Shown here: in pieces, positions 1-64,000 of the stretch
Layout: each line of letters begins with the position of its first letter
Numbering within the stretch: the stretch's first letter is position 1
Source of the DNA: Calcarisporiella thermophila CBS 279.70
Taxonomy: Eukaryota; Fungi; Calcarisporiellomycota
Assembly (NCBI RefSeq): GCF_041956535.1
Contig: NW_027192213.1
Coordinates: forward strand, 120,480-184,479
DNA length: 64,000 nucleotides
Reading direction: 5' to 3'
The notes under the pieces: generated by a model
The model's database searches: none
What the model was told of the DNA's origin: nothing
What the model saw: only the letters and a program-made list of their open reading frames with translations
Made by a program: the position numbers and the translations under genes

Positions 1-310
1 TTTTTCTTTTTTAATTTGCGTCTATATATACATATATTGTTTCTTTTTTTTCCTCCTCCTTTTTTATAACAGAATTTAATTAATTTTTTTACTTTGTTTA
101 TCGATGCAGCAGTTAGGCATCGGCCGTTACTGAAATTATAGATAAAATGATTTTATCAATGCTACGAATCTAGTTTTAGACTCATTCATAATCGGGATAT
201 ATAACTAAAGATAATTTTAGTTTCTCTATTATGAAATAAAAGAAGTCTCTATACAAAATAGATATAAGAAATCAAATACGCAGGCAAAAAAAAAAGAAAT
301 CGCATAGTAA

Positions 311-2333
311 TCACATCACAACGCATCGAGACCAGCTGAGAAGTTTCTTGGGCTCACTGCTCTCTTTACCTGCCTCAGCTTGGGCTGCCTTTCTCTCCTG
401 TCTTCTCTTTTTCTTTGCACTCAAAGAGTGGGCTTCGCACGTATTACAGCATGCTTTGCAACGATGACGGGGGCATTTAGGAGATGCAACACTTCGTTTG
501 CAACCTGCGCATTGCTGACGTTGCACACGGTTGGGATTCGGAGCAGCAGAATTATTTTCAGCGGTACCAAGTTTTTCTATTAGGCATGATGGAATGCATA
601 AGTATTTAGCGGGTAAAAAAAATGAAAAAAAAAATTCACTCACGTTTCTTCCGCTTTGGTGAGGCTTGAAGGACCCCACGCACCGACTCGAGTGACCGCA
701 TGGAGCGTGTTCGCTTCAATCCGGCCAAACTCTGCTCAGTTTCCTCATCGACTATGTCCTCATTCTGTTGAGGAAACTCTGGCGTTAATTCATTTTCTAT
801 AACAGAATTTAACTTTGCTGGCGATGTGGTATCCATAGCTTCAGAGGTGGGTTTATCATCAACTACAACCTTCACGCCCTCCGCCACGGCAACAACCGAT
901 GTCAGCATACCATTGATTCCATTACCTGGCGCCTTCTCCTCCTTGTTCTCTGGCTTGATCTCGTTTTTTTTTTCAGCCTTTTCCCCTTCAGATTTAGCTG
1001 GAGGCAGTGCAGGTCGAATGTATGGTTGACAGACCCAGTGTGGGAGCATCTTCAGTCCTCTTTCGTCCAACTTTCCCCATTTCTCTTTCCACTCATCACC
1101 CATCACTTTCTCATCCTCAAGCAATCTCTGCTTCAGCTCCCCCACAATTTTCTCTATCTCCTCGTAGGTTCTTGCAGAGCCAAGCGCGCTTCTTAGATCT
1201 GTGTGCACTGGCAACGCGGCGTGGAAGATCTTGAAGAGGTGAGCTCGTGCGAAGGGCCATTTTGTATTGAGTTCTCGGCAAATAGCAAGGTATTCTTCGG
1301 CAATTTGCCAGCTGTGCGGGTGCTGGCCGGTGAACAGTGCAGGGTTGTATAGATTTCCCTCTGCGGACATCACTCCATCACAGCCAGTATACTCAAGGCA
1401 ACGCTGGACGTCCTCGAAATAAAGGATATTTCCGTTCGCAAATACTGGGATCTTTAACGCTTGCCTAAAAACTCGAAAAAGATCAGCCAAATGATACAGA
1501 ATAGCCGTGCAAAAGAGTTAATACTCACTTGACAGCACGGATTTGGTCCCAATCTGCAAGCCCCGTCTTGTGGCCCTTCTGTTCTCGTAATCTTCCGTGC
1601 ACGGTGAGGAGCTGGGCACCAGCGCTTTCGATCATCTTTGCATACTCAATTGTCTTGGAGACATCGGGGAAGATTCGAATCTTCACAGTAACAGGGACGG
1701 ACAGCTCCCGATGTAGAAGATTCACTGTAAAAAAAAACAACTCAATATCATCAATAGTGTGAAGCATATGTGTGCTTTGCACTCACCCATTCTATAAATA
1801 AGGTCCCATTCATCCTGTAAGTACGAGCCATAATGTCCTCGCTTAGCTATGTGTTGGGGACAGCCAAGGTTAAGATCAACTGCATCACAATCCTTCTCCA
1901 CCATCTTTGCAGCTTTCAATAGAGTTTCGGGATCATTGGCACAAAACTAAGATAATAAATGAGAATGAATACAAAATAATGCTCAAATGTATATTGATCG
2001 ATGTGTACCTGAACAATTAAAGGTCTATCCTCCGAATTAGTTGACCACTGTTCTTCTCTATAGGTGGTATTGTTTTTATCACTAAACATCCGTGCATGGA
2101 ACATAGGGGTATAGCATAATTCGGAATTGTATCGTCTGCTTAAGGTACGCCATGCCTGATAAGACACATATTAGTACCTAGAAAATAAAAGACGGTATAG
2201 AAGAGCATTGACGTACCAATTCAGATTGATCCACCATTGGGGCGACGATATATCTGGACCCCCTTAATGATTTTTGCCAAAATTCATAACCAGAAAGCTT
2301 GGTTGCAGCAGAAACGGGCTCAGGAACTGTCAT
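311..2333 (-). CDS. DUS1: tRNA-dihydrouridine(16/17) synthase, multi-exon
   Basis: Exons encode [65 protein letters not shown] and [18 protein letters not shown] at 2333. The last exon (joined gtgag..taatag) adds a Cys-rich C-terminus ending at TGA 311-313. Confidence 0.93.
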
Positions 2334-3218
2334 GTTAAAGAAAGTATTGGAAAGTGTGGAGTAGCGGTTGGGAAGAATGCAAAAAGTATTGCGACGAAAA
2401 ACTAGACTAAACGATTTAATGAGATGATGTGATGATACGAAGAAATTGGAGCTAAAAGAAGTAGGAATCATGCATTTACAGGCTCCCTCTCTTCCTTCTA
2501 ATGATCACCCTAGGTGAGCGAAGTGGGATTAGAAGAACTTAAATTTTTGTTTACACAACCAAATAGAAAGCGGTTCTGTACTGTCAACTTGGATTTGAAA
2601 TTTAGGACTGCGCTTTTATTGAGGTTAAATAATATCAAAAAATTCAAAATGGAAATCATGTTGGCAGGAGAAACTGGCCTTATTACTGGTATATGATTTG
2701 TTCCTGGCTTTGTTAGTATGAAGTTGAATTACAATTAGTTGGTAACCTTCACCAAAATACCTAGCTGACATAAACTCTGCAGGAGCTTCTTGAGACGAAT
2801 TTGTCCTATGAGCAGGAGATAATACCTAAGCAACATACCATGGGCTTTTACTCTTGCTCCAAAGTGAAGGTTTTATCAAAGTGAAATAATTGACTAATAA
2901 AGAAGCACAAGATAATGGGAATATACAATCTCATAGGTAATGCACGGTGGGTACTGAAAACGACAAGAAATAACCCCTTGATTATACAATCATGACATTC
3001 TGCATCGAGGCTGCAGCTACTGGGACAGAATGTGGAACTTGTGACTCGAATAAAAAGTATTGATTGAGATTGGAAATGAAAACTGGGACCATAAAATTTC
3101 CCAATCAAAAACCTAGGATGATGATTATAAACATCGTATATCCTGTGATAGTGTACATAGTTTATGGAAAAAAAAAAGAATATAGAGATACAGAGGAGAG
3201 AAATTAATACATTAACCA

Positions 3219-4002
3219 CTACATTAAAAATCCAAAAGCAATGTCTCTCTGCCACACGCCCATATTTCGAATAAATACTAATCCAATAGGTAAGCAGCAG
3301 ATTATCGGTATACTAACCGATAGCACTATAACAGTCATCAGTAGTGTAGACAAGCTTATGACAGGTTTCATCAAAAGATAATAGACAACACAGCGCCAGG
3401 TCCAGATGTCAGATATAAGATTGGATTCGCGCGGAGAATCTGTAAAAAAAACTCGGGGATATGAATGATGTGCAAAATCTTCTGGACGGCCCATGCAAAG
3501 TTCGAGTAGTATAAGTTCTAAGCGCCCGAGCATTCTATTTAGTATCATAAATCATATTAGAAAAAAGGAAAAGAAAAATATCCAAAATAAATTATTACCT
3601 ATAGCTACAACAGGACAGACCTAATAATAGTAATCCAATGGGCGGTATAATCAAACACACGATGCTCACGATTAGCGAGGCTAAAATCCACAGAAATCCC
3701 AGTAATCCAATAACTACGCCAACCACTAATTGATATATCAATGCGCCCCATGTTACTAACTCGAAAGGGGCAATGCAGCAATTGAAGGTGTAAGAATCTT
3801 CCTCATAATTATTACGAGTGACACGAATTGGACGGAAAATAACAACAGGAAACTGAGCTATCCTCGGCAATGGAGCAGATTGTGGAGGCACCGTTTGAGG
3901 GGATGGAAGGAGGGGAGAGCTAGGAGAGGCTTGGATCTCGATACTTGAGTAAGGCGGCGGAGGATCTTCTGGCAATTGGATGTTTTCTCCTCGTATCTTC
4001 AT
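3219..4002 (-). CDS. Multi-pass membrane protein with N-terminal PPPPY motif (paralogue A), 2 exons
   Basis: ATG at 4002 (MKIRGEN..DPPPPYS). An intron at ~3535-3598 joins ...CCSYR/MLGRLEL. About 4 hydrophobic segments. Clear paralogue of 5338-6185 with the same intron position. Confidence 0.8.
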
Positions 4003-5337
4003 CGTCGTAAACTCCAAGAGAATTAAAAAGATATATTTTCATATCTTGGCAGTTTATTATACTAAATATTGCTTTATTCGATGACGTGTTTCGTGTATGA
4101 CGTGCCAGAAGGTTGAAATAGTCAAATTATGCGTGAAAATGTTTTCGATTGGAATACCTCGATATAATCAGCTTTGAGAGGGGAAAGAAAGAGAAGGGAG
4201 AAGACCAAACAGCTACTATGTATACTTCCAAAGAGAACATTATTCTTTTAACCCTTTATTAGAAAAAATAGTTGCGCACTCTAGATTCTACCCCAAGTTC
4301 ATACATTAGGAGCGTATCAATTGTCAAGTATTAAAAATTAAAAGCTTGAAGGCCTGTATATATCCAAGTTGCAATTATAGAACCTGCTCTCTTTCATGAT
4401 CTCTACTCTTTTAAGCAGTTCTCTTCGGCTCTCTCGTCCTTCTTTTAGCGCATATTTTCATTTTCTTCTAACGCGTTACACTAAAATTGAGTATGTTATA
4501 CTCTAAAAATGAAAATCCACCATTTACAATAGAAACATCTGGTTATTATTTTAAACTAGGTATCATCCGATTCGTATTATTCCATAAAATCATTGAACCT
4601 CAGAGTATGATTTACCTAAGGGATACTTTCTCTTTGAGATGATCATGCACTTTATGACCAAAGCTATTGTTTTTATTTATGACCAAACTTTAAAGCAAAT
4701 TAATGTTAAACGGCAGTTGCCAACTGTGTTAAGAGAATTAGCGGACTTTGGACTAAAAAAAACCAACGAAATAGACTGAGATTAATATGAAGTAAAAAGT
4801 TGAAATAACCATGGAAAGAATAGGCCTATTTAATACTGGTAATATGACTCAAATTAATTGGTCGCGGGTTCCAAGATGCTATTTTCCCCTATTTATGAGT
4901 CTGCTGTTGCTCATTCAGCGCGCACCTCTTTTACTCCTCGCAAATAGGTATTGTTTATACTGTGCATGACCGTTGTGCCTATCTATAGAAATTTTCAGGC
5001 TCAGTATATGTTCAAGAACTTGGCCATGTTGAAATGAATGGCTCTTATGTATAGCCTACTACATTTTCTACTTTGAAGATTGAATGGATCTTATGGACAT
5101 ACTGCTCTACATGCAAGAATGAGCCATATCTATCTTGCATTTATCCATATTTTTATTGAAATCGGACAACAAACAAAAGAAAATGAGTAAAACATTACAA
5201 GATACAAACGCGCATGAAATAGAGAGGAGTGGAGGTCGAGGGGAACGAGAGAGAGAATAGGGAGATGACGGGGCATTACAAGTCAACCACTATCTATACT
5301 GTTGTTGATCTGGGAGATGGGGGGGGGGAGCGTCGGA

Positions 5338-6185
5338 TTATTCAAAATGCAAACATTTAAAAGCAAAATCACGCTGCCATAGGGTCACACTCCTCACGAA
5401 CATCAGCCCCAAGGGGAAGAAGCAAATGATGCCCAAGGTGAGGCCAAGCACGAGCATGATCGACACCATCACCGAAATACCTATAAACATCTTGATGAAC
5501 GTAAAGTAAAGCACACACCACCATGTCCAGCGTCTCCCGGCTACGGTGGGATAGATGACGTTGCGGCCCTGGAGGTAGTCTTCCGGAAAGACGCGTGGAT
5601 CCTTGCGCCCCCGATAGAGAGGGGGTCGGCCAAAGAGGTATTCTTGCGAGATGAGCTCAAATCTTCCGAGCATGCTACATGAGGGTAGTAAGAAAAGAAA
5701 AAGGGGAGTTAGAAACCACCTCCCCTCACTTCGACCCATATTATTTACCGAATAGAGTAGAACGAGAAAGACAACATGATGAGCCCCACTGGGGGTATAA
5801 TCAGTAGGAAAACGCTCATTAATAGAGTGGTCCACACCCATACGAATCCCACGATCCCAAACGGTAATGCGAACACCAATAAATATAAAATTCCAACCCA
5901 CGTCCTATAATCGCGACATGAATCCCAAATACTCCCAGAGTATTCGTTTTCATTAGGATAGCCCTTATTAGAGGTGAGGGGGACATCCGAGTCATAGGAA
6001 TGGCTTTGGTCTAAGGAAATACCGAGCTCGGAGGCTTCGGGACAACTTGGTTCTGGAATGGACGGAAGAGGATTGGAAGAAAGGGGGGGAGCATTGGCGT
6101 GTGAAGCAGCGAGTGGAACCGTATTTTCGAATGAGTAGGGCGGGGGGGCTTCATAGTCACTCTTATCCTCGACAGTAATCTTCAT
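5338..6185 (-). CDS. Multi-pass membrane protein with N-terminal PPPY motif (paralogue B), 2 exons
   Basis: MKITVEDKSDYEAPPPYSF... An intron at ~5675-5748 joins ...FYSIR/MLGRFEL. Shares TW..ILY, IIPP.GL, PRVF, WTW.CV.Y and WQRD.AF with paralogue A. Confidence 0.8.
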
Positions 6186-7117
6186 TTTAGTAATGTAGGA
6201 AGATGAAGGAAACTATTATTTATTTTTAGCCAAGAGTTGGAGCCATACAAAGTAACCGAAATCCCTCCTTAGCTTCGCCCTGGAGATGGGGGCTCAAAGG
6301 CCCACTGATTGGTGAGCCGAATCTTTCTTCCACTTGAGATAAAAGTAGTCGAGCCAATCAGTGATCTGTGGGGACATTTTCGGCCATGATGCGTTCTCGA
6401 TGGAATCCTCATATTTGCCAAAGGGGTTATGTCTTATGTAGCCTATGCTCATGTCATTAGCTTTGAAAAATATAATGCCGCTCTGAATATTGAAGCTCCA
6501 CCTCGTTCCTGTAAACTTATGAGGATTAGTCACTGAAACGGATTCACATTCTCAACAGTCGAAAAATGTTCACCCTAGTGTGGCTTTGATGTGGGCATCC
6601 GATACACTTTCCACTCTCCCAGTATGCCTTTCTTATTCAAGGTGGAGCTGGCGCAAAATTGACGTGTTTAGTGGTCAGATTAACAACCTGTTTGTTTGGA
6701 AAAAATGGTTTTTATAACCAACTTGTCATGCTGTATTAGCAGTGCGTGATCTTTTTTGCAAACCCGACACTTGTGGCGGTGCAAACTTAGGGTGGAAATG
6801 GAAAATATCTGGTGAGCGATTTGATAAGCCACGGTCTAGAGGGAAGAAGAGGATAAAAGAAGATAGTCAAGCGCATTGGCGCCTAATTAATTCAAAAATA
6901 GTCTGCCTACATGGACCATGTTGTTGGAGTCATTATAATTGGTAATAATAAATATTAAGATATGTCCTTGGGGGAGTACATGTTGCTATTCATTCGATCT
7001 AAAGAGATGGCTCTAAAATTAAACCAGTCTCGGAATTCAAATCGTGACTTTGTTTTGAAATATCGAAACTAGCCTTTTCTGAATTTTTTATATCACGTCT
7101 CGTTTCGAGTCGCCGAC

Positions 7118-9272
7118 ATGGAAAGGGAAGTAGAAGTGCTGTCCATTGATCCACAGTCATTGGCCGAATTTGAGACATGGTTGCGCGCCCATGGTGCCCA
7201 TTTTCCCAAACTTGGTTTTCAAGGAGGTAACTATTGTCATGCCCGCACATGCGGTACTTTGCCTGACCTCTTTGATTAATTTCAATGTGCTAAAAGACAT
7301 CAGCAACATGGGCGGTGGAGTAGTTGCCACTTCATCCATAGATCCTAATGAGCCCCTTGCATCTGTCCCATTAAAACTCTGCATGACTCTGGCTAAAGCT
7401 TTCGAAGCCTACCCCTTTTTCCAATCCCTTTTTTCTCCCTCTCATCCCAAAGGCGTATCGCGTACCAGTATCCTCGCTGTCTATCTCGCGCTCGAATCAT
7501 TGAACCCCTCTTCCTTCTATCGTCCATATTTGGATACTCTTCCGAGAAATTCATGGAACATGTCGCAGATGGCGGGTGCCGATTTGAAGTGGTGGTTTAA
7601 AGGAACCAACTTAGGAGAGGGCGTGGTCGAGGAGAGATTGGAGATATTGAGGCAGGATTTCAAGTGGATTTCTGAGATATTGGTGAAGGAGAACCTATGG
7701 GATCCGCGGCTTGAGTGGTATAAGGTTTTTTTTTTGGCGTCCCAATCGAGAAGTTCACTAAGGATAATTTACTATGGAAAGGGATTTGTTCTTGTGGGCC
7801 AACTTCATGGTGTCTTCGCGAGCTTTCCCGCAAAACGTGCTCTTTCCTGACGAAGGCTTGGGACCTAGCGAGATGATGGTGCCACTCCTAGGTAAGCGAC
7901 AGCAAATGAGTAAGCTGTGCTGAATGGAAAAGAGCTCATTCATCCTTTCCACGTAATTAGATATGTTCAATCATAATTTTGGCCAAAAAATAATTTGGCA
8001 AGGCCGAGATGGAAACGTAGAATTTATATCCAATGATACCATTAAGGCTGGCGAGCAGGTATACAACAATTATGGTGGAAAGGTAATCTATTCACGATCG
8101 ACTGATATTCGAGTATGGAGCTGCTTTGATGACTGATATCTTCCCTCTCCGAACTAGTCCAACGAAGAACGTTAGTAACCCCGTTGTATAGTGTGTTGGG
8201 TGCTGGTTTTTCTAATTTAACGCGTCTTGCCTCTCATATAGTCCTTCTGGGGTATGGATTCTGTATCGAGGTAAGAGCCCTTGATTCGCTTAATTATATC
8301 TTGATCGGCCCTTGCTCCATGTCGATGTTTGTATTTCCTATAGGATAATCCGCTCGATTACGTCGCGGTTAAGCTCAATTTCTCTGGCCCAGCCGCCGCG
8401 AGTCAGCGCGATTCCATTCTGAAACGTCATGGCCTCCCCCTACGACACTTTCTCCGTCGCCAAGGAGACCTCCCGAGTGAGCTGCTTGCTTCCCTTCGTA
8501 TCCTAGTGGCCAACGACATGGAACTGGCGAGCTCCGACATGAATATTGAATTTATCGGGCCCCGAAATGAGCTGGCCATGCTGTCCACACTCTCTGACCT
8601 ATTGAAGCGAAAACTATTGGCCATCAGAAACGGAGGCATAGATCTCCCCACGCCAACAAGCCGGTGGCAACATTATGCAAAGTGGTATCGTAGGGGACAG
8701 GAGCTGGTTCTGCTCCATTCCGTCGAGCAGCTTCAGCGCTTGCAACGCAAGGCGATGAAAGACTTGCGGGACATCGTTGGCGTTGATGAGCAGCAGGATC
8801 CTCTTTTGTGCATTTTGAATGGGATGAATGAGGATGCAGTATTCCGAAACACCGTCTTGCAGCTATTTGGGGATTCATGGAGCGAGCAGGAAGAGGTGTG
8901 CATGATGTTGCTCTTGATATGGGAGAGGAAGAAAAAGGCTTCGCTTTGGAGCGAATTCTTGATTGAGGCTGGGAAAGGATACGAGTGACTATCTCTCCAC
9001 CTAAGAGCTCTCCCAAAAACTGCAATGCTCATTGCCATCCTTGTCTTTTTACCTCCTTTAGGCGTTACGACGATCCAGACCTTCAGGAGATTTACGAAGA
9101 TCTCGCCTCTGACTTGGAGCTGCTCTTCTCCATGCCTGTTGCGTTTGCGGATTTCCAATGGGCTGCCAAGGTACTGGATGACTGTGGTGCGACGATTTCC
9201 ATGCCAGGGGAGCCAGGAGCGCCTAGGTTTTGCATTGTCCCCCTGTCGCGGTCGAAACCCGCGGCCGGTTAG
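7118..9272 (+). CDS. SET-domain protein lysine methyltransferase (Rkm1/SETD3/Rubisco-LSMT-like), multi-exon
   Basis: FETWLRAHGA; GGVVAT; SFYRPYLDTLP; MVSSRAFP; MVPLLDMFNH; GEQVYNNYGGK/SNEEL/LLGYGFCIE; followed by an LSMT substrate-binding-like helical region. GT-AG introns are visible throughout. Confidence 0.85.
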
Positions 9273-10039
9273 GGAACAAACGGCTTTTCCAAACCATTAG
9301 ACATGTCTGAAACCTGCCTGTTCTTCTTTCCTCTTTAATATGGATATGAATAGAAAGTCTCGGACGAGACAGCAACCCATTTAGCTGTAAATGAATGTGT
9401 GGCAAACTTTCTTGGGAGATTTGCAAAGTGAGCGTCTGCTCATTTGGGTTTTCTCGCGGGCCAATCAGGCTTCGCAACCTGAATGCAGGCCATTTCGTCG
9501 TGGCTTGCTCTCACCATAAGGGGGGGGGAGAGGAGGACGCCTTAACCTTAAAAAAGGGCATTGGCTAAGGATGGAGGCCGGCTGCATTGCAGTTCCTGTG
9601 CTCGGCAAGCCAATTTGACTGTGAGCCTTCCCAGTTCTCTTCCTTTGATTAAAGGTCTCATCCGCACGCAGCTTATTCATTCATGCCATCTGATACATAC
9701 TGCCGCCAGGACATCGACTCATCCTCTGGTTCAAGCAGACCAAGCAGGCATCGAATTGGGCCTAGCGTCCCCCCATCCAACCGGAAACCAATGCATCCGC
9801 ATCCCACCCCACGGTGCGGCGTGGGAGGCGGTTTGATGGGACGGCGGCGCGAAACGGGAAAACAGAATAAGCTCCGAGGAGTGCTTTTGCACACACGCTC
9901 GGGCAAGAGTGGAGCCGAGGCTGAGGGATGCAGCCAACGCGCTGCGCGTGTGGAAACAGATAGCAGTGTGTTTCGATAGAGTTAATGGCCTGCGCTTTCC
10001 ATTCAAACACGGCCAAATAGGAAACCATCCATGCTAAAA

Positions 10040-10411
10040 TCACTGTTTATTCTCTGTGGCGGACCGAGCGCATGGCGGATCAGGAGGGGAGGGGGGCAGC
10101 CACCCGGTACGCAGCACACATGAGGCCCCGTGGTTGGGAAGCCGGGCCAAGCAGAACCGGCAGCGGAGCTTTGGGCTAGGAGGAGTGGTTAGCTTCAGGC
10201 TCATACAGCATCGCAAAGGGAGAGCATACCGGAACCACTGCTTCTCGGTCGCGGCCGGCTCGTACTCTCGGCCATTGGCGGCGGGAGGAGGAGGGGAGGA
10301 GGACGAGGCCGGGCTTGGCTGGATGGCCGAGCAGGATCCATAGTGCTTGGGCTTTTCGCATCCACACTCGACGCAGAAGTAGGCGAGTTCTTGCTGGCGG
10401 TTCCCGAGCAT
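10040..10411 (-). CDS. Small protein with two C-x2-C-x6-H-x3-C motifs (105 aa after splicing)
   Basis: ATG at 10411. A canonical 54-nt in-frame intron at 10176-10229 (GTATGC...GCTAAC...CTAG). Motifs CVECGCEKPKHYGSC and CRFCLARLPNHGASC. Confidence 0.6.
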   Translation of the reverse strand: MLGNRQQELAYFCVECGCEKPKHYGSCSAIQPSPASSSSPPPPAANGREYEPAATEKQWFRYALPLRCCMSLKLTTPPSPKLRCRFCLARLPNHGASCVLRTGWLPPSPPDPPCARSATENKQ

Positions 10412-11043
10412 TGCGACGAGGGCCCACAGGGGAACAGGAGCAGGAGCTCAAGTGATTGCGAACGTGTGAAACAGCTCCCCCCCCCCCCCTTCGCACCCCC
10501 TTTGTTTTGGCCTCCTCCTGCGACCCCCACCGATGGTCGATTTTGAAATGACACCAGTTGATCCTGCAAGAGCAATGGCAAGAGCCAGCATATGCATTGT
10601 GAGCTGACATCACCACGCATGGCGGGCGATCCTAAAGCGGGATAGCCAGCAGAACTCTAAAACCAGTATCCTCGAACAGTTCTAAAGAGAGCTTGCAACA
10701 TAAGCTGAGCAGAAAATTCCATGGTGAAATCCCATCAATCATCTGCTGGAGAGTGTAAAACTGGATTTATAGAAAAAGGAATCGACCATAACACAGGTGT
10801 AAAACAGATGGAATATGCGAGAAGAAGGAAGAAGGAAATAAAGCACTAAAACAGTATCCTATAAGCAATGTTATCAGATAACCAAAAAGGGGAGTGAAAG
10901 AGGCCGAATAGGCTATTACAAGGAAAGACGTCAAAAGACACCGGAGCAGCAGGGAGGAGAGGGCAAGGGGCAGGGCAGAAGGCAGGTTAGGGAGAGGGGG
11001 GTATACACAGGTACAGACAGCATATGGTACAAGGGGAGATAGT

Positions 11044-11223
11044 TCAACCAAACGTCCGCCATCGGCATGCTTCTCTATGTGCGGGAAACTCGCCGCTACA
11101 GTATTGACATACCAAACGCTGGTACATGTAATGACCGGGTCCGGCTATGCTGCATGGCCATTGCTTTCCGCAAGCACAGTACTGGCTGATTATCCAGGAG
11201 ATTTCGGTGATGGGAGCCATCAT
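11044..11223 (-). CDS. 59-aa Cys/His-rich microprotein with C-x2-C-x6-H-x3-C motif (below ORF-track cutoff)
   Basis: Hand translation: MMAPITEISWIISQYCACGKQWPCSIAGPGHYMYQRLVCQYCSGEFPAHREACRWRTFG*. Upstream TATATAAA (11326-11333, minus strand) and a pyrimidine-rich leader. Confidence 0.55.
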   Translation of the reverse strand: MMAPITEISWIISQYCACGKQWPCSIAGPGHYMYQRLVCQYCSGEFPAHREACRWRTFG

Positions 11224-12289
11224 GAGAGGATTAATGTCGGCTGGGAATAAGAATTCCTCAGAGGAATAATTAAGGGGGGAGATGGGTGGAGGCTGGGGAG
11301 AAGAAGGAGAGGTGGACAGGGAGGATTTATATATTTAATCGCCAAAGGAACGATTACCGAAGCAATCGAGTGGTGGGGATTCGTTTTTTTCCTATTGCCA
11401 AAAAAAAAATAGAAAAATAAAGCAGCTCTAATTTTGCATCGGCTCCACTGAGCTTGCCCGGATCCCAGAGCAACTTGGGCGATTCTGGGGTCGGCCGTGG
11501 AGGGGGGGTGCAGAAACAGGTGGGTTCCCAATGCGGGAGGTTAGCATCATGGCCCATTTTATTCGATCTGGAATCTGGGGTGTCGCAGCAGGTCGATTTC
11601 ATGGACCTAATCCAGATCCCAAACAGGAATCGCATCCCACGACCAGCCAGCAGCTCGAACCTTCCTTCTTTGACACTTGTTTCGAGCCATTGCTGCGACG
11701 GTGGTCTTAGTCCAAACGGGTAGGCTAAGTTGCACTTGGCCGGGCGATTCTCTGCCGAGATGTTACCTTCTCCTACGGGCTGTAGGGTGGACGGCCGGCA
11801 AAACATGACCTGGTTCCCGTCTCCTTCCCCATCTCGCCTCCCAACCAAGCATCAAGATAAGCTTCGGGTGGGGATTGCGTCATGGCCCCACCACCCAGCA
11901 TGACAGAGACTACCGTGATCCGTATGGCCTGAGCATCCATGCAACTCAACCAGTGTTCAAGGTCACACTTTATGTGATAAATGACTGTCGCTCCATTTAT
12001 GAAGTGTGGAAGCGTGCCGAGCTGCCTGCTGGGCTGCTCATGTGAATAAGACCATATCGACCAAGGACCAACTCAACGTGCGTTCACTCCTCTGCAATGA
12101 GGCCGCTGGCCAATTCTACTGAAAGCAAGGAGGATAGGTTAGGGAACTTGGCTCCTCTCTATGCATTTTCTCGCACTTTCGGTTGATCATACCAAAGATA
12201 CCAAAGCAACCGAAACCTACCCTGTATCGAGTGGGGTAAGGGTACTGACTATTGGTTTTCCATCTACCCTCGCATACGAGAGACGAGCA

Positions 12290-12502
12290 GGAAATCGAAA
12301 TTCCGGCGCATATAGAGTGGTATGAAGCGACGTTTCGGGGGAGCTGTCCAACATGGCATTTGCTCTCAACGCCGAATTAGCTATTTTTTGAAAATGCTGC
12401 GCCTCAAGAAAATGCTGGAATTCTCGGGAGACTGGTGGCAATTTCGAGGGAGGCGATTTGAAAATATATATAGGTCCTCGACACGCCCATTCTCGGAGGT
12501 TC
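12290..12502 (+). promoter_or_regulatory. HSP70 promoter: imperfect heat-shock-element-like GAA/TTC arrays and TATA-like box
   Basis: GAAAATGCTG repeated at 12390 and 12408 (GAA-n7-GAA-TTC); TTCtcGGAggTTC at 12490-12502; ATATATATA at ~12464-12472. No perfect 3-unit HSE. Confidence 0.4.
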
Positions 12503-12580
12503 GCAACATTTACATTCCTCAACTGTGAATAATATCTTACCTTATACACGTCTGTACATAATACCTAATCACTACACACA

Positions 12581-14503
12581 ATGACAAAAGCAATTGGAAT
12601 TGACTTGGGAACCACCTACTCATGCGTGGGCGTTTGGCAGAATGACCGGACCGAGATTATCGCCAATGACCAAGGGAACCGCACAACGCCCTCCTACGTT
12701 GCATTCACCGACTCCGAGCGCCTGATCGGCGATGCGGCCAAGAACCAAGCAGCCATGAACCCGGAGAACACCGTATTCGATGCGAAGCGTCTGATCGGCC
12801 GTCGTTTCAACGATCCCGAGGTTCAATCCGACATGAAGCACTGGCCATTCCGCGTCGTCGACCGGAAAGGCAAGCCCTACATCGAGGTCACCTTTAAAGG
12901 GGAGAAGAAACAGTTCACTCCCGAAGAGATCTCGGCCATGGTGCTCACCAAGATGAAGGAAACCGCCGAGGCCTATCTTGGTGGCAAGGTGACCAATGCC
13001 GTGGTGACGGTGCCCGCCTACTTTAACGATTCTCAGCGCCAAGCAACCAAGGACGCGGGCATGATCGCAGGACTCAACGTGATGCGTATCATCAACGAAC
13101 CGACCGCTGCCGCCATCGCGTACGGGCTCGACAAGAGGGCCAAGGGGGAGAAGAATGTGCTCATCTTCGACCTGGGGGGTGGCACCTTTGATGTGTCGCT
13201 GCTGACCATCGAGGAGGGCATCTTCGAGGTCAAGGCCACGGCCGGAGACACGCATCTGGGAGGAGAGGACTTCGATAACCGCCTGGTGAACCACTTTGTC
13301 CAGGAGTTCAAGCGCAAGTACAAGAAGGACATCAGCACCAACGCTCGGGCCCTCCGTCGCTTGCGGATCGCGTGCGAGCGCGCTAAGCGAGCCCTCTCCT
13401 CGGCGACGCAGACCACGGTGGAGGTGGACTCGCTGTACGAAGGCATCGATTTCTACACCTCGATCACGCGGGCCCGCTTTGAAGAGCTGTGCGCCGACCT
13501 GTTCCGCACCACCCTCGAGCCCGTGGAGAAGGTGCTCCGCGACTCGAAGATTGACAAGTCGCAGGTCCATGAGATTGTGCTCGTGGGGGGGTCGACTCGC
13601 ATCCCAAAGATCCAGAAAATGGTCTCCGACTTCTTCAACGGCAGAGAACCTTGCAAGTCCATCAACCCGGATGAGGCCGTGGCGTACGGGGCCGCCGTGC
13701 AGGCCGCCATTCTGTCCGGCGACACCTCGGAAAAGACTCAGGACTTGCTGCTGCTCGACGTCACCCCGCTCTCACTCGGTATAGAAACGGCGGGCGGCGT
13801 CATGACCAAGCTGATCAACCGCAACACCACGATCCCCGTGAAGAAGTCGGAGATCTTCTCCACCTACGCCGACAACCAGCCCGGCGTGTTGATCCAGGTG
13901 TACGAGGGCGAGCGTGCGCGCACCCGGGACAACAACCTCCTCGGCAAATTCGAGCTGACGGGGATTCCGCCTGCGCCGCGCGGCGTCCCCCAGATCGAGG
14001 TGACTTTTGATGTCGACGCCAACGGTATCATGAACGTCTCGGCCGTGGACAAGACCACGGGGCGCTCGAACCAGATCACCATCACCAACGACAAGGGCCG
14101 GCTCTCGAAGGAGGAGATCGAGCGGATGGTCTCGGAGGCCGAGAAGTACAAGGCGGAGGACGAGGCCATGGCGGCGCGCATCCAAGCTAAGAACGGGCTC
14201 GAGTCCTATGCCTACAGCCTGCGCAACAATCTGCAGGACGAGAAGATCAAGGGCAAGATTCCGGACCAGGACAGAACGAAGCTGGAGAAGGCCATCGAGG
14301 ACACCATCCACTGGCTCGACGGGAATCAGGAGGCCGAGCGCGATGAGTTCGAGGACAAGCAAAAGGAGCTGGAGAAGATTGCGAATCCCATCATGACTCG
14401 TATGTACTCCGGCGGCGGCGCTGCCCCAGGCGGATTCCCGGGCGCTCACGCGAATGGCGATGCCGGTGGTGACAAGGGGCCGACCATCGAAGAGGTCGAC
14501 TAA
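12581..14503 (+). CDS. HSP70: Cytosolic Hsp70 (Ssa-type), intronless
   Basis: [38 protein letters not shown] and C-terminal GPTIEEVD; 640 aa. Confidence 0.98.
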
Positions 14504-14777
14504 GGGTCTCAATAGAGAGTAGAGGATATGGAACCCATCTCTTCCATCTTCCCCTGCTTTGTGTGCCAAAAAAACTAAATCTTTTGTTATACTATATCAT
14601 CATCCATTCATCCATACTTGTCTCTTTTTATCCATTTCCATGTACATAATCATCCTCTTATATAGTTCTTGTTGCTTATGGTATATAGCTTGTAGATATG
14701 ATGATCGGACAAAGTGTATTGAAATAAAAATATAAATATTATAAATGCAAAAAAGAGCGAACCATCTTTATTTTCAT

Positions 14778-16791
14778 CTAATCCCGACAAAGCAGAAGCA
14801 CATCACCCTGTCTTCGCTTGTCATCATGAAAATCAGAGTTGAAGTACCGTTGGCACTAACAAAAAAAAGTGTCCCAGGAGGGGTAAAGTTAGTCACGGAG
14901 AACGGAGCAATCCACGTTTTCTTTTGAGCCCTTACCTCACGATACCCTTTTGTTTCAAGGAGGTGTTTGACTTTGCCATCGCTTCGTGAGAGCAGCTCCT
15001 CAAAAATGACTAGGCGATGCGGCCACCAACGCTGCGGGTTCTCTCCGAGTCTTTGTTGTCCCCCCTTGACCTCTTTCCACTCGACGAGTCTTGTCCGTAG
15101 GAATTCGACCGGATCAGCATAGAACTGGTCAGCCTCGTCAAGATAGTGCGATGCTTTGTTGTGCGCCTCCAAGGGCGGTTCGCACGTCAAAAACCACATC
15201 GGAATGGGTTTGTGGAGCGATGCATAGAAGGGGGTCGAATGGCAAGGCATGAGAAATCCAACACTTTCGCCTGTTCCGGCGGCGTGCTCCCGGAGCTCAT
15301 GCATGACATCAAGCACCCCGCGTTGGTGCCGCAAAGCCATGTAGAGCCCCATTGGAACCTGGGTGAGCACCAGTAGAACAATCCAGTATCGGCGATGTCT
15401 AGGATGGGAGAGGGAGAGCGACAGCCCGGCGAAGGCGAGAAGCGGAGGCAAAAGCGGGTGCACGAATCGGAATTCCTTGTGGGGAAGGACACTGTAGAGC
15501 ACTACGGTGAATCCCACGAGGGCCACCATGAGTTTTGCCGCGCTTGTGCTGCGAGGATGGGGGGCAGAGCAAGCAAGACGAATGCCGTGCAACGCGGGAA
15601 ATAGCAGGGTCAAACATAAGACGGGTACTCCCTGGGTTACATACCAATGCCACGAGTGTACTCCATAGAAAATGGAGATAGAGCGAAAGACATTCACCTC
15701 CAGGAAGTGGTAGGGCGTGAAGAGAATTTCGCCATAGAACAAATAGTCAATCCCAACGAGCATTGCGAGCGCAAAAAACCTATTTCAACGAATATGAGAC
15801 CTGGTATGAGGGTGCAAAGAGGCAAATTGGGGCCAATTACATGATTATAGAAACGTTGAGAAGAATGGCCATGGTGTGGTGTCGGTGCCGGTGGAGGAGC
15901 TCGAGGCCCAAAAAACCCCACACCAGCGCATTGGTTGGGCGGAGCATGCACGAGATGGCCGCCCAGAAAAGGGCCATCCGAAATCTGCTAAGGCATTGAG
16001 CAGAGTGTGAGGTATAAACCATGGTTTCTTCTGAAAAAGAAGGGGACATTTACTGCATCCTCAGCCCTGATTCCGAACTCCATGGCCAGTAAAAGAGGGC
16101 CAGCGCCGTGAAAATGGCTTCCATCGAGTTGGAGAGGGTACGCACGAGGTGGTAGAAATTAAACCAGGATATGACGGAGGAAAAGAGCTTTGTTCCAGAA
16201 AAGGGTTTCGCTCCGTGTTAGCAAGCGCAGCTCATCAAAGTTAGGATATAAAAGGATAGTTACGGTCCACCGGGCAGCATTTCTTCCGAAGAGAATATCC
16301 GCTAGCCGATATGTCGCGTATTCGCCTATTCCGGCCAATATCCCTTGCAAAATCTTTGGACCCAAGAACTGTAAACAAAGGCACATTAATAAAGTCCGGG
16401 CCATGATCATAAGCCAGTGTGTCTTCACTACCAACAACTTCGTCTGGTCCAGCCGCAACACGTCCAATAATTTATATACTCCCGCAAACAGCAAAGGATG
16501 CGCGAAGCTCCTTATTTTCTCCCGCCATTCCCACGTCAAATAACCATAGCCAAAGACTACCCAATGGGCCACCTCCAAGCTCTGCCAATACTCATCTGGC
16601 ACCGATTGCGTGCGTATCACGAGCGCATTGGCTACTCGAAAGACAATGAGCAGGAGGGGCAATCTATACGAAAGAAAAAATGGAGGAGCGACGAATTGCG
16701 ATGCTTGTGAAGAGGATGAGGAGGTAGGCGAAGAAGGTGGTCTCGAAGACGGAGGGTTGGGCACTACAGCGCGATGCCTCAGCGAGGACAT
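14778..16791 (-). CDS. GPI10: GPI mannosyltransferase 3 (PIG-B/Gpi10, GT22), multi-exon
   Basis: PDEYWQSLEVAH..FGYGYLTWEW, RTLSNSME, RPTN, HKEFRF, HQRG, FLMPCHSTP, FLTCEPP, YLDEADQFY; last exon FNSDFHDDKRRQGDV. Confidence 0.93.
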
Positions 16792-17061
16792 TCTAATGGG
16801 AAGCGTTGGCGGGATGGGGGTCGAATGCCGAATCTTTGCAATTCACAGAACAGCAGTCACATAGCAATAGGTCAACTTTAATTTATTATAGTCAAAATAT
16901 AGTGAATATTCTTTGAGAGCAGAAAAAAAAGTGGTACGAAACAGCTTAACAAATAGGAGAAGGTGAAACAAAAATTCTATCTGAGATAAATGAAGAGGGT
17001 CGATCTACCCCGACGTATGTTTATTTCGTCTACTAGAGTTCATAGTATGGCCATCCGCCGT

Positions 17062-17896
17062 CTAAAGCAAGCATGCCAGAATCACGATAACCAAAAGCGA
17101 AGCACCCGCTCTGAGGGTGGTGGCGGAGCTTGTGGTCACGGACGCCGAGGGTTTAGCGCTTCCACTGGCCGAGGGTCCGAGAGGCGGGAATCCAGAGCCA
17201 GAGGCAGACGGGAATAGACCGCCCGTGGCGGCTGTCGAATTCGCGGCTGAGGAGGGGCCTGCGGCACTCGGAAGGCCGTTGACTCCAGTCGTGGGTTTGG
17301 CTCCAGGAAGCAGCGCAGTATTTGTTCCGGCAGTTCCAGTTGCAGCATTCCCAGGAAGCGGCTTGCCATTGGCATCGATCGTGAAGAAATGGCTGTAGCA
17401 GAGATTAGGTGCATTTCCGATTTCCAAGGCATAGTCCGAGCCGGGGGGCAAGTCTACCATGGGAAAGGCAGGGGGGGATCAGTAAAAGAGTAGCAGGTAG
17501 AGCAGGCACCATGATTGAAAACTTACTGGCTGGGACGTTCCAAGTGAAAGTTTTCGCGTTGTTGTCAATGCTGGGATTGATGACGGCTACTTCTTGCATC
17601 GCAGATGCCAACCCCTTACGCAACTTAATGGTGACCTTTTGGGCGTTGCCTCCGGGAATCCTTTGTGGCGGAACACAAACACAAAATGATTAGATTTGCA
17701 AACCAAAACATCCTCTAGGATGTTGAAGATGCTACCAATTGATGACCCCCTTATCGCCCAATTTCCATGCTGTCCCGTCGACGGGGTTCGTGATGGAGGG
17801 ACACTGAGGGGCGGGGGCGGCTGGAGGAACTTGGGCCGACGCAAGCTGGGCGAGGGCAAAGAGGGTGGCGGCCACTTTGAAAGCAGAGAACATCAT
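17062..17896 (-). CDS. Ser/Thr-rich GPI-anchored cell-surface protein (Kre9/Knh1-like N-terminal domain), 3 exons
   Basis: Signal peptide MMFSAFKVAATLFALAQLASA; ITNPVDGTAWKLG..INW; IKLRKG; FTWNVPA..LPPGSDYAL; YSHFFTI; S/T/A/G-rich stalk; hydrophobic C-terminus. Confidence 0.8.
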
Positions 17897-18314
17897 AGCA
17901 CTGATGAAGGAGCGGAAAAGAGCAAAACAAAAAGAAAGGCAAAAGCAGGGATGAAGAACAAGAACAAGAGCAAGAAGAGGGAAAGAGGATGCGTAGATTG
18001 CAGTAGAGAACTAAGGGATGAGATGGGAGCAAGGAAGCCAAGGGGAAAATCCGAGTACTTAATTATAGCAGATTAATCTGCATAAAAGAGACGCCGCCGC
18101 CCAATCAGGGCGGCCCAGGGGGAAGGTCGGTTTTACACAAGGGGACGATAATAAAGGCATTTAGGGAAAGGTTTCAGACAAGCGCCTGAAATGTTTATTA
18201 AACAAGTACTAGAGGCGAGAGGCGATGATGAAAGGGCGGGAGGGTGTGCATCTAGAGCAAGCAAATGGATCGGGACCCAAACCAGCGCTGATCGGATCAG
18301 TCTTGCCAGCGAGG

Positions 18315-19838
18315 CTACGAGTGCATCCCGAAGATGCGAAGATTGCCCAGATGCGTGCCGTCGCTGGACGCGTCGTCTCCGGCGTACGCTAGGTAGTACC
18401 GGGACGGGTGCCATGAAACCGTGTTGATGGCTGCAGTGCACGGGATCTTAAACACCGACAGCCCGGTCTCCACATCAGACTAAGGAAGCCCGCATGGGCG
18501 AGAGGATGAGTATGGCTCATTAGAGGGAGGAGGGGGATTCAACGGGTCGAGGGCGCTACTTACGATATCGATGACCAGGTCTTCCGATGCTGATGCGAGG
18601 AACCGCCCGTCGTGACTGAAACTGATCGTTCGCACTGGCCAGCTGTTGAAACATCATTAATCTCTCGGTCGCCACTCGTAAGACATGACTGACTACTTAC
18701 TCGAGCTGATCTATGGTTCGAAGACAGGTGAACTCTTTCATGTCCCACAGGCTCACCAGCGAGTCCGCACTCCCCGTCGCCAGATATCTATTTCGGAGAG
18801 GGCGGGTAGAAAAAACACTCAAACATGCCTGTGCACCCATGCTTTCGTGGCCACTTACCTCCCAGTAGGGTCCAGCTCCAGGCAATAGCAGTTGATCCCG
18901 TGAGCCCGAATGGTGTGTAAAAGCTTGAGAGAGGGGTACTCGAGAACCTTGACAGTCCCTTGGCCCGTAGTCATGAAGAAGAGATCCCCCTTCTTATTCC
19001 ACGTGATCTCGTTTATCTATTGGAGAGAGGGGAGGTCAGAGATACGACGGTCAAGCGCCATAGGATGCGACGTGTTCATTTTAGTACCTCGACATTATTT
19101 TTGAGTGTTTTTTCGATTTTGAATGTCTGCGCATCAATGAAGTTGATGACGTCCTCCTTATTGCCTACTGCTATCTTGGTCCCATCCGCGCTCCAGCAAA
19201 TATTGATATTTTCCCCATTGGTCTGAATGATGTGATTGCACTTTGCCTCTATAGCATATTCTCTTAGCACTAGTTCCCATCGCAAATGCCATTGTGCGGC
19301 TCTACTTACGTCTTTGGTCCCATATTCTTACCGTGCCATCACAACTTGCAGTCGCCAGCCGGTCTGGATGGGTAGGATCCCAGCGTAGCTGGTCTACGCT
19401 ATCGGTGTGGCCTTTTAATTCATACGAATACCGTACATCTGTCTGTAGCACAAGATACAGTAAAAAACAGGATCTATCTTGATTTTTTGCAATAGCATAG
19501 ACTCACCCCTCGATCGGGCGTCCATATTCTAACCGTTTTATCGACCGATCCAGAGGCAAGCTTCCTGCCCTCACAATTCCAGTGAACTGTATGGACTTTA
19601 GACTTGTGACCTCGGTACTCCTTCGTTGTGCGATTGCTGAAAGATTTATGGACCTGATTCGAATCATGGTTAAAAAAATGCATGCTTTCTCCGGAAAATG
19701 ACGTACCCTCTGTAGATCGGGAGGTAGCTCGTCAACTTTAACCACCTTACGCTTCTCCTCCTCTTCTTCTTCCTCCACTACTGCATTTCTAGGGTCATCG
19801 AGCTGCGATGTTGTGCTCTTCTGATCTACACCCGGCAT
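18315..19838 (-). CDS. TEX1: THO/TREX complex subunit 3 (Tex1/THOC3), WD40 protein, multi-exon
   Basis: GHKSKVHTVHWNCEGRKLASGSVDKT, GHTDSVDQLRWDP, GENINICWSADG, NEITWN, YLATGSADSLVSLWD, WPVRTISFSHDG, VSWHPSRYYLAYAGD. Confidence 0.9.
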
Positions 19839-20205
19839 TTTGCTGGCAATGTTAAAGGCAAAGGGAAATCCAAAATCGAGATTCTTCAGCTGTGCCACCG
19901 GTTTAATAGTCAAAACAAGCGAATCCCTTTTACCCATATGGCAGTGTATTTTCAGTATATTTTATTTTTTTTAGATCTTTTCGAATATAATCCTCGTTTT
20001 TTTCCTCAATCGCTTCCCAATACACTTGATTCCAGCGTTATTACAGAAAGTTGCCTTTAATATCCCAGAGACTCTCAAGATCTCTCTCGTTCCTGACTAA
20101 TTTTTTTTTGTGCTTAGGCGTCTGAGCCAAAGGTATGATCTAATTATTAAACTTAATTGGGATGATCGGTTGTTAATTGAAATACCATTTAGTGTAGCCC
20201 CAATC

Positions 20206-21850
20206 ATGCCTCGACGCAAGACACAGCAGCGTACTCCCACTCCTGAGCTTTTATCCCCCACGGCCACCCCTACTTCTGGTGCGATCAGCACTACCGTTTT
20301 TAACTCCTCTTCTGAAGGAGATCTTGTCCCATCTAATGACCAAGTCGTGCTGCCAAAACGCCCCTTGATGAATCGATCGGTACCAGCTTTTTTGAACAAG
20401 CTATACAAGTATTACCGACGTTTTTCAGCAAAGCTCTCTTCATGTTTTTGGTAGCTAACCTTTTTTTTTTATTGAAAGTATGGTCAACGATCCTACTACC
20501 GATCCTCTTATTCATTGGGCAGACGACGGTGCTTCTTTTCTAGTCACTAAGCCTGAAGATTTTGCTAGAGAAGTGCTCCCGAAGTTCTTCAAACACAACA
20601 ACTTCTCGAGCTTTGTTCGCCAGCTGAATATGTATGGGTTCCACAAGGTGCCCCATCTACAGCAAGGTGTTTTGCAAGCGGATGAGGATGCAGAACGATG
20701 GGAGTTTAGCAACCCGCACTTCCAGCGAAATCAGCCGGACCTTCTGTGTCTCGTTCAACGCAAGAAGGGTCGCGATTCCGATGATAGAGATCCGAACACC
20801 GTTGATTTGCAACGCATCCTAAACGAGATCGCCACTATCAAGAAGCACCAGCTACTCATTAGCTCGGAGCTACAGGATATCAAAAAAGAGAACCAGACAT
20901 TATGGCGAGAGAGCCTGACCACGCGCGAACGCTATAAACGCCAACAGGATACGATCGATAAGATTCTTCGGTTCTTGGCGAGTGTGTTCTCATCCACACA
21001 GAAACGAACCACCATTGTTCCGAAGAAAAGACTGCTGCTGGGCGACGTGGACACGGATTACGGTGTAGATAGCCAAGAGAAAGAGCATCAAGACGAGGGA
21101 GCTTCCAACATCTTTGATGCGGTGACGCCGCAAGAAGATGAAGGCCCACCCCATAAGCGGTTGAACAAGGCAGATCTGGTATCGAGCTCGGTAACGGCAG
21201 ATGTGAGCAAATCCGCCCCAGGTAAATTGTGCATTTCTTCCCTGATAGTATAGCATTCGACCTTTATCCCTCCTCTAACCAACTCTTTAGCCACCAAAGC
21301 CGAGTTTCCTCTGGCGTTAAGTCCGACCTCGGAGAAGGCTCAGGCCGACCTTCTCAGTCACTTGAACCTCCCCTCCAATACAGAGACGAACATAAACCCC
21401 GATGCATTGAACCTCACCACCCTACCCCTTGATTTCTCAGGCACCCTGAGCGGATTGCAGGGTCTTGACCTCAGCGGGCTCGATCTCGCATCGATCGCTT
21501 CCATCGCCTCGCTCTCGGGCCAGGGCAACCACAATAACAGTGGTCTAGCCACCACCGCCGTCGATAGTCCCTCTGCTGCCGGTGATAGTGCCACCAGCTC
21601 TTCCGCATTAATTCTCCCCAACCACAACGCAAATTCCAGCCATCCACACCGAGTAAAAATCGAAGACATGCCAGAGCCCGCGGACACTAAATTCCGGGAC
21701 GTCTCTTCGCTTGACGAGCAGGTGGATAGCCTACAGGCCGATATCGATAATTTGGTAGAGCAGCTAGGCATCGACCCGAGTGCGATATGGGATGACGTAG
21801 AGCTGGAAAAATTGGGTGCGGGTGACTTCCCGACGGGCGCGGGAGAGTAG
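20206..21850 (+). CDS. HSF1: Heat shock transcription factor, 3 exons
   Basis: HSF DNA-binding domain VPAFLNKLY/MVND..LPKFFKHNNFSSFVRQLNMYGFHKV..WEF; HR-A/B coiled coil ENQTLWRE..QQDTIDKILRFLASVF. Confidence 0.93.
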
Positions 21851-22080
21851 AAGAGAAGGAGAGCGTGGCAGGAATTCATATGGTAGTGGACATAAAGGTC
21901 ATCCGTGTTTTACCGAATTAATAACTTTGGAGATTTTTTTCCCCTTCATTTTCTTGCTTTTCGTTTTTTTTTTTTCCTTGTATTTATATATTTTCGTTTA
22001 AAAAAAAATATAATGGAATAAAAGAAAAATCTCACAACTTTCTAGCCAAATAGCATGATTGAAAGCATACCAAGGCAACC

Positions 22081-24424
22081 CTATCGATCCCAGCACTCTT
22101 TTCGGATCACACCAAAAATCTTGTCCTTCAGCCACACGCCCCTCTCCTGTCGGATGTCAAGCTTCTTCTTCCCGCTCGGCGTGGTGATGACAAACTGCAG
22201 CCGTAACTCGCTCTCCTCCGCATCGCCCTTGTGCCCTGCCACCTCCACCACTCGGGCCTCAACCAGCCGCATCTCCTTGTCCCGCGTGATGACTCCGAGA
22301 GCCCGCTCGTCAATCTCTTCGACTCGCCATCTTGCTCGGCCGGCTTCCCCCAACCCCTCCTCTCCACTCTCCACCCCAGCCGGAGGAATGCCTAAGACGG
22401 CATTCCCCACCTCGCATACCAGTCTCAGACACGCTACACTCGCCTCTCTTGAGACGATTTCCTCGAATTTCTCCAGGTTAGTCAAGGCGAGGGGGGCTGA
22501 GGAGGCGGGCAGATGCGCAAAGATGGTCAGCGAAGTGCCAAGGGTAAAGCGCAACCGTGAACTGCCGAGTTTGACGAAAATGACATGGTACACTGGGCTT
22601 TTCTCCTGTTTCTCCTCCAGGCTCCCCGAATAAATACGGGGCAGTCCTTCAAAGTGGAAGCCCACCTCCATCCCCAGCCGCCTATACGGCTCGAGCGCTC
22701 TCCTGATGATGTCACGCACGCGTTCACAGAAGATCCCATATCGCAAGAGTTGCAGAGGCTGTACGAAGACGAGAGGGGGAGACTGCAATTTCGAAAGGTC
22801 TAGTTTGCCGGACTGGAGGACTCGTTTTTTGCGTTGAGCAAGGGTGAGGCGATGATGACGGCGAAGCATGAGTTGCATGGCGAGTTTGATGATAGCGCAG
22901 GAGGCAGAGGGGTATGAATAGGGTGTGCTAGCGGGAGCTGGGGAGAGGGTGGAGGGGTTGGATTTGACCCAGCGTAGAATTAATTCAGAGTTGGCGTCGA
23001 CTTGGATAGCGATTTCGTTTTCGGAGATACGAGTACTGCTTGAGGATAAGCCTTTGGCTTCCTTTACAACCTGATAAACAGACCAAAAAAAAAGCCATCA
23101 GTAATCGAGTTCCCGCGGAAAGGAGCTATTTCAATTTGCCTCTTGCAGCAGCTCGGTTTCGAAAACAGTCGACTGGGCAGCTAATAGTTGATGGTGCATC
23201 GAATCTTCATCGTAGCTCTCCGCATCTCTCAAGCATACTTCAGATATAATGTATATCGTTAGTGAAACGCGGTGAGAATAAGAGGCAAGCCATGCAAACT
23301 CTACCCTCTTCTTCTTCCTCAACCTGTCCAAATAACCCCACAATGGAGTTTCGCTTCTCGTTGACTTTGTTTTGTTGTTGTTTTGGATTGAGATGATTGC
23401 TGAAGGTAGAATATGCATTCTGTACGAGCTGTATCCTGAGGTGCCGGCGAACTGCATGCGGAAGAGCGAGTTGTATTTTCTCCTCGTTTTCTATGGCACG
23501 GCCAACTTCCCCTATGGTGCGCTCGCGAATAATCTCGGCAAACGTAGACTCATTGAATGTGGAGCCTACCCATTTCATGCAGGTGGTCATTAGTAAAATA
23601 GTAGGCGAGCCTCAATCATTTTCCTTACCAAAGCCGAATCCATACTGTACAAAAAATTTCCCAGTCGGTGCCCCGGGATAGCTTCCAGGTCCTATAATGA
23701 TCCAATTGTCACGTCGGAGCTTCAGGGTTTCGTCCCAAAATCTCTTCTCTCTATCCACAACCCTCTCGAGCGAGTCCGCCGACCCCAGTAATAGATCGGC
23801 AGCCTGCGTCAACTGTTTTCGTTTTCCACCCATCCCAAGCCGAAGCCCTTCAAGCTGGGCACGCACGCTTGGCTTTGGCTTTTGGATATAGGTAGAGTTG
23901 ACAGTATTGGGCGCCAGCGGGCCCATGGTGTGAGACGAGCCGTACGGCTTGGATTGAGCAAGCAAGATGTTCACCACATCAAGAGCAATAGATATCTCAT
24001 TACATGCCTGGTTGAGTCTCTGTAAAACGGTCCCTCTCATCTCGCCCACTAAGTCTTTCTGTGGGGCACCGGGGATTGGAGTGGCCGAGGATTTGGACGA
24101 ATCGTATGCTATCAGCGTCGACGATACGGATTGTTGATCATTGGGGGAGGAATCGGGTGCTTGGGATTTGAGTTTTGTCTGGGTGATAAATTTGAGATCG
24201 CCGCGTTCGCCCCATATGCGATCTATGCTTTTGCTAAGCTGGTGGGCAGCATTCTCCTCTCTGGAATTGAATCAACAAGATTAATGATGCATCACATTGT
24301 AATCAGTGGAAAACGGTGCATACTCCTTGTATATTTCCTCGCCAGTTTCGGTAATATCATATGTTTTGGAGTCGCTTCGCGTTTCTATGGTTAGCTTGAG
24401 CCGCTTGGGCAACGATCCATCCAT
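22081..24424 (-). CDS. MED17: Mediator subunit 17 (Srb4), multi-exon
   Basis: N-terminal YDITETGEE; EISIALDVVNILL; EKRFWDETLKLRRDNW; FFVQYGF..VGSTF; LQEAN/QRLILNE. Family assigned from recalled motif pattern. Confidence 0.75.
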
Positions 24425-25071
24425 CGGAACGACTATACCGTATTTCTTAATACGCTAAAACAGATAATTTTATTGAGACGCGATAGCTGAGCCAAGCCAC
24501 CCTCTGTGTCCCATTCCATTTGATAGATCGACTGCAACGCGCATCCTATCTTTCTAACCGTTCCTCACCTCATGAACCCAGTGATTATCTCATTTTTCTC
24601 TTCATTTGTATAGTTATTTACGCTTATTTACACATCTGTAATCTTAACATCATCCGAGTCGAAACCATATAAATAATCACTTTCTGATTATTAGTCGACC
24701 TTGTAAGTAATCTCCACACGGACTCTGGCCTCTTGCCACACTGAGATTTTTCAATCTTAATGAGTTTCGTGCATGGTGCCAATAGAACAATCTTTCAATG
24801 TTATTTGAGAAGAGACTGGAGAAGCCCCATTCGGTTTCTCTAAGTGCCCTAAGGAAGCTTTACTGATGCTGTTTTCTACCTCTCTCTCCCAATAGCCTTA
24901 TTTATTGCCTCTATGCTTTTCTTGGACAGCCTCAAGTTCACCCTGCTTTGATGAATACGACTCCATAGGAAGAATATAACTGAGCATCCATCCATATCAA
25001 TCATCTTGCCTCTCCACCCTCTTTCCTAATTTACCCTTCCTCTTCATTCCCCTCTTCCAATTTCCCCTTCA

Positions 25072-28032
25072 ATGTCAGGAAGCAGCAGAAAGGCACCGCC
25101 AGATGAGGCACAGAAGGTGGGGGATTATATACTCGGCGATGAGATTGGCCGTGGATCCTTTGCAGTCGTCTACAGGGGACGTCATAAGGTAAGTATCTGT
25201 TCTAGCGCAACAATGCATTTGGATTTAACAAAAATTCCCCATCTAGACAAACGGCGGTATGGTGGCGGTGAAGGCGGTGCAGCGATCCAAGTTGACCAAG
25301 AAGTTATTGGAGAACCTGGAATCGGAAATCGCCATTTTGAAAGGGATCCAACATGATCATATTGTTGAGTTGCTCGAATGGAGGGTAAATGAGAGGAGAT
25401 GGAACATGAAACAATTCGGCCTCATTAAATCACTCTTTTCCTTGATGGTAGAATGGAGATAATGTTATCCATCTGGTTATGGAGTTTTGTTCTCTAGGAG
25501 ATCTTTCGGGTTATATTCGACGAAATCGTGCCTCAAGCGGTGGGTCGGGCTCAGCGGTGTTGGGCCTACCCGAGGCCACAGTGAAGCACTTTTTGCGGCA
25601 GCTAGGTAATGTCTCTTTTTTACGGGAATTGACCACATTGACTCACAATATTTCCTGTGATAGCGTCTGCGATTGAATTCCTCCGCACGATGAATGTTGT
25701 TCACCGTGATATTAAGCCTCAGAATTTATTACTACAACCTGCTACCAAGCAGTCGGAGGCCAAGCTCAAATCCGATCTGCCTGTGCTAAAGGTTGCTGAT
25801 TTCGGGTTTGCTCGTCTATTGCCGTCACATAGTCTCGCAGAGACACTTTGTGGATCACCTCTCTACATGGCTCCCGAGATCCTTGCCTACGAAAAGTACG
25901 ATGCCAAAGCCGATTTGTGGTCTGTAGGGACAGTGCTCTACGAGATGATCGTTGGACGCCCCCCGTTTCGCGCACAGAATCACTTGGAACTGCTCAAGAA
26001 AATTGAGAAAAATAACGATCGGATACGCTTCCCCGATGAGGAACCCTCGGGCAACGTCTATGCTTCCTTCAGGCCTATTTCTGACGAATTGAAGGACTTA
26101 ATACGAAAACTGCTAAAGCGGAACCCTGTGGCTCGGATATCTTTTGAAGAGTTCTTTTTGCACCCGTTTGTCGTGAAAGACACTATCGGAGCTCCGGCGG
26201 TGGAAGAGAGAGAAACTGCCCCGAAAAGACTGCAGGTGACGCCTTCATCGACTTCAATCACGACAGGAGCACAAAAAGCAGCTGCAAGTGCGGGTATTAG
26301 TACAGGTGCGGGGATAGGGACTGTTGCGAGCTCGGGAAGAAACGAAGAGGTTGCGATCTCTGCCCCCCCGGCATCGACACCCCTGGTTTCGAATTCCGAG
26401 CATCCCCCTTTCGCCCTCCTCTCGACTGGGAGTGGCAGCACTGGGCGGTCTTATCCCCTCACTCCGCAGGAATCTGCGTCGCGAAATCCACGGCGGAGCG
26501 AGATGGACCCACCCTTTGCCATGTATACAATGGAGGATCGCAATTTTACACGGGAATCCTCCCAGCAATCCGAGCCCATCCAGCAGCGCTCTCGGAACGC
26601 CCCAATACCTATGTATCTAGACAATCGGTACTCCAACGGAGAGGGTCGCACGAGCGGTGGAGCTGAATTGATGTCTTCGTCGGCACAGACTTTCCCCAGC
26701 CCTGATCTCGGGGCTCCTCCGTTTGCCCATAGCCCCACCTCGTCGCCCTCCAATGCATTCAAGTCCTCAACGAGGGAGCGAGCGGAGCGTGAGCGGAAAC
26801 GAAACTCGACGGCGAGCCAAACCTCAGCCTCTGATATGCGCCGCGTGGAGGATGACATTATAGTCGCACGAGAGTACGTGGTGATCGAGAAGAGAGCGGT
26901 GGAGGTGAATGCGTTGGCGGATGAATTGGCCGCCTCTCCCAGCACAACCACCCCGTCTCGGCCCTCCTCGTTCGATTCCGGGCAGACCGGCCAGGGTGCC
27001 ATCGTAGGCTCAACCCCGCCTACCCATACCGCGATTTCCTCCACCACTGGCCCCGTCGCCATGATCCGCGGCCGCTCCACCTCTACCGCCAGTGGGTCGC
27101 CCCTTGACCTGGTCGGAACACCTCCTCCATTTGCTCGACAGCCGTCGTGGCCTCGCTCTGGGCCCTCGGCCACGTCTGCGTTGGCACGGGCTCTTTCGAT
27201 GGCGTCTGCGCGGCTGTTTGGTGCTGGAGTGAGTCCGCCCCAGTCTGCGCCCTTTGTCGGTGCAATGCATTTTGGGGAGTCGAATGACGAGGAGGAGAAT
27301 TCGGTCGTCAGGGAGCTCGAGGACATCTACGAAAAGGCCGTGGCGGTGATGCTTCTCGCGGACACAAAGCTCCCTTTTCTTCTCCCTCAAACACCCCAAT
27401 CTTCCACCATTGCGCAGTGGCTTCAGGCCTCGCTGCAGTCTGCGCCCACCTTTCCCTCACCGGCCGAAGCCGCCTTCCTGCTCTATTTGAAGTCGCTCGC
27501 CCTGCTTCAATACGGTATGTCCGTTGCGAAGTCATATTGGGAAAACATGAGGATTCGCCGGGGCCGCATCGCCTCGGTCCGGGTCAACAACATTGTGCAG
27601 CTGATTCGCGACCGCTTCAACGAGTGCCTTGAGCGCGCGGAGATTGCAAAATCGCGCTGTGACCCCTCTTCCTCTCCGGCTTCCGAATCAGAAACGTGTG
27701 GGATGGTGGAAAAGATACTGTATGAGAGTGCGTTGGACATGAGCCGAGTCGCGGCCATGAATGAGATGACGGGGCAGCTGAGCGGATGTGAACGAGCCTA
27801 CGAGATGGCGCTAGGGTTACTGAAGGCCATTTTGGACGAGGCTGGCCGCGAAGAAGACTACCCCCTGGAGGAGAAGGATCGCCGAGTAGTGAATAAATGT
27901 GAGTTCGATTCCCTTTGCACCCTGACCTTTTGAGCTTACACTGATCTATGTGTTGCTTTAGTTATTGGATCGATCATGATTCGCCTTGGGCAGCTACGCA
28001 AGAAATTGGCCGAGCTTCAGGCTTACGAATGA
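25072..28032 (+). CDS. ATG1: Autophagy Ser/Thr kinase Atg1, multi-exon
   Basis: [79 protein letters not shown]; [19 protein letters not shown]; C-terminal MIT-like helices. Confidence 0.95.
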
Positions 28033-28644
28033 CCTGTGCCTTTTTTGTTTGAATTTATTTCGATGACTTAGTCTTAGCTTAAATTAGTTAGAAAGCGGAG
28101 CTATTGCTTGTTTGTTTTTCATATCATTTCTACTTTTCTTCTTCCCTCTGTTTATTGAATCAATTGTATAATTTTTCTCTGATCATAACCATTTTTATAC
28201 TTTTCTCTTATCGACTTGGACTTTTTTTTTTGAGTTTCCTTTTTATTCTTAACATTTGTAGTTTTCCAATGAGTTTCTTTACCTTGATAATGGTGCCTTT
28301 TCTTCTTTTTTGTTGGTGACTACCATTGAGTGTAGATGATTCTCAGCTAAGTATTTATTATTCACTCTTTTTTTTCCCTATTATAATATATATATTTCTT
28401 TTTCTTTTAAGAAAATGCACAGGCTGGTTACTCCATGAGAATGGAACAAACGTGCTTCTCTATAGTACTATATTATCAAAATATATATATTTTTTGGATT
28501 GAGGGTTAGGTGAGAAGATGGTGTGGGGTACGGAATATTACAAACATCGCAAATAAAATGCAAGTATTTTCTTAGAAATGCAAAGGATCACTTTTAATTT
28601 TTGCAACTAGAAGAGAATGGCGTCGGCGGTGGAGGGGGCCCCGC

Positions 28645-30224
28645 TTAGAACTTCTCCAAGTCCTCAACGCGCTCAATCACGGCAGGCGCCACGATGGTCT
28701 TCCCGCGTAGCACATCGAGCCCCTCCCCGGAGTAGGACACCAGCGGCGAGATCTCGAACTCCTCCACCTCTCCAACCACCGTCCCTCCAGCTTGCTCGAC
28801 GAATCGCGTGTGTTGCTGCACCATATCCCGGCGCGACGTCTCAGGACAGTCCACCCCAGTGCCCGGCGCGTTTTTGAGCGGCGAGAATTCGTCCCTCCGC
28901 TCCACCTCGAACACCGCCATCCGCTCGGTGAAGGGAAACACGTCAAACACGAACATCTCCATCTTGAGGCCATTGGGCTTCGCGGGGATGATTTGCTCAC
29001 CCGTGGCCACGTCGATGCACTTGATCTTCTTTTTCGCGATGTGGTACTCGAGGCGAGCCTCAAACCCTTTGACGGCCCTCAAAAAGTCGAGGGTGTAGAA
29101 ATGGTTGGCGATGTTGGCAGCCCTGAAGGCCAGTTGTCCGTTTGGCTCCGTGCGGGAGGCGATTTCCTCGTCAATTTCCGAGTACTCCACCACCCCAAAC
29201 TTGCCATTGCGCAAACAGACAACCCCAACGGGCTCGGTAGGGCATGCCTTCGGCACCGTCTTTGCGCCACAGTCGGCATTCTTCGAGACGCAGTAGCCGA
29301 TGAACACCGGGTCGGCCACACGAACGAGACAGTTATCCACGCAGTATGCGTGAAGATAGGTCACTCCTCGCTCAGCCATGGAGTCAAGGACGTGGTGCTT
29401 GCGCAATGCCTCATAGACTCCACCATTCCCGTCGGGCGCGGAGGTGAGCTGGCTCTTCGACTCTAAGAGGATCTTTCCGTCCATTGAAAAGCACGGGAGC
29501 GTACCTGTGACCATGGAAGCCATGTGAGTATTGGTCATTCTAAAAGATAAAGGATGCATCACGACTCGATGGACAAGTTACCTTGGTCGAAAAATGTAAC
29601 GTTTTTCTCCTCAAGCCCGAAGAAGTTGTGCTCTTTGAAGAACTTTTCGGTTTCTGCGCGGGTAGGACCACTGGTCATGACATACCATGGAATCACAACA
29701 TCGCCATCGCGTTTGCCAGCCCGGCGTGCTGCCAGCTCTTGCAGTTTCCTGATTCTCTCCGCTTGGATCTGGAATAGGGATTTTCTGCTCGGGAGGCTGA
29801 TGTCATAACATCCTTTCGGAGCACTGGAGCCCAAGCGGGTTCCCTGCCCTCCAGCAAGGAGGATGACCCCGACTTTGTTTTGGGCAATCAGATCCATTCC
29901 AATCTTTTCCCAGGTGGCAACCTGCTCCGCATCTGCAGAGAGGCGCGAATCGAAAACATTTTCTGGAAGGGGCGAGACATCGCAGCGAGAGGGTTGCTTA
30001 GCCCCTTCGGTTGCCAGCTTGTAGATGTGGTTGCAGCGCTCTACATCTAGATGCGAGAGTTGCTGGAATAAACTATTCTTTTCCGATATGGACAGCTCGT
30101 CCCAAAATGCAAGGAGATGCTCTTGTCCAGCGGCAGCCAGTTTGCTCCTCAGGGCATCTAGCTGTTCATTAGAAAAGGAATTCGTGTTCTCATTCGCCCG
30201 GTTGGGGTTCGATGTTCCGTTCAT
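28645..30224 (-). CDS. UAP1: UDP-N-acetylglucosamine pyrophosphorylase, 2 exons
   Basis: LLAGGQGTRLGSSAPKG, WYVMTSGPT, APDGNGG, YCVDN, VVEYSE, KMEMFVFDVF, EFSPLKN, EISPLVSYSGEGL. Confidence 0.96.
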
Positions 30225-30871
30225 CTTGATGGAGAGAGTTGGTTGGAATGGAATGCAAAGAATATGCAGGGGAAAAAAAAAAGAAGAAAGGAGAAAAAAG
30301 TGAGAGGGAAGGATGAGCAAAGAGAGCAAATGTGATGAGGTCTTGAATTGGGCCTTCGCTTAAAAGATATATAGCAGGAATAAGGCTTCAACCCAGCCTC
30401 CGAAAAGGGCGCAAATCCATTGGAGGGTGAAGAAAATTCATATATTATGGTTCTATTTATAAATGTCAAAGCCGATGGGATGACAAACAAGAAGTCTGGT
30501 AAACAGTCCTTTCTCGACGCAGCATCGGATCGTTCCAATTTCCCGCCCTCCATAGCGAGCGGGCAAGGGAGAGCCTTACCTGCGAGGGGTTGGAATGTGT
30601 CGAGCCGAATTGGCCTGAACCGTGCGCTCGTTTGCGAAAAATTTCGTCTGCATGCTTCCCAACATTCAATCGTTCCACGCCTGAAAAATGCACTGGAATG
30701 TGAGAATTTATAAAGATACAGTCCCCTTGTTAAAATGTATCCTTTAGCCAAATTTTCCTTCTTTTCCCTTTTCTCTCTCTCCCTTGTACCTCTTCCTCTC
30801 TTTTGCATCCCCTCCTGACTCGCCCCCCCTCTTTTCCATCGACGCTTGTTTTTAATTATATATAGTATAGT

Positions 30872-32948
30872 ATGAGAACCATAACATTAATAGCCCTCGT
30901 GCTGACATTCACCTGCACCGTCAAGAGTGCCGCCGTCTCCAGGCGTGGCCTCCTGGACCAGGTCGCCAATAACGCCCACGTCATCGACCACATCAACCTG
31001 TTCAACTCCATCGTCAACTCCAATCCCCAGACCGCCGAAAACTCAAATGCAAACACGAAGGCCTCCGGCCCCGGCAACAACTCCATTTTCCAGAAGCAGA
31101 AGAAGAAGTCGCACCACCACCGCCACCATAGGAAGAAACATAGGCACAAGCACTGGAGCAGGAGTCTGGAGGAGAAGGAGAAGCGCGGGGTCGTGGACGA
31201 ATCGGCCAACCAGGCCCATATCGTAGACCACGTTAGAATCGCAAATGCCAACGTGGATTCCAACGGGATTGTGGGCGAGAATAGCAACACGAATACCAAG
31301 GCAAGTGGGCCCGGCGACAATGCGGATCTGGGAAGGGCGGTGGGGGAGGGCCTCTACCAGCAAATGCATAACAAGAGAAGACTAGGCGGCCAAGAGAGTG
31401 AGGAGCTGCAGAAGCGTGGGCTCCTGGACAACAGCGTGAACGGGCTCGATCTCATTGACCACCTATCCCTGATCAACTCGATGGTGAACTCGAATCCCCA
31501 GAACAGCGAGAATCGCAACGCAAATACCAAGGCGAACGGGCCCGGGAACAACTCGAATTATGCAAAGCAGGGAGGCGAAGGCATCTACAAGAAGAAGCAC
31601 TGGCGCCGTGGGCTGATCGATAATGCGGTGAACAACGCAAATCTCCTCGGCCACATCTCGATCTTCAACTCCATGGTGAACTCGAACCCGCAGGACAGCG
31701 AGAACCGAAACGTAAACACANNNNNNNNNNNNNNNNNNNNNNNNNNNNNNNNNNNNNNNNNNNNNNNNNNNNNNNNNNNNNNNNNNNNNNNNNNNNNNNN
31801 NNNNNNNNNNNNNNNNNNNNNNNNNNNNNNNNNNNNNNNNNNNNNNNNNNNNNNNNNNNNNNNNNNNNNNNNNNNNNNNNNNNNNNNNNNNNNNNNNNNN
31901 NNNNNNNNNNNNNNNNNNNNNNNNNNNNNNNNNNNNNNNNNNNNNNNNNNNNNNNNNNNNNNNNNNNNNNNNNNNNNNNNNNNNNNNNNNNNNNNNNNNN
32001 NNNNNNNNNNNNNNNNNNNNNNNNNNNNNNNNNNNNNNNNNNNNNNNNNNNNNNNNNNNNNNNNNNNNNNNNNNNNNNNNNNNNCCCCAGAACAGCGAGA
32101 ATCGCAACGCAAACACCAAGGCGAACGGGCCCGGGAACAACTCGAATTATGCAAAGCAGGGAGGCGAAGGCATCTACAAGAAGAAACACTGGCATCGTGG
32201 ACTCGAGAAGCGCGGGCTGCTCGATAACAGCGCCAATGGGCTCGACCTCATCGACCACCTTTCCCTGATCAACTCGATGGTGAACTCAAACCCCCAAAAC
32301 AGCGAGAATCGAAATGCAAACACAAAGGCCAACGGGCCTGGAAACAACTCAAACTTCGCGAAACAGCGGGGAGAAGGTATATACAAGAAGAAGAAGCATT
32401 GGCGACGTGGGCTTCTAGACAACACGCTCAATAACCCCGATATCATCGACCACATTTCAGCCATCGATTCCACCGTAAATTCAAATCCCCAAGATAGCGA
32501 GAATCGCAATGCAAACACCAAGGCTTCTGGCCCAGGAGACAATTCAAACATATCCAAGCAAGGGGGAGAGGGCTTGTACTTCAAACACCACAGCCCCCAC
32601 CATCACTGGCGGAGGAACACGGAGAACCGCAACGCCAACACGGAGACCAATGGGCCCGCCACCACCAACACCCTGGGCTTCCTTGGAAATGGGGGAATTG
32701 CAGGACTTTTCGCCCAACGCCCGCCCGCTCGGGCCACCTCAAGACCCCCTTTGGTACGTCGTGGTCTTCTCGACAACACCCTGAATGGGGCCGACATCCT
32801 GGACCACATCAGCCTTCTTGACTCCATGGTCAACTCTAACCCGCAAGAACAGGAGAACCGCAATGCAAACACGAAGGCATCGGGGCCTGGAAACAACTCC
32901 AACCTGGCAAAACAACGGGGCGAAGGAATATATTATAAGCATTATTGA
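30872..32948 (+). CDS. Secreted Kex2-type repeat polyprotein (Asn-rich ~60-aa units separated by KR/RR); spans an assembly gap
   Basis: Signal peptide MRTITLIALVLTFTCTVKSA. At least 8 units of consensus [KR]R-GLLDN..N..D(L/I)IDH(L/I)S..(N/D)SMVNSNPQ.SENRNANTKA.GPG.NSN..KQ.GEGIY. The frame differs across the N gap (31721-32084), whose length is only an estimate. Confidence 0.85.
30947..32945 (+). repeat. Coding tandem repeat, unit ~190-230 bp
   Basis: Units are visible at DNA level. About 31496-31604 and 32085-32193 differ at only 2 positions by eye. Confidence 0.85.
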
Positions 32949-33929
32949 TATTAATATTGTTTGAAAATATAGCCGTTAAATTAATGAATTTTATAGATTT
33001 TAATAAATTTTTTAATATTATTATATGGTAAGCTCGAATATCCGAAAACTACTCTGTGTATCAGTTAATATGGAAAAAGAAATTAGCGATGGTGCTTTTT
33101 ATGTCATCCGCTGGATTGAGAAGCAACAGGGCTAGGGTTGCTAACCTAAATTTGTGGAGAAAAAGCTGAGCAACCCAACAACTGACCGAAGTGTCTCTCC
33201 TCGGCTGTCCTTTTTTTTTTTAATTGAGGGCTTTCCTCCCAATTTGATTATCCGAATTCAAGCGAGAACGAGCAGCACCTAGCCAAGGGTCATCTTTTAT
33301 TCCTCTTGGGCCCACTCGCGAATGTCATCTATCCTCTAATTCTATTATTCTCCCTTCTCTTATCATTTCTTCTAATTCAAGGTTTTTATTTGGAAAAGTA
33401 GAAGAGGAAGAGAGCTTAAAAACGGTGAAAAGGAAAAAAAGAGTTGGTTTAATGAAAAAAAGCTTTTTTTGCTCCAAACTACCCCTTTAATATTTTTCCT
33501 AATATTTTTCGCTTTATTACGTGCTGGCCTTTTCTTATATTTTATTTCTCCTCCTAATCATTGCCAATTGATATTTTTGCCACCCCTTGGTATCGCATTT
33601 CTGTTAGCCAGTTTGCCTCGCCTATTTTAGTCGGTGAGTTGGGATGGAATCGGGATGGACGGAGACTTTACCTGAGGATTCTAAGAATGCTGACGCCTCT
33701 TATCTTTTTTTTTTTTGATAGTGGAGAAACCGAAGCTAGTTATCATTCAAGTTATCAAGTGTGCATTAAAAGGAAGCAGCGGTGAGTGCTCTCCCTCATT
33801 TCTTGTTCTCTGTGCTCTCCCTCCTGGTGGAGACGCGTCATCTAATGCAATTTCCCTCATTCCCCTATTTAGATTGAAAACTTCATCCTTGCGTAAGCAC
33901 ATTCCCGGCAAAGATTTTTAAAAAACATT

Positions 33930-36900
33930 ATGGATCAGGGATTTACCGACAGCGTCTATTACTCCGACCGACTCCAATCGCATCTGGCCCGCAAGCGCAA
34001 GTCCGAACCCTCATGTTTTGCAGACTATTCTTCCGCCCTCAATCTCGACACTTCCAACGTGGAGTTTCCTCCTAGTGGTGGCGTCGCAAAATGGGAAGAG
34101 GCCATGCGCCCGGATGAGGTGGTTTGGCCGGTCACGAGCAACAGTAACAGTAGCTGCGGCGGTGGTAGCACTACCAGCAGCGGGATGGAGGCTTACTCCC
34201 GCGATAGTATCATGGGCGTGGATCCGATTTTCGGCTATGCCAATAACGAGGGCGAGATGGGTTTCCCGAATGGAACCGCCAATTTCGAAATGGATTTCGA
34301 GAACGGCGAGGGCATGATGATGGGTAACGACGGGATGAGGAGCACGGGGCCGAATATCAGTGGAGATTCTGCTGGAAGTTTTGCCGCCATGGATTCTGGG
34401 TTTGGAATGGCAGGGATCGATCGATGGGACGGTGCGCCATTGGATCCTACGGGACGCAACACCATGGAGGAGGCAATGACAAATGTGTCCAACATGACGA
34501 ATACCTCGGCTGGCGCGGGAATCGCGGAGCGGAGGCGTGCCCGCCCGCAGATGCTCCGTCTCAACAACCTCGATATGAACTTCGCCTATGCCGCGGCGGC
34601 GGCAGCCGCCTCCGCACCCAACAACGAAATGTTTCCAGGAGAGTCCCCGCTTACTCCCGCGTTTTTTTCCCCCGCATTTGCTGAGGCGCTTGCGGCGATT
34701 GATGCTGCGGCCCACGCTGGAGCAGGGGAGGCGAGGATCTTTAGCGGCGTTGAGCCCGGTATCAACGAGGTCTTCATGGGGGCTCCGGCCGCCGAATTCC
34801 CAAGGGCAATATTTGGCGGAGCCGTAGGCGGAGAAGAGGGCCGAGAGGCTGAGGGCGGAGGAGTAGTGGACCCTGGTGCTATTCACCCCCGAGTCGAATC
34901 CTCGCTCCCCACCCCCACTACCGCTACGATACCCGCCGCCCTTACCCAGGCCCCCGTTGCAACTCGCCCAGTCTCGACTGGAAGTAATAAGGTACGACGT
35001 CCGACCTCACGGCGAAACTCGCGCTCCTCGGTTAAGAGCCCCGTAAACTCGGTTCCCAACTCTCGAGCAACCACCCCCCCCAGTCCTCCGAAACGGCTCA
35101 CCTCGTACAAAGAGGAAGACGAAGACGAAGAAGAGGCGGGAGGTTTTGAAGGCAGGCATGATAAGGCGATGGGGCGCCCGGACACTAGCAACTCAAATAA
35201 AACTGCCGCTGTCATGCAGGACGTGGAGCGGTATCTCGGCTATCCCCTTGCGGCCGGCGAAAGACGACTCCTCATCTTCACTTCCAAGGTAGCGCAAAAA
35301 TCGTACGGCACTGAAAAGCGCTTCCTCTGCCCACCTCCCATTGCGCTACTCCTCGGTGTAGGGTGGTGGCCTTCAAAGCTTGCGGTGGGTGTCTCTGGTG
35401 AGCCGCAGCTCACCCCGATTGAATGGACCACCAACGAGGGCACTGTGCTGGAGGAGGATAGGGCGCCGCCGGAGGGAGAAGACGTGGTTATGGGGCGGTG
35501 CATTGCGAAGCAGTTGTATATCAATGACGTGGATGAAAAACGAAAGCGCGTGGAGGTTGTGGTGAAGGTTAGTGAGGGCAATGTGCCGGGTGGGACCTAC
35601 TCAAGCCGACCAATTAAGGTGATTTCAAAGCCTAGCAAGAAGAGACAAAGCGCAAAGAACATTGAATGTGAGTTAACTTTCTACCGGGAAATCCTAACTC
35701 TCCGTCGATATTACCCCTGACAGAATTTGCTAACCAACTCCATTTTTTTTCTATTATTTTGTTGGATATGGCACAGTGTGTATCCATCACGGCACCACCA
35801 TTGCGCTCTTTAACCGAATCCGCTCGCAAACGGTCTCCACCAAGTATCTTGGCACTGACACCCACGATCGCTATCACCTTGTCAACCCCAAACAATCCAC
35901 CCCGCCCATGGAGAACGCAGTTTTCGTGGCTCGTACAAGCGGATGGGACCCCTACGTGATTTGGATTGTAGACTTACGGCAACACGAGCCGGCTACCCCA
36001 CCATTCCCCGGATGTCCATCCCCACCCGCAATTGCTCAGGCCGGCCCCCAGGTGCCGGTACACTATAACCAGCCCGTGGTGTTGCAATGCTTGACCACTG
36101 GGCTTGTAAGCCCGGTGATGATCATAAGGCGGGTGGACAAGGGAAGCTGGGTCGTGGGGGGAGGTGCAGCGCCTGGAGTCGTTGGAAGTGGCCTACACGG
36201 AAGAGCGGGTTTATGGGGCGAGGAGGGGATCGGGGACCCAGTATCTCAGCTGCATAAGGTCGCCTTTGAGATTCGAGACGTACACGCGGGCGATTTTGTG
36301 GATCCGTCACGACCAGGAGTGTATCTGGCATGTTTGCCAGAGGGGGTCGGCCAAGGCAGGGCCGTGGAAGGGAGCAGAAAAAGCTTGACCCCGATAGCAG
36401 AGGGCGGCTCCGGAGTGCTGGGGTGGGGCAGTGGGGGATGGGTATCTCCCTCTCAGCAGCATGCACAGAGACATTCCCCCTCCGACCAAGAAGAAGGCCA
36501 GGAGGGAGAAGGAAGCGAGGCTGAAGAGCCGCGCGCCGTAACTGCATGCGTGGAAGAGGGGCGTGCCGTTCGGAAACGTAGAGTATCCCTGAACGGTTCT
36601 GGGTTTGGTGGCACCGGAGGAGGTCGCCGCCGAGTGAATAGCGTTGGGGCAGGGCTGGGAATGGAAACCTCGCGACTGAGCGAGCACCATCAACAGCACA
36701 CGGGCGGAAGAAGGCGCAGGATGAGCGCCAGCGTGTCCGAGAGTAGTAGCCGCGGAGTCGGAACAGGTGGCGGAGGATTTCTTGCTAGTGCATGGACGGA
36801 AGATGTAACGGACTTTGGGGTGTGGACCATTGTTGGGACGGACGTGGCACTGCACTCGTTTCTACCCACGTATAGCACGGGTGAAGAGCAAGAGCTAGAG

Positions 36901-37074
36901 GAAGAGGAGGAGGAGGAGGTCGGGCCGGTGGGAGTGAAGGAGGTTGTGGAGGGGGTGGAGATGGGGGTAGAGGACGAGGGGAGTAGACACTTGATGAACG
37001 CCATGCCAGTAGGTGTAGAGTCAGTCAACTCAGGATGGTCTGGCGGGGTTGCACGCGGCATGGTACGTGGGTGA
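33930..37074 (+). CDS. CSL (CBF1/Su(H)/LAG-1) family transcription factor, fungal type, 2 coding exons
   Basis: LIFTSKVAQKSYGTEKRFLCPPP, AKQLYINDVDEKRK, SRPIKVISKPSKKRQS, CIHHGTTIALFNRIRSQTVSTKYL, HYNQPVVLQCLTTGLVSPVMIIRRVD, GDPVSQLHKVAF, WTIVGTD. Intron ~35668-35775. Confidence 0.92.
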
Positions 37075-37680
37075 ATTGCTTGATATAACTTGTAAAAAAT
37101 TCCTTTTTATTCAACAAAAAGGAGAAATGCTATCGGAAAAATCGTGGATTTAGGTGTCTGCAATTTTATTTTTATGAATATATAGTTATAAATATACGTA
37201 CAATAAGTTACTTCTCTTTGTATATGCTTAACTTCACTTTAAGATATTTTTTTTCCTCTTTTTCCTCCTCCTTTGGATAATCGTCTATATTGTTCCATTT
37301 TCTTCTTATTCGTCTTTCGAGTAACTTCTATGTATTGCAATTCTCTTTTATTTTCCTTTTTTCTTTTTTCTTTTTTTTTTTTTGTTTTCAAGTATTTATA
37401 CTCGACTGATTTTTCTCTAAATGCAAAAATGATTTATATGTCAAAGAGTTTATTCGAGAGGTAAAAGAGAAAAAAAACAAACAAATATATATTATATATA
37501 TATAAGGAAAAGAAAATAAAACACAGAAGAGTATTTTTAGGCAAAAAGTGATGTAAGCTAACACATGAAAAAAAAAAAAAGATTTTGGGGAAAGAAAAGT
37601 CCATTAGACCTCTTGGATTTTGTTGTGCTTAATTATTTTTGAGCTATGAGAGCAGAGAGCAAACGACCCTAGCTGGCTAT

Positions 37681-39036
37681 CTAATCATCGCCAAAGGTGA
37701 TCTTTTTACCCTGGAACTCCTGCACTGACCCGCGGTTGGCTGCCGCTGCCCGGTTGGGTGTTCCTCCACGACCGCCACGGCCGCCACGTCCACCCCGACC
37801 TCCACGGGGGGTTCCTCCGCGACCTCCACGCCCACCCCTAGGGGTACCACTGCCACCCCCATCTCTCCGCTGGCCGGCAAAGTCCAACCGTACATTGCGT
37901 CCGCACAGATCGGTCTCATTGGCGGCAATAGCAGCCTTAGCGGTTTCAACATCGGGGAACTCAACATAGCCAAAGCCCTTGAACCGGCCGGTCTCGCGGT
38001 CAGTGGGCAGACGGACAGACACCACCTCACCATAGGACTCAAAGAAGGACCGAACGTCGTCTTCGGTGACGTTGAAGGAGAGATTGCCCATGAAGAGGGT
38101 GTTGCTCTCCTCGGATTGGGGCTGATTGTTAAACTGCTTGCGGTTCTGTCCAGGGGTAGCCGACTTGTCACCTCGTGGGTTGGCAAGATCGACACGGATA
38201 GCACGACCGTCGACCTCCTTGCCCGCAAGGCTGAGAGCCTTTTGTGCCGCCTCACCATCAGCAAAGTCAACATATCCGTAGCCCTTTGACCGGCCTGACT
38301 CACGCTCGGTCACAATGCGAGCGCCTGTGACCTCACCACATTCAGCAAACACCTCCATGAGTGAATTTTCGTCAGTATTCCAGGAGAGATTTCCAACAAA
38401 CACGGACTGAGGTTCAGACTCAACACGGCCTTTCTTAGCATTAGGGGTCTCGGCATCATCGGTGCGCTTGCGCTTCTTCTCAGATTCGACCTCCATCTCT
38501 TCCTCGGACTCAGACTCTTCAGAGGAAGACGACTCTTCCGACGAGGACTCTTTTGATTCTTCCTTTTCTTCCTCCTCCTCCTCTGAGGATGACTCGTCGC
38601 TGGATTCTTCTTCCGATGATTCCTCCTTCTTGCCCTTGGCCTTAGGCTTCTTTTCTTCTTCCTCTTCTTCGTCAGAGGACTCCTCCGAGGATTCATCCGA
38701 AGATTCCTCCTTTTTGGCACTAGCCTTTACAGCTTTGGCAGGGGCCATCTCCTCTTCCTCATCCTCGCTGGATGAATCGCTGCTCTCTTCTGAAGACTCC
38801 TCTTTCTCTGAAGCAGATTCCTTCTTCTCATCCTCGGAAGACGAGGATGAAGACTCATCGCTTGACTCCTCTTCAGAAGACTCTTCCTCTGAGGATGATT
38901 CCTGCTGTTTCTTCTTCTCCTCTGCCTTCTTTTGTTCTACCAACTTCTTTTTCTCGGCGGTTTTGGCACCCTTCTTCTCGGCGGTCGCAACCTTCCCGTT
39001 CACACCGTTTGCTTTTTTAACGCTAGATTTACCCAT
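37681..39036 (-). CDS. NSR1: Nucleolin-like nucleolar protein (Nsr1/Gar2), intronless
   Basis: Alternating K-rich and acidic Ser blocks, two RRMs (VFVGNLSW..SKGYGYVDF; LFMGNLSF..KGFGYVEF), RGG box, FQGKKITFGDD end. Confidence 0.93.
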   Translation of the reverse strand: MGKSSVKKANGVNGKVATAEKKGAKTAEKKKLVEQKKAEEKKKQQESSSEEESSEEESSDESSSSSSEDEKKESASEKEESSEESSDSSSEDEEEEMAPAKAVKASAKKEESSDESSEESSDEEEEEEKKPKAKGKKEESSEEESSDESSSEEEEEEKEESKESSSEESSSSEESESEEEMEVESEKKRKRTDDAETPNAKKGRVESEPQSVFVGNLSWNTDENSLMEVFAECGEVTGARIVTERESGRSKGYGYVDFADGEAAQKALSLAGKEVDGRAIRVDLANPRGDKSATPGQNRKQFNNQPQSEESNTLFMGNLSFNVTEDDVRSFFESYGEVVSVRLPTDRETGRFKGFGYVEFPDVETAKAAIAANETDLCGRNVRLDFAGQRRDGGGSGTPRGGRGGRGGTPRGGRGGRGGRGGRGGTPNRAAAANRGSVQEFQGKKITFGDD

Positions 39037-39279
39037 ATTTATAGGAAATTATAGGAGTGAGAGGGATATAGAGGAAAGTAGAGAGGAAAAGAGAGAGTGG
39101 TAAAGGGTAAGAAAGTAAACAGAAAAAAAATTAGGACGGTTTTTTTGTGAAATTTTGTTTACTTCTGTGACTTGCTATCTGTTGAGGGTAATTTTTAATT
39201 ATATCCGTGCTTATTGTCTACCAAGAGGGTAGAGGGTAGAGGGTAGTGGGTAGAAGCCATTAAAATATTTGAAAATAAA

Positions 39280-40823
39280 ATGACAGAACCCAAGCGTCCT
39301 CGTGGGCTAAAACGTTCTACAGAAGATGCTAACACCGAAGTAACAGAAAAGCGCCCGAAGCAATTGGGGGAGAATGAGGTCGAACAAGAGGGCAATGAGG
39401 AGACAGAAACACTAGTGTTTCGAGGCGAAGGCGCGGAAGAAGTCGACGACATCAAGGAGCTTCGCATGATATACGAAAGTGCAGTGGAAAAGCTAGGTAA
39501 ATTATCTCGCCTCAGCCTAAGGGGAAAGTTATTAATCAGTCTTCCTTTTCTCCTTCCAGGCTCCAGTGCACCCAAGTCAGCGCTCAGCCTTCTGCGCGGA
39601 GCTATTCATGAATGTGACCGCATTCTTCGCACCCAGCCGGAAAACCAGCGCCCTCCTTATATCTTCTATTGGGTATATGCAAGTGCATTACAAGATTTGG
39701 GAGAGCTCCTAGAGGCGGATGGCGAAGAATCTTGTATTCCATATGTGGATGAAGCTTTGGACCGGTTGGAGCGAGGGGCGGAGAGGCTAGAAGAAGCAGA
39801 GGAAGGCGACAAGGAAGAGGGATGGAAGCTTTGGCTGGCATTCGGGAATGCACTAATGAAAAAAGTATGGCTTTTCTTCAGCCCATTCTTTTGGTGTATC
39901 TTGTTCCTTATTCTTTGCTTATTATTAGGCAACGCAGGCGCTTAAAGAAAATAACAAAAAAAGATCCTCCAAAGGCAAGGATAAACGTCGAAGTGATGAA
40001 GAATTCGCCGTTCAGGCGGTCGAAAAATTCGAGCAGGCTTCTGCTGAGAGGTGGGAGAGCGCAAGGAATGAGGTGTTGATGCGAGCAGCAGATTTGGTGC
40101 AGGCCTTTGGAGACTTACGTGAGGATTGGGATGGTCGCGAAAAATGGAACCTTTGGGCAATTAGTAAATATGAAATTGCGATTAAACGTATGCAAAACTC
40201 CTTTGGATATTTCTCGTAACATCCACTGATGAGCGCTCTTGTTAACCATTAATAGCGGAATCGAACCCACTGGCAGCGTACACTGGGCTTGGAAGCTGCT
40301 ACCTTTCGCTCGCAAATTACTGGTTAGAGCAAATCGATTCCGATGAAGGAGAGGAAGGAGCCGAGGAAAAAGAAACAAATGAAGAAGAGTTAACCGAAGA
40401 GGAAAAGAAGGCAGCAGGATATTTGGAGAAGAGTAAGCCCTATGGTCTAGAGCTAGCTCATCATATTCGCTGTACTAATATTGGATCCATTTTATTAGGT
40501 GTAGATTATTATAAACGTGCCCTCGATATTGCCAAGGAAAAAGACTGCATTAATAGTGAACTTCTTACTATGGTACCACTTTGTTACCTATAGCCTTTTA
40601 TTAACTTTTCGTCAACATACTCATAATGCTTCTTTCTTTTTTTAACCAGCTCTCAGAAGCACTAATCAACTTAGCAAATCTTACCCTCAATGACGAGGAA
40701 CAGACGGCGCTCTACCGGGAAGCTGTAACTTTATTGAAACAGGCTCGCGGCATGGGTCATACTTTGCCAGCTCAGTTCGAAGAGTTTATTGAAGAGTGGG
40801 AGCGTGAATTAGATGAGAACTAA
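39280..40823 (+). CDS. ETT1: Enhancer of translation termination 1 / Nro1 family protein, multi-exon
   Basis: N-terminal KRPRGLK; LLRGAIHECDRILR; helical repeats; C-terminal EALINLANL..DEEQ..LY..AV..L. Confidence 0.75.
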
Positions 40824-41810
40824 GATATCGTTTTGGACTTTTCCTTCTTATATGAAATTTAATAGAGTGCTATTATGCATTTTTCTTATTTCATGCTGAG
40901 ATGAAAACATTATGAGAGCAATTGGTGCGTATAAGATTTAAACAAATTTTGGATTGGACTGCTACCATCTAATATACATCAACCTCTTGTCCATTAACAC
41001 CAACAAATCCCTGTGCTCTATCAGAGCCCTGCCATTCTCCTAATGGAACTAGGTGTGCCCTGTAGGTAACATTTAAAACAGGGATAAATGTTGCAGATTT
41101 TAAAATGTGTATATGAATAAAAGGAATCGTGGCCTCTTCTTGGCAGCTGCATGGAAATGAACACAGTTATAGACACAGAGGCGAGAGTATTTATACTATT
41201 GAAGGGTCTTACTATATAATGGATCTACAATGGCTTGAATTCATCTATTTACTCAAGTATCAATCTGCCGCCTATTCACACTCATCCGTGCAATGCCAAT
41301 TTGGAAATTCTCCAAAAAATATTCGATGGGGAGCTCGCAACTGATTGGTCATAAATGTGGTCCAGTGGCTTGCAAAAATTTTACACTATGACTTCTCAGA
41401 TAGTATGCACTGACTGAATGCACTATGAAAGACATAAAACTCCCTTGCAAAATGCAAAAAATCTCAAGAAACTATTATGCGTCTCATCCATCCTATTGAT
41501 CTCACCGATATTTAAGCCTCCAGATCATCCCCAACTATTTTTCCTTGTTTCTTTGCGGATTTGGTGAACAAGTACTCTGAGTTTTATCCCACGGTTTAGT
41601 GTCGGAAAAATCAGCTTTCTTGTTCACGCAAATAGCCATTTCCCTTGCTAGTGTGCCTCTAAAAGTAAATGCGTTTACTTCATCCACCATACTACTACTA
41701 TAAAAAAAATTAAATGGTTTACTAGTATTGGAGTGAGGAGAAGAGATATTACAGGATAATTACGGACAAAATGAATATCAATATTAAGCATTAGTGATAG
41801 ATTAATAGTG

Positions 41811-42910
41811 CTAAAGTATAGTTTGGATGAGATCATTAAGCTCAAAGGATTCCGCACCAACGGAGCACCCAAATCCCACATTGAAATAGGCATTATGATC
41901 AGAAATATTGAAAAACGTTTCCGAATTGGAGCAGTTGGGATCTTCATTCATAAGGCATTGAACCGCCTGCTCGTCCTCTCGAATCCACACTTCAACGCCA
42001 TGACGCCTCCATCCACTTAACAGTGTAGGAACGTGGGGAACCGGATCTCGCTTGTTGATGAAGGTTTTCGATAGGATGCCAAGTCGATCGAAATGATTGG
42101 CGAAATTTGCGTCTCCAAGACGCGGCTCTCCGAAGGTTGCAAGGGAGACTTCCTGTGGAATCGATTGGGATGCTCGAAGATCCATGGCACATAGGCTGGC
42201 AATTGCCCCTCCTCGGCTATGACCTGTGATTAAAATCGAGTGGTCGGGATGCTGCTGCAAGAGCGACGACACTGCCTCAAGGACTAAGGGACGAGCCTCC
42301 AAATACGACTCCCAGAAGCCGAGATGTACCTGGCTATCCTCTGTTCCCGGCATATCAACCTAGTTAAACAGCGTGATAAGAGGGTTGGAAGTTTAGTCAA
42401 TGGCCCCACAATGGTATCCTATCTCCGAACTCGGACAGTTACCCTTAAGAGCTTTAGGTTCTCTATCCAATTTTTCAGCGACATCGTGCCTCCAAAACCC
42501 ACTACAATGACTTTGCCGACCGTGTCTCTTGCCACATACCCGTTGACTCCATACTTGTTTGTATGAAAGTATGTGTTCAGTTCGAAATGCTGGAAATCAC
42601 TGCAATATCTTCCACAATTAAACCCATTTCTAAAATCTTGACAATATCCTATCGATGCGAGCTTCACTAGAGGTTTCATAGAGTCCAATTCGTTATCCGA
42701 AAGGAAATAGTACTTTTTAGTGGTGGGAATTTCTCGCATGGTGGAGAGGGAGTTGCGGAGCAGAGAGTTTGAGTCAGTATTTGAGTTGCGCGGTATGAGA
42801 GAGCCTGAGAGTCTATGAGTTGCCTCGTTGCGGAGGTAGGGGAAAGCATTGCTGGTAGTCAAGCAGAGCAAAAGCGACGCAGAGAAATGAAAAATGCTGG
42901 CCAGATGCAT
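41811..42910 (-). CDS. Secreted class-3 lipase (alpha/beta hydrolase), 2 exons
   Basis: Signal peptide; IVVGFGGT.S..NW; VHLGF; ITGHSRGGAIA nucleophile elbow; TFGEPRLGD; DPVPHVP; HGVEVWI; DHNAYF. Confidence 0.88.
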
Positions 42911-43638
42911 TTGTTATTCTACAAAGGTATGTATGCTATATGATATGTATTATTGAGTCTGTTCTGAGTGTAGGAGGGAATGGGTAGGAAATAAGGATTC
43001 GCAGCAAGAAGAATGAATGGAAAGGGAGAAGGAAAATGAAAGCGTCTCAGTGTTGTGGTGGAAACAGAGGTGGAAACATTAATGAGTGACTAACTACGGG
43101 AAAATAATAAAGTGGTCAGGGGCAGAATGAGGGGAAGAGACCTTCGGCCGAGACACTATTATCACTTATCCAACCAGTCTTCAATGCTCTGGTTTAAGGC
43201 TCTCCTGAGTTCCGTGACTTCCAAATATTGTCCATTACGATTCTCCTCGAACCAAGTAAATCAATTTGCCTAGGATTAGGATGCCCAGTATAGAAGAGAT
43301 GCAGCCAAATTAATATGCATGCGACTCCTTATTCGGCGGCTGCGTCCCCCACCTCCAATATCGAGAAGCCGATGCCGATATTGCATGCATCGCCTATAAT
43401 CGCCATGCCTGTCGTCAATTCATATTGCCAAAAACTCGCTTCTTGTGGGAATAAAATGTATTAATATTATAATATTTTGTAAGCCAAGTGAGAAAAACAA
43501 TCGACCAAAACATAAAAATCAAGACAACACAAAGCTTAGGAAAAATGAGAAACAAGAAAGATAAATGAGCAAGCACACAAAAGAATAGATAAAAATGTAC
43601 AGGTTTGCAAATGGAAATAAATGAAAAAATAAAATAAA

Positions 43639-45767
43639 TCAAAATGTCATAAATGCAACACGACTCCTTCTCTTTATACCATCTTTGCGGACCACAGGGG
43701 GCGGAGCATATACCAATATACTCGCTGCAAATAATCCAACGCTAATTCCCAGTGAAATGACCACCATCTGGATGGCAAAATTACTTGAATCCGTAATATC
43801 AATGCTCTTTCCGCCCATTAAATTCTGGAAGGATGTCTTCACTCCGATACTTGCTGGTACAAGCATAAGCACTCCAGTAATAATGTTTACATATGCAGTG
43901 CCGCTAGTGCCACGACCCCGCCTAAGCCTTGATGAAATGTTGGCAAGCACTCCAACCACAAAGGCTCCGATGGCGGACGAAACTTGCGGGCTTGATCCAT
44001 AACGCTTTGCTACAGCCCAGTTGACGACGTATCCGATTACTCCAAAGAGCGACATTAGCGGCCATTGACGAGGCTCTCCTTTAAGAGGAACCACATTCAG
44101 AGAAAGACTGAAGATGGGTACGAATAGAAACTGCCACCATTCGCTCATCCCTTGGCTGCACACACGTGTAGGATCGTCCTCTAGGGAATGCATGCCATTC
44201 GGGTGGAATATAAAATCAAAAAAGGCGCTTCCTATGGATACCCCAAAGCCGAGGATGAGTGAATAGATAAGCGAGTAGAAGAGTCGGACAGAGCCAGTGA
44301 TAAGCTGCTTGCTACTGAGCTCAAGCACTGCGGCAATCAGAGGATATCCCGGAAGAATAAGGACGAGTGCACTCAACACGATGCTAGAGAAGCACACGAG
44401 CTGACTCTTACTGAGCATCACAAACAGGCGCGCCAGAAAAGAAATAATGACCGTTACAGAGATCTCGAATACATTGCTGTAGGCGGGTGATCGATTGGCG
44501 AGCAGTTGGCAACCTCCGACAATCAAACCTACAAAACCACTTGCCAAAGAGTCTGCCCACGAACCCTGGAACGCGATGGGGGAGATTGCCATCGACGCCG
44601 ATGTATATGCGAGCAGTAGCACCCAATTTTTATAATACGGGGGGGCGTTCAAAATCTCATCCAACTCGTGCAAAGCTTCTGGAACCGCCTGTTCTTGCTT
44701 AACCACCCTTGTGTAGATACGGTTGAGTTTGACAAGGCGTCCCATGTCGAGGCCTGAAGCGATTTTAAGAATGTGGGTTTCTGACGTGTGCGTCTCGGCG
44801 TCACCAAAGGAAACTAAAGTCTAATCATTAGGAAATGGATAAGTGAAATGGTCCATATGGGAGGTTATAGATGAATCCGACCACTTACCAAGTTGGGAAG
44901 AAATGCGAATTGTGCATCGATGCCTACTGCTTTCGAGGCCGCGTCAAGTGCGGTTTCTAAGCGATGTGATGGTGCCCCTGACATCAAGAAACCTTTACAC
45001 AACCGCAGCAAAAAATCTTGGCGCTGCAAAACATCTGCAATGGCCTCGGTGATTCTCATCCGCTCACTCGGTGGTATACTCACGTCGCTTCTTGCGTCTA
45101 TACTTCGTCCATCCATACTCCATCTCTTGTAGAGGTTTTCTGCAGCGGACGTATCTCCTATGGTGCCGAGCATGGTGCCCGGAGCAAGGAGCATCTGGCC
45201 TAAAGCAGACCCTGGCACGCCGCCACTTGTAGAAGAGCGAGCAACTGAATCCCGGTATCCAAGGGTCGTCCATGAATTTCGCGATAAGAGATGCGGTCTG
45301 CGTGGGGTGGCACGCGCGGAAGATTGCGGAGAGCGGGTGCTCTGCAAGCGAAGCAAATTCGACAGGACTCCGCCACCTTCCTTGGGAACGCTGGATTTTC
45401 TCCCTCGATGATGTTGGGTCGCTTTCCTCACAAGATCAACCGCATCCTGGATGTAATCGCTTTCTGGCTGCATCTGGGCCTGCTTCTGCTGTTCCAGGTC
45501 CTCTATCTTCTCATCCTCGTGCATACCCTCAATGGAGGGGGCGTAGAGGGTTGTCTGAGCACTTTCCGTAATTGTGTACTGCGCCTGCGCAAGGGGCGAG
45601 TTTGGGGCCGAGATGGAAACATGCTGGGCTCTTTGTCCAGCGGGGGGGAAATAATCTGGATGTTGTAGTTCTTCGACGGGAGGAGTGATATCGAGGCGCA
45701 ACTCAGCTGGACGCCGACGATTCGCACTCGATTCCTCCCCACTACTATCCCTTAGGTTGTGGTCCAT
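43639..45767 (-). CDS. PRM10: ThrE/DUF1212 family multi-pass membrane protein (Prm10-like), 2 exons
   Basis: ITEAIADVLQRQDFLLRLCKGFLMSGAPSHRLE; FGDAETHTSETH; ILPGY..AVLELSSKQLITGSVRLFY; ~10 TM segments. Confidence 0.85.
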
Positions 45768-47506
45768 TGACTCTGTATGGAGTGCGGGGGAGAGGGCGCT
45801 TGAACGGCGGAGAGATTGGTGAAAGGCAAGAAAGTAAAGCACAGAGGAAGAGGAGAGCGGGAAGAAAAAGATAAATAGGTGCTAAGGGGAAGCAAGATAT
45901 ACCGAGCGATAGAAAAAAAACGAAGTCACATCACGTTAACCATTTTTTCACTAGTGAAAAATTGTTTTCCCTGCACCGGTGAAGGTGATAGGGGCCGGAT
46001 CGGGCGGACGTTAATTTTGATATCCGTGTTTCGAAGCAAGTTGTCTATCACTCGTGCATCTGTTATCAGAGCATTGCTATAAATAAATTAAAATAGGACC
46101 CTTTCCTCACACAAAATATCCGGGACGTTTATTTAGAGTTACTCCCTTTCCTTTTCGAATTCAGCCATTGAGTGGGTTTTCGACAGATATGCGTGCGTTT
46201 TGCCGAAACGGAGCGCAAAGCTGTCTCAGCATAATATTCGATCTTCCTTATTTAAAGGTGAAGAGCTTTCTTCCGTTGCCCTTTCCGCAGGCTTGAATCA
46301 AGTCGCAAAAGCTCCAATCTCTGACGTCAAATATCTCCCGGGTTAATGCAAAGTCGAACCTATTTGCCACAAATTAATCAAAAGTGGACAATGCTTTTCA
46401 TCATGTCTTATTCATAATCAATGATACTTCGTTGATAATAAAGAGCAGATCCAGAGTTCAGGTTCGTAATAGAGAATCTGCCATTCTTGGTCAGCATACC
46501 TGTACGGGATGAGGAAGAACGACATGGAGTTTCCTAGTATACATGGCAGTGGTTTTCGGCCTCTCCTTTCTCGTTTTGGTATGATAGCTTGCTAACGAAA
46601 GCACGGACTAGATTGCGCCCATCTCCGTTACAGCAAGCTAGGCCAAATGGAATGACATTGACAGCACGTTCAGCTTGAACCGTCAACAGCGTGATATTTC
46701 TTCAGGGACCCTCATTTTTTCCACATTAATAGCTTGGGCTATCCTATTCCGTAGAGGAGCACCTTTTTGATATCTAGAATTTTGCCGTCTTTGGAAACCG
46801 CTGGTAACGAATTCTCAATTTCCACTGACTTCGATCTATTCTCTCCAATCCGGTGCCCGCAATTTGACACATGAAATCCCCTCAACCTGACCCAGTATTG
46901 GTGGCCATAAATTAAGAGTTGATTAAGAGCCGGCCCCCCCTTGTGACATTAGAATTGATTCACCCATAGGCAATGAGGTTATATCAGTGTTATAGGTCGT
47001 TCCGCGTATACTTATATCCCATGACACTTCATCTACTCTGCTCTGATCTGGGCAATCCTTCGGGGTCGGTTATTTACCGCATTGGAATTGCGGCACATGA
47101 TATGCGGTGTTCAGGCCTGTATTTTCCCAATGGTGCCAAAAGGATAAATGCCAAGTTTCATCAAAGATCTGCTGCCGCAGGTAACATCCATCTGACTCGT
47201 CTGAAATTCTTTTCGCCTAATTATGGGCCAATTAAGAACCATTTCCTTTGATCACCAGTGTCATCACCTACCTCTCAAGGACTGCGTATGTACACACAAG
47301 TTATGAATAGGCAAGGAAGAGCCGCTTCCACCTTCTCTGCATGAAAGTAGCCATTTGTTATGTTGCTATCACTAATGAATGAGAAAAAGTAAATTTTAAC
47401 ACTATATTTACGTTACTGACTCATTTTTTTAGTTATTTTTTAAACAAGAAACATAATATGTGGAAATTTTTACACTTCATGAGGAAATGGACATGATGTG
47501 TCCAAT

Positions 47507-48115
47507 TTAGTAGTCTATACAGGGACTTTTGGTGCGATAAAAAGTGAAAGGGGGATAAGGACAGATGACAGTGGCAGTTGTAATAGGACATAAACCAATC
47601 TCAAGACCATTTCTAATGGTCCTACAATCTCCAGGTCTGGGGCGGTCATCGCAGGTTCTGACGAGATAGGAGGTGAAAGGAGGATATGGGCAATGGACTA
47701 CTCCTGTGGGGTAAGGACATTCTCCGGTGGTGGTGAAGAGAGTTGTTCGACATGCCCCGAGAGTAGGGTAATAACTATCACAAGACCGATAACGGGTGAA
47801 GGTGAAAGGTGGATATGGACATCTCACTTCAGCAGTGGGATAAGGACAATCGCCAGTCGCAGTTATTTCTCGTGTCCAGCATTGGCCAAGCATAGGATAA
47901 TCACTCTTACAAGATTGATAACGGGTGAAGGTGAAAGGAGGATATGGACACACTACTTTTGCAGTGGGAAGAGGACATGGACCAGTCGCTGTTATAGGTT
48001 GTGTAATACAACGTCCAGGAGGAGGGGGAGTACAGCGCGGCCTAATCTCTGGATCGGCAGAGATGATCGAGAGGATGGAGAAGAGGAATTGGAAGTACAC
48101 AACGGATTTGTACAT
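47507..48115 (-). CDS. Secreted Cys/Pro/Thr-rich protein with four ~43-aa repeats (copy 1)
   Basis: Signal peptide; four repeats of C-x10-C-x8-C-x12-C type containing CPYPPFT. Confidence 0.8.
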   Translation of the reverse strand: MYKSVVYFQFLFSILSIISADPEIRPRCTPPPPGRCITQPITATGPCPLPTAKVVCPYPPFTFTRYQSCKSDYPMLGQCWTREITATGDCPYPTAEVRCPYPPFTFTRYRSCDSYYPTLGACRTTLFTTTGECPYPTGVVHCPYPPFTSYLVRTCDDRPRPGDCRTIRNGLEIGLCPITTATVICPYPPFTFYRTKSPCIDY

Positions 48116-49423
48116 TGTCTTTACTGAAATAATGTATTATTTCAATAGAGTAGAGTTAAAATCTAATCCGAATACAGGCGAATTGAAATAATTTCTAAAG
48201 AGAAAGGAGTTAGGGCGAATAAATCGGTTTTGCAATTTTAACCCCGGAGCATCAAAAGCATCACTGCAAATGACTCTTGATATAAGGAACACATATCGTG
48301 GCTTTTCAGTTCGAAAACATAATTCTTTAACAGTTCTAGATCTCAATACCACCTATATCATGTTGCATTTATGTAGAGCCACTGACCTCAACCGATGCAT
48401 CTTCCATTAGTTTCTCGGCTGTGATATCAAAAATCGAATTCACTATATTGGTGAAGGTGAGTTCTATGTGGTATATTATAATCCCTTTCATACTTTAAGC
48501 AAGGAAATAAAAGAATCATTTCGTCTGTTCGGTTTTTACACACATATTTCAGCTCAAGGATCAAAAATTCTTTTTTATTTACATTGAAATGTAGGTCATA
48601 TCTGAATATGAAGAGATGTTTGATAAAAGACACCTAGCTCACTCACCAGAAGATCATTGACATCTTACCTATAATTGCAAGGATCAACAAGGCCATAGTT
48701 GTACGGGAAGGAAGGACACATTATCGTTCCATAATTTATAGGACAGGTGAACAGAAGTGTTTTATGGTAGCTGGTCAGACAACCCTTCATCAATGGTTTA
48801 CAGGGTCGGGAGAAATAGGTTGTGAAAGGAGGGTACGGGCAGTGTGCTTCTCCAGAGGTCGGGTGGGGACATCCACCACTTGGTTTATAAAGGGTTGTGT
48901 CGCACTGCCCCGGCATTGGGGTGACTTCACAAGGTTTGTAGAGGGTGGAGGTGAAAGGTGGATATGGACATCTCACTTCAGCTGTAGGATAAGGACAATT
49001 GCCTGTCGCAGTTATTCCTCGTGTCCAGCATTGACCAAGTATAGGGTAACCACTCTCACAAGATTGATAACGGGTGAAGGTGAAAGGAGGATATGGACAT
49101 ACTACTTTTGCAGTGGGGACAGGACATGGACCAGTCGCTGTTATAGGTTGTGTAATACAACGTCCAGGAGGAGGGGGAGTACAGCGCGGCCTAATCTCTG
49201 GATCGGCAGAGAGGATCGAGAGGATGGAGAAGAGGAATTGGAAGTACACAACGGATTTGTACATTGTCTTTACTGAAGTAATGTATTATTTCAATAGAGC
49301 AGAGTTTAAATTAGTACCGAATACGGGCGAATTGAAATAATTTTCTGAGAAAAACCAGTTAAGGCGAATAAACAGTTTTGCAATTTTAACCCTGGTGCAT
49401 CCAAAACATCACTGCGAATAACT
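47801..49423. repeat. Direct duplication: ~47801-48275 and ~48950-49423 (offset 1149 bp)
   Basis: Near-identical DNA covering the 5' half of the CDS plus ~150 bp upstream of both genes. Confidence 0.85.
48665..49264 (-). CDS. Secreted Cys/Pro/Thr-rich repeat protein (copy 2)
   Basis: N-terminal half nearly identical to copy 1; C-terminal repeats diverged. Confidence 0.8.
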   Translation of the reverse strand: MYKSVVYFQFLFSILSILSADPEIRPRCTPPPPGRCITQPITATGPCPVPTAKVVCPYPPFTFTRYQSCESGYPILGQCWTRGITATGNCPYPTAEVRCPYPPFTSTLYKPCEVTPMPGQCDTTLYKPSGGCPHPTSGEAHCPYPPFTTYFSRPCKPLMKGCLTSYHKTLLFTCPINYGTIMCPSFPYNYGLVDPCNYR

Positions 49424-49764
49424 ATGAACAATAAAAAATAATGCCAGATCATTTTGATAAATTTGGTAGCGATAGGTAATACACACTCATTCATACCATG
49501 GTGCACACATTTGAGAGCCACTCTGAATCCGACCGATACACCCGGTATCAATTCCTCGGCGTTAAATCCGTTGGGAGCTTATATTGTAGAAAGGGCTGAT
49601 TTAATAAATTCAGAAACAAAGTTGAAAATCGTATTTAGGTAAACTTATTTACGCTATAGCCTGACCTACCTTAACTCATAATATGTAAAATTATTTTTGA
49701 TCGATATTATGCAATACATTATTGCAATGTGACACCCGTCTCCCTTACTAAAAAAAACCGTATA

Positions 49765-50230
49765 TTACAAATGACCACAGTGATCGACTACAGTGTAGTT
49801 GAAGAAAGTGCACATTATCATTTCCTTATGTACAGGGCATGTTTCTGTAATGAATGTATAAAAGTTATTCTTGCAGTCTCCAGGTAGCGACTCGCAGGGT
49901 CTGGAAATATGAGTTGTATTAGGAGGAAAAGGACAATATACTACTCCAAAAGTCGGATGTGAATACCTACTGGTTGGTTCAAAAAGTGCTGTGTCGCATT
50001 GTCCTAGTGATAGGACCTCTTCACAAAGTTTATAGTAGTGTGGAGTTGGAATCATAATAACCACAATCTTCCACTGCGATTGGATGTGGACACTGTCCAG
50101 TCGCAGTGATCACCCTTATTGCACAACCCATAGAGGCGACCGGGAAAGCTATGAAGGACCTAATGGAGGTATTTGTCAACAGTAGCTGCATCTCTAGTAT
50201 TCTAATTGATGTTAATCTTTTATTTTGCAA
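49765..50230 (-). pseudogene. Frameshifted third copy of the Cys/Pro/Thr repeat family
   Basis: CAIRVITATGQCPHP and GQCDT..CPFPP..SRPC..TCP..IMC..VDHC lie in different frames (shift near 50040). No clean signal-peptide exon found. Confidence 0.6.
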
Positions 50231-50953
50231 GCTTTGCTATATAACATGCGCAATATGCTTTGTAGAGAATGAATACAATTTGCATAAAACTTCAACCCCC
50301 GAATAATGAAAACGGATATATAATGTCCGAATACATTCTATGGGTTTGTGAATTTGATCGGTAGTATTCACAATAAAAAACACTGCGCTGATTCCATGGA
50401 GATAGCATAGGAAACTATGAATTTTTAACTTTTGATTTTCATTATTATATGACACTGAGTATCTTCAACTGCCAGTACATTTTGGCTTGAAATTTACATC
50501 TTTACGCCCTCGTCGTAAAATGGTGACAGTTTTCACTAAAAAAAGGAGAGAGGGGGCTAATATACGAGAAAAAAGGAGATTCGACTCCTGACTCCTGGCT
50601 ATAAAGTAGCATTGGATTCCACGTTGGATATTTGACAGGGGATTGTAAATTCCATTATATAGGCCAAGCACAAATGTACATTTTATTTTTTCCTAGGATC
50701 CATTCCGCGGCAGAAAAAAGGTGAGGATAGTGTATTCAAAAATTCAATATGCCTCTTATGGATGGATTTAAGTTTCACAAAGTCGTTATCCCTGGAACAA
50801 ACAAAGCAATTATAAAAAGTCCCCGAGAAAAGAAAAAAAGAGGGTATAACCCGCATGGGTATTGACTTTCGAATAATCAGCCATGAAGAACGCGTTTAAA
50901 AAAGCAGAGTCACTGGCTATTTTCCTGCTCGGTTTTATTGTTCTTAGAGCTTA

Positions 50954-51555
50954 ATGCGACTCGTCTATACTACGACGCTTTTGTTGTTTACCCTCGCGGA
51001 GGGTAATATAGTCGAGATCTCCTCTGGCGATAACAAGTTTGATCCTTCTGTTATAACAATAAGAGTTGGAGACATTGTGACCTGGCGCTTTAAAGAAGGA
51101 CCACACTCTGTGACGCAAGCACTGGCTAGTGCTCCTTGTAAGCCTGCTTATACTGGGTTTGATTCTAAAATTATGTCCAAAGGAGGTGAGAAATATATAT
51201 CATTATAATGCCGGATATACTATTATTTTGTGCGCGGCTCTCTCAACCCTCGTTCTCTCTGACTGTAGATACATTCAACCTGACCTTCGATCGTCCCGGG
51301 ATAGTTAATTATTTTAGCGCTGTAGGAACCAAGTGCCAAGAAGGAATGCGGGGGAAGTTGCTGGTTATTCCACTAAGTGGAATAATATCTTCAAATTTTC
51401 GAAAAGGCGAAACAGAACTGTTACAGCGTATCACTTCTGCTGGCTCTTCCATTAATACCCCCTCAAGATATGCAATATTCGCATTATTAATAGCTGTAGT
51501 TCATAACCTTTCGGTGTTTTTTTCCCCTTATTTTTCATTGCAACATGCATCCTAG
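50954..51555 (+). CDS. Extracellular cupredoxin-like, probably GPI-anchored protein, 2 exons
   Basis: Signal peptide; FDPSVITIRVGDIVTWRF..GPHSVTQ..PC..GFDS; intron ~51187-51268; YFSAVGTKCQEGMRG; hydrophobic C-terminus. Confidence 0.75.
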
Positions 51556-51761
51556 CAACTTGTATATAACCATTACGAAAATGGCATACTTTGTAGATAA
51601 ATATATAATAAAAATATAAAATATAAAATAGCAAAAATAAACAGTCAAGTGAATATGGTAGAACATTAGTGTTATATACAAGTAATAGTAAATATCTCTG
51701 ATATTACTATTAAAGGGGAAATCGATATACAGCCTCAAATAAACTCTATGAGAAGGGTCTA

Positions 51762-54700
51762 TCATGAATCGGATTTCACGTCCCAATTCTCGTTTCTCTT
51801 AGATATTTTGTCGCGCTCTTTCCACTTTTCTAGCCAGGCGGTAAAGTCAAATTCTTTATCAGAATTTGTAAGCAGAAAAGGATGTTGAAGTAGCTCGGAA
51901 GCTTTGGGTCGCTTATCCGGGTCACTAAAAAAAAGGAACTGTTAATGATTCCGTATTGGATTGTAGTTCAGGCTAGAATATCAGCTCACATCACAAAGCA
52001 CTTTTTCAAAAAGTCTCGAGCATCCTCAGGGATGTCGTCCGGAACAGGTGGCTCCAGTTTCGAGATATTCACCAGCGCAGCATAAAAAGCTACCCCGTGC
52101 CAAGGTCGGTTACCCGTCAGCATCTCAAGCACAAGCCCGCCCAGCGACCACACATCCACTTTAGCACTGTAAGCGCCTCCTTGGAGGACCTCAGGGGCCA
52201 TCCAATATAGTGTGCCTTTAAAAGACATGTGAGAATTCTGCTCATATGCTTCTCCTCGATTATTGACCTTCGATAGACCAAAATCTGTGATCTTGCATGT
52301 GCCACAGGGATCAATAAGAACATTGCCGCCCTTGATATCACGATGAAGCAACCCCCGGTCGTGGAGATACGCTAAGCCTCGTGTGATCTGCCTTGTAAAG
52401 TGGCGAGTGAGTGCTGGCTCAAATGGCCCATATTGGTTCAGACAGCTCTGCACCGAGCCACCCGATACATATTCAAGGAAGAGGTTGAGCTCTTTGTCAG
52501 TGACTTCGAATCCAAGGTACTGAACAATGTTCTCGTGTTCAAGCGTCTGTAGTGTATTGATTTCTGAGCGGAGTGCGTGCACCATGCTTTGCTGGCGTTC
52601 ACTTCCGTCTTCAAGGAAATTCGAGGGGAGCTCTACCTGTTTTACTGCGATCATTTCTCCAGTAGTAACATTTAGTGCATGGAATACTTTTGCGAACGAT
52701 CCGCGTCCAATTTGCTTGCCTTTAATCCATTGAAACTTGGGTGAGGAGGAGATCCCTATAACCATGGAAAATTCCAATAGTATAAGCTTGAGAAACGAAT
52801 TTTTAAAATACTAAATCTAGGGTTACCAAATGTAGCTTCGAGCACATGCCCTGGTTCTTCAACTTCCACTTTAGATGCGCGTCTTCTCAGAGAAGATTTC
52901 ATTTCTGCAACCTGGGCGCCCCACATTTTGGAACTTTTCTGGCGATGTAGCGAAATCTTAGATGTTGCTGGGCGAGGAAAAAGGCGGGAAAAAGTTTTGT
53001 TTTCCACTAGTTCAGATTCATCGCCTTGTAAGTTTTGGTGGCGTGCCTTATTTACCATGGCACGAATCGAAGCTTTATGAATCAAGCCTGGCTTCAATGG
53101 GTAGGATATCTCTTGTACGTCCTGCGTAACCGCCACGATAGGCCGATCCAAATCATGATCCAAAAAGTATTGATCCAAGTGATTGTACACCATCTCAAGG
53201 GGGGGGCGATCTCCCCAAAAATATTCTTCCTTTTCTTCATATTTCCGGATTCCATCGATAGAAATTTGGGTGTTATCAGGCTGATTGATGTTTTTTTGTG
53301 GGCCTTCAATTGGGGTAGGCTCGCTACTTGCTTGCTCTTTTGTTTTGGTATCATCCCCATCCCCTGTGTCAATTCCTATCTCTTTCATAAAATCATCCAA
53401 CACTCCGATGACATCTTCGACTGTTTTACCTCGCTGGCAATTTTCTGAGTACAGATGTACATCAGCAGCGGGAGAGGTACTTGAGACAGAGGGAGCAGGC
53501 ATGCTTTGTGGTGAAGGATAAATTATAGGAACGTGAGTATTCTGTTGTCGAATTGGGAAAGAGCCGCCAGGGAACATGAGTTGAGGATGGACGAAGCGGC
53601 CGCCATAAGGAAGAGGGTGGACGTAAGGGGGACGGTATCCAGGCATGAGCATCATCTGTGGCACAGAATATGGGTAGTTGTGAGGAAGATTCGCGCGCGG
53701 CAAGTATGCTCCAGGCAGGTAATGTAATGTTCTCCCGGCCATTGGAGGAATAGGTCTACCAGGAGGTGCAACAAAGCCATGTCGAATATCTCCAAAGCTG
53801 CGTGCCGTTGGAGGCATAGGGGATGAAGGATCGGCTCGGGAAACTGCGATAGGCTTCGTAGCAGGGTCGAGAATTTTTTCTACTTCCGGTTGGCCAGCCT
53901 CTTCTTTCTGAGAAGAGCGATGGCTTACTATAGAAGGTGAGTTAGATAAATCAGGTGGAATATGGTTGATATCAGAACTGCTTTGGCGTGGTTGCTGAGG
54001 TTCAGACGCGCGTTCTGAGTTATTGGAGGTGGGTTCAAGTGGATGCACGCTTGAAGGTTTCGTAATCTGAGCTTGGCTATTTAACAGAGGTGAGTTTATC
54101 GGTAAGATGGCAGGCGGCGAAGGATGACTATCATAATTAGACACATTGCTTGCGGTAGAATCAGTTGCCCATTGTGAAGCCGGCGCGCTGGGTATAATTT
54201 CTGATGGCGTTTCTTTACTCTCATACTGTCGCAGCAGGATTTTAGCTGGCGAATTATCAGTCGATGAATTACAAACGCGCATCAACTCTTGATCGGATAG
54301 CAGCCGTTCAGTGACTTAAGGAGAGAGATTAAAATTCAAGAAATAGACTGCATAAGACTAATGCAAAGTATTTGTTTACCTCCTGTTAATGTATCGACCA
54401 AGAATAAAGAGTGTTTTTCCCATTCGCCCTGTATCATATATCGCTTTCTCAGTTCGTCATATATCTTTTTCCGTATTAGGTTTGGAAGTTCGACACCCGT
54501 CACTTCGACCTCAAAATACACGAGCTTATTAACTGACACTCTTATAAAGTTCTAGGATAAATTAATTTCGTAAAAATCTTGGATTATAACCGATAATGAT
54601 AACAGAAATAAACTACCCTAGGTTTCGGGGATTCATACAGCTACCAGAGTTAAAAATAAAACTATTAATATGTATATCGTGCATTAATTTGAGATTCGAA

Positions 54701-55639
54701 GCATTACCACAGAGCTACTATTACTAGCGGATCGACTCCGACTATGCGTGAAAGATTGTGTCAATGAGTCATAGGAAGTCTGCGGACTCCTTTGCGGAGT
54801 ACCTTCTACCGTAGAGATGGGTGGTGTCCAGCTCAGTTGTAGTGGAGGCACATATACACAAGGTAATGTAGGGCAGCCGTCTCTCTTGTAAATAGGTGGT
54901 TTCATCGAGGTTGAATTCGAAGGAACAATTTCCGGAGCATTAGAAACAGGAAGTGAATACTTATTAGAAGAGGTATAGCTATAGTAGGTTCCATGATTGC
55001 TAGCTGCAAAGACTGGGTGTTCACTTTGTTTTGTGGCAACCAACGATCCGGGAAGGCTTCTTTCACTAGAGGTTACCGCATTCCCATTATTTGGTGCAGA
55101 ATACCCTAATCCACGTAAAGATGGGGCTACTGGTGTTGTTGGGGAGACACTAGCAGCATTTGAAGATGCACCGGAAGGAGAGGTTCCATATTCGGCGAAA
55201 TCAATGTTCATGTTTTTCCGTGTAGAAAGGAAATTTGTGGGCTTTCGTGAGATAAGCATTTGGATTAAATCGCGGATTGCTGAGAGAAGGAATTTCTTCT
55301 CTGTGGAGCTTGCTGGGAACCACCATAATTCATTTTGTGATAATCCAAAGAATTTTCGACCGCAAATCTCACGCTCTATTTAACAAGGGAATAACCATGT
55401 TTGAATTAGATAATCAACTAAACAAAAAGACATTCTGTCGTGCGATTACGAATTCATAATCCTTCCTGTTCAATTAGTACATAATGGCAATGAGGCATAC
55501 CTTTGAATGATTTACTGTATCGACCGAATCCATTATCTTCGAGCCAGCGTACAACGCGGTTGACATCCCATTCATGAAGTACATTTTCATCGAGCCGTTC
55601 AATATCTGATGGGTAGCATGGAGAAATGTTTTCACGCAT
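51762..55639 (-). CDS. BCK1: MAP kinase kinase kinase of the cell-wall-integrity type (Bck1/Mkh1-like), multi-exon
   Basis: N-terminal SAM-like WDVNRVVRWLEDNGF; WGDRPPLEMVYNHLDQYFLDHDLDRPI and RQKSSKMWG; kinase QWIKGKQIGRGSFAKV, AVKQVELP, LFLEYVSGGS, HRDIKGGNVL, GTLYWMAPEV. Confidence 0.85.
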
Positions 55640-55774
55640 CACATCCAATCATTAGTTTCATTAATCGCCTAATTTTTTTCAGTCGGTTTTGGAGAGTAAC
55701 TGTCAAATATAAAAATAGATTGGGGGCTTAAAGGACACGGATACCCAAAAGTTTGCGTCATAAAAAATGACGTT

Positions 55775-55813
55775 AACGCGATTTATATTATGTTTGGACG
55801 CGAATTTTCGCGT
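55775..55813. promoter_or_regulatory. MCB/SCB/E2F-like G1/S elements upstream of MCM3
   Basis: AACGCGAT at 55775-55782 and palindromic ACGCGAA-TT-TTCGCGT at 55798-55813, 80-120 bp before the MCM3 ATG. Confidence 0.55.
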
Positions 55814-55893
55814 TTTATTATTATTTTTTTTTTCACTTTACATTGCATACGATTGAATCCAATCATCATTCGTGAGATAAAAATATAGTCATC

Positions 55894-58990
<3,097 letters not shown>

Positions 58991-59209
58991 TTTATATTTG
59001 GCTAATGTTCCTTTTTTGGGATTAAACTATTCAAGACTTAGTATATTTTTATTCAATTTAATCATATACTTTTGTAAACAATAAATTCGAAAATACGTAG
59101 ATTAAATGAAACACCTTTTTAAAGGAATATGAAAAACAAAATTACGATTATCAGCCGGACGAATAAATCAGCTAGGATGTTTAGCTTAACATAAAACAAT
59201 CAAAACTTT

Positions 59210-59291
59210 CGACAGCTGCAGGATTTGAACCTGCGCGGGCAGTGCCCATATGATTTCGAGTCATACACCTTAACCACTCGGTCAAGCTGTC
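59210..59291 (-). tRNA. tRNA-Ser(CGA)
   Basis: GACAGCT..AGCTGTC-G acceptor stem; D arm CCGAGTGGTTAAGG; anticodon arm TATGA-CTCGAAA-TCATA; long variable arm GGGCACTGCCC; T arm GCAGG-TTCAAAT-CCTGC. Confidence 0.95.
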
Positions 59292-59377
59292 AATTTCGAC
59301 TTCTTTTGTTACGAGGATATTGGCTTTTGGTACGGAAAGTCACATAAGCAGTCACTTAGATACTCGGGAGGTGAGAT

Positions 59378-59718
59378 GGGGGAGGGTTAGTGTAGTGGAC
59401 TATCCCTGGTATGCCGACGAGAACGGCGTGGGTTCGAATCCCACTTCCCCCACCAGCACTTACTCTTAGTTTGTGACTGCTGTCCACTTGATCAGAAATT
59501 GAGTCTTCATTATTGAAAAGATCGCTCCTACGATAAGTACAAAGATTACATCGGTTTCACGTACATGCTATTCACGACAACTACGATCCACGCAAATCGA
59601 TTGAACGCCTATCTATCAAGGACCTATATCTCGTCATGTTAAAGTCCATTGACATTAACTTCATGTAATATATGGAAATTAAATAAAAAGTTTCCATTAA
59701 TTGATCAAAAAAAAAAAA
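59378..59718 (+). mobile_element. tRNA-derived SINE, copy 1
   Basis: tRNA-like head with A box TAGTGTAGTGG, B box GGTTCGAATCCC and an ACCA end; ~250-bp body; poly(A). TSD ATACTCGGGAGGT at 59360-59372 is repeated at 59718-59730 (truncated by the gap). Confidence 0.9.
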
Positions 59719-60733
59719 TACTCGGGAGGTNNNNNNNNNNNNNNNNNNNNNNNNNNNNNNNNNNNNNNNNNNNNNNNNNNNNNNNNNNNNNNNNNNNNNN
59801 NNNNNNNNNNNNNNNNNNNNNNNNNNNNNNNNNNNNNNNNNNNNNNNNNNNNNNNNNNNNNNNNNNNNNNNNNNNNNNNNNNNNNNNNNNNNNNNNNNNN
59901 NNNNNNNNNNNNNNNNNNNNNNNNNNNNNNNNNNNNNNNNNNNNNNNNNNNNNNNNNNNNNNNNNNNNNNNNNNNNNNNNNNNNNNNNNNNNNNNNNNNN
60001 NNNNNNNNNNNNNNNNNNNNNNNNNNNNNNNNNNNNNNNNNNNNNNNNNNNNNNNNNNNNNNNNNNNNNNNNNNNNNNNNNNNNNNNNNNNNNNNNNNNN
60101 NNNNNNNNNNNNNNNNNNNNNNNNNNNNNNNNNNNNNNNNNNNNNNNNNNNNNNNNNNNNNNNNNNNNNNNNNNNNNNNNNNNNNNNNNNNNNNNNNNNN
60201 NNNNNNNNNNNNNNNNNNNNNNNNNNNNNNNNNNNNNNNNNNNNNNNNNNNNNNNNNNNNNNNNNNNNNNNNNNNNNNNNNNNNNNNNNNNNNNNNNNNN
60301 NNNNNNNNNNNNNNNNNNNNNNNNNNNNNNNNNNNNNNNNNNNNNNNNNNNNNNNNNNNNNNNNNNNNNNNNNNNNNNNNNNNNNNNNNNNNNNNNNNNN
60401 NNNNNNNNNNNNNNNNNNNNNNNNNNNNNNNNNNNNNNNNNNNNNNNNNNNNNNNNNNNNNNNNNNNNNNNNNNNNNNNNNNNNNNNNNNNNNNNNNNNN
60501 NNNNNNNNNNNNNNNNNNNNNNNNNNNNNNNNNNNNNNNNNNNNNNNNNNNNNNNNNNNNNNNNNNNNNNNNNNNNNNNNNNNNNNNNNNNNNNNNNNNN
60601 NNNNNNNNNNNNNNNNNNNNNNNNNNNNNNNNNNNNNNNNNNNNNNNNNNNNNNNNNNACTTTTGTTTCGAGAAAATTGGTTTTTGTACGGGGAAGTAAC
60701 AGAGGCAGTCACATAGGCATTCAGGAAGCGCGA

Positions 60734-61074
60734 GGGGAAGGGTTAGTGTAGTGGACTATCCCTGGGATGCCGATGAGAACGGCGTGGGTTCGAATCCCAC
60801 TTCCCCCACCAGCACTTACTCTAAGTTTGTGGCTGCTATCCACTTGATCAGAAGCTGAGTCTTGATTATTGAAAAGATCGCCCTTACGATAAGTACAAAA
60901 GATTACATCGGTTTCACGTACATGCTATTCACGACAACTACGATACACGCATATCGATTGAAAGTCTATCGATCAAGGATCTATATCTCGTTATGTTAAG
61001 TCCATTGACATTAAATTCATGTAATATATGGAAATTATATAAAAAGTTTCCATTGAAGATCAAAAAAAAAAAAA
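60734..61074 (+). mobile_element. tRNA-derived SINE, copy 2
   Basis: About 90% identical to copy 1 by eye; poly(A); perfect 15-bp TSD ATTCAGGAAGCGCGA at 60719-60733 and 61075-61089. Confidence 0.92.
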
Positions 61075-61141
61075 ATTCAGGAAGCGCGATATCTTTAAAG
61101 TGGAGCAGCCAATAGAATTGATTACCGCTACGTTGCCGACC

Positions 61142-61196
61142 CCCTCGTGGTTACTCGCCGCCCTCGTGGTTACTCTTATACTCCCTCATGGCTATC
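61142..61196 (+). repeat. Short direct repeats CCCTCGTGGTTACTC x2 plus a degenerate third
   Basis: 61142-61156, 61161-61175 and CCCTCATGGCTATC at 61183-61196. Confidence 0.7.
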
Positions 61197-61476
61197 TTGT
61201 TGATGTTGATTGATACTTTGTTGTCTTATCTATCTCATCTTTGAACACCAGTGAGAGTTATTCTCCTTTGATCACAATTCTATTTAAACCCTTTGGTTTA
61301 TTTTAATGTTCAACACCAATTCCCTGAATTATTAAGATAAATCTCTTATTTCTATCAAGATCCGGATACCCCTCCACACAAACCTCCTTTCGCCCGTAAC
61401 ACTTATGTTAGAATTTGAGACACATATCAAGCTATCCCAACGATATTCAAGCTCCGACATTAATTAGGAACTTTCG

Positions 61477-61788
61477 GTGCTGACTGCTCGCAACCTCATA
61501 CTAGGAGACCTCACGGAATCCTCGAGAACAGCGAGACACGTAGCCCGAATTACTTTTGACTCGGTGTTGTGGCAAATCCACCGAGATCGGATCGCCTTTC
61601 ATTTCGAAAGCACCCGAGCCTCACCCGAAATAATCATCAACCGGGCCAAACTAGATTTTGAGGAAGCGATAGGAGCCGAACTAATCCGAGCACGAAAAAA
61701 CCGGCAAATCGAACAGTTTCGAAGAAGGTGGTGCAAGCTGGGCGCGGTTAGAGAAGGAGCGATCGGAGCGGCACTGATACTGGGATAA
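61477..61788 (+). mobile_element. Possible 3'-terminal fragment of an L1/Tx1-like non-LTR retrotransposon ORF2
   Basis: VLWQIHRDRIAFHFE...FRRRW resembles the LWxIWxxRNxxxF...FxxxW C-terminal pattern of L1-clade ORF2. No RT domain is visible. Confidence 0.4.
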
Positions 61789-61961
61789 CGCAGTAACCCC
61801 TACCTTATCCCCTTCCTATCCTCTGCTTCCATTTGTTTACTCCTCACCCATTTTTCATGTTATCCTTTGATATCCACAGTTAGTTGAGTTTCACCACTCC
61901 CTTACCTATTTGAGCTGAAAGTCGATATGACCAACATATCATTTCGATCTACAATATCCTT

Positions 61962-62638
61962 TCATGTTCTCCACACTTCCTCCCTGAATTCCGTTTTATA
62001 TTGCCTCAGGAAAGCCGCACGGAATTTTTCCCACGTATCTAATTCCGCTTCTTGGCGCTGGTACCACGTGGCTGCATTACACAGGCAGTAGGATCCAACA
62101 ACTCTACATGCAGTTGTATCGTTCCAGTTGTTAGCCTTGACAGCATTCTCGAAGCTGCGTAGCCAACCCACCAGATCCTCCATCGTTATTCCGTACCAGG
62201 GTATCGGCGTAATGAGGCGCCGTTCAGCCATGCCTTCCTTTTTATTAGCAGTCGTTTTTATTTTTGCTTGAAGTCGCGTGTTGGGTGCCAAGGTGGATAT
62301 CCTTGTATGAATTATTCCTAGTTGAACCCCCACAAAAATGTTGCGTGGAATTAGGAATTCGTGGTGAGAACAGTAAGCTCGTGTTCGAGTCCGAGGGCAA
62401 AAAAACTAATCCTTTATACTCCTTCTCCCCTGTTTTTTGTGTGTGTTGGAAAAGGTTCCTTATATATGAATGAAAAATAAGACAAAAACAATATAAGAAT
62501 ATTAATGTGGCCGCAATTTAAACACTAGTTGCATTCGTTAAAAGAAAAATGGCTCGAAAAGATAGAAAATCTGACTAGAAATATAAACATAAAGAGAAAA
62601 TTATGATAAAGTCTGCATCGACCAAAGTGATCGCAACG
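61962..62638 (-). mobile_element. Truncated Ty3/gypsy element: LTR (62339-62638), PBS-like site and gag fragment
   Basis: LTR bounded by (c)GTTGCG...CGCAACA with TATATAA inside; followed by TGGGGGTTCAACTAGGAAT (tRNA-Pro-like PBS); gag-like WLRSFENAVKANNWND..AATWY..TWEKFRAAFLRQY. Confidence 0.65.
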
Positions 62639-63319
62639 AATAAGAGGAGTCCTCAAATGGTAAGGATTCTCTGCTCGATGGCCATTCCTCATTTGATGTT
62701 CCACTATATCGGTTTTTCCCAGTCCTTGGAAAATGTCGTCGTATCCGTCTAATGGTGCGCTTAGCTCCTCCGATTTCAACTCAATGCCCTCCAGATGGTT
62801 CTCCCATATCTCCTCTGCAAGGATGATGCTGAGTAGTTCAGACTTCTTGTCAGTCCGGTTCCTTTTTATGCTCTCCAATCTGGTGACTACCCGCCCAAAC
62901 GGTCTGCGCATTACCAACTCATCTTGGTCAACGTCTGGATAAGTTCGATTTATTTTGAACCAGCTATTCCCCAAGATAATGCAGTCACTCTCACGATAGA
63001 ACACAAATAGGCTGATGAGTGTTGGGACTCCTTCCACCTTGATTTGTACATTAGTTATCAGTCCCAGGGTTCTGATATTCCCATCATCAGCCACAGTAAG
63101 CGTTCTACAGAGTGGTCGGTCGATTCGTAGGCATTACTTGCGAAGTAATCCTTTCGTAATCACGCCTGTAGCTGCACCTGAATCAAAGATCGCTCCAACT
63201 GATCGGTCATTGGCGGTGATAATACCTCGAGACGCTTTGAAATCGTCGAAATCGAACTCATCCACGTTTAATCCCAGATCAAGATCAACGGTATTTATTC
63301 CTAAGGAGACTCTGCGCAA
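62639..63319 (-). mobile_element. Degenerate Ty3/gypsy pol fragment (aspartic protease to pre-RT)
   Basis: AIFDSGAATGVI, stop codon, ADDGNIRTLG, IILGNSWF, DIFQGLGKTDIVEHQ. Confidence 0.75.
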
Positions 63320-63896
63320 TATATCTGTAAGCTCTCGTCGTACTGCTTGTGAGTGTAACAGGTCGATTCATTTACAGTACTCTTATATAAATGACGGTCG
63401 AATTCACATCGTATTATTAGGATAAAGGATAGTTTATTAATTGCATTTTATTAATTTGTTCTATTGATTTTGAATGCTGCATTTTTACTCAGCCTTAGGA
63501 AAAAGCCAAATTAAGTTACATTATTTGTTTTCCTATTTTTAGATAGTCCCATTCAATCTAGTTTCTTTCTCTTCGCCGATCTTCTATTTCATAAAGATCT
63601 TTGTCTACCATAGGAACCCCGGTATATCCCTACAAAAACTCGCCCGGTGAAAACTGTTAGAAAATGTATAGAAACACGTAGAAAAGATGGAGGACGTTTG
63701 CGATTTCTTAAATTTTTACTTAGTGGAAAGACCAGGCACGACAAGACAGAGGCAACCCTAATGGAAGAGCTAGACGCGACAAGACGGCGAGAGTTATTGT
63801 AGAGAACCAGATTGGAAAAGACAGATAATACTAAAAGAGAACAGAGACGACAAGCAAGACACAGAATTAGTGGAGAATCCAGGCACTTTTTTCTTT

Positions 63897-63978
63897 GTGC
63901 TGGCGGGGGTTACGCAATTCGAACCCGTGCCATCTCGATGGCACCCATGAGAGCTTACCACTAAGCTACTCCACCCCC
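63897..63978 (-). mobile_element. tRNA-like head of a related, second SINE-like family
   Basis: GGGGGTGGAGTAGCTTAGTGGTAAGCTCTC..GTGCCATCGAGATGGCAC GGGTTCGAAT..AACCCCCGCCAGCAC. Same architecture and CCAGCAC junction as copies 1 and 2, but a different downstream body. No canonical anticodon arm. Confidence 0.6.
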
Positions 63979-64000
63979 GGAAGGCTAACTTCTGAAAAAA

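Follow-up and report, generated by a model that had tools for sequence, protein, structure and literature searches.

A predicted Kex2-processed repeat protein of Calcarisporiella thermophila whose peptide unit has homologues in bacteria

At positions 30872-32948 (+ strand) of the window, the whole 64,000-nucleotide stretch of Calcarisporiella thermophila DNA analysed here, lies a gene that probably encodes a Kex2-processed repeat protein (KEP), a polyprotein that would be cut into a series of related secreted peptides; its architecture, the placement of its dibasic sites, the homology of its units, the purifying selection acting on them and the kexins encoded in the same genome all point this way. 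Judged from sequence, the conserved core of these peptides is an undescribed peptide family common to fungi and bacteria. To our knowledge KEPs are widespread in fungi and a function is known for almost none of them; here the termini of the released peptide can be deduced independently, since in bacteria each precursor yields just one copy of that peptide, and the outcome is a defined molecule of 50-60 amino acids suited to synthesis and testing. Two surveys (Le Marquer et al. 2019, PMC6339444; Umemura 2020, PMC7329392) describe KEPs as proteins with a signal peptide and at least three tandem repeats flanked by KR or RR, note peptides of more than 50 amino acids as typical of the KEPs of Mucoromycota and Chytridiomycota, and make no mention of Calcarisporiella. 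The window gene resembles these KEPs in its signal peptide and in KR/RR-flanked tandem repeats over most of the protein, but is without the STE13 (XA/XP) signature, and its unit differs in having clear homologues in bacteria, where three other routes of maturation produce them.

In translation the gene is a single intronless frame interrupted by a gap of 364 N, and the visible frame comprises a signal peptide, eight homologous units (six complete, two cut by the gap) and one degenerate half-unit, the same count that the preliminary description had reached. The start codon, the signal peptide and a short pro-segment ending in RR occupy 30872..30946 (read by eye from the translation, with SRR abutting unit 1). 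The signal peptide, judged by inspection, consists of Met-Arg, about 15 hydrophobic residues and a small-residue cleavage region, and this N-terminal layout is repeated in eight paralogues. Unit 1 (30947..31186; profile score 99.6 bits) carries a long Lys/His-rich tail ending in KR, unit 2 (31187..31417; 85 bits) is the most diverged and has an internal KRR followed by a short acidic spacer ending in KR, unit 3 (31418..31609; 104.9 bits) has the tail KKKHW followed by RR, and unit 4 (31610..31720; profile positions 1-38) is represented by its residues 1-37, where the assembly gap (31721..32084, stated as 364 N) cuts it. Unit 5 (32085..32213, from translation and profile) resumes at unit position 27 and runs to its end in HWHRGLEKR, its DNA matching the tail of unit 3 at about 98% identity, and is followed by unit 6 (32214..32408; 105 bits) and by unit 7 (32409..32615; 108.9 bits), whose His-rich tail ends in HHHW and then RR. 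The degenerate half-unit (32616..32762; repeat family D3; profile 11.8 bits) keeps the ENRNANT..NGP core and continues as a Gly/Pro-rich spacer ending in RR, whilst unit 9, the last (32763..32948; 110.2 bits), ends in KHY before the stop codon at 32946-32948; all of these features other than the gap are on the + strand. Units are 61-78 amino acids long, contain no Cys and 13-22% Asn, and begin GLLD, GLID or GVVD, with RR or KR before 7/7 visible N-termini, so that the starts and the composition first reported for them hold. The unit profile matches every copy in the window, at up to 110 bits and far above chance, and a repeat search confirmed the array at the DNA level as direct repeats of 79-180 nt with 69-82% identity; the array escaped Tandem Repeats Finder but is detected by both the repeat search and the unit profile. 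Repeats occupy almost the entire visible frame, where the criterion for a KEP is at least three clustered repeats over more than 15% of the protein. The units are under purifying selection (omega 0.01-0.55) with synonymous sites saturated; for example, unit 3 and unit 6 differ by a dN of 0.018 and a dS of 1.56.

The gap would conceal further coding sequence. At 364 N the frames on its two sides are offset by +1, and a length of 363 or 366 would restore the frame; the left flank reads through to the gap and stops at unit position 37, whilst the right-flank frame runs from the gap edge and begins at unit position 27. Because the 33-nt overlap of the two flanks in the unit register differs at six positions, they belong to two different unit copies, and register arithmetic then places at least ~53 codons in the missing sequence, or ~117-122 codons with one additional whole unit, the latter being consistent with the 364-N estimate. 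One open-reading frame of ~690 amino acids carrying ~10 units is likely across the gap. A word search sized for a full-length allele spanning the gap found none in the protein collection.

The evidence for processing extends over the genome, in which the unit occurs at least 93 times (profile matches) in ~20 polyprotein genes. [KR]R precedes 82 of the 87 full unit N-termini genome-wide, and all 22 unit starts in eight proteins follow a dibasic or GR site. Dibasic pairs occupy only 2 of 3821 core positions compared with 128 of 2800 linker positions (Fisher p = 8e-46), and six genomic loci match the P_proprotein domain of kexins above its curated cut-off, which together bear out the Kex2-type polyprotein first proposed from the window. 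The sites at unit starts and their near-absence from inside the cores are our grounds for classing the gene as a KEP. After removal of the signal peptide, a kexin in the late secretory pathway would cut after each KR or RR, a Kex1-type carboxypeptidase would then trim the basic residues, and the secreted output would be ~10 free peptides of 61-78 amino acids; on this scheme the polyprotein would act as a dosage device, multiplied in the genome across ~20 genes and at least 93 units. That the protein instead stays uncut, as an intact modular wall or matrix repeat protein whose dibasic sites reflect linker composition only, is very improbable. Repeat proteins do commonly have basic and His-rich linkers, and cleavage here is predicted rather than observed, but in 82 of 87 units a dibasic pair stands exactly one residue ahead of the conserved Gly, such pairs are almost excluded from cores, kexins are encoded in the genome, and the bacterial homologues are single free peptides that share the start and often the end of the fungal unit. 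Since bacteria make it in a single copy with these same termini, the free peptide would be the functional entity.

Two further kinds of Kex2-processed precursor help to place the gene. The ustiloxin/dikaritin precursors have cores of 4 to ~20 amino acids and a Tyr-x-Ile motif, and require UstYa/DUF3328 genes; they share with the Calcarisporiella gene a signal peptide and Kex2-flanked repeats, but its units are 61-78 amino acids long and have no motif of the Tyr-x-Ile type. A cyclic RiPP had been thought less likely from the window, where no UstYa-like gene was visible, and the whole assembly likewise has no match to UstYa/DUF3328 (PF11807), the control genomes being equally without one, which leaves the sensitivity of this search unproven; a dikaritin-type cyclic RiPP is thus unlikely. 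Ece1 of Candida albicans, the source of candidalysin, is processed by Kex2 and Kex1 into peptides that differ from one another and whose active member is a hydrophobic, cationic helix. The Calcarisporiella polyprotein would be processed in the same style into peptides with defined ends, but its units are copies of one acidic peptide with a helical moment no higher than that of shuffled sequence.

The conserved core of the unit is ~48 amino acids long, acidic and Asn-rich, starts G-[LIV]-[LIV]-D and contains in order the motifs N-x-N-x-N and E-N-x-N-A-N-T-[KR]-A-x-G, after which comes a lineage-specific tail (KQGGEGIY with basic or His residues added). Cores are hydrophilic, with a median pI of 4.75. 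At least three His follow the core in 38 of 85 fungal units compared with none of the 28 homologues outside Calcarisporiella thermophila, and some fungal tails contain runs of 5-8 His or C-x3-C-HHHH. Searches of Pfam, NCBIfam and PDB sequences gave no match for the fungal pieces or for the bacterial homologues. AlphaFold2 returned a low-confidence helix over residues 3-23 and no strands, with pLDDT 52 from an alignment of 22 sequences and 56 from 101 sequences, and a four-copy oligomer prediction scored 0.02, which amounts to no answer. An amphipathic helix was considered as a defining property of the peptide and rejected, the helical hydrophobic moment of residues 2-23 being not above that of shuffled sequences (mean z = -0.27); with cores this hydrophilic, a classical surfactant or membrane-lytic peptide is a poor fit.

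The preliminary description carried an unverified impression that the unit resembles small secreted actinobacterial proteins, and this proved well founded. An exhaustive profile search found 48 proteins, among them single-unit bacterial precursors, with named taxa including Streptomyces (WP_360791965.1), Actinokineospora, Orbilia and Dactylella; the matches whose source was looked up came from Calcarisporiella, Orbiliaceae, a grass and bacteria. A profile scan of genome contigs with 10 bacterial cores as the query found carriers in nine Streptomyces species and Phytomonospora, and among 401 sampled Streptomyces species seven (1.7%) carry the gene, each in one copy. The unit thus has bacterial homologues and matches no well-characterised family in Pfam, NCBIfam or the PDB. 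Fungal units align end to end with bacterial mature peptides at 64%, 71% and 54% identity. The bacterial homologues are stand-alone peptides of ~50 amino acids whose mature start falls throughout at the same Gly as in the fungal unit, although what precedes this Gly varies: in Streptomyces and other actinomycetes it is a Sec signal peptide, in cyanobacterial homologues a double-glycine leader with GG immediately before it, and leaderless bacterial forms also exist, with in-frame stops upstream of them. One homologue with a GG leader (P0023) is flanked by an HlyD_3 gene (30.9 bits) and by genes with Peptidase_C39, ABC_membrane and ABC_tran domains, two others (P0021 and P0022) have GG leaders with no exporter adjoining, and the contig of a double-glycine form other than P0023 is cyanobacterial by its ATP synthase gamma subunit. 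Exposure of the N-terminal Gly would accordingly fall to signal peptidase in actinomycetes, to a C39 peptidase/ABC exporter in cyanobacteria and to Met removal in the leaderless forms. The other end is shared too, as several fungal paralogues have the bacterial C-terminus (..GQHQ followed by KR, compared with ..GQHT followed by a stop). A literature search for a link between Kex2 and double-glycine processing returned nothing relevant, the two KEP surveys lying outside its returns.

Horizontal transfer followed by multimerisation had also been suggested, and of this the sharing between kingdoms and the multimerisation stand, whilst the direction of transfer does not emerge: in a tree of 101 units (47 columns) bacterial and fungal rows interleave without support, and it reveals neither how many transfers took place nor in which direction. 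The unit nonetheless represents a clear case of cross-kingdom gene sharing, followed by ~90-fold amplification in one thermophilic, early-diverging fungus. Tentatively, these homologues may form an exported family of ~50 amino acids that has spread by horizontal transfer through actinomycetes, cyanobacteria and two or more fungal lineages, and that uses four unrelated means to free its N-terminal Gly (kexin, signal peptidase, C39 peptidase and Met excision). Its members would share one conserved extracellular activity of a new kind, perhaps that of a surface peptide which self-assembles through Asn ladders or depends on metal, or that of a new anionic antimicrobial class, and Calcarisporiella would have amplified the family to more than 90 copies and equipped it with His tails. 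This would be one peptide with four maturation systems in three domain-level groups of organisms. As Pfam, NCBIfam and the PDB contain no member of the family, the discovery of any activity, be it in surface assembly, metal binding or antagonism, would at once give a function to a new family of Streptomyces, cyanobacteria and fungi.

Several roles can be weighed for the released peptide. An antagonistic, bacteriocin-like peptide is a possibility that we hold tentatively, and the fuller version, in which the fungus gained bacteriocin-like or anti-eukaryote weapons by horizontal transfer and multiplied them, is doubtful. A double-glycine leader with adjoining HlyD and C39-ABC exporter genes is a classical bacteriocin export cassette, there is a weak match to the TIGR01847 leader, and the leaderless forms have their parallel in leaderless bacteriocins; among bacteria the gene is a sparsely distributed accessory, found in chromosome arms, on a plasmid and close to IS elements, nematode-trapping fungi carry it too, and the fungal subfamilies have diversified. 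Homologues thus resemble the double-glycine peptides exported by C39-ABC systems (class II bacteriocins and cyanobacterial bacteriocin-like peptides) in their GG leaders and in one HlyD/C39-ABC neighbourhood, but the fungal gene takes the eukaryotic secretory pathway and a kexin, and no immunity gene was found at the homologue loci. Ten actinomycete loci have no conserved neighbouring gene within 5 kb, whether for immunity or for transport, the peptides are anionic and not amphipathic, and a core this well conserved between kingdoms would be unusual for a weapon. Diffusible signals of a pheromone-like or quorum type are decidedly improbable: alpha-factor-type pheromones are the best-known KEPs (PMC6339444) and bacterial competence and quorum signals occur among double-glycine peptides, but ~20 genes with 93 units would be an excess dosage, near-identical cores in distant phyla sit badly with the specificity required of a signal, and no receptor or two-component genes adjoin the bacterial genes.

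The role we rank first, as possible rather than probable, is that of an extracellular, non-catalytic bulk peptide with affinity for the hyphal surface or matrix and, by way of the His tails, for metal ions. That the released peptides assemble themselves into a functional amyloid rich in beta structure, or into a coat on hyphae or spores, like the Ustilago repellents or Streptomyces chaplins, is rather unlikely. Rep1 of Ustilago maydis is a Kex2-cut polyprotein that supplies about ten peptides of 34-55 amino acids in bulk for the hyphal surface. The Calcarisporiella gene is likewise a Kex2-type polyprotein with about ten predicted peptides, but these are acidic and Asn-rich where those of Rep1 are amphipathic, and no Ustilago protein is among the exhaustive-profile-search matches whose source was looked up. 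Bulk dosage (at least 93 units) suits a coat, the two N-x-N-x-N stretches could stack as Asn ladders, the beta-type hydrophobic moment is highest at ENRNANTKA, every named host is filamentous, the Streptomyces loci have no adjoining immunity or modification genes, and on one bacterial contig the gene lies 46 nt upstream of a gene for HsbA, a hydrophobic-surface-binding protein. Chaplins (PF03777) and rodlins (PF25848) are similarly small, Sec-secreted peptides of filamentous actinomycetes and come closest among the named clusters of the ESM Atlas, at sub-threshold scores of 0.79-0.81 that the tool rates as a lead only, but the Pfam profiles of both families gave no match at E = 10 for the fungal pieces or at E = 1 for the bacterial homologues. 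Chaplins are moreover hydrophobic and Streptomyces-wide, unlike a family of acidic, hydrophilic cores in ~2% of Streptomyces species, which is an odd distribution for a coat protein. Leaderless forms also count against a coat, as do AlphaFold2 monomer models without strands, although at such low confidence these leave amyloid open. Hydrophobin genes are already present in the fungal genome, and the three PF01185 matches there rule out the idea of a hydrophobin substitute in a hydrophobin-less fungus; HsbA (PF12296) has no match in the Calcarisporiella thermophila genome.

That the main task of the peptides is to bind or buffer metal ions, as a secreted metallophore or sequestrant making use of an Asp/Asn-rich core and of His or Cys-His tails, is unlikely, for all that the 38 His-bearing units speak for it. 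The tails are missing from all 28 outside homologues and from about half of the fungal units, which suggests an accessory addition rather than the conserved function, and in the window gene just two of the six complete units have at least three His after the core. Genomic contexts that favour metal binding are single anecdotes: one leaderless bacterial gene lies 5 nt after an ArsR-type HTH gene and adjoins a FecCD-type ABC importer, and ArsA-type and TerB-like genes flank cyanobacterial forms. Calcarisporiella thermophila was itself described from self-heating coal spoil, a metal-rich habitat, which we count in favour of metal binding.

The Asn-rich units of the window gene belong to an undescribed peptide family which is spread across kingdoms, and in which four predicted routes (kexin, signal peptidase, C39 peptidase and Met excision) expose the same N-terminal Gly. 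Sequence searches of Pfam, NCBIfam and PDB with the unit and its homologues gave no match, and neither a profile in Pfam or NCBIfam nor a paper in a literature search was found for the family.

The window gene (30872-32948, + strand) starts with Met-Arg at 30872, and a hydrophobic stretch, the putative signal sequence, leads into a short RR-terminated segment. Translation of 30872-31720 places unit starts at 30947, 31187, 31418 and 31610, and translation of 32085-32948, in another frame, gives a unit tail from 32085, full units starting at 32214, 32409 and 32763, a half-unit (32616-32762) reduced to the core's second half (ENRNANT onward), and a stop codon at 32946-32948. Wherever a unit start is visible, it is GLLD, GLID or GVVD and is preceded by RR or KR. 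The array was not reported by Tandem Repeats Finder; it is backed by direct DNA repeats of 79-180 nt with 69-82% identity. Between units synonymous sites are saturated and dN remains at 0.02-0.5 (unit 3 vs. unit 6: dN 0.018, dS 1.56), so purifying selection acts on each unit separately. Bacterial contamination of the contig is ruled out as both flanking genes, a UDPGP-family exon of UDP-sugar pyrophosphorylase type (29559-30329, - strand) and a LAG1/CSL-type DNA-binding protein (33930-35720, + strand), are ordinary eukaryotic genes. Half-units from ENRNANT onward stand behind KR/RR in two genes, the window gene and L067, a C. thermophila locus (G000:C9:838200-841800), and a shorter C-terminal peptide may be released from these too.

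A 364-N gap (31721-32084) interrupts the array, and at this length the frames on its two sides are offset by +1; a true length of 363 or 366 would bring them into one frame. No stop codon separates either frame from the gap: the left one reaches it at unit position 37, and the right one, readable from the first nucleotide beyond, starts at unit position 27. The 33-nt in-register overlap of the flanks contains 6 differences, so the flanks are two different unit copies. The post-gap tail shares ~98% DNA identity with the tail of unit 3, a recent duplication which accounts for the assembly break. At least ~53 codons are missing, or ~117-122 with one extra unit, consistent with the 364-N estimate; we infer a single open-reading frame of roughly 690 aa and ~10 units. 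A protein word search sized for ~250-790 aa found no full-length allele across the gap, recovering only two partial models abutting it and paralogues. N runs also lie within the unit arrays of two paralogous loci, L065 (G000:C21:71500-75500) and L068 (G000:C8:964000-968500), thus the assembly breaks repeatedly at the unit repeat and genome-wide unit counts are a lower bound.

Calcarisporiella thermophila typifies an early-diverging phylum of fungi, and the proteins closest to the window gene are its own ‘uncharacterized’ proteins. A profile built from 22 units matched its assembly 89 times at first and 93 times once all loci were retrieved, spread over ~20 open-reading frames with 1 to 12 units apiece, including an 11-unit locus on contig 14. 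[KR]R stands directly ahead of 82 of the 87 units genome-wide with a full N-terminus, and dibasic pairs occupy 2 of 3821 core positions vs. 128 of 2800 linker positions (Fisher p = 8e-46). A kexin P-domain is present in six loci, and no UstYa match was found in the genome. The preliminary description's Kex2-polyprotein reading is therefore well supported by dibasic sites at unit boundaries and by the P-domain loci, and its count of six complete, two cut and one degenerate unit is reproduced by translation. Judged from sequence, the window gene and its paralogues conform to the published definition of Kex2-processed repeat proteins (PMC6339444, PMC7329392) and the gene is a member of this known class; Calcarisporiella is mentioned in neither survey. 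Kexin/furin P-domain loci lie at G000:C5:1110032-1112179, C7:757755-759762, C17:258385 and C19:558104, with two neighbouring pairs in opposite orientation, and six is a large set for a genome also carrying ~20 polyprotein genes of this family. Four paralogues on other contigs (P0003, P0005, P0006 and P0007) carry a conserved, helix-like predicted spacer of ~30 aa (..ARMRMV.EML.QDVE.. to ATIGKR) ahead of one unit; this spacer may be a pro-region and is missing from what can be read of the window gene.

An exhaustive profile search of 1.84 billion representatives returned 48 proteins, and those other than paralogues were mostly single-unit proteins of 51-171 aa. Small secreted actinobacterial relatives, as suggested in the preliminary description, are real: homologues occur in Streptomyces, Actinokineospora and Phytomonospora. 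Sec-type precursors, for example from Streptomyces sp. NPDC016459 (WP_360791965.1) and an Actinokineospora MAG, have a putative signal peptide ending AHA, ARA or ASA, followed at once by G-[ILV]-[ILV]-D-G. Nine Streptomyces species and one Phytomonospora were positive by one strict pattern in species-representative genomes, and a profile search found single-copy carriers in 7 of 401 Streptomyces species. In three double-glycine precursors the leader GG immediately precedes the same Gly as in other members; one gene lies between an HlyD-family gene and a Peptidase_C39-ABC exporter, the other two both follow an ATP synthase gamma gene and precede an ArsA-type ATPase gene, and the gamma subunit on one of these contigs is nearest to cyanobacterial and chloroplast proteins. 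Several leaderless genes begin Met-Gly with in-frame stops shortly upstream. Among other fungi, Orbilia oligospora has the unit behind KKR in a signal-peptide-bearing protein of 106 aa, and Dactylella cylindrospora encodes a 788-aa protein with a single unit behind RR. A 97-aa protein (P0030) on an 8.1-Mb contig of the grass assembly Stipagrostis hirtigluma, with a signal peptide and one unit behind RRFL, may stem from another transfer or from contamination.

Alignments show a single start common to members and a single end in many. In several fungal paralogues the units measure exactly 51 aa and close with ..GQHQ ahead of KR; in Streptomyces peptides the last residues ahead of the stop are ..GQHT, GQHS or GQHF. 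Fungal units reach 64% identity over 50 aa and 71% over 51 aa to bacterial mature peptides (window unit: 54% over 46 aa), so the free peptide is the conserved entity. A tree of 101 units rested on just 47 usable columns; bacterial and fungal sequences were intermixed in it without support, and it is compatible with one origin of the fungal copies. The window units grouped with fungal sequences alone (support 81), and LDN for LDG, GPG and a KQGGEGIY extension mark this group. We lean towards transfer from bacteria to fungi as the probable direction, because bacteria hold three export modes across two phyla and the fungi found are only Calcarisporiella and Orbiliaceae.

A bulk surface or matrix peptide, which may also bind metal via its His tails, is a tentative possibility; high dosage, filamentous hosts, an HsbA gene adjoining the homologue in one bacterial contig, and 10 actinomycete genes with no modification, immunity or transporter gene conserved next to them point this way. 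A role in antagonism is rather doubtful, and would fit the double-glycine/HlyD/C39-ABC cassette, the leaderless forms, and the sparse, accessory bacterial genes, located on chromosome arms, on a 1.18-Mb plasmid and near IS elements. Metal binding itself is the least probable of these roles, its evidence being that 38 of 85 fungal units vs. 0 of 28 other homologues carry at least 3 His behind the core, and that one leaderless gene, with a FecCD-type importer alongside, starts 5 nt past an ArsR-type regulator. The amyloid nature earlier proposed for the released peptides found no support here and is rather unlikely. Beta-type periodicity is limited to around ENRNANTKA. Low-confidence AlphaFold2 unit models (pLDDT 52 with 22 sequences, 56 with 101) are helical at residues 3-23 and disordered beyond. 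An ESM Atlas model of a Streptomyces precursor was equally poor, and residues 2-23 do not exceed shuffled sequences in helical hydrophobic moment. Cores are acidic (median pI 4.75, charge about -4) with 18% Asn.

The idea that the peptides substitute for hydrophobins is countered by hydrophobin matches in the C. thermophila genome. Three class I hydrophobin (PF01185) matches lie at G000:C25:89122-89352, C18:374809-375051 and C18:373349-373579 (best 80 bits); hydrophobins are generally regarded as belonging to Dikarya, and none would be expected in this early-diverging fungus. On a metagenome contig of bacterial gene content (L045:4320-8155), a 155-aa homologue with one unit and an unassigned C-terminal domain lies downstream of PatG-like subtilisin pieces (Peptidase_S8, PatG_D, PatG_C) and is followed after 46 nt by a true HsbA-domain gene (49 bits). 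On another (L073:5616-6165), a 54-aa leaderless homologue begins 5 nt past an ArsR-type HTH gene and neighbours a divergent FecCD/ABC/periplasmic-binding importer, an arrangement which could reflect metal-linked regulation.
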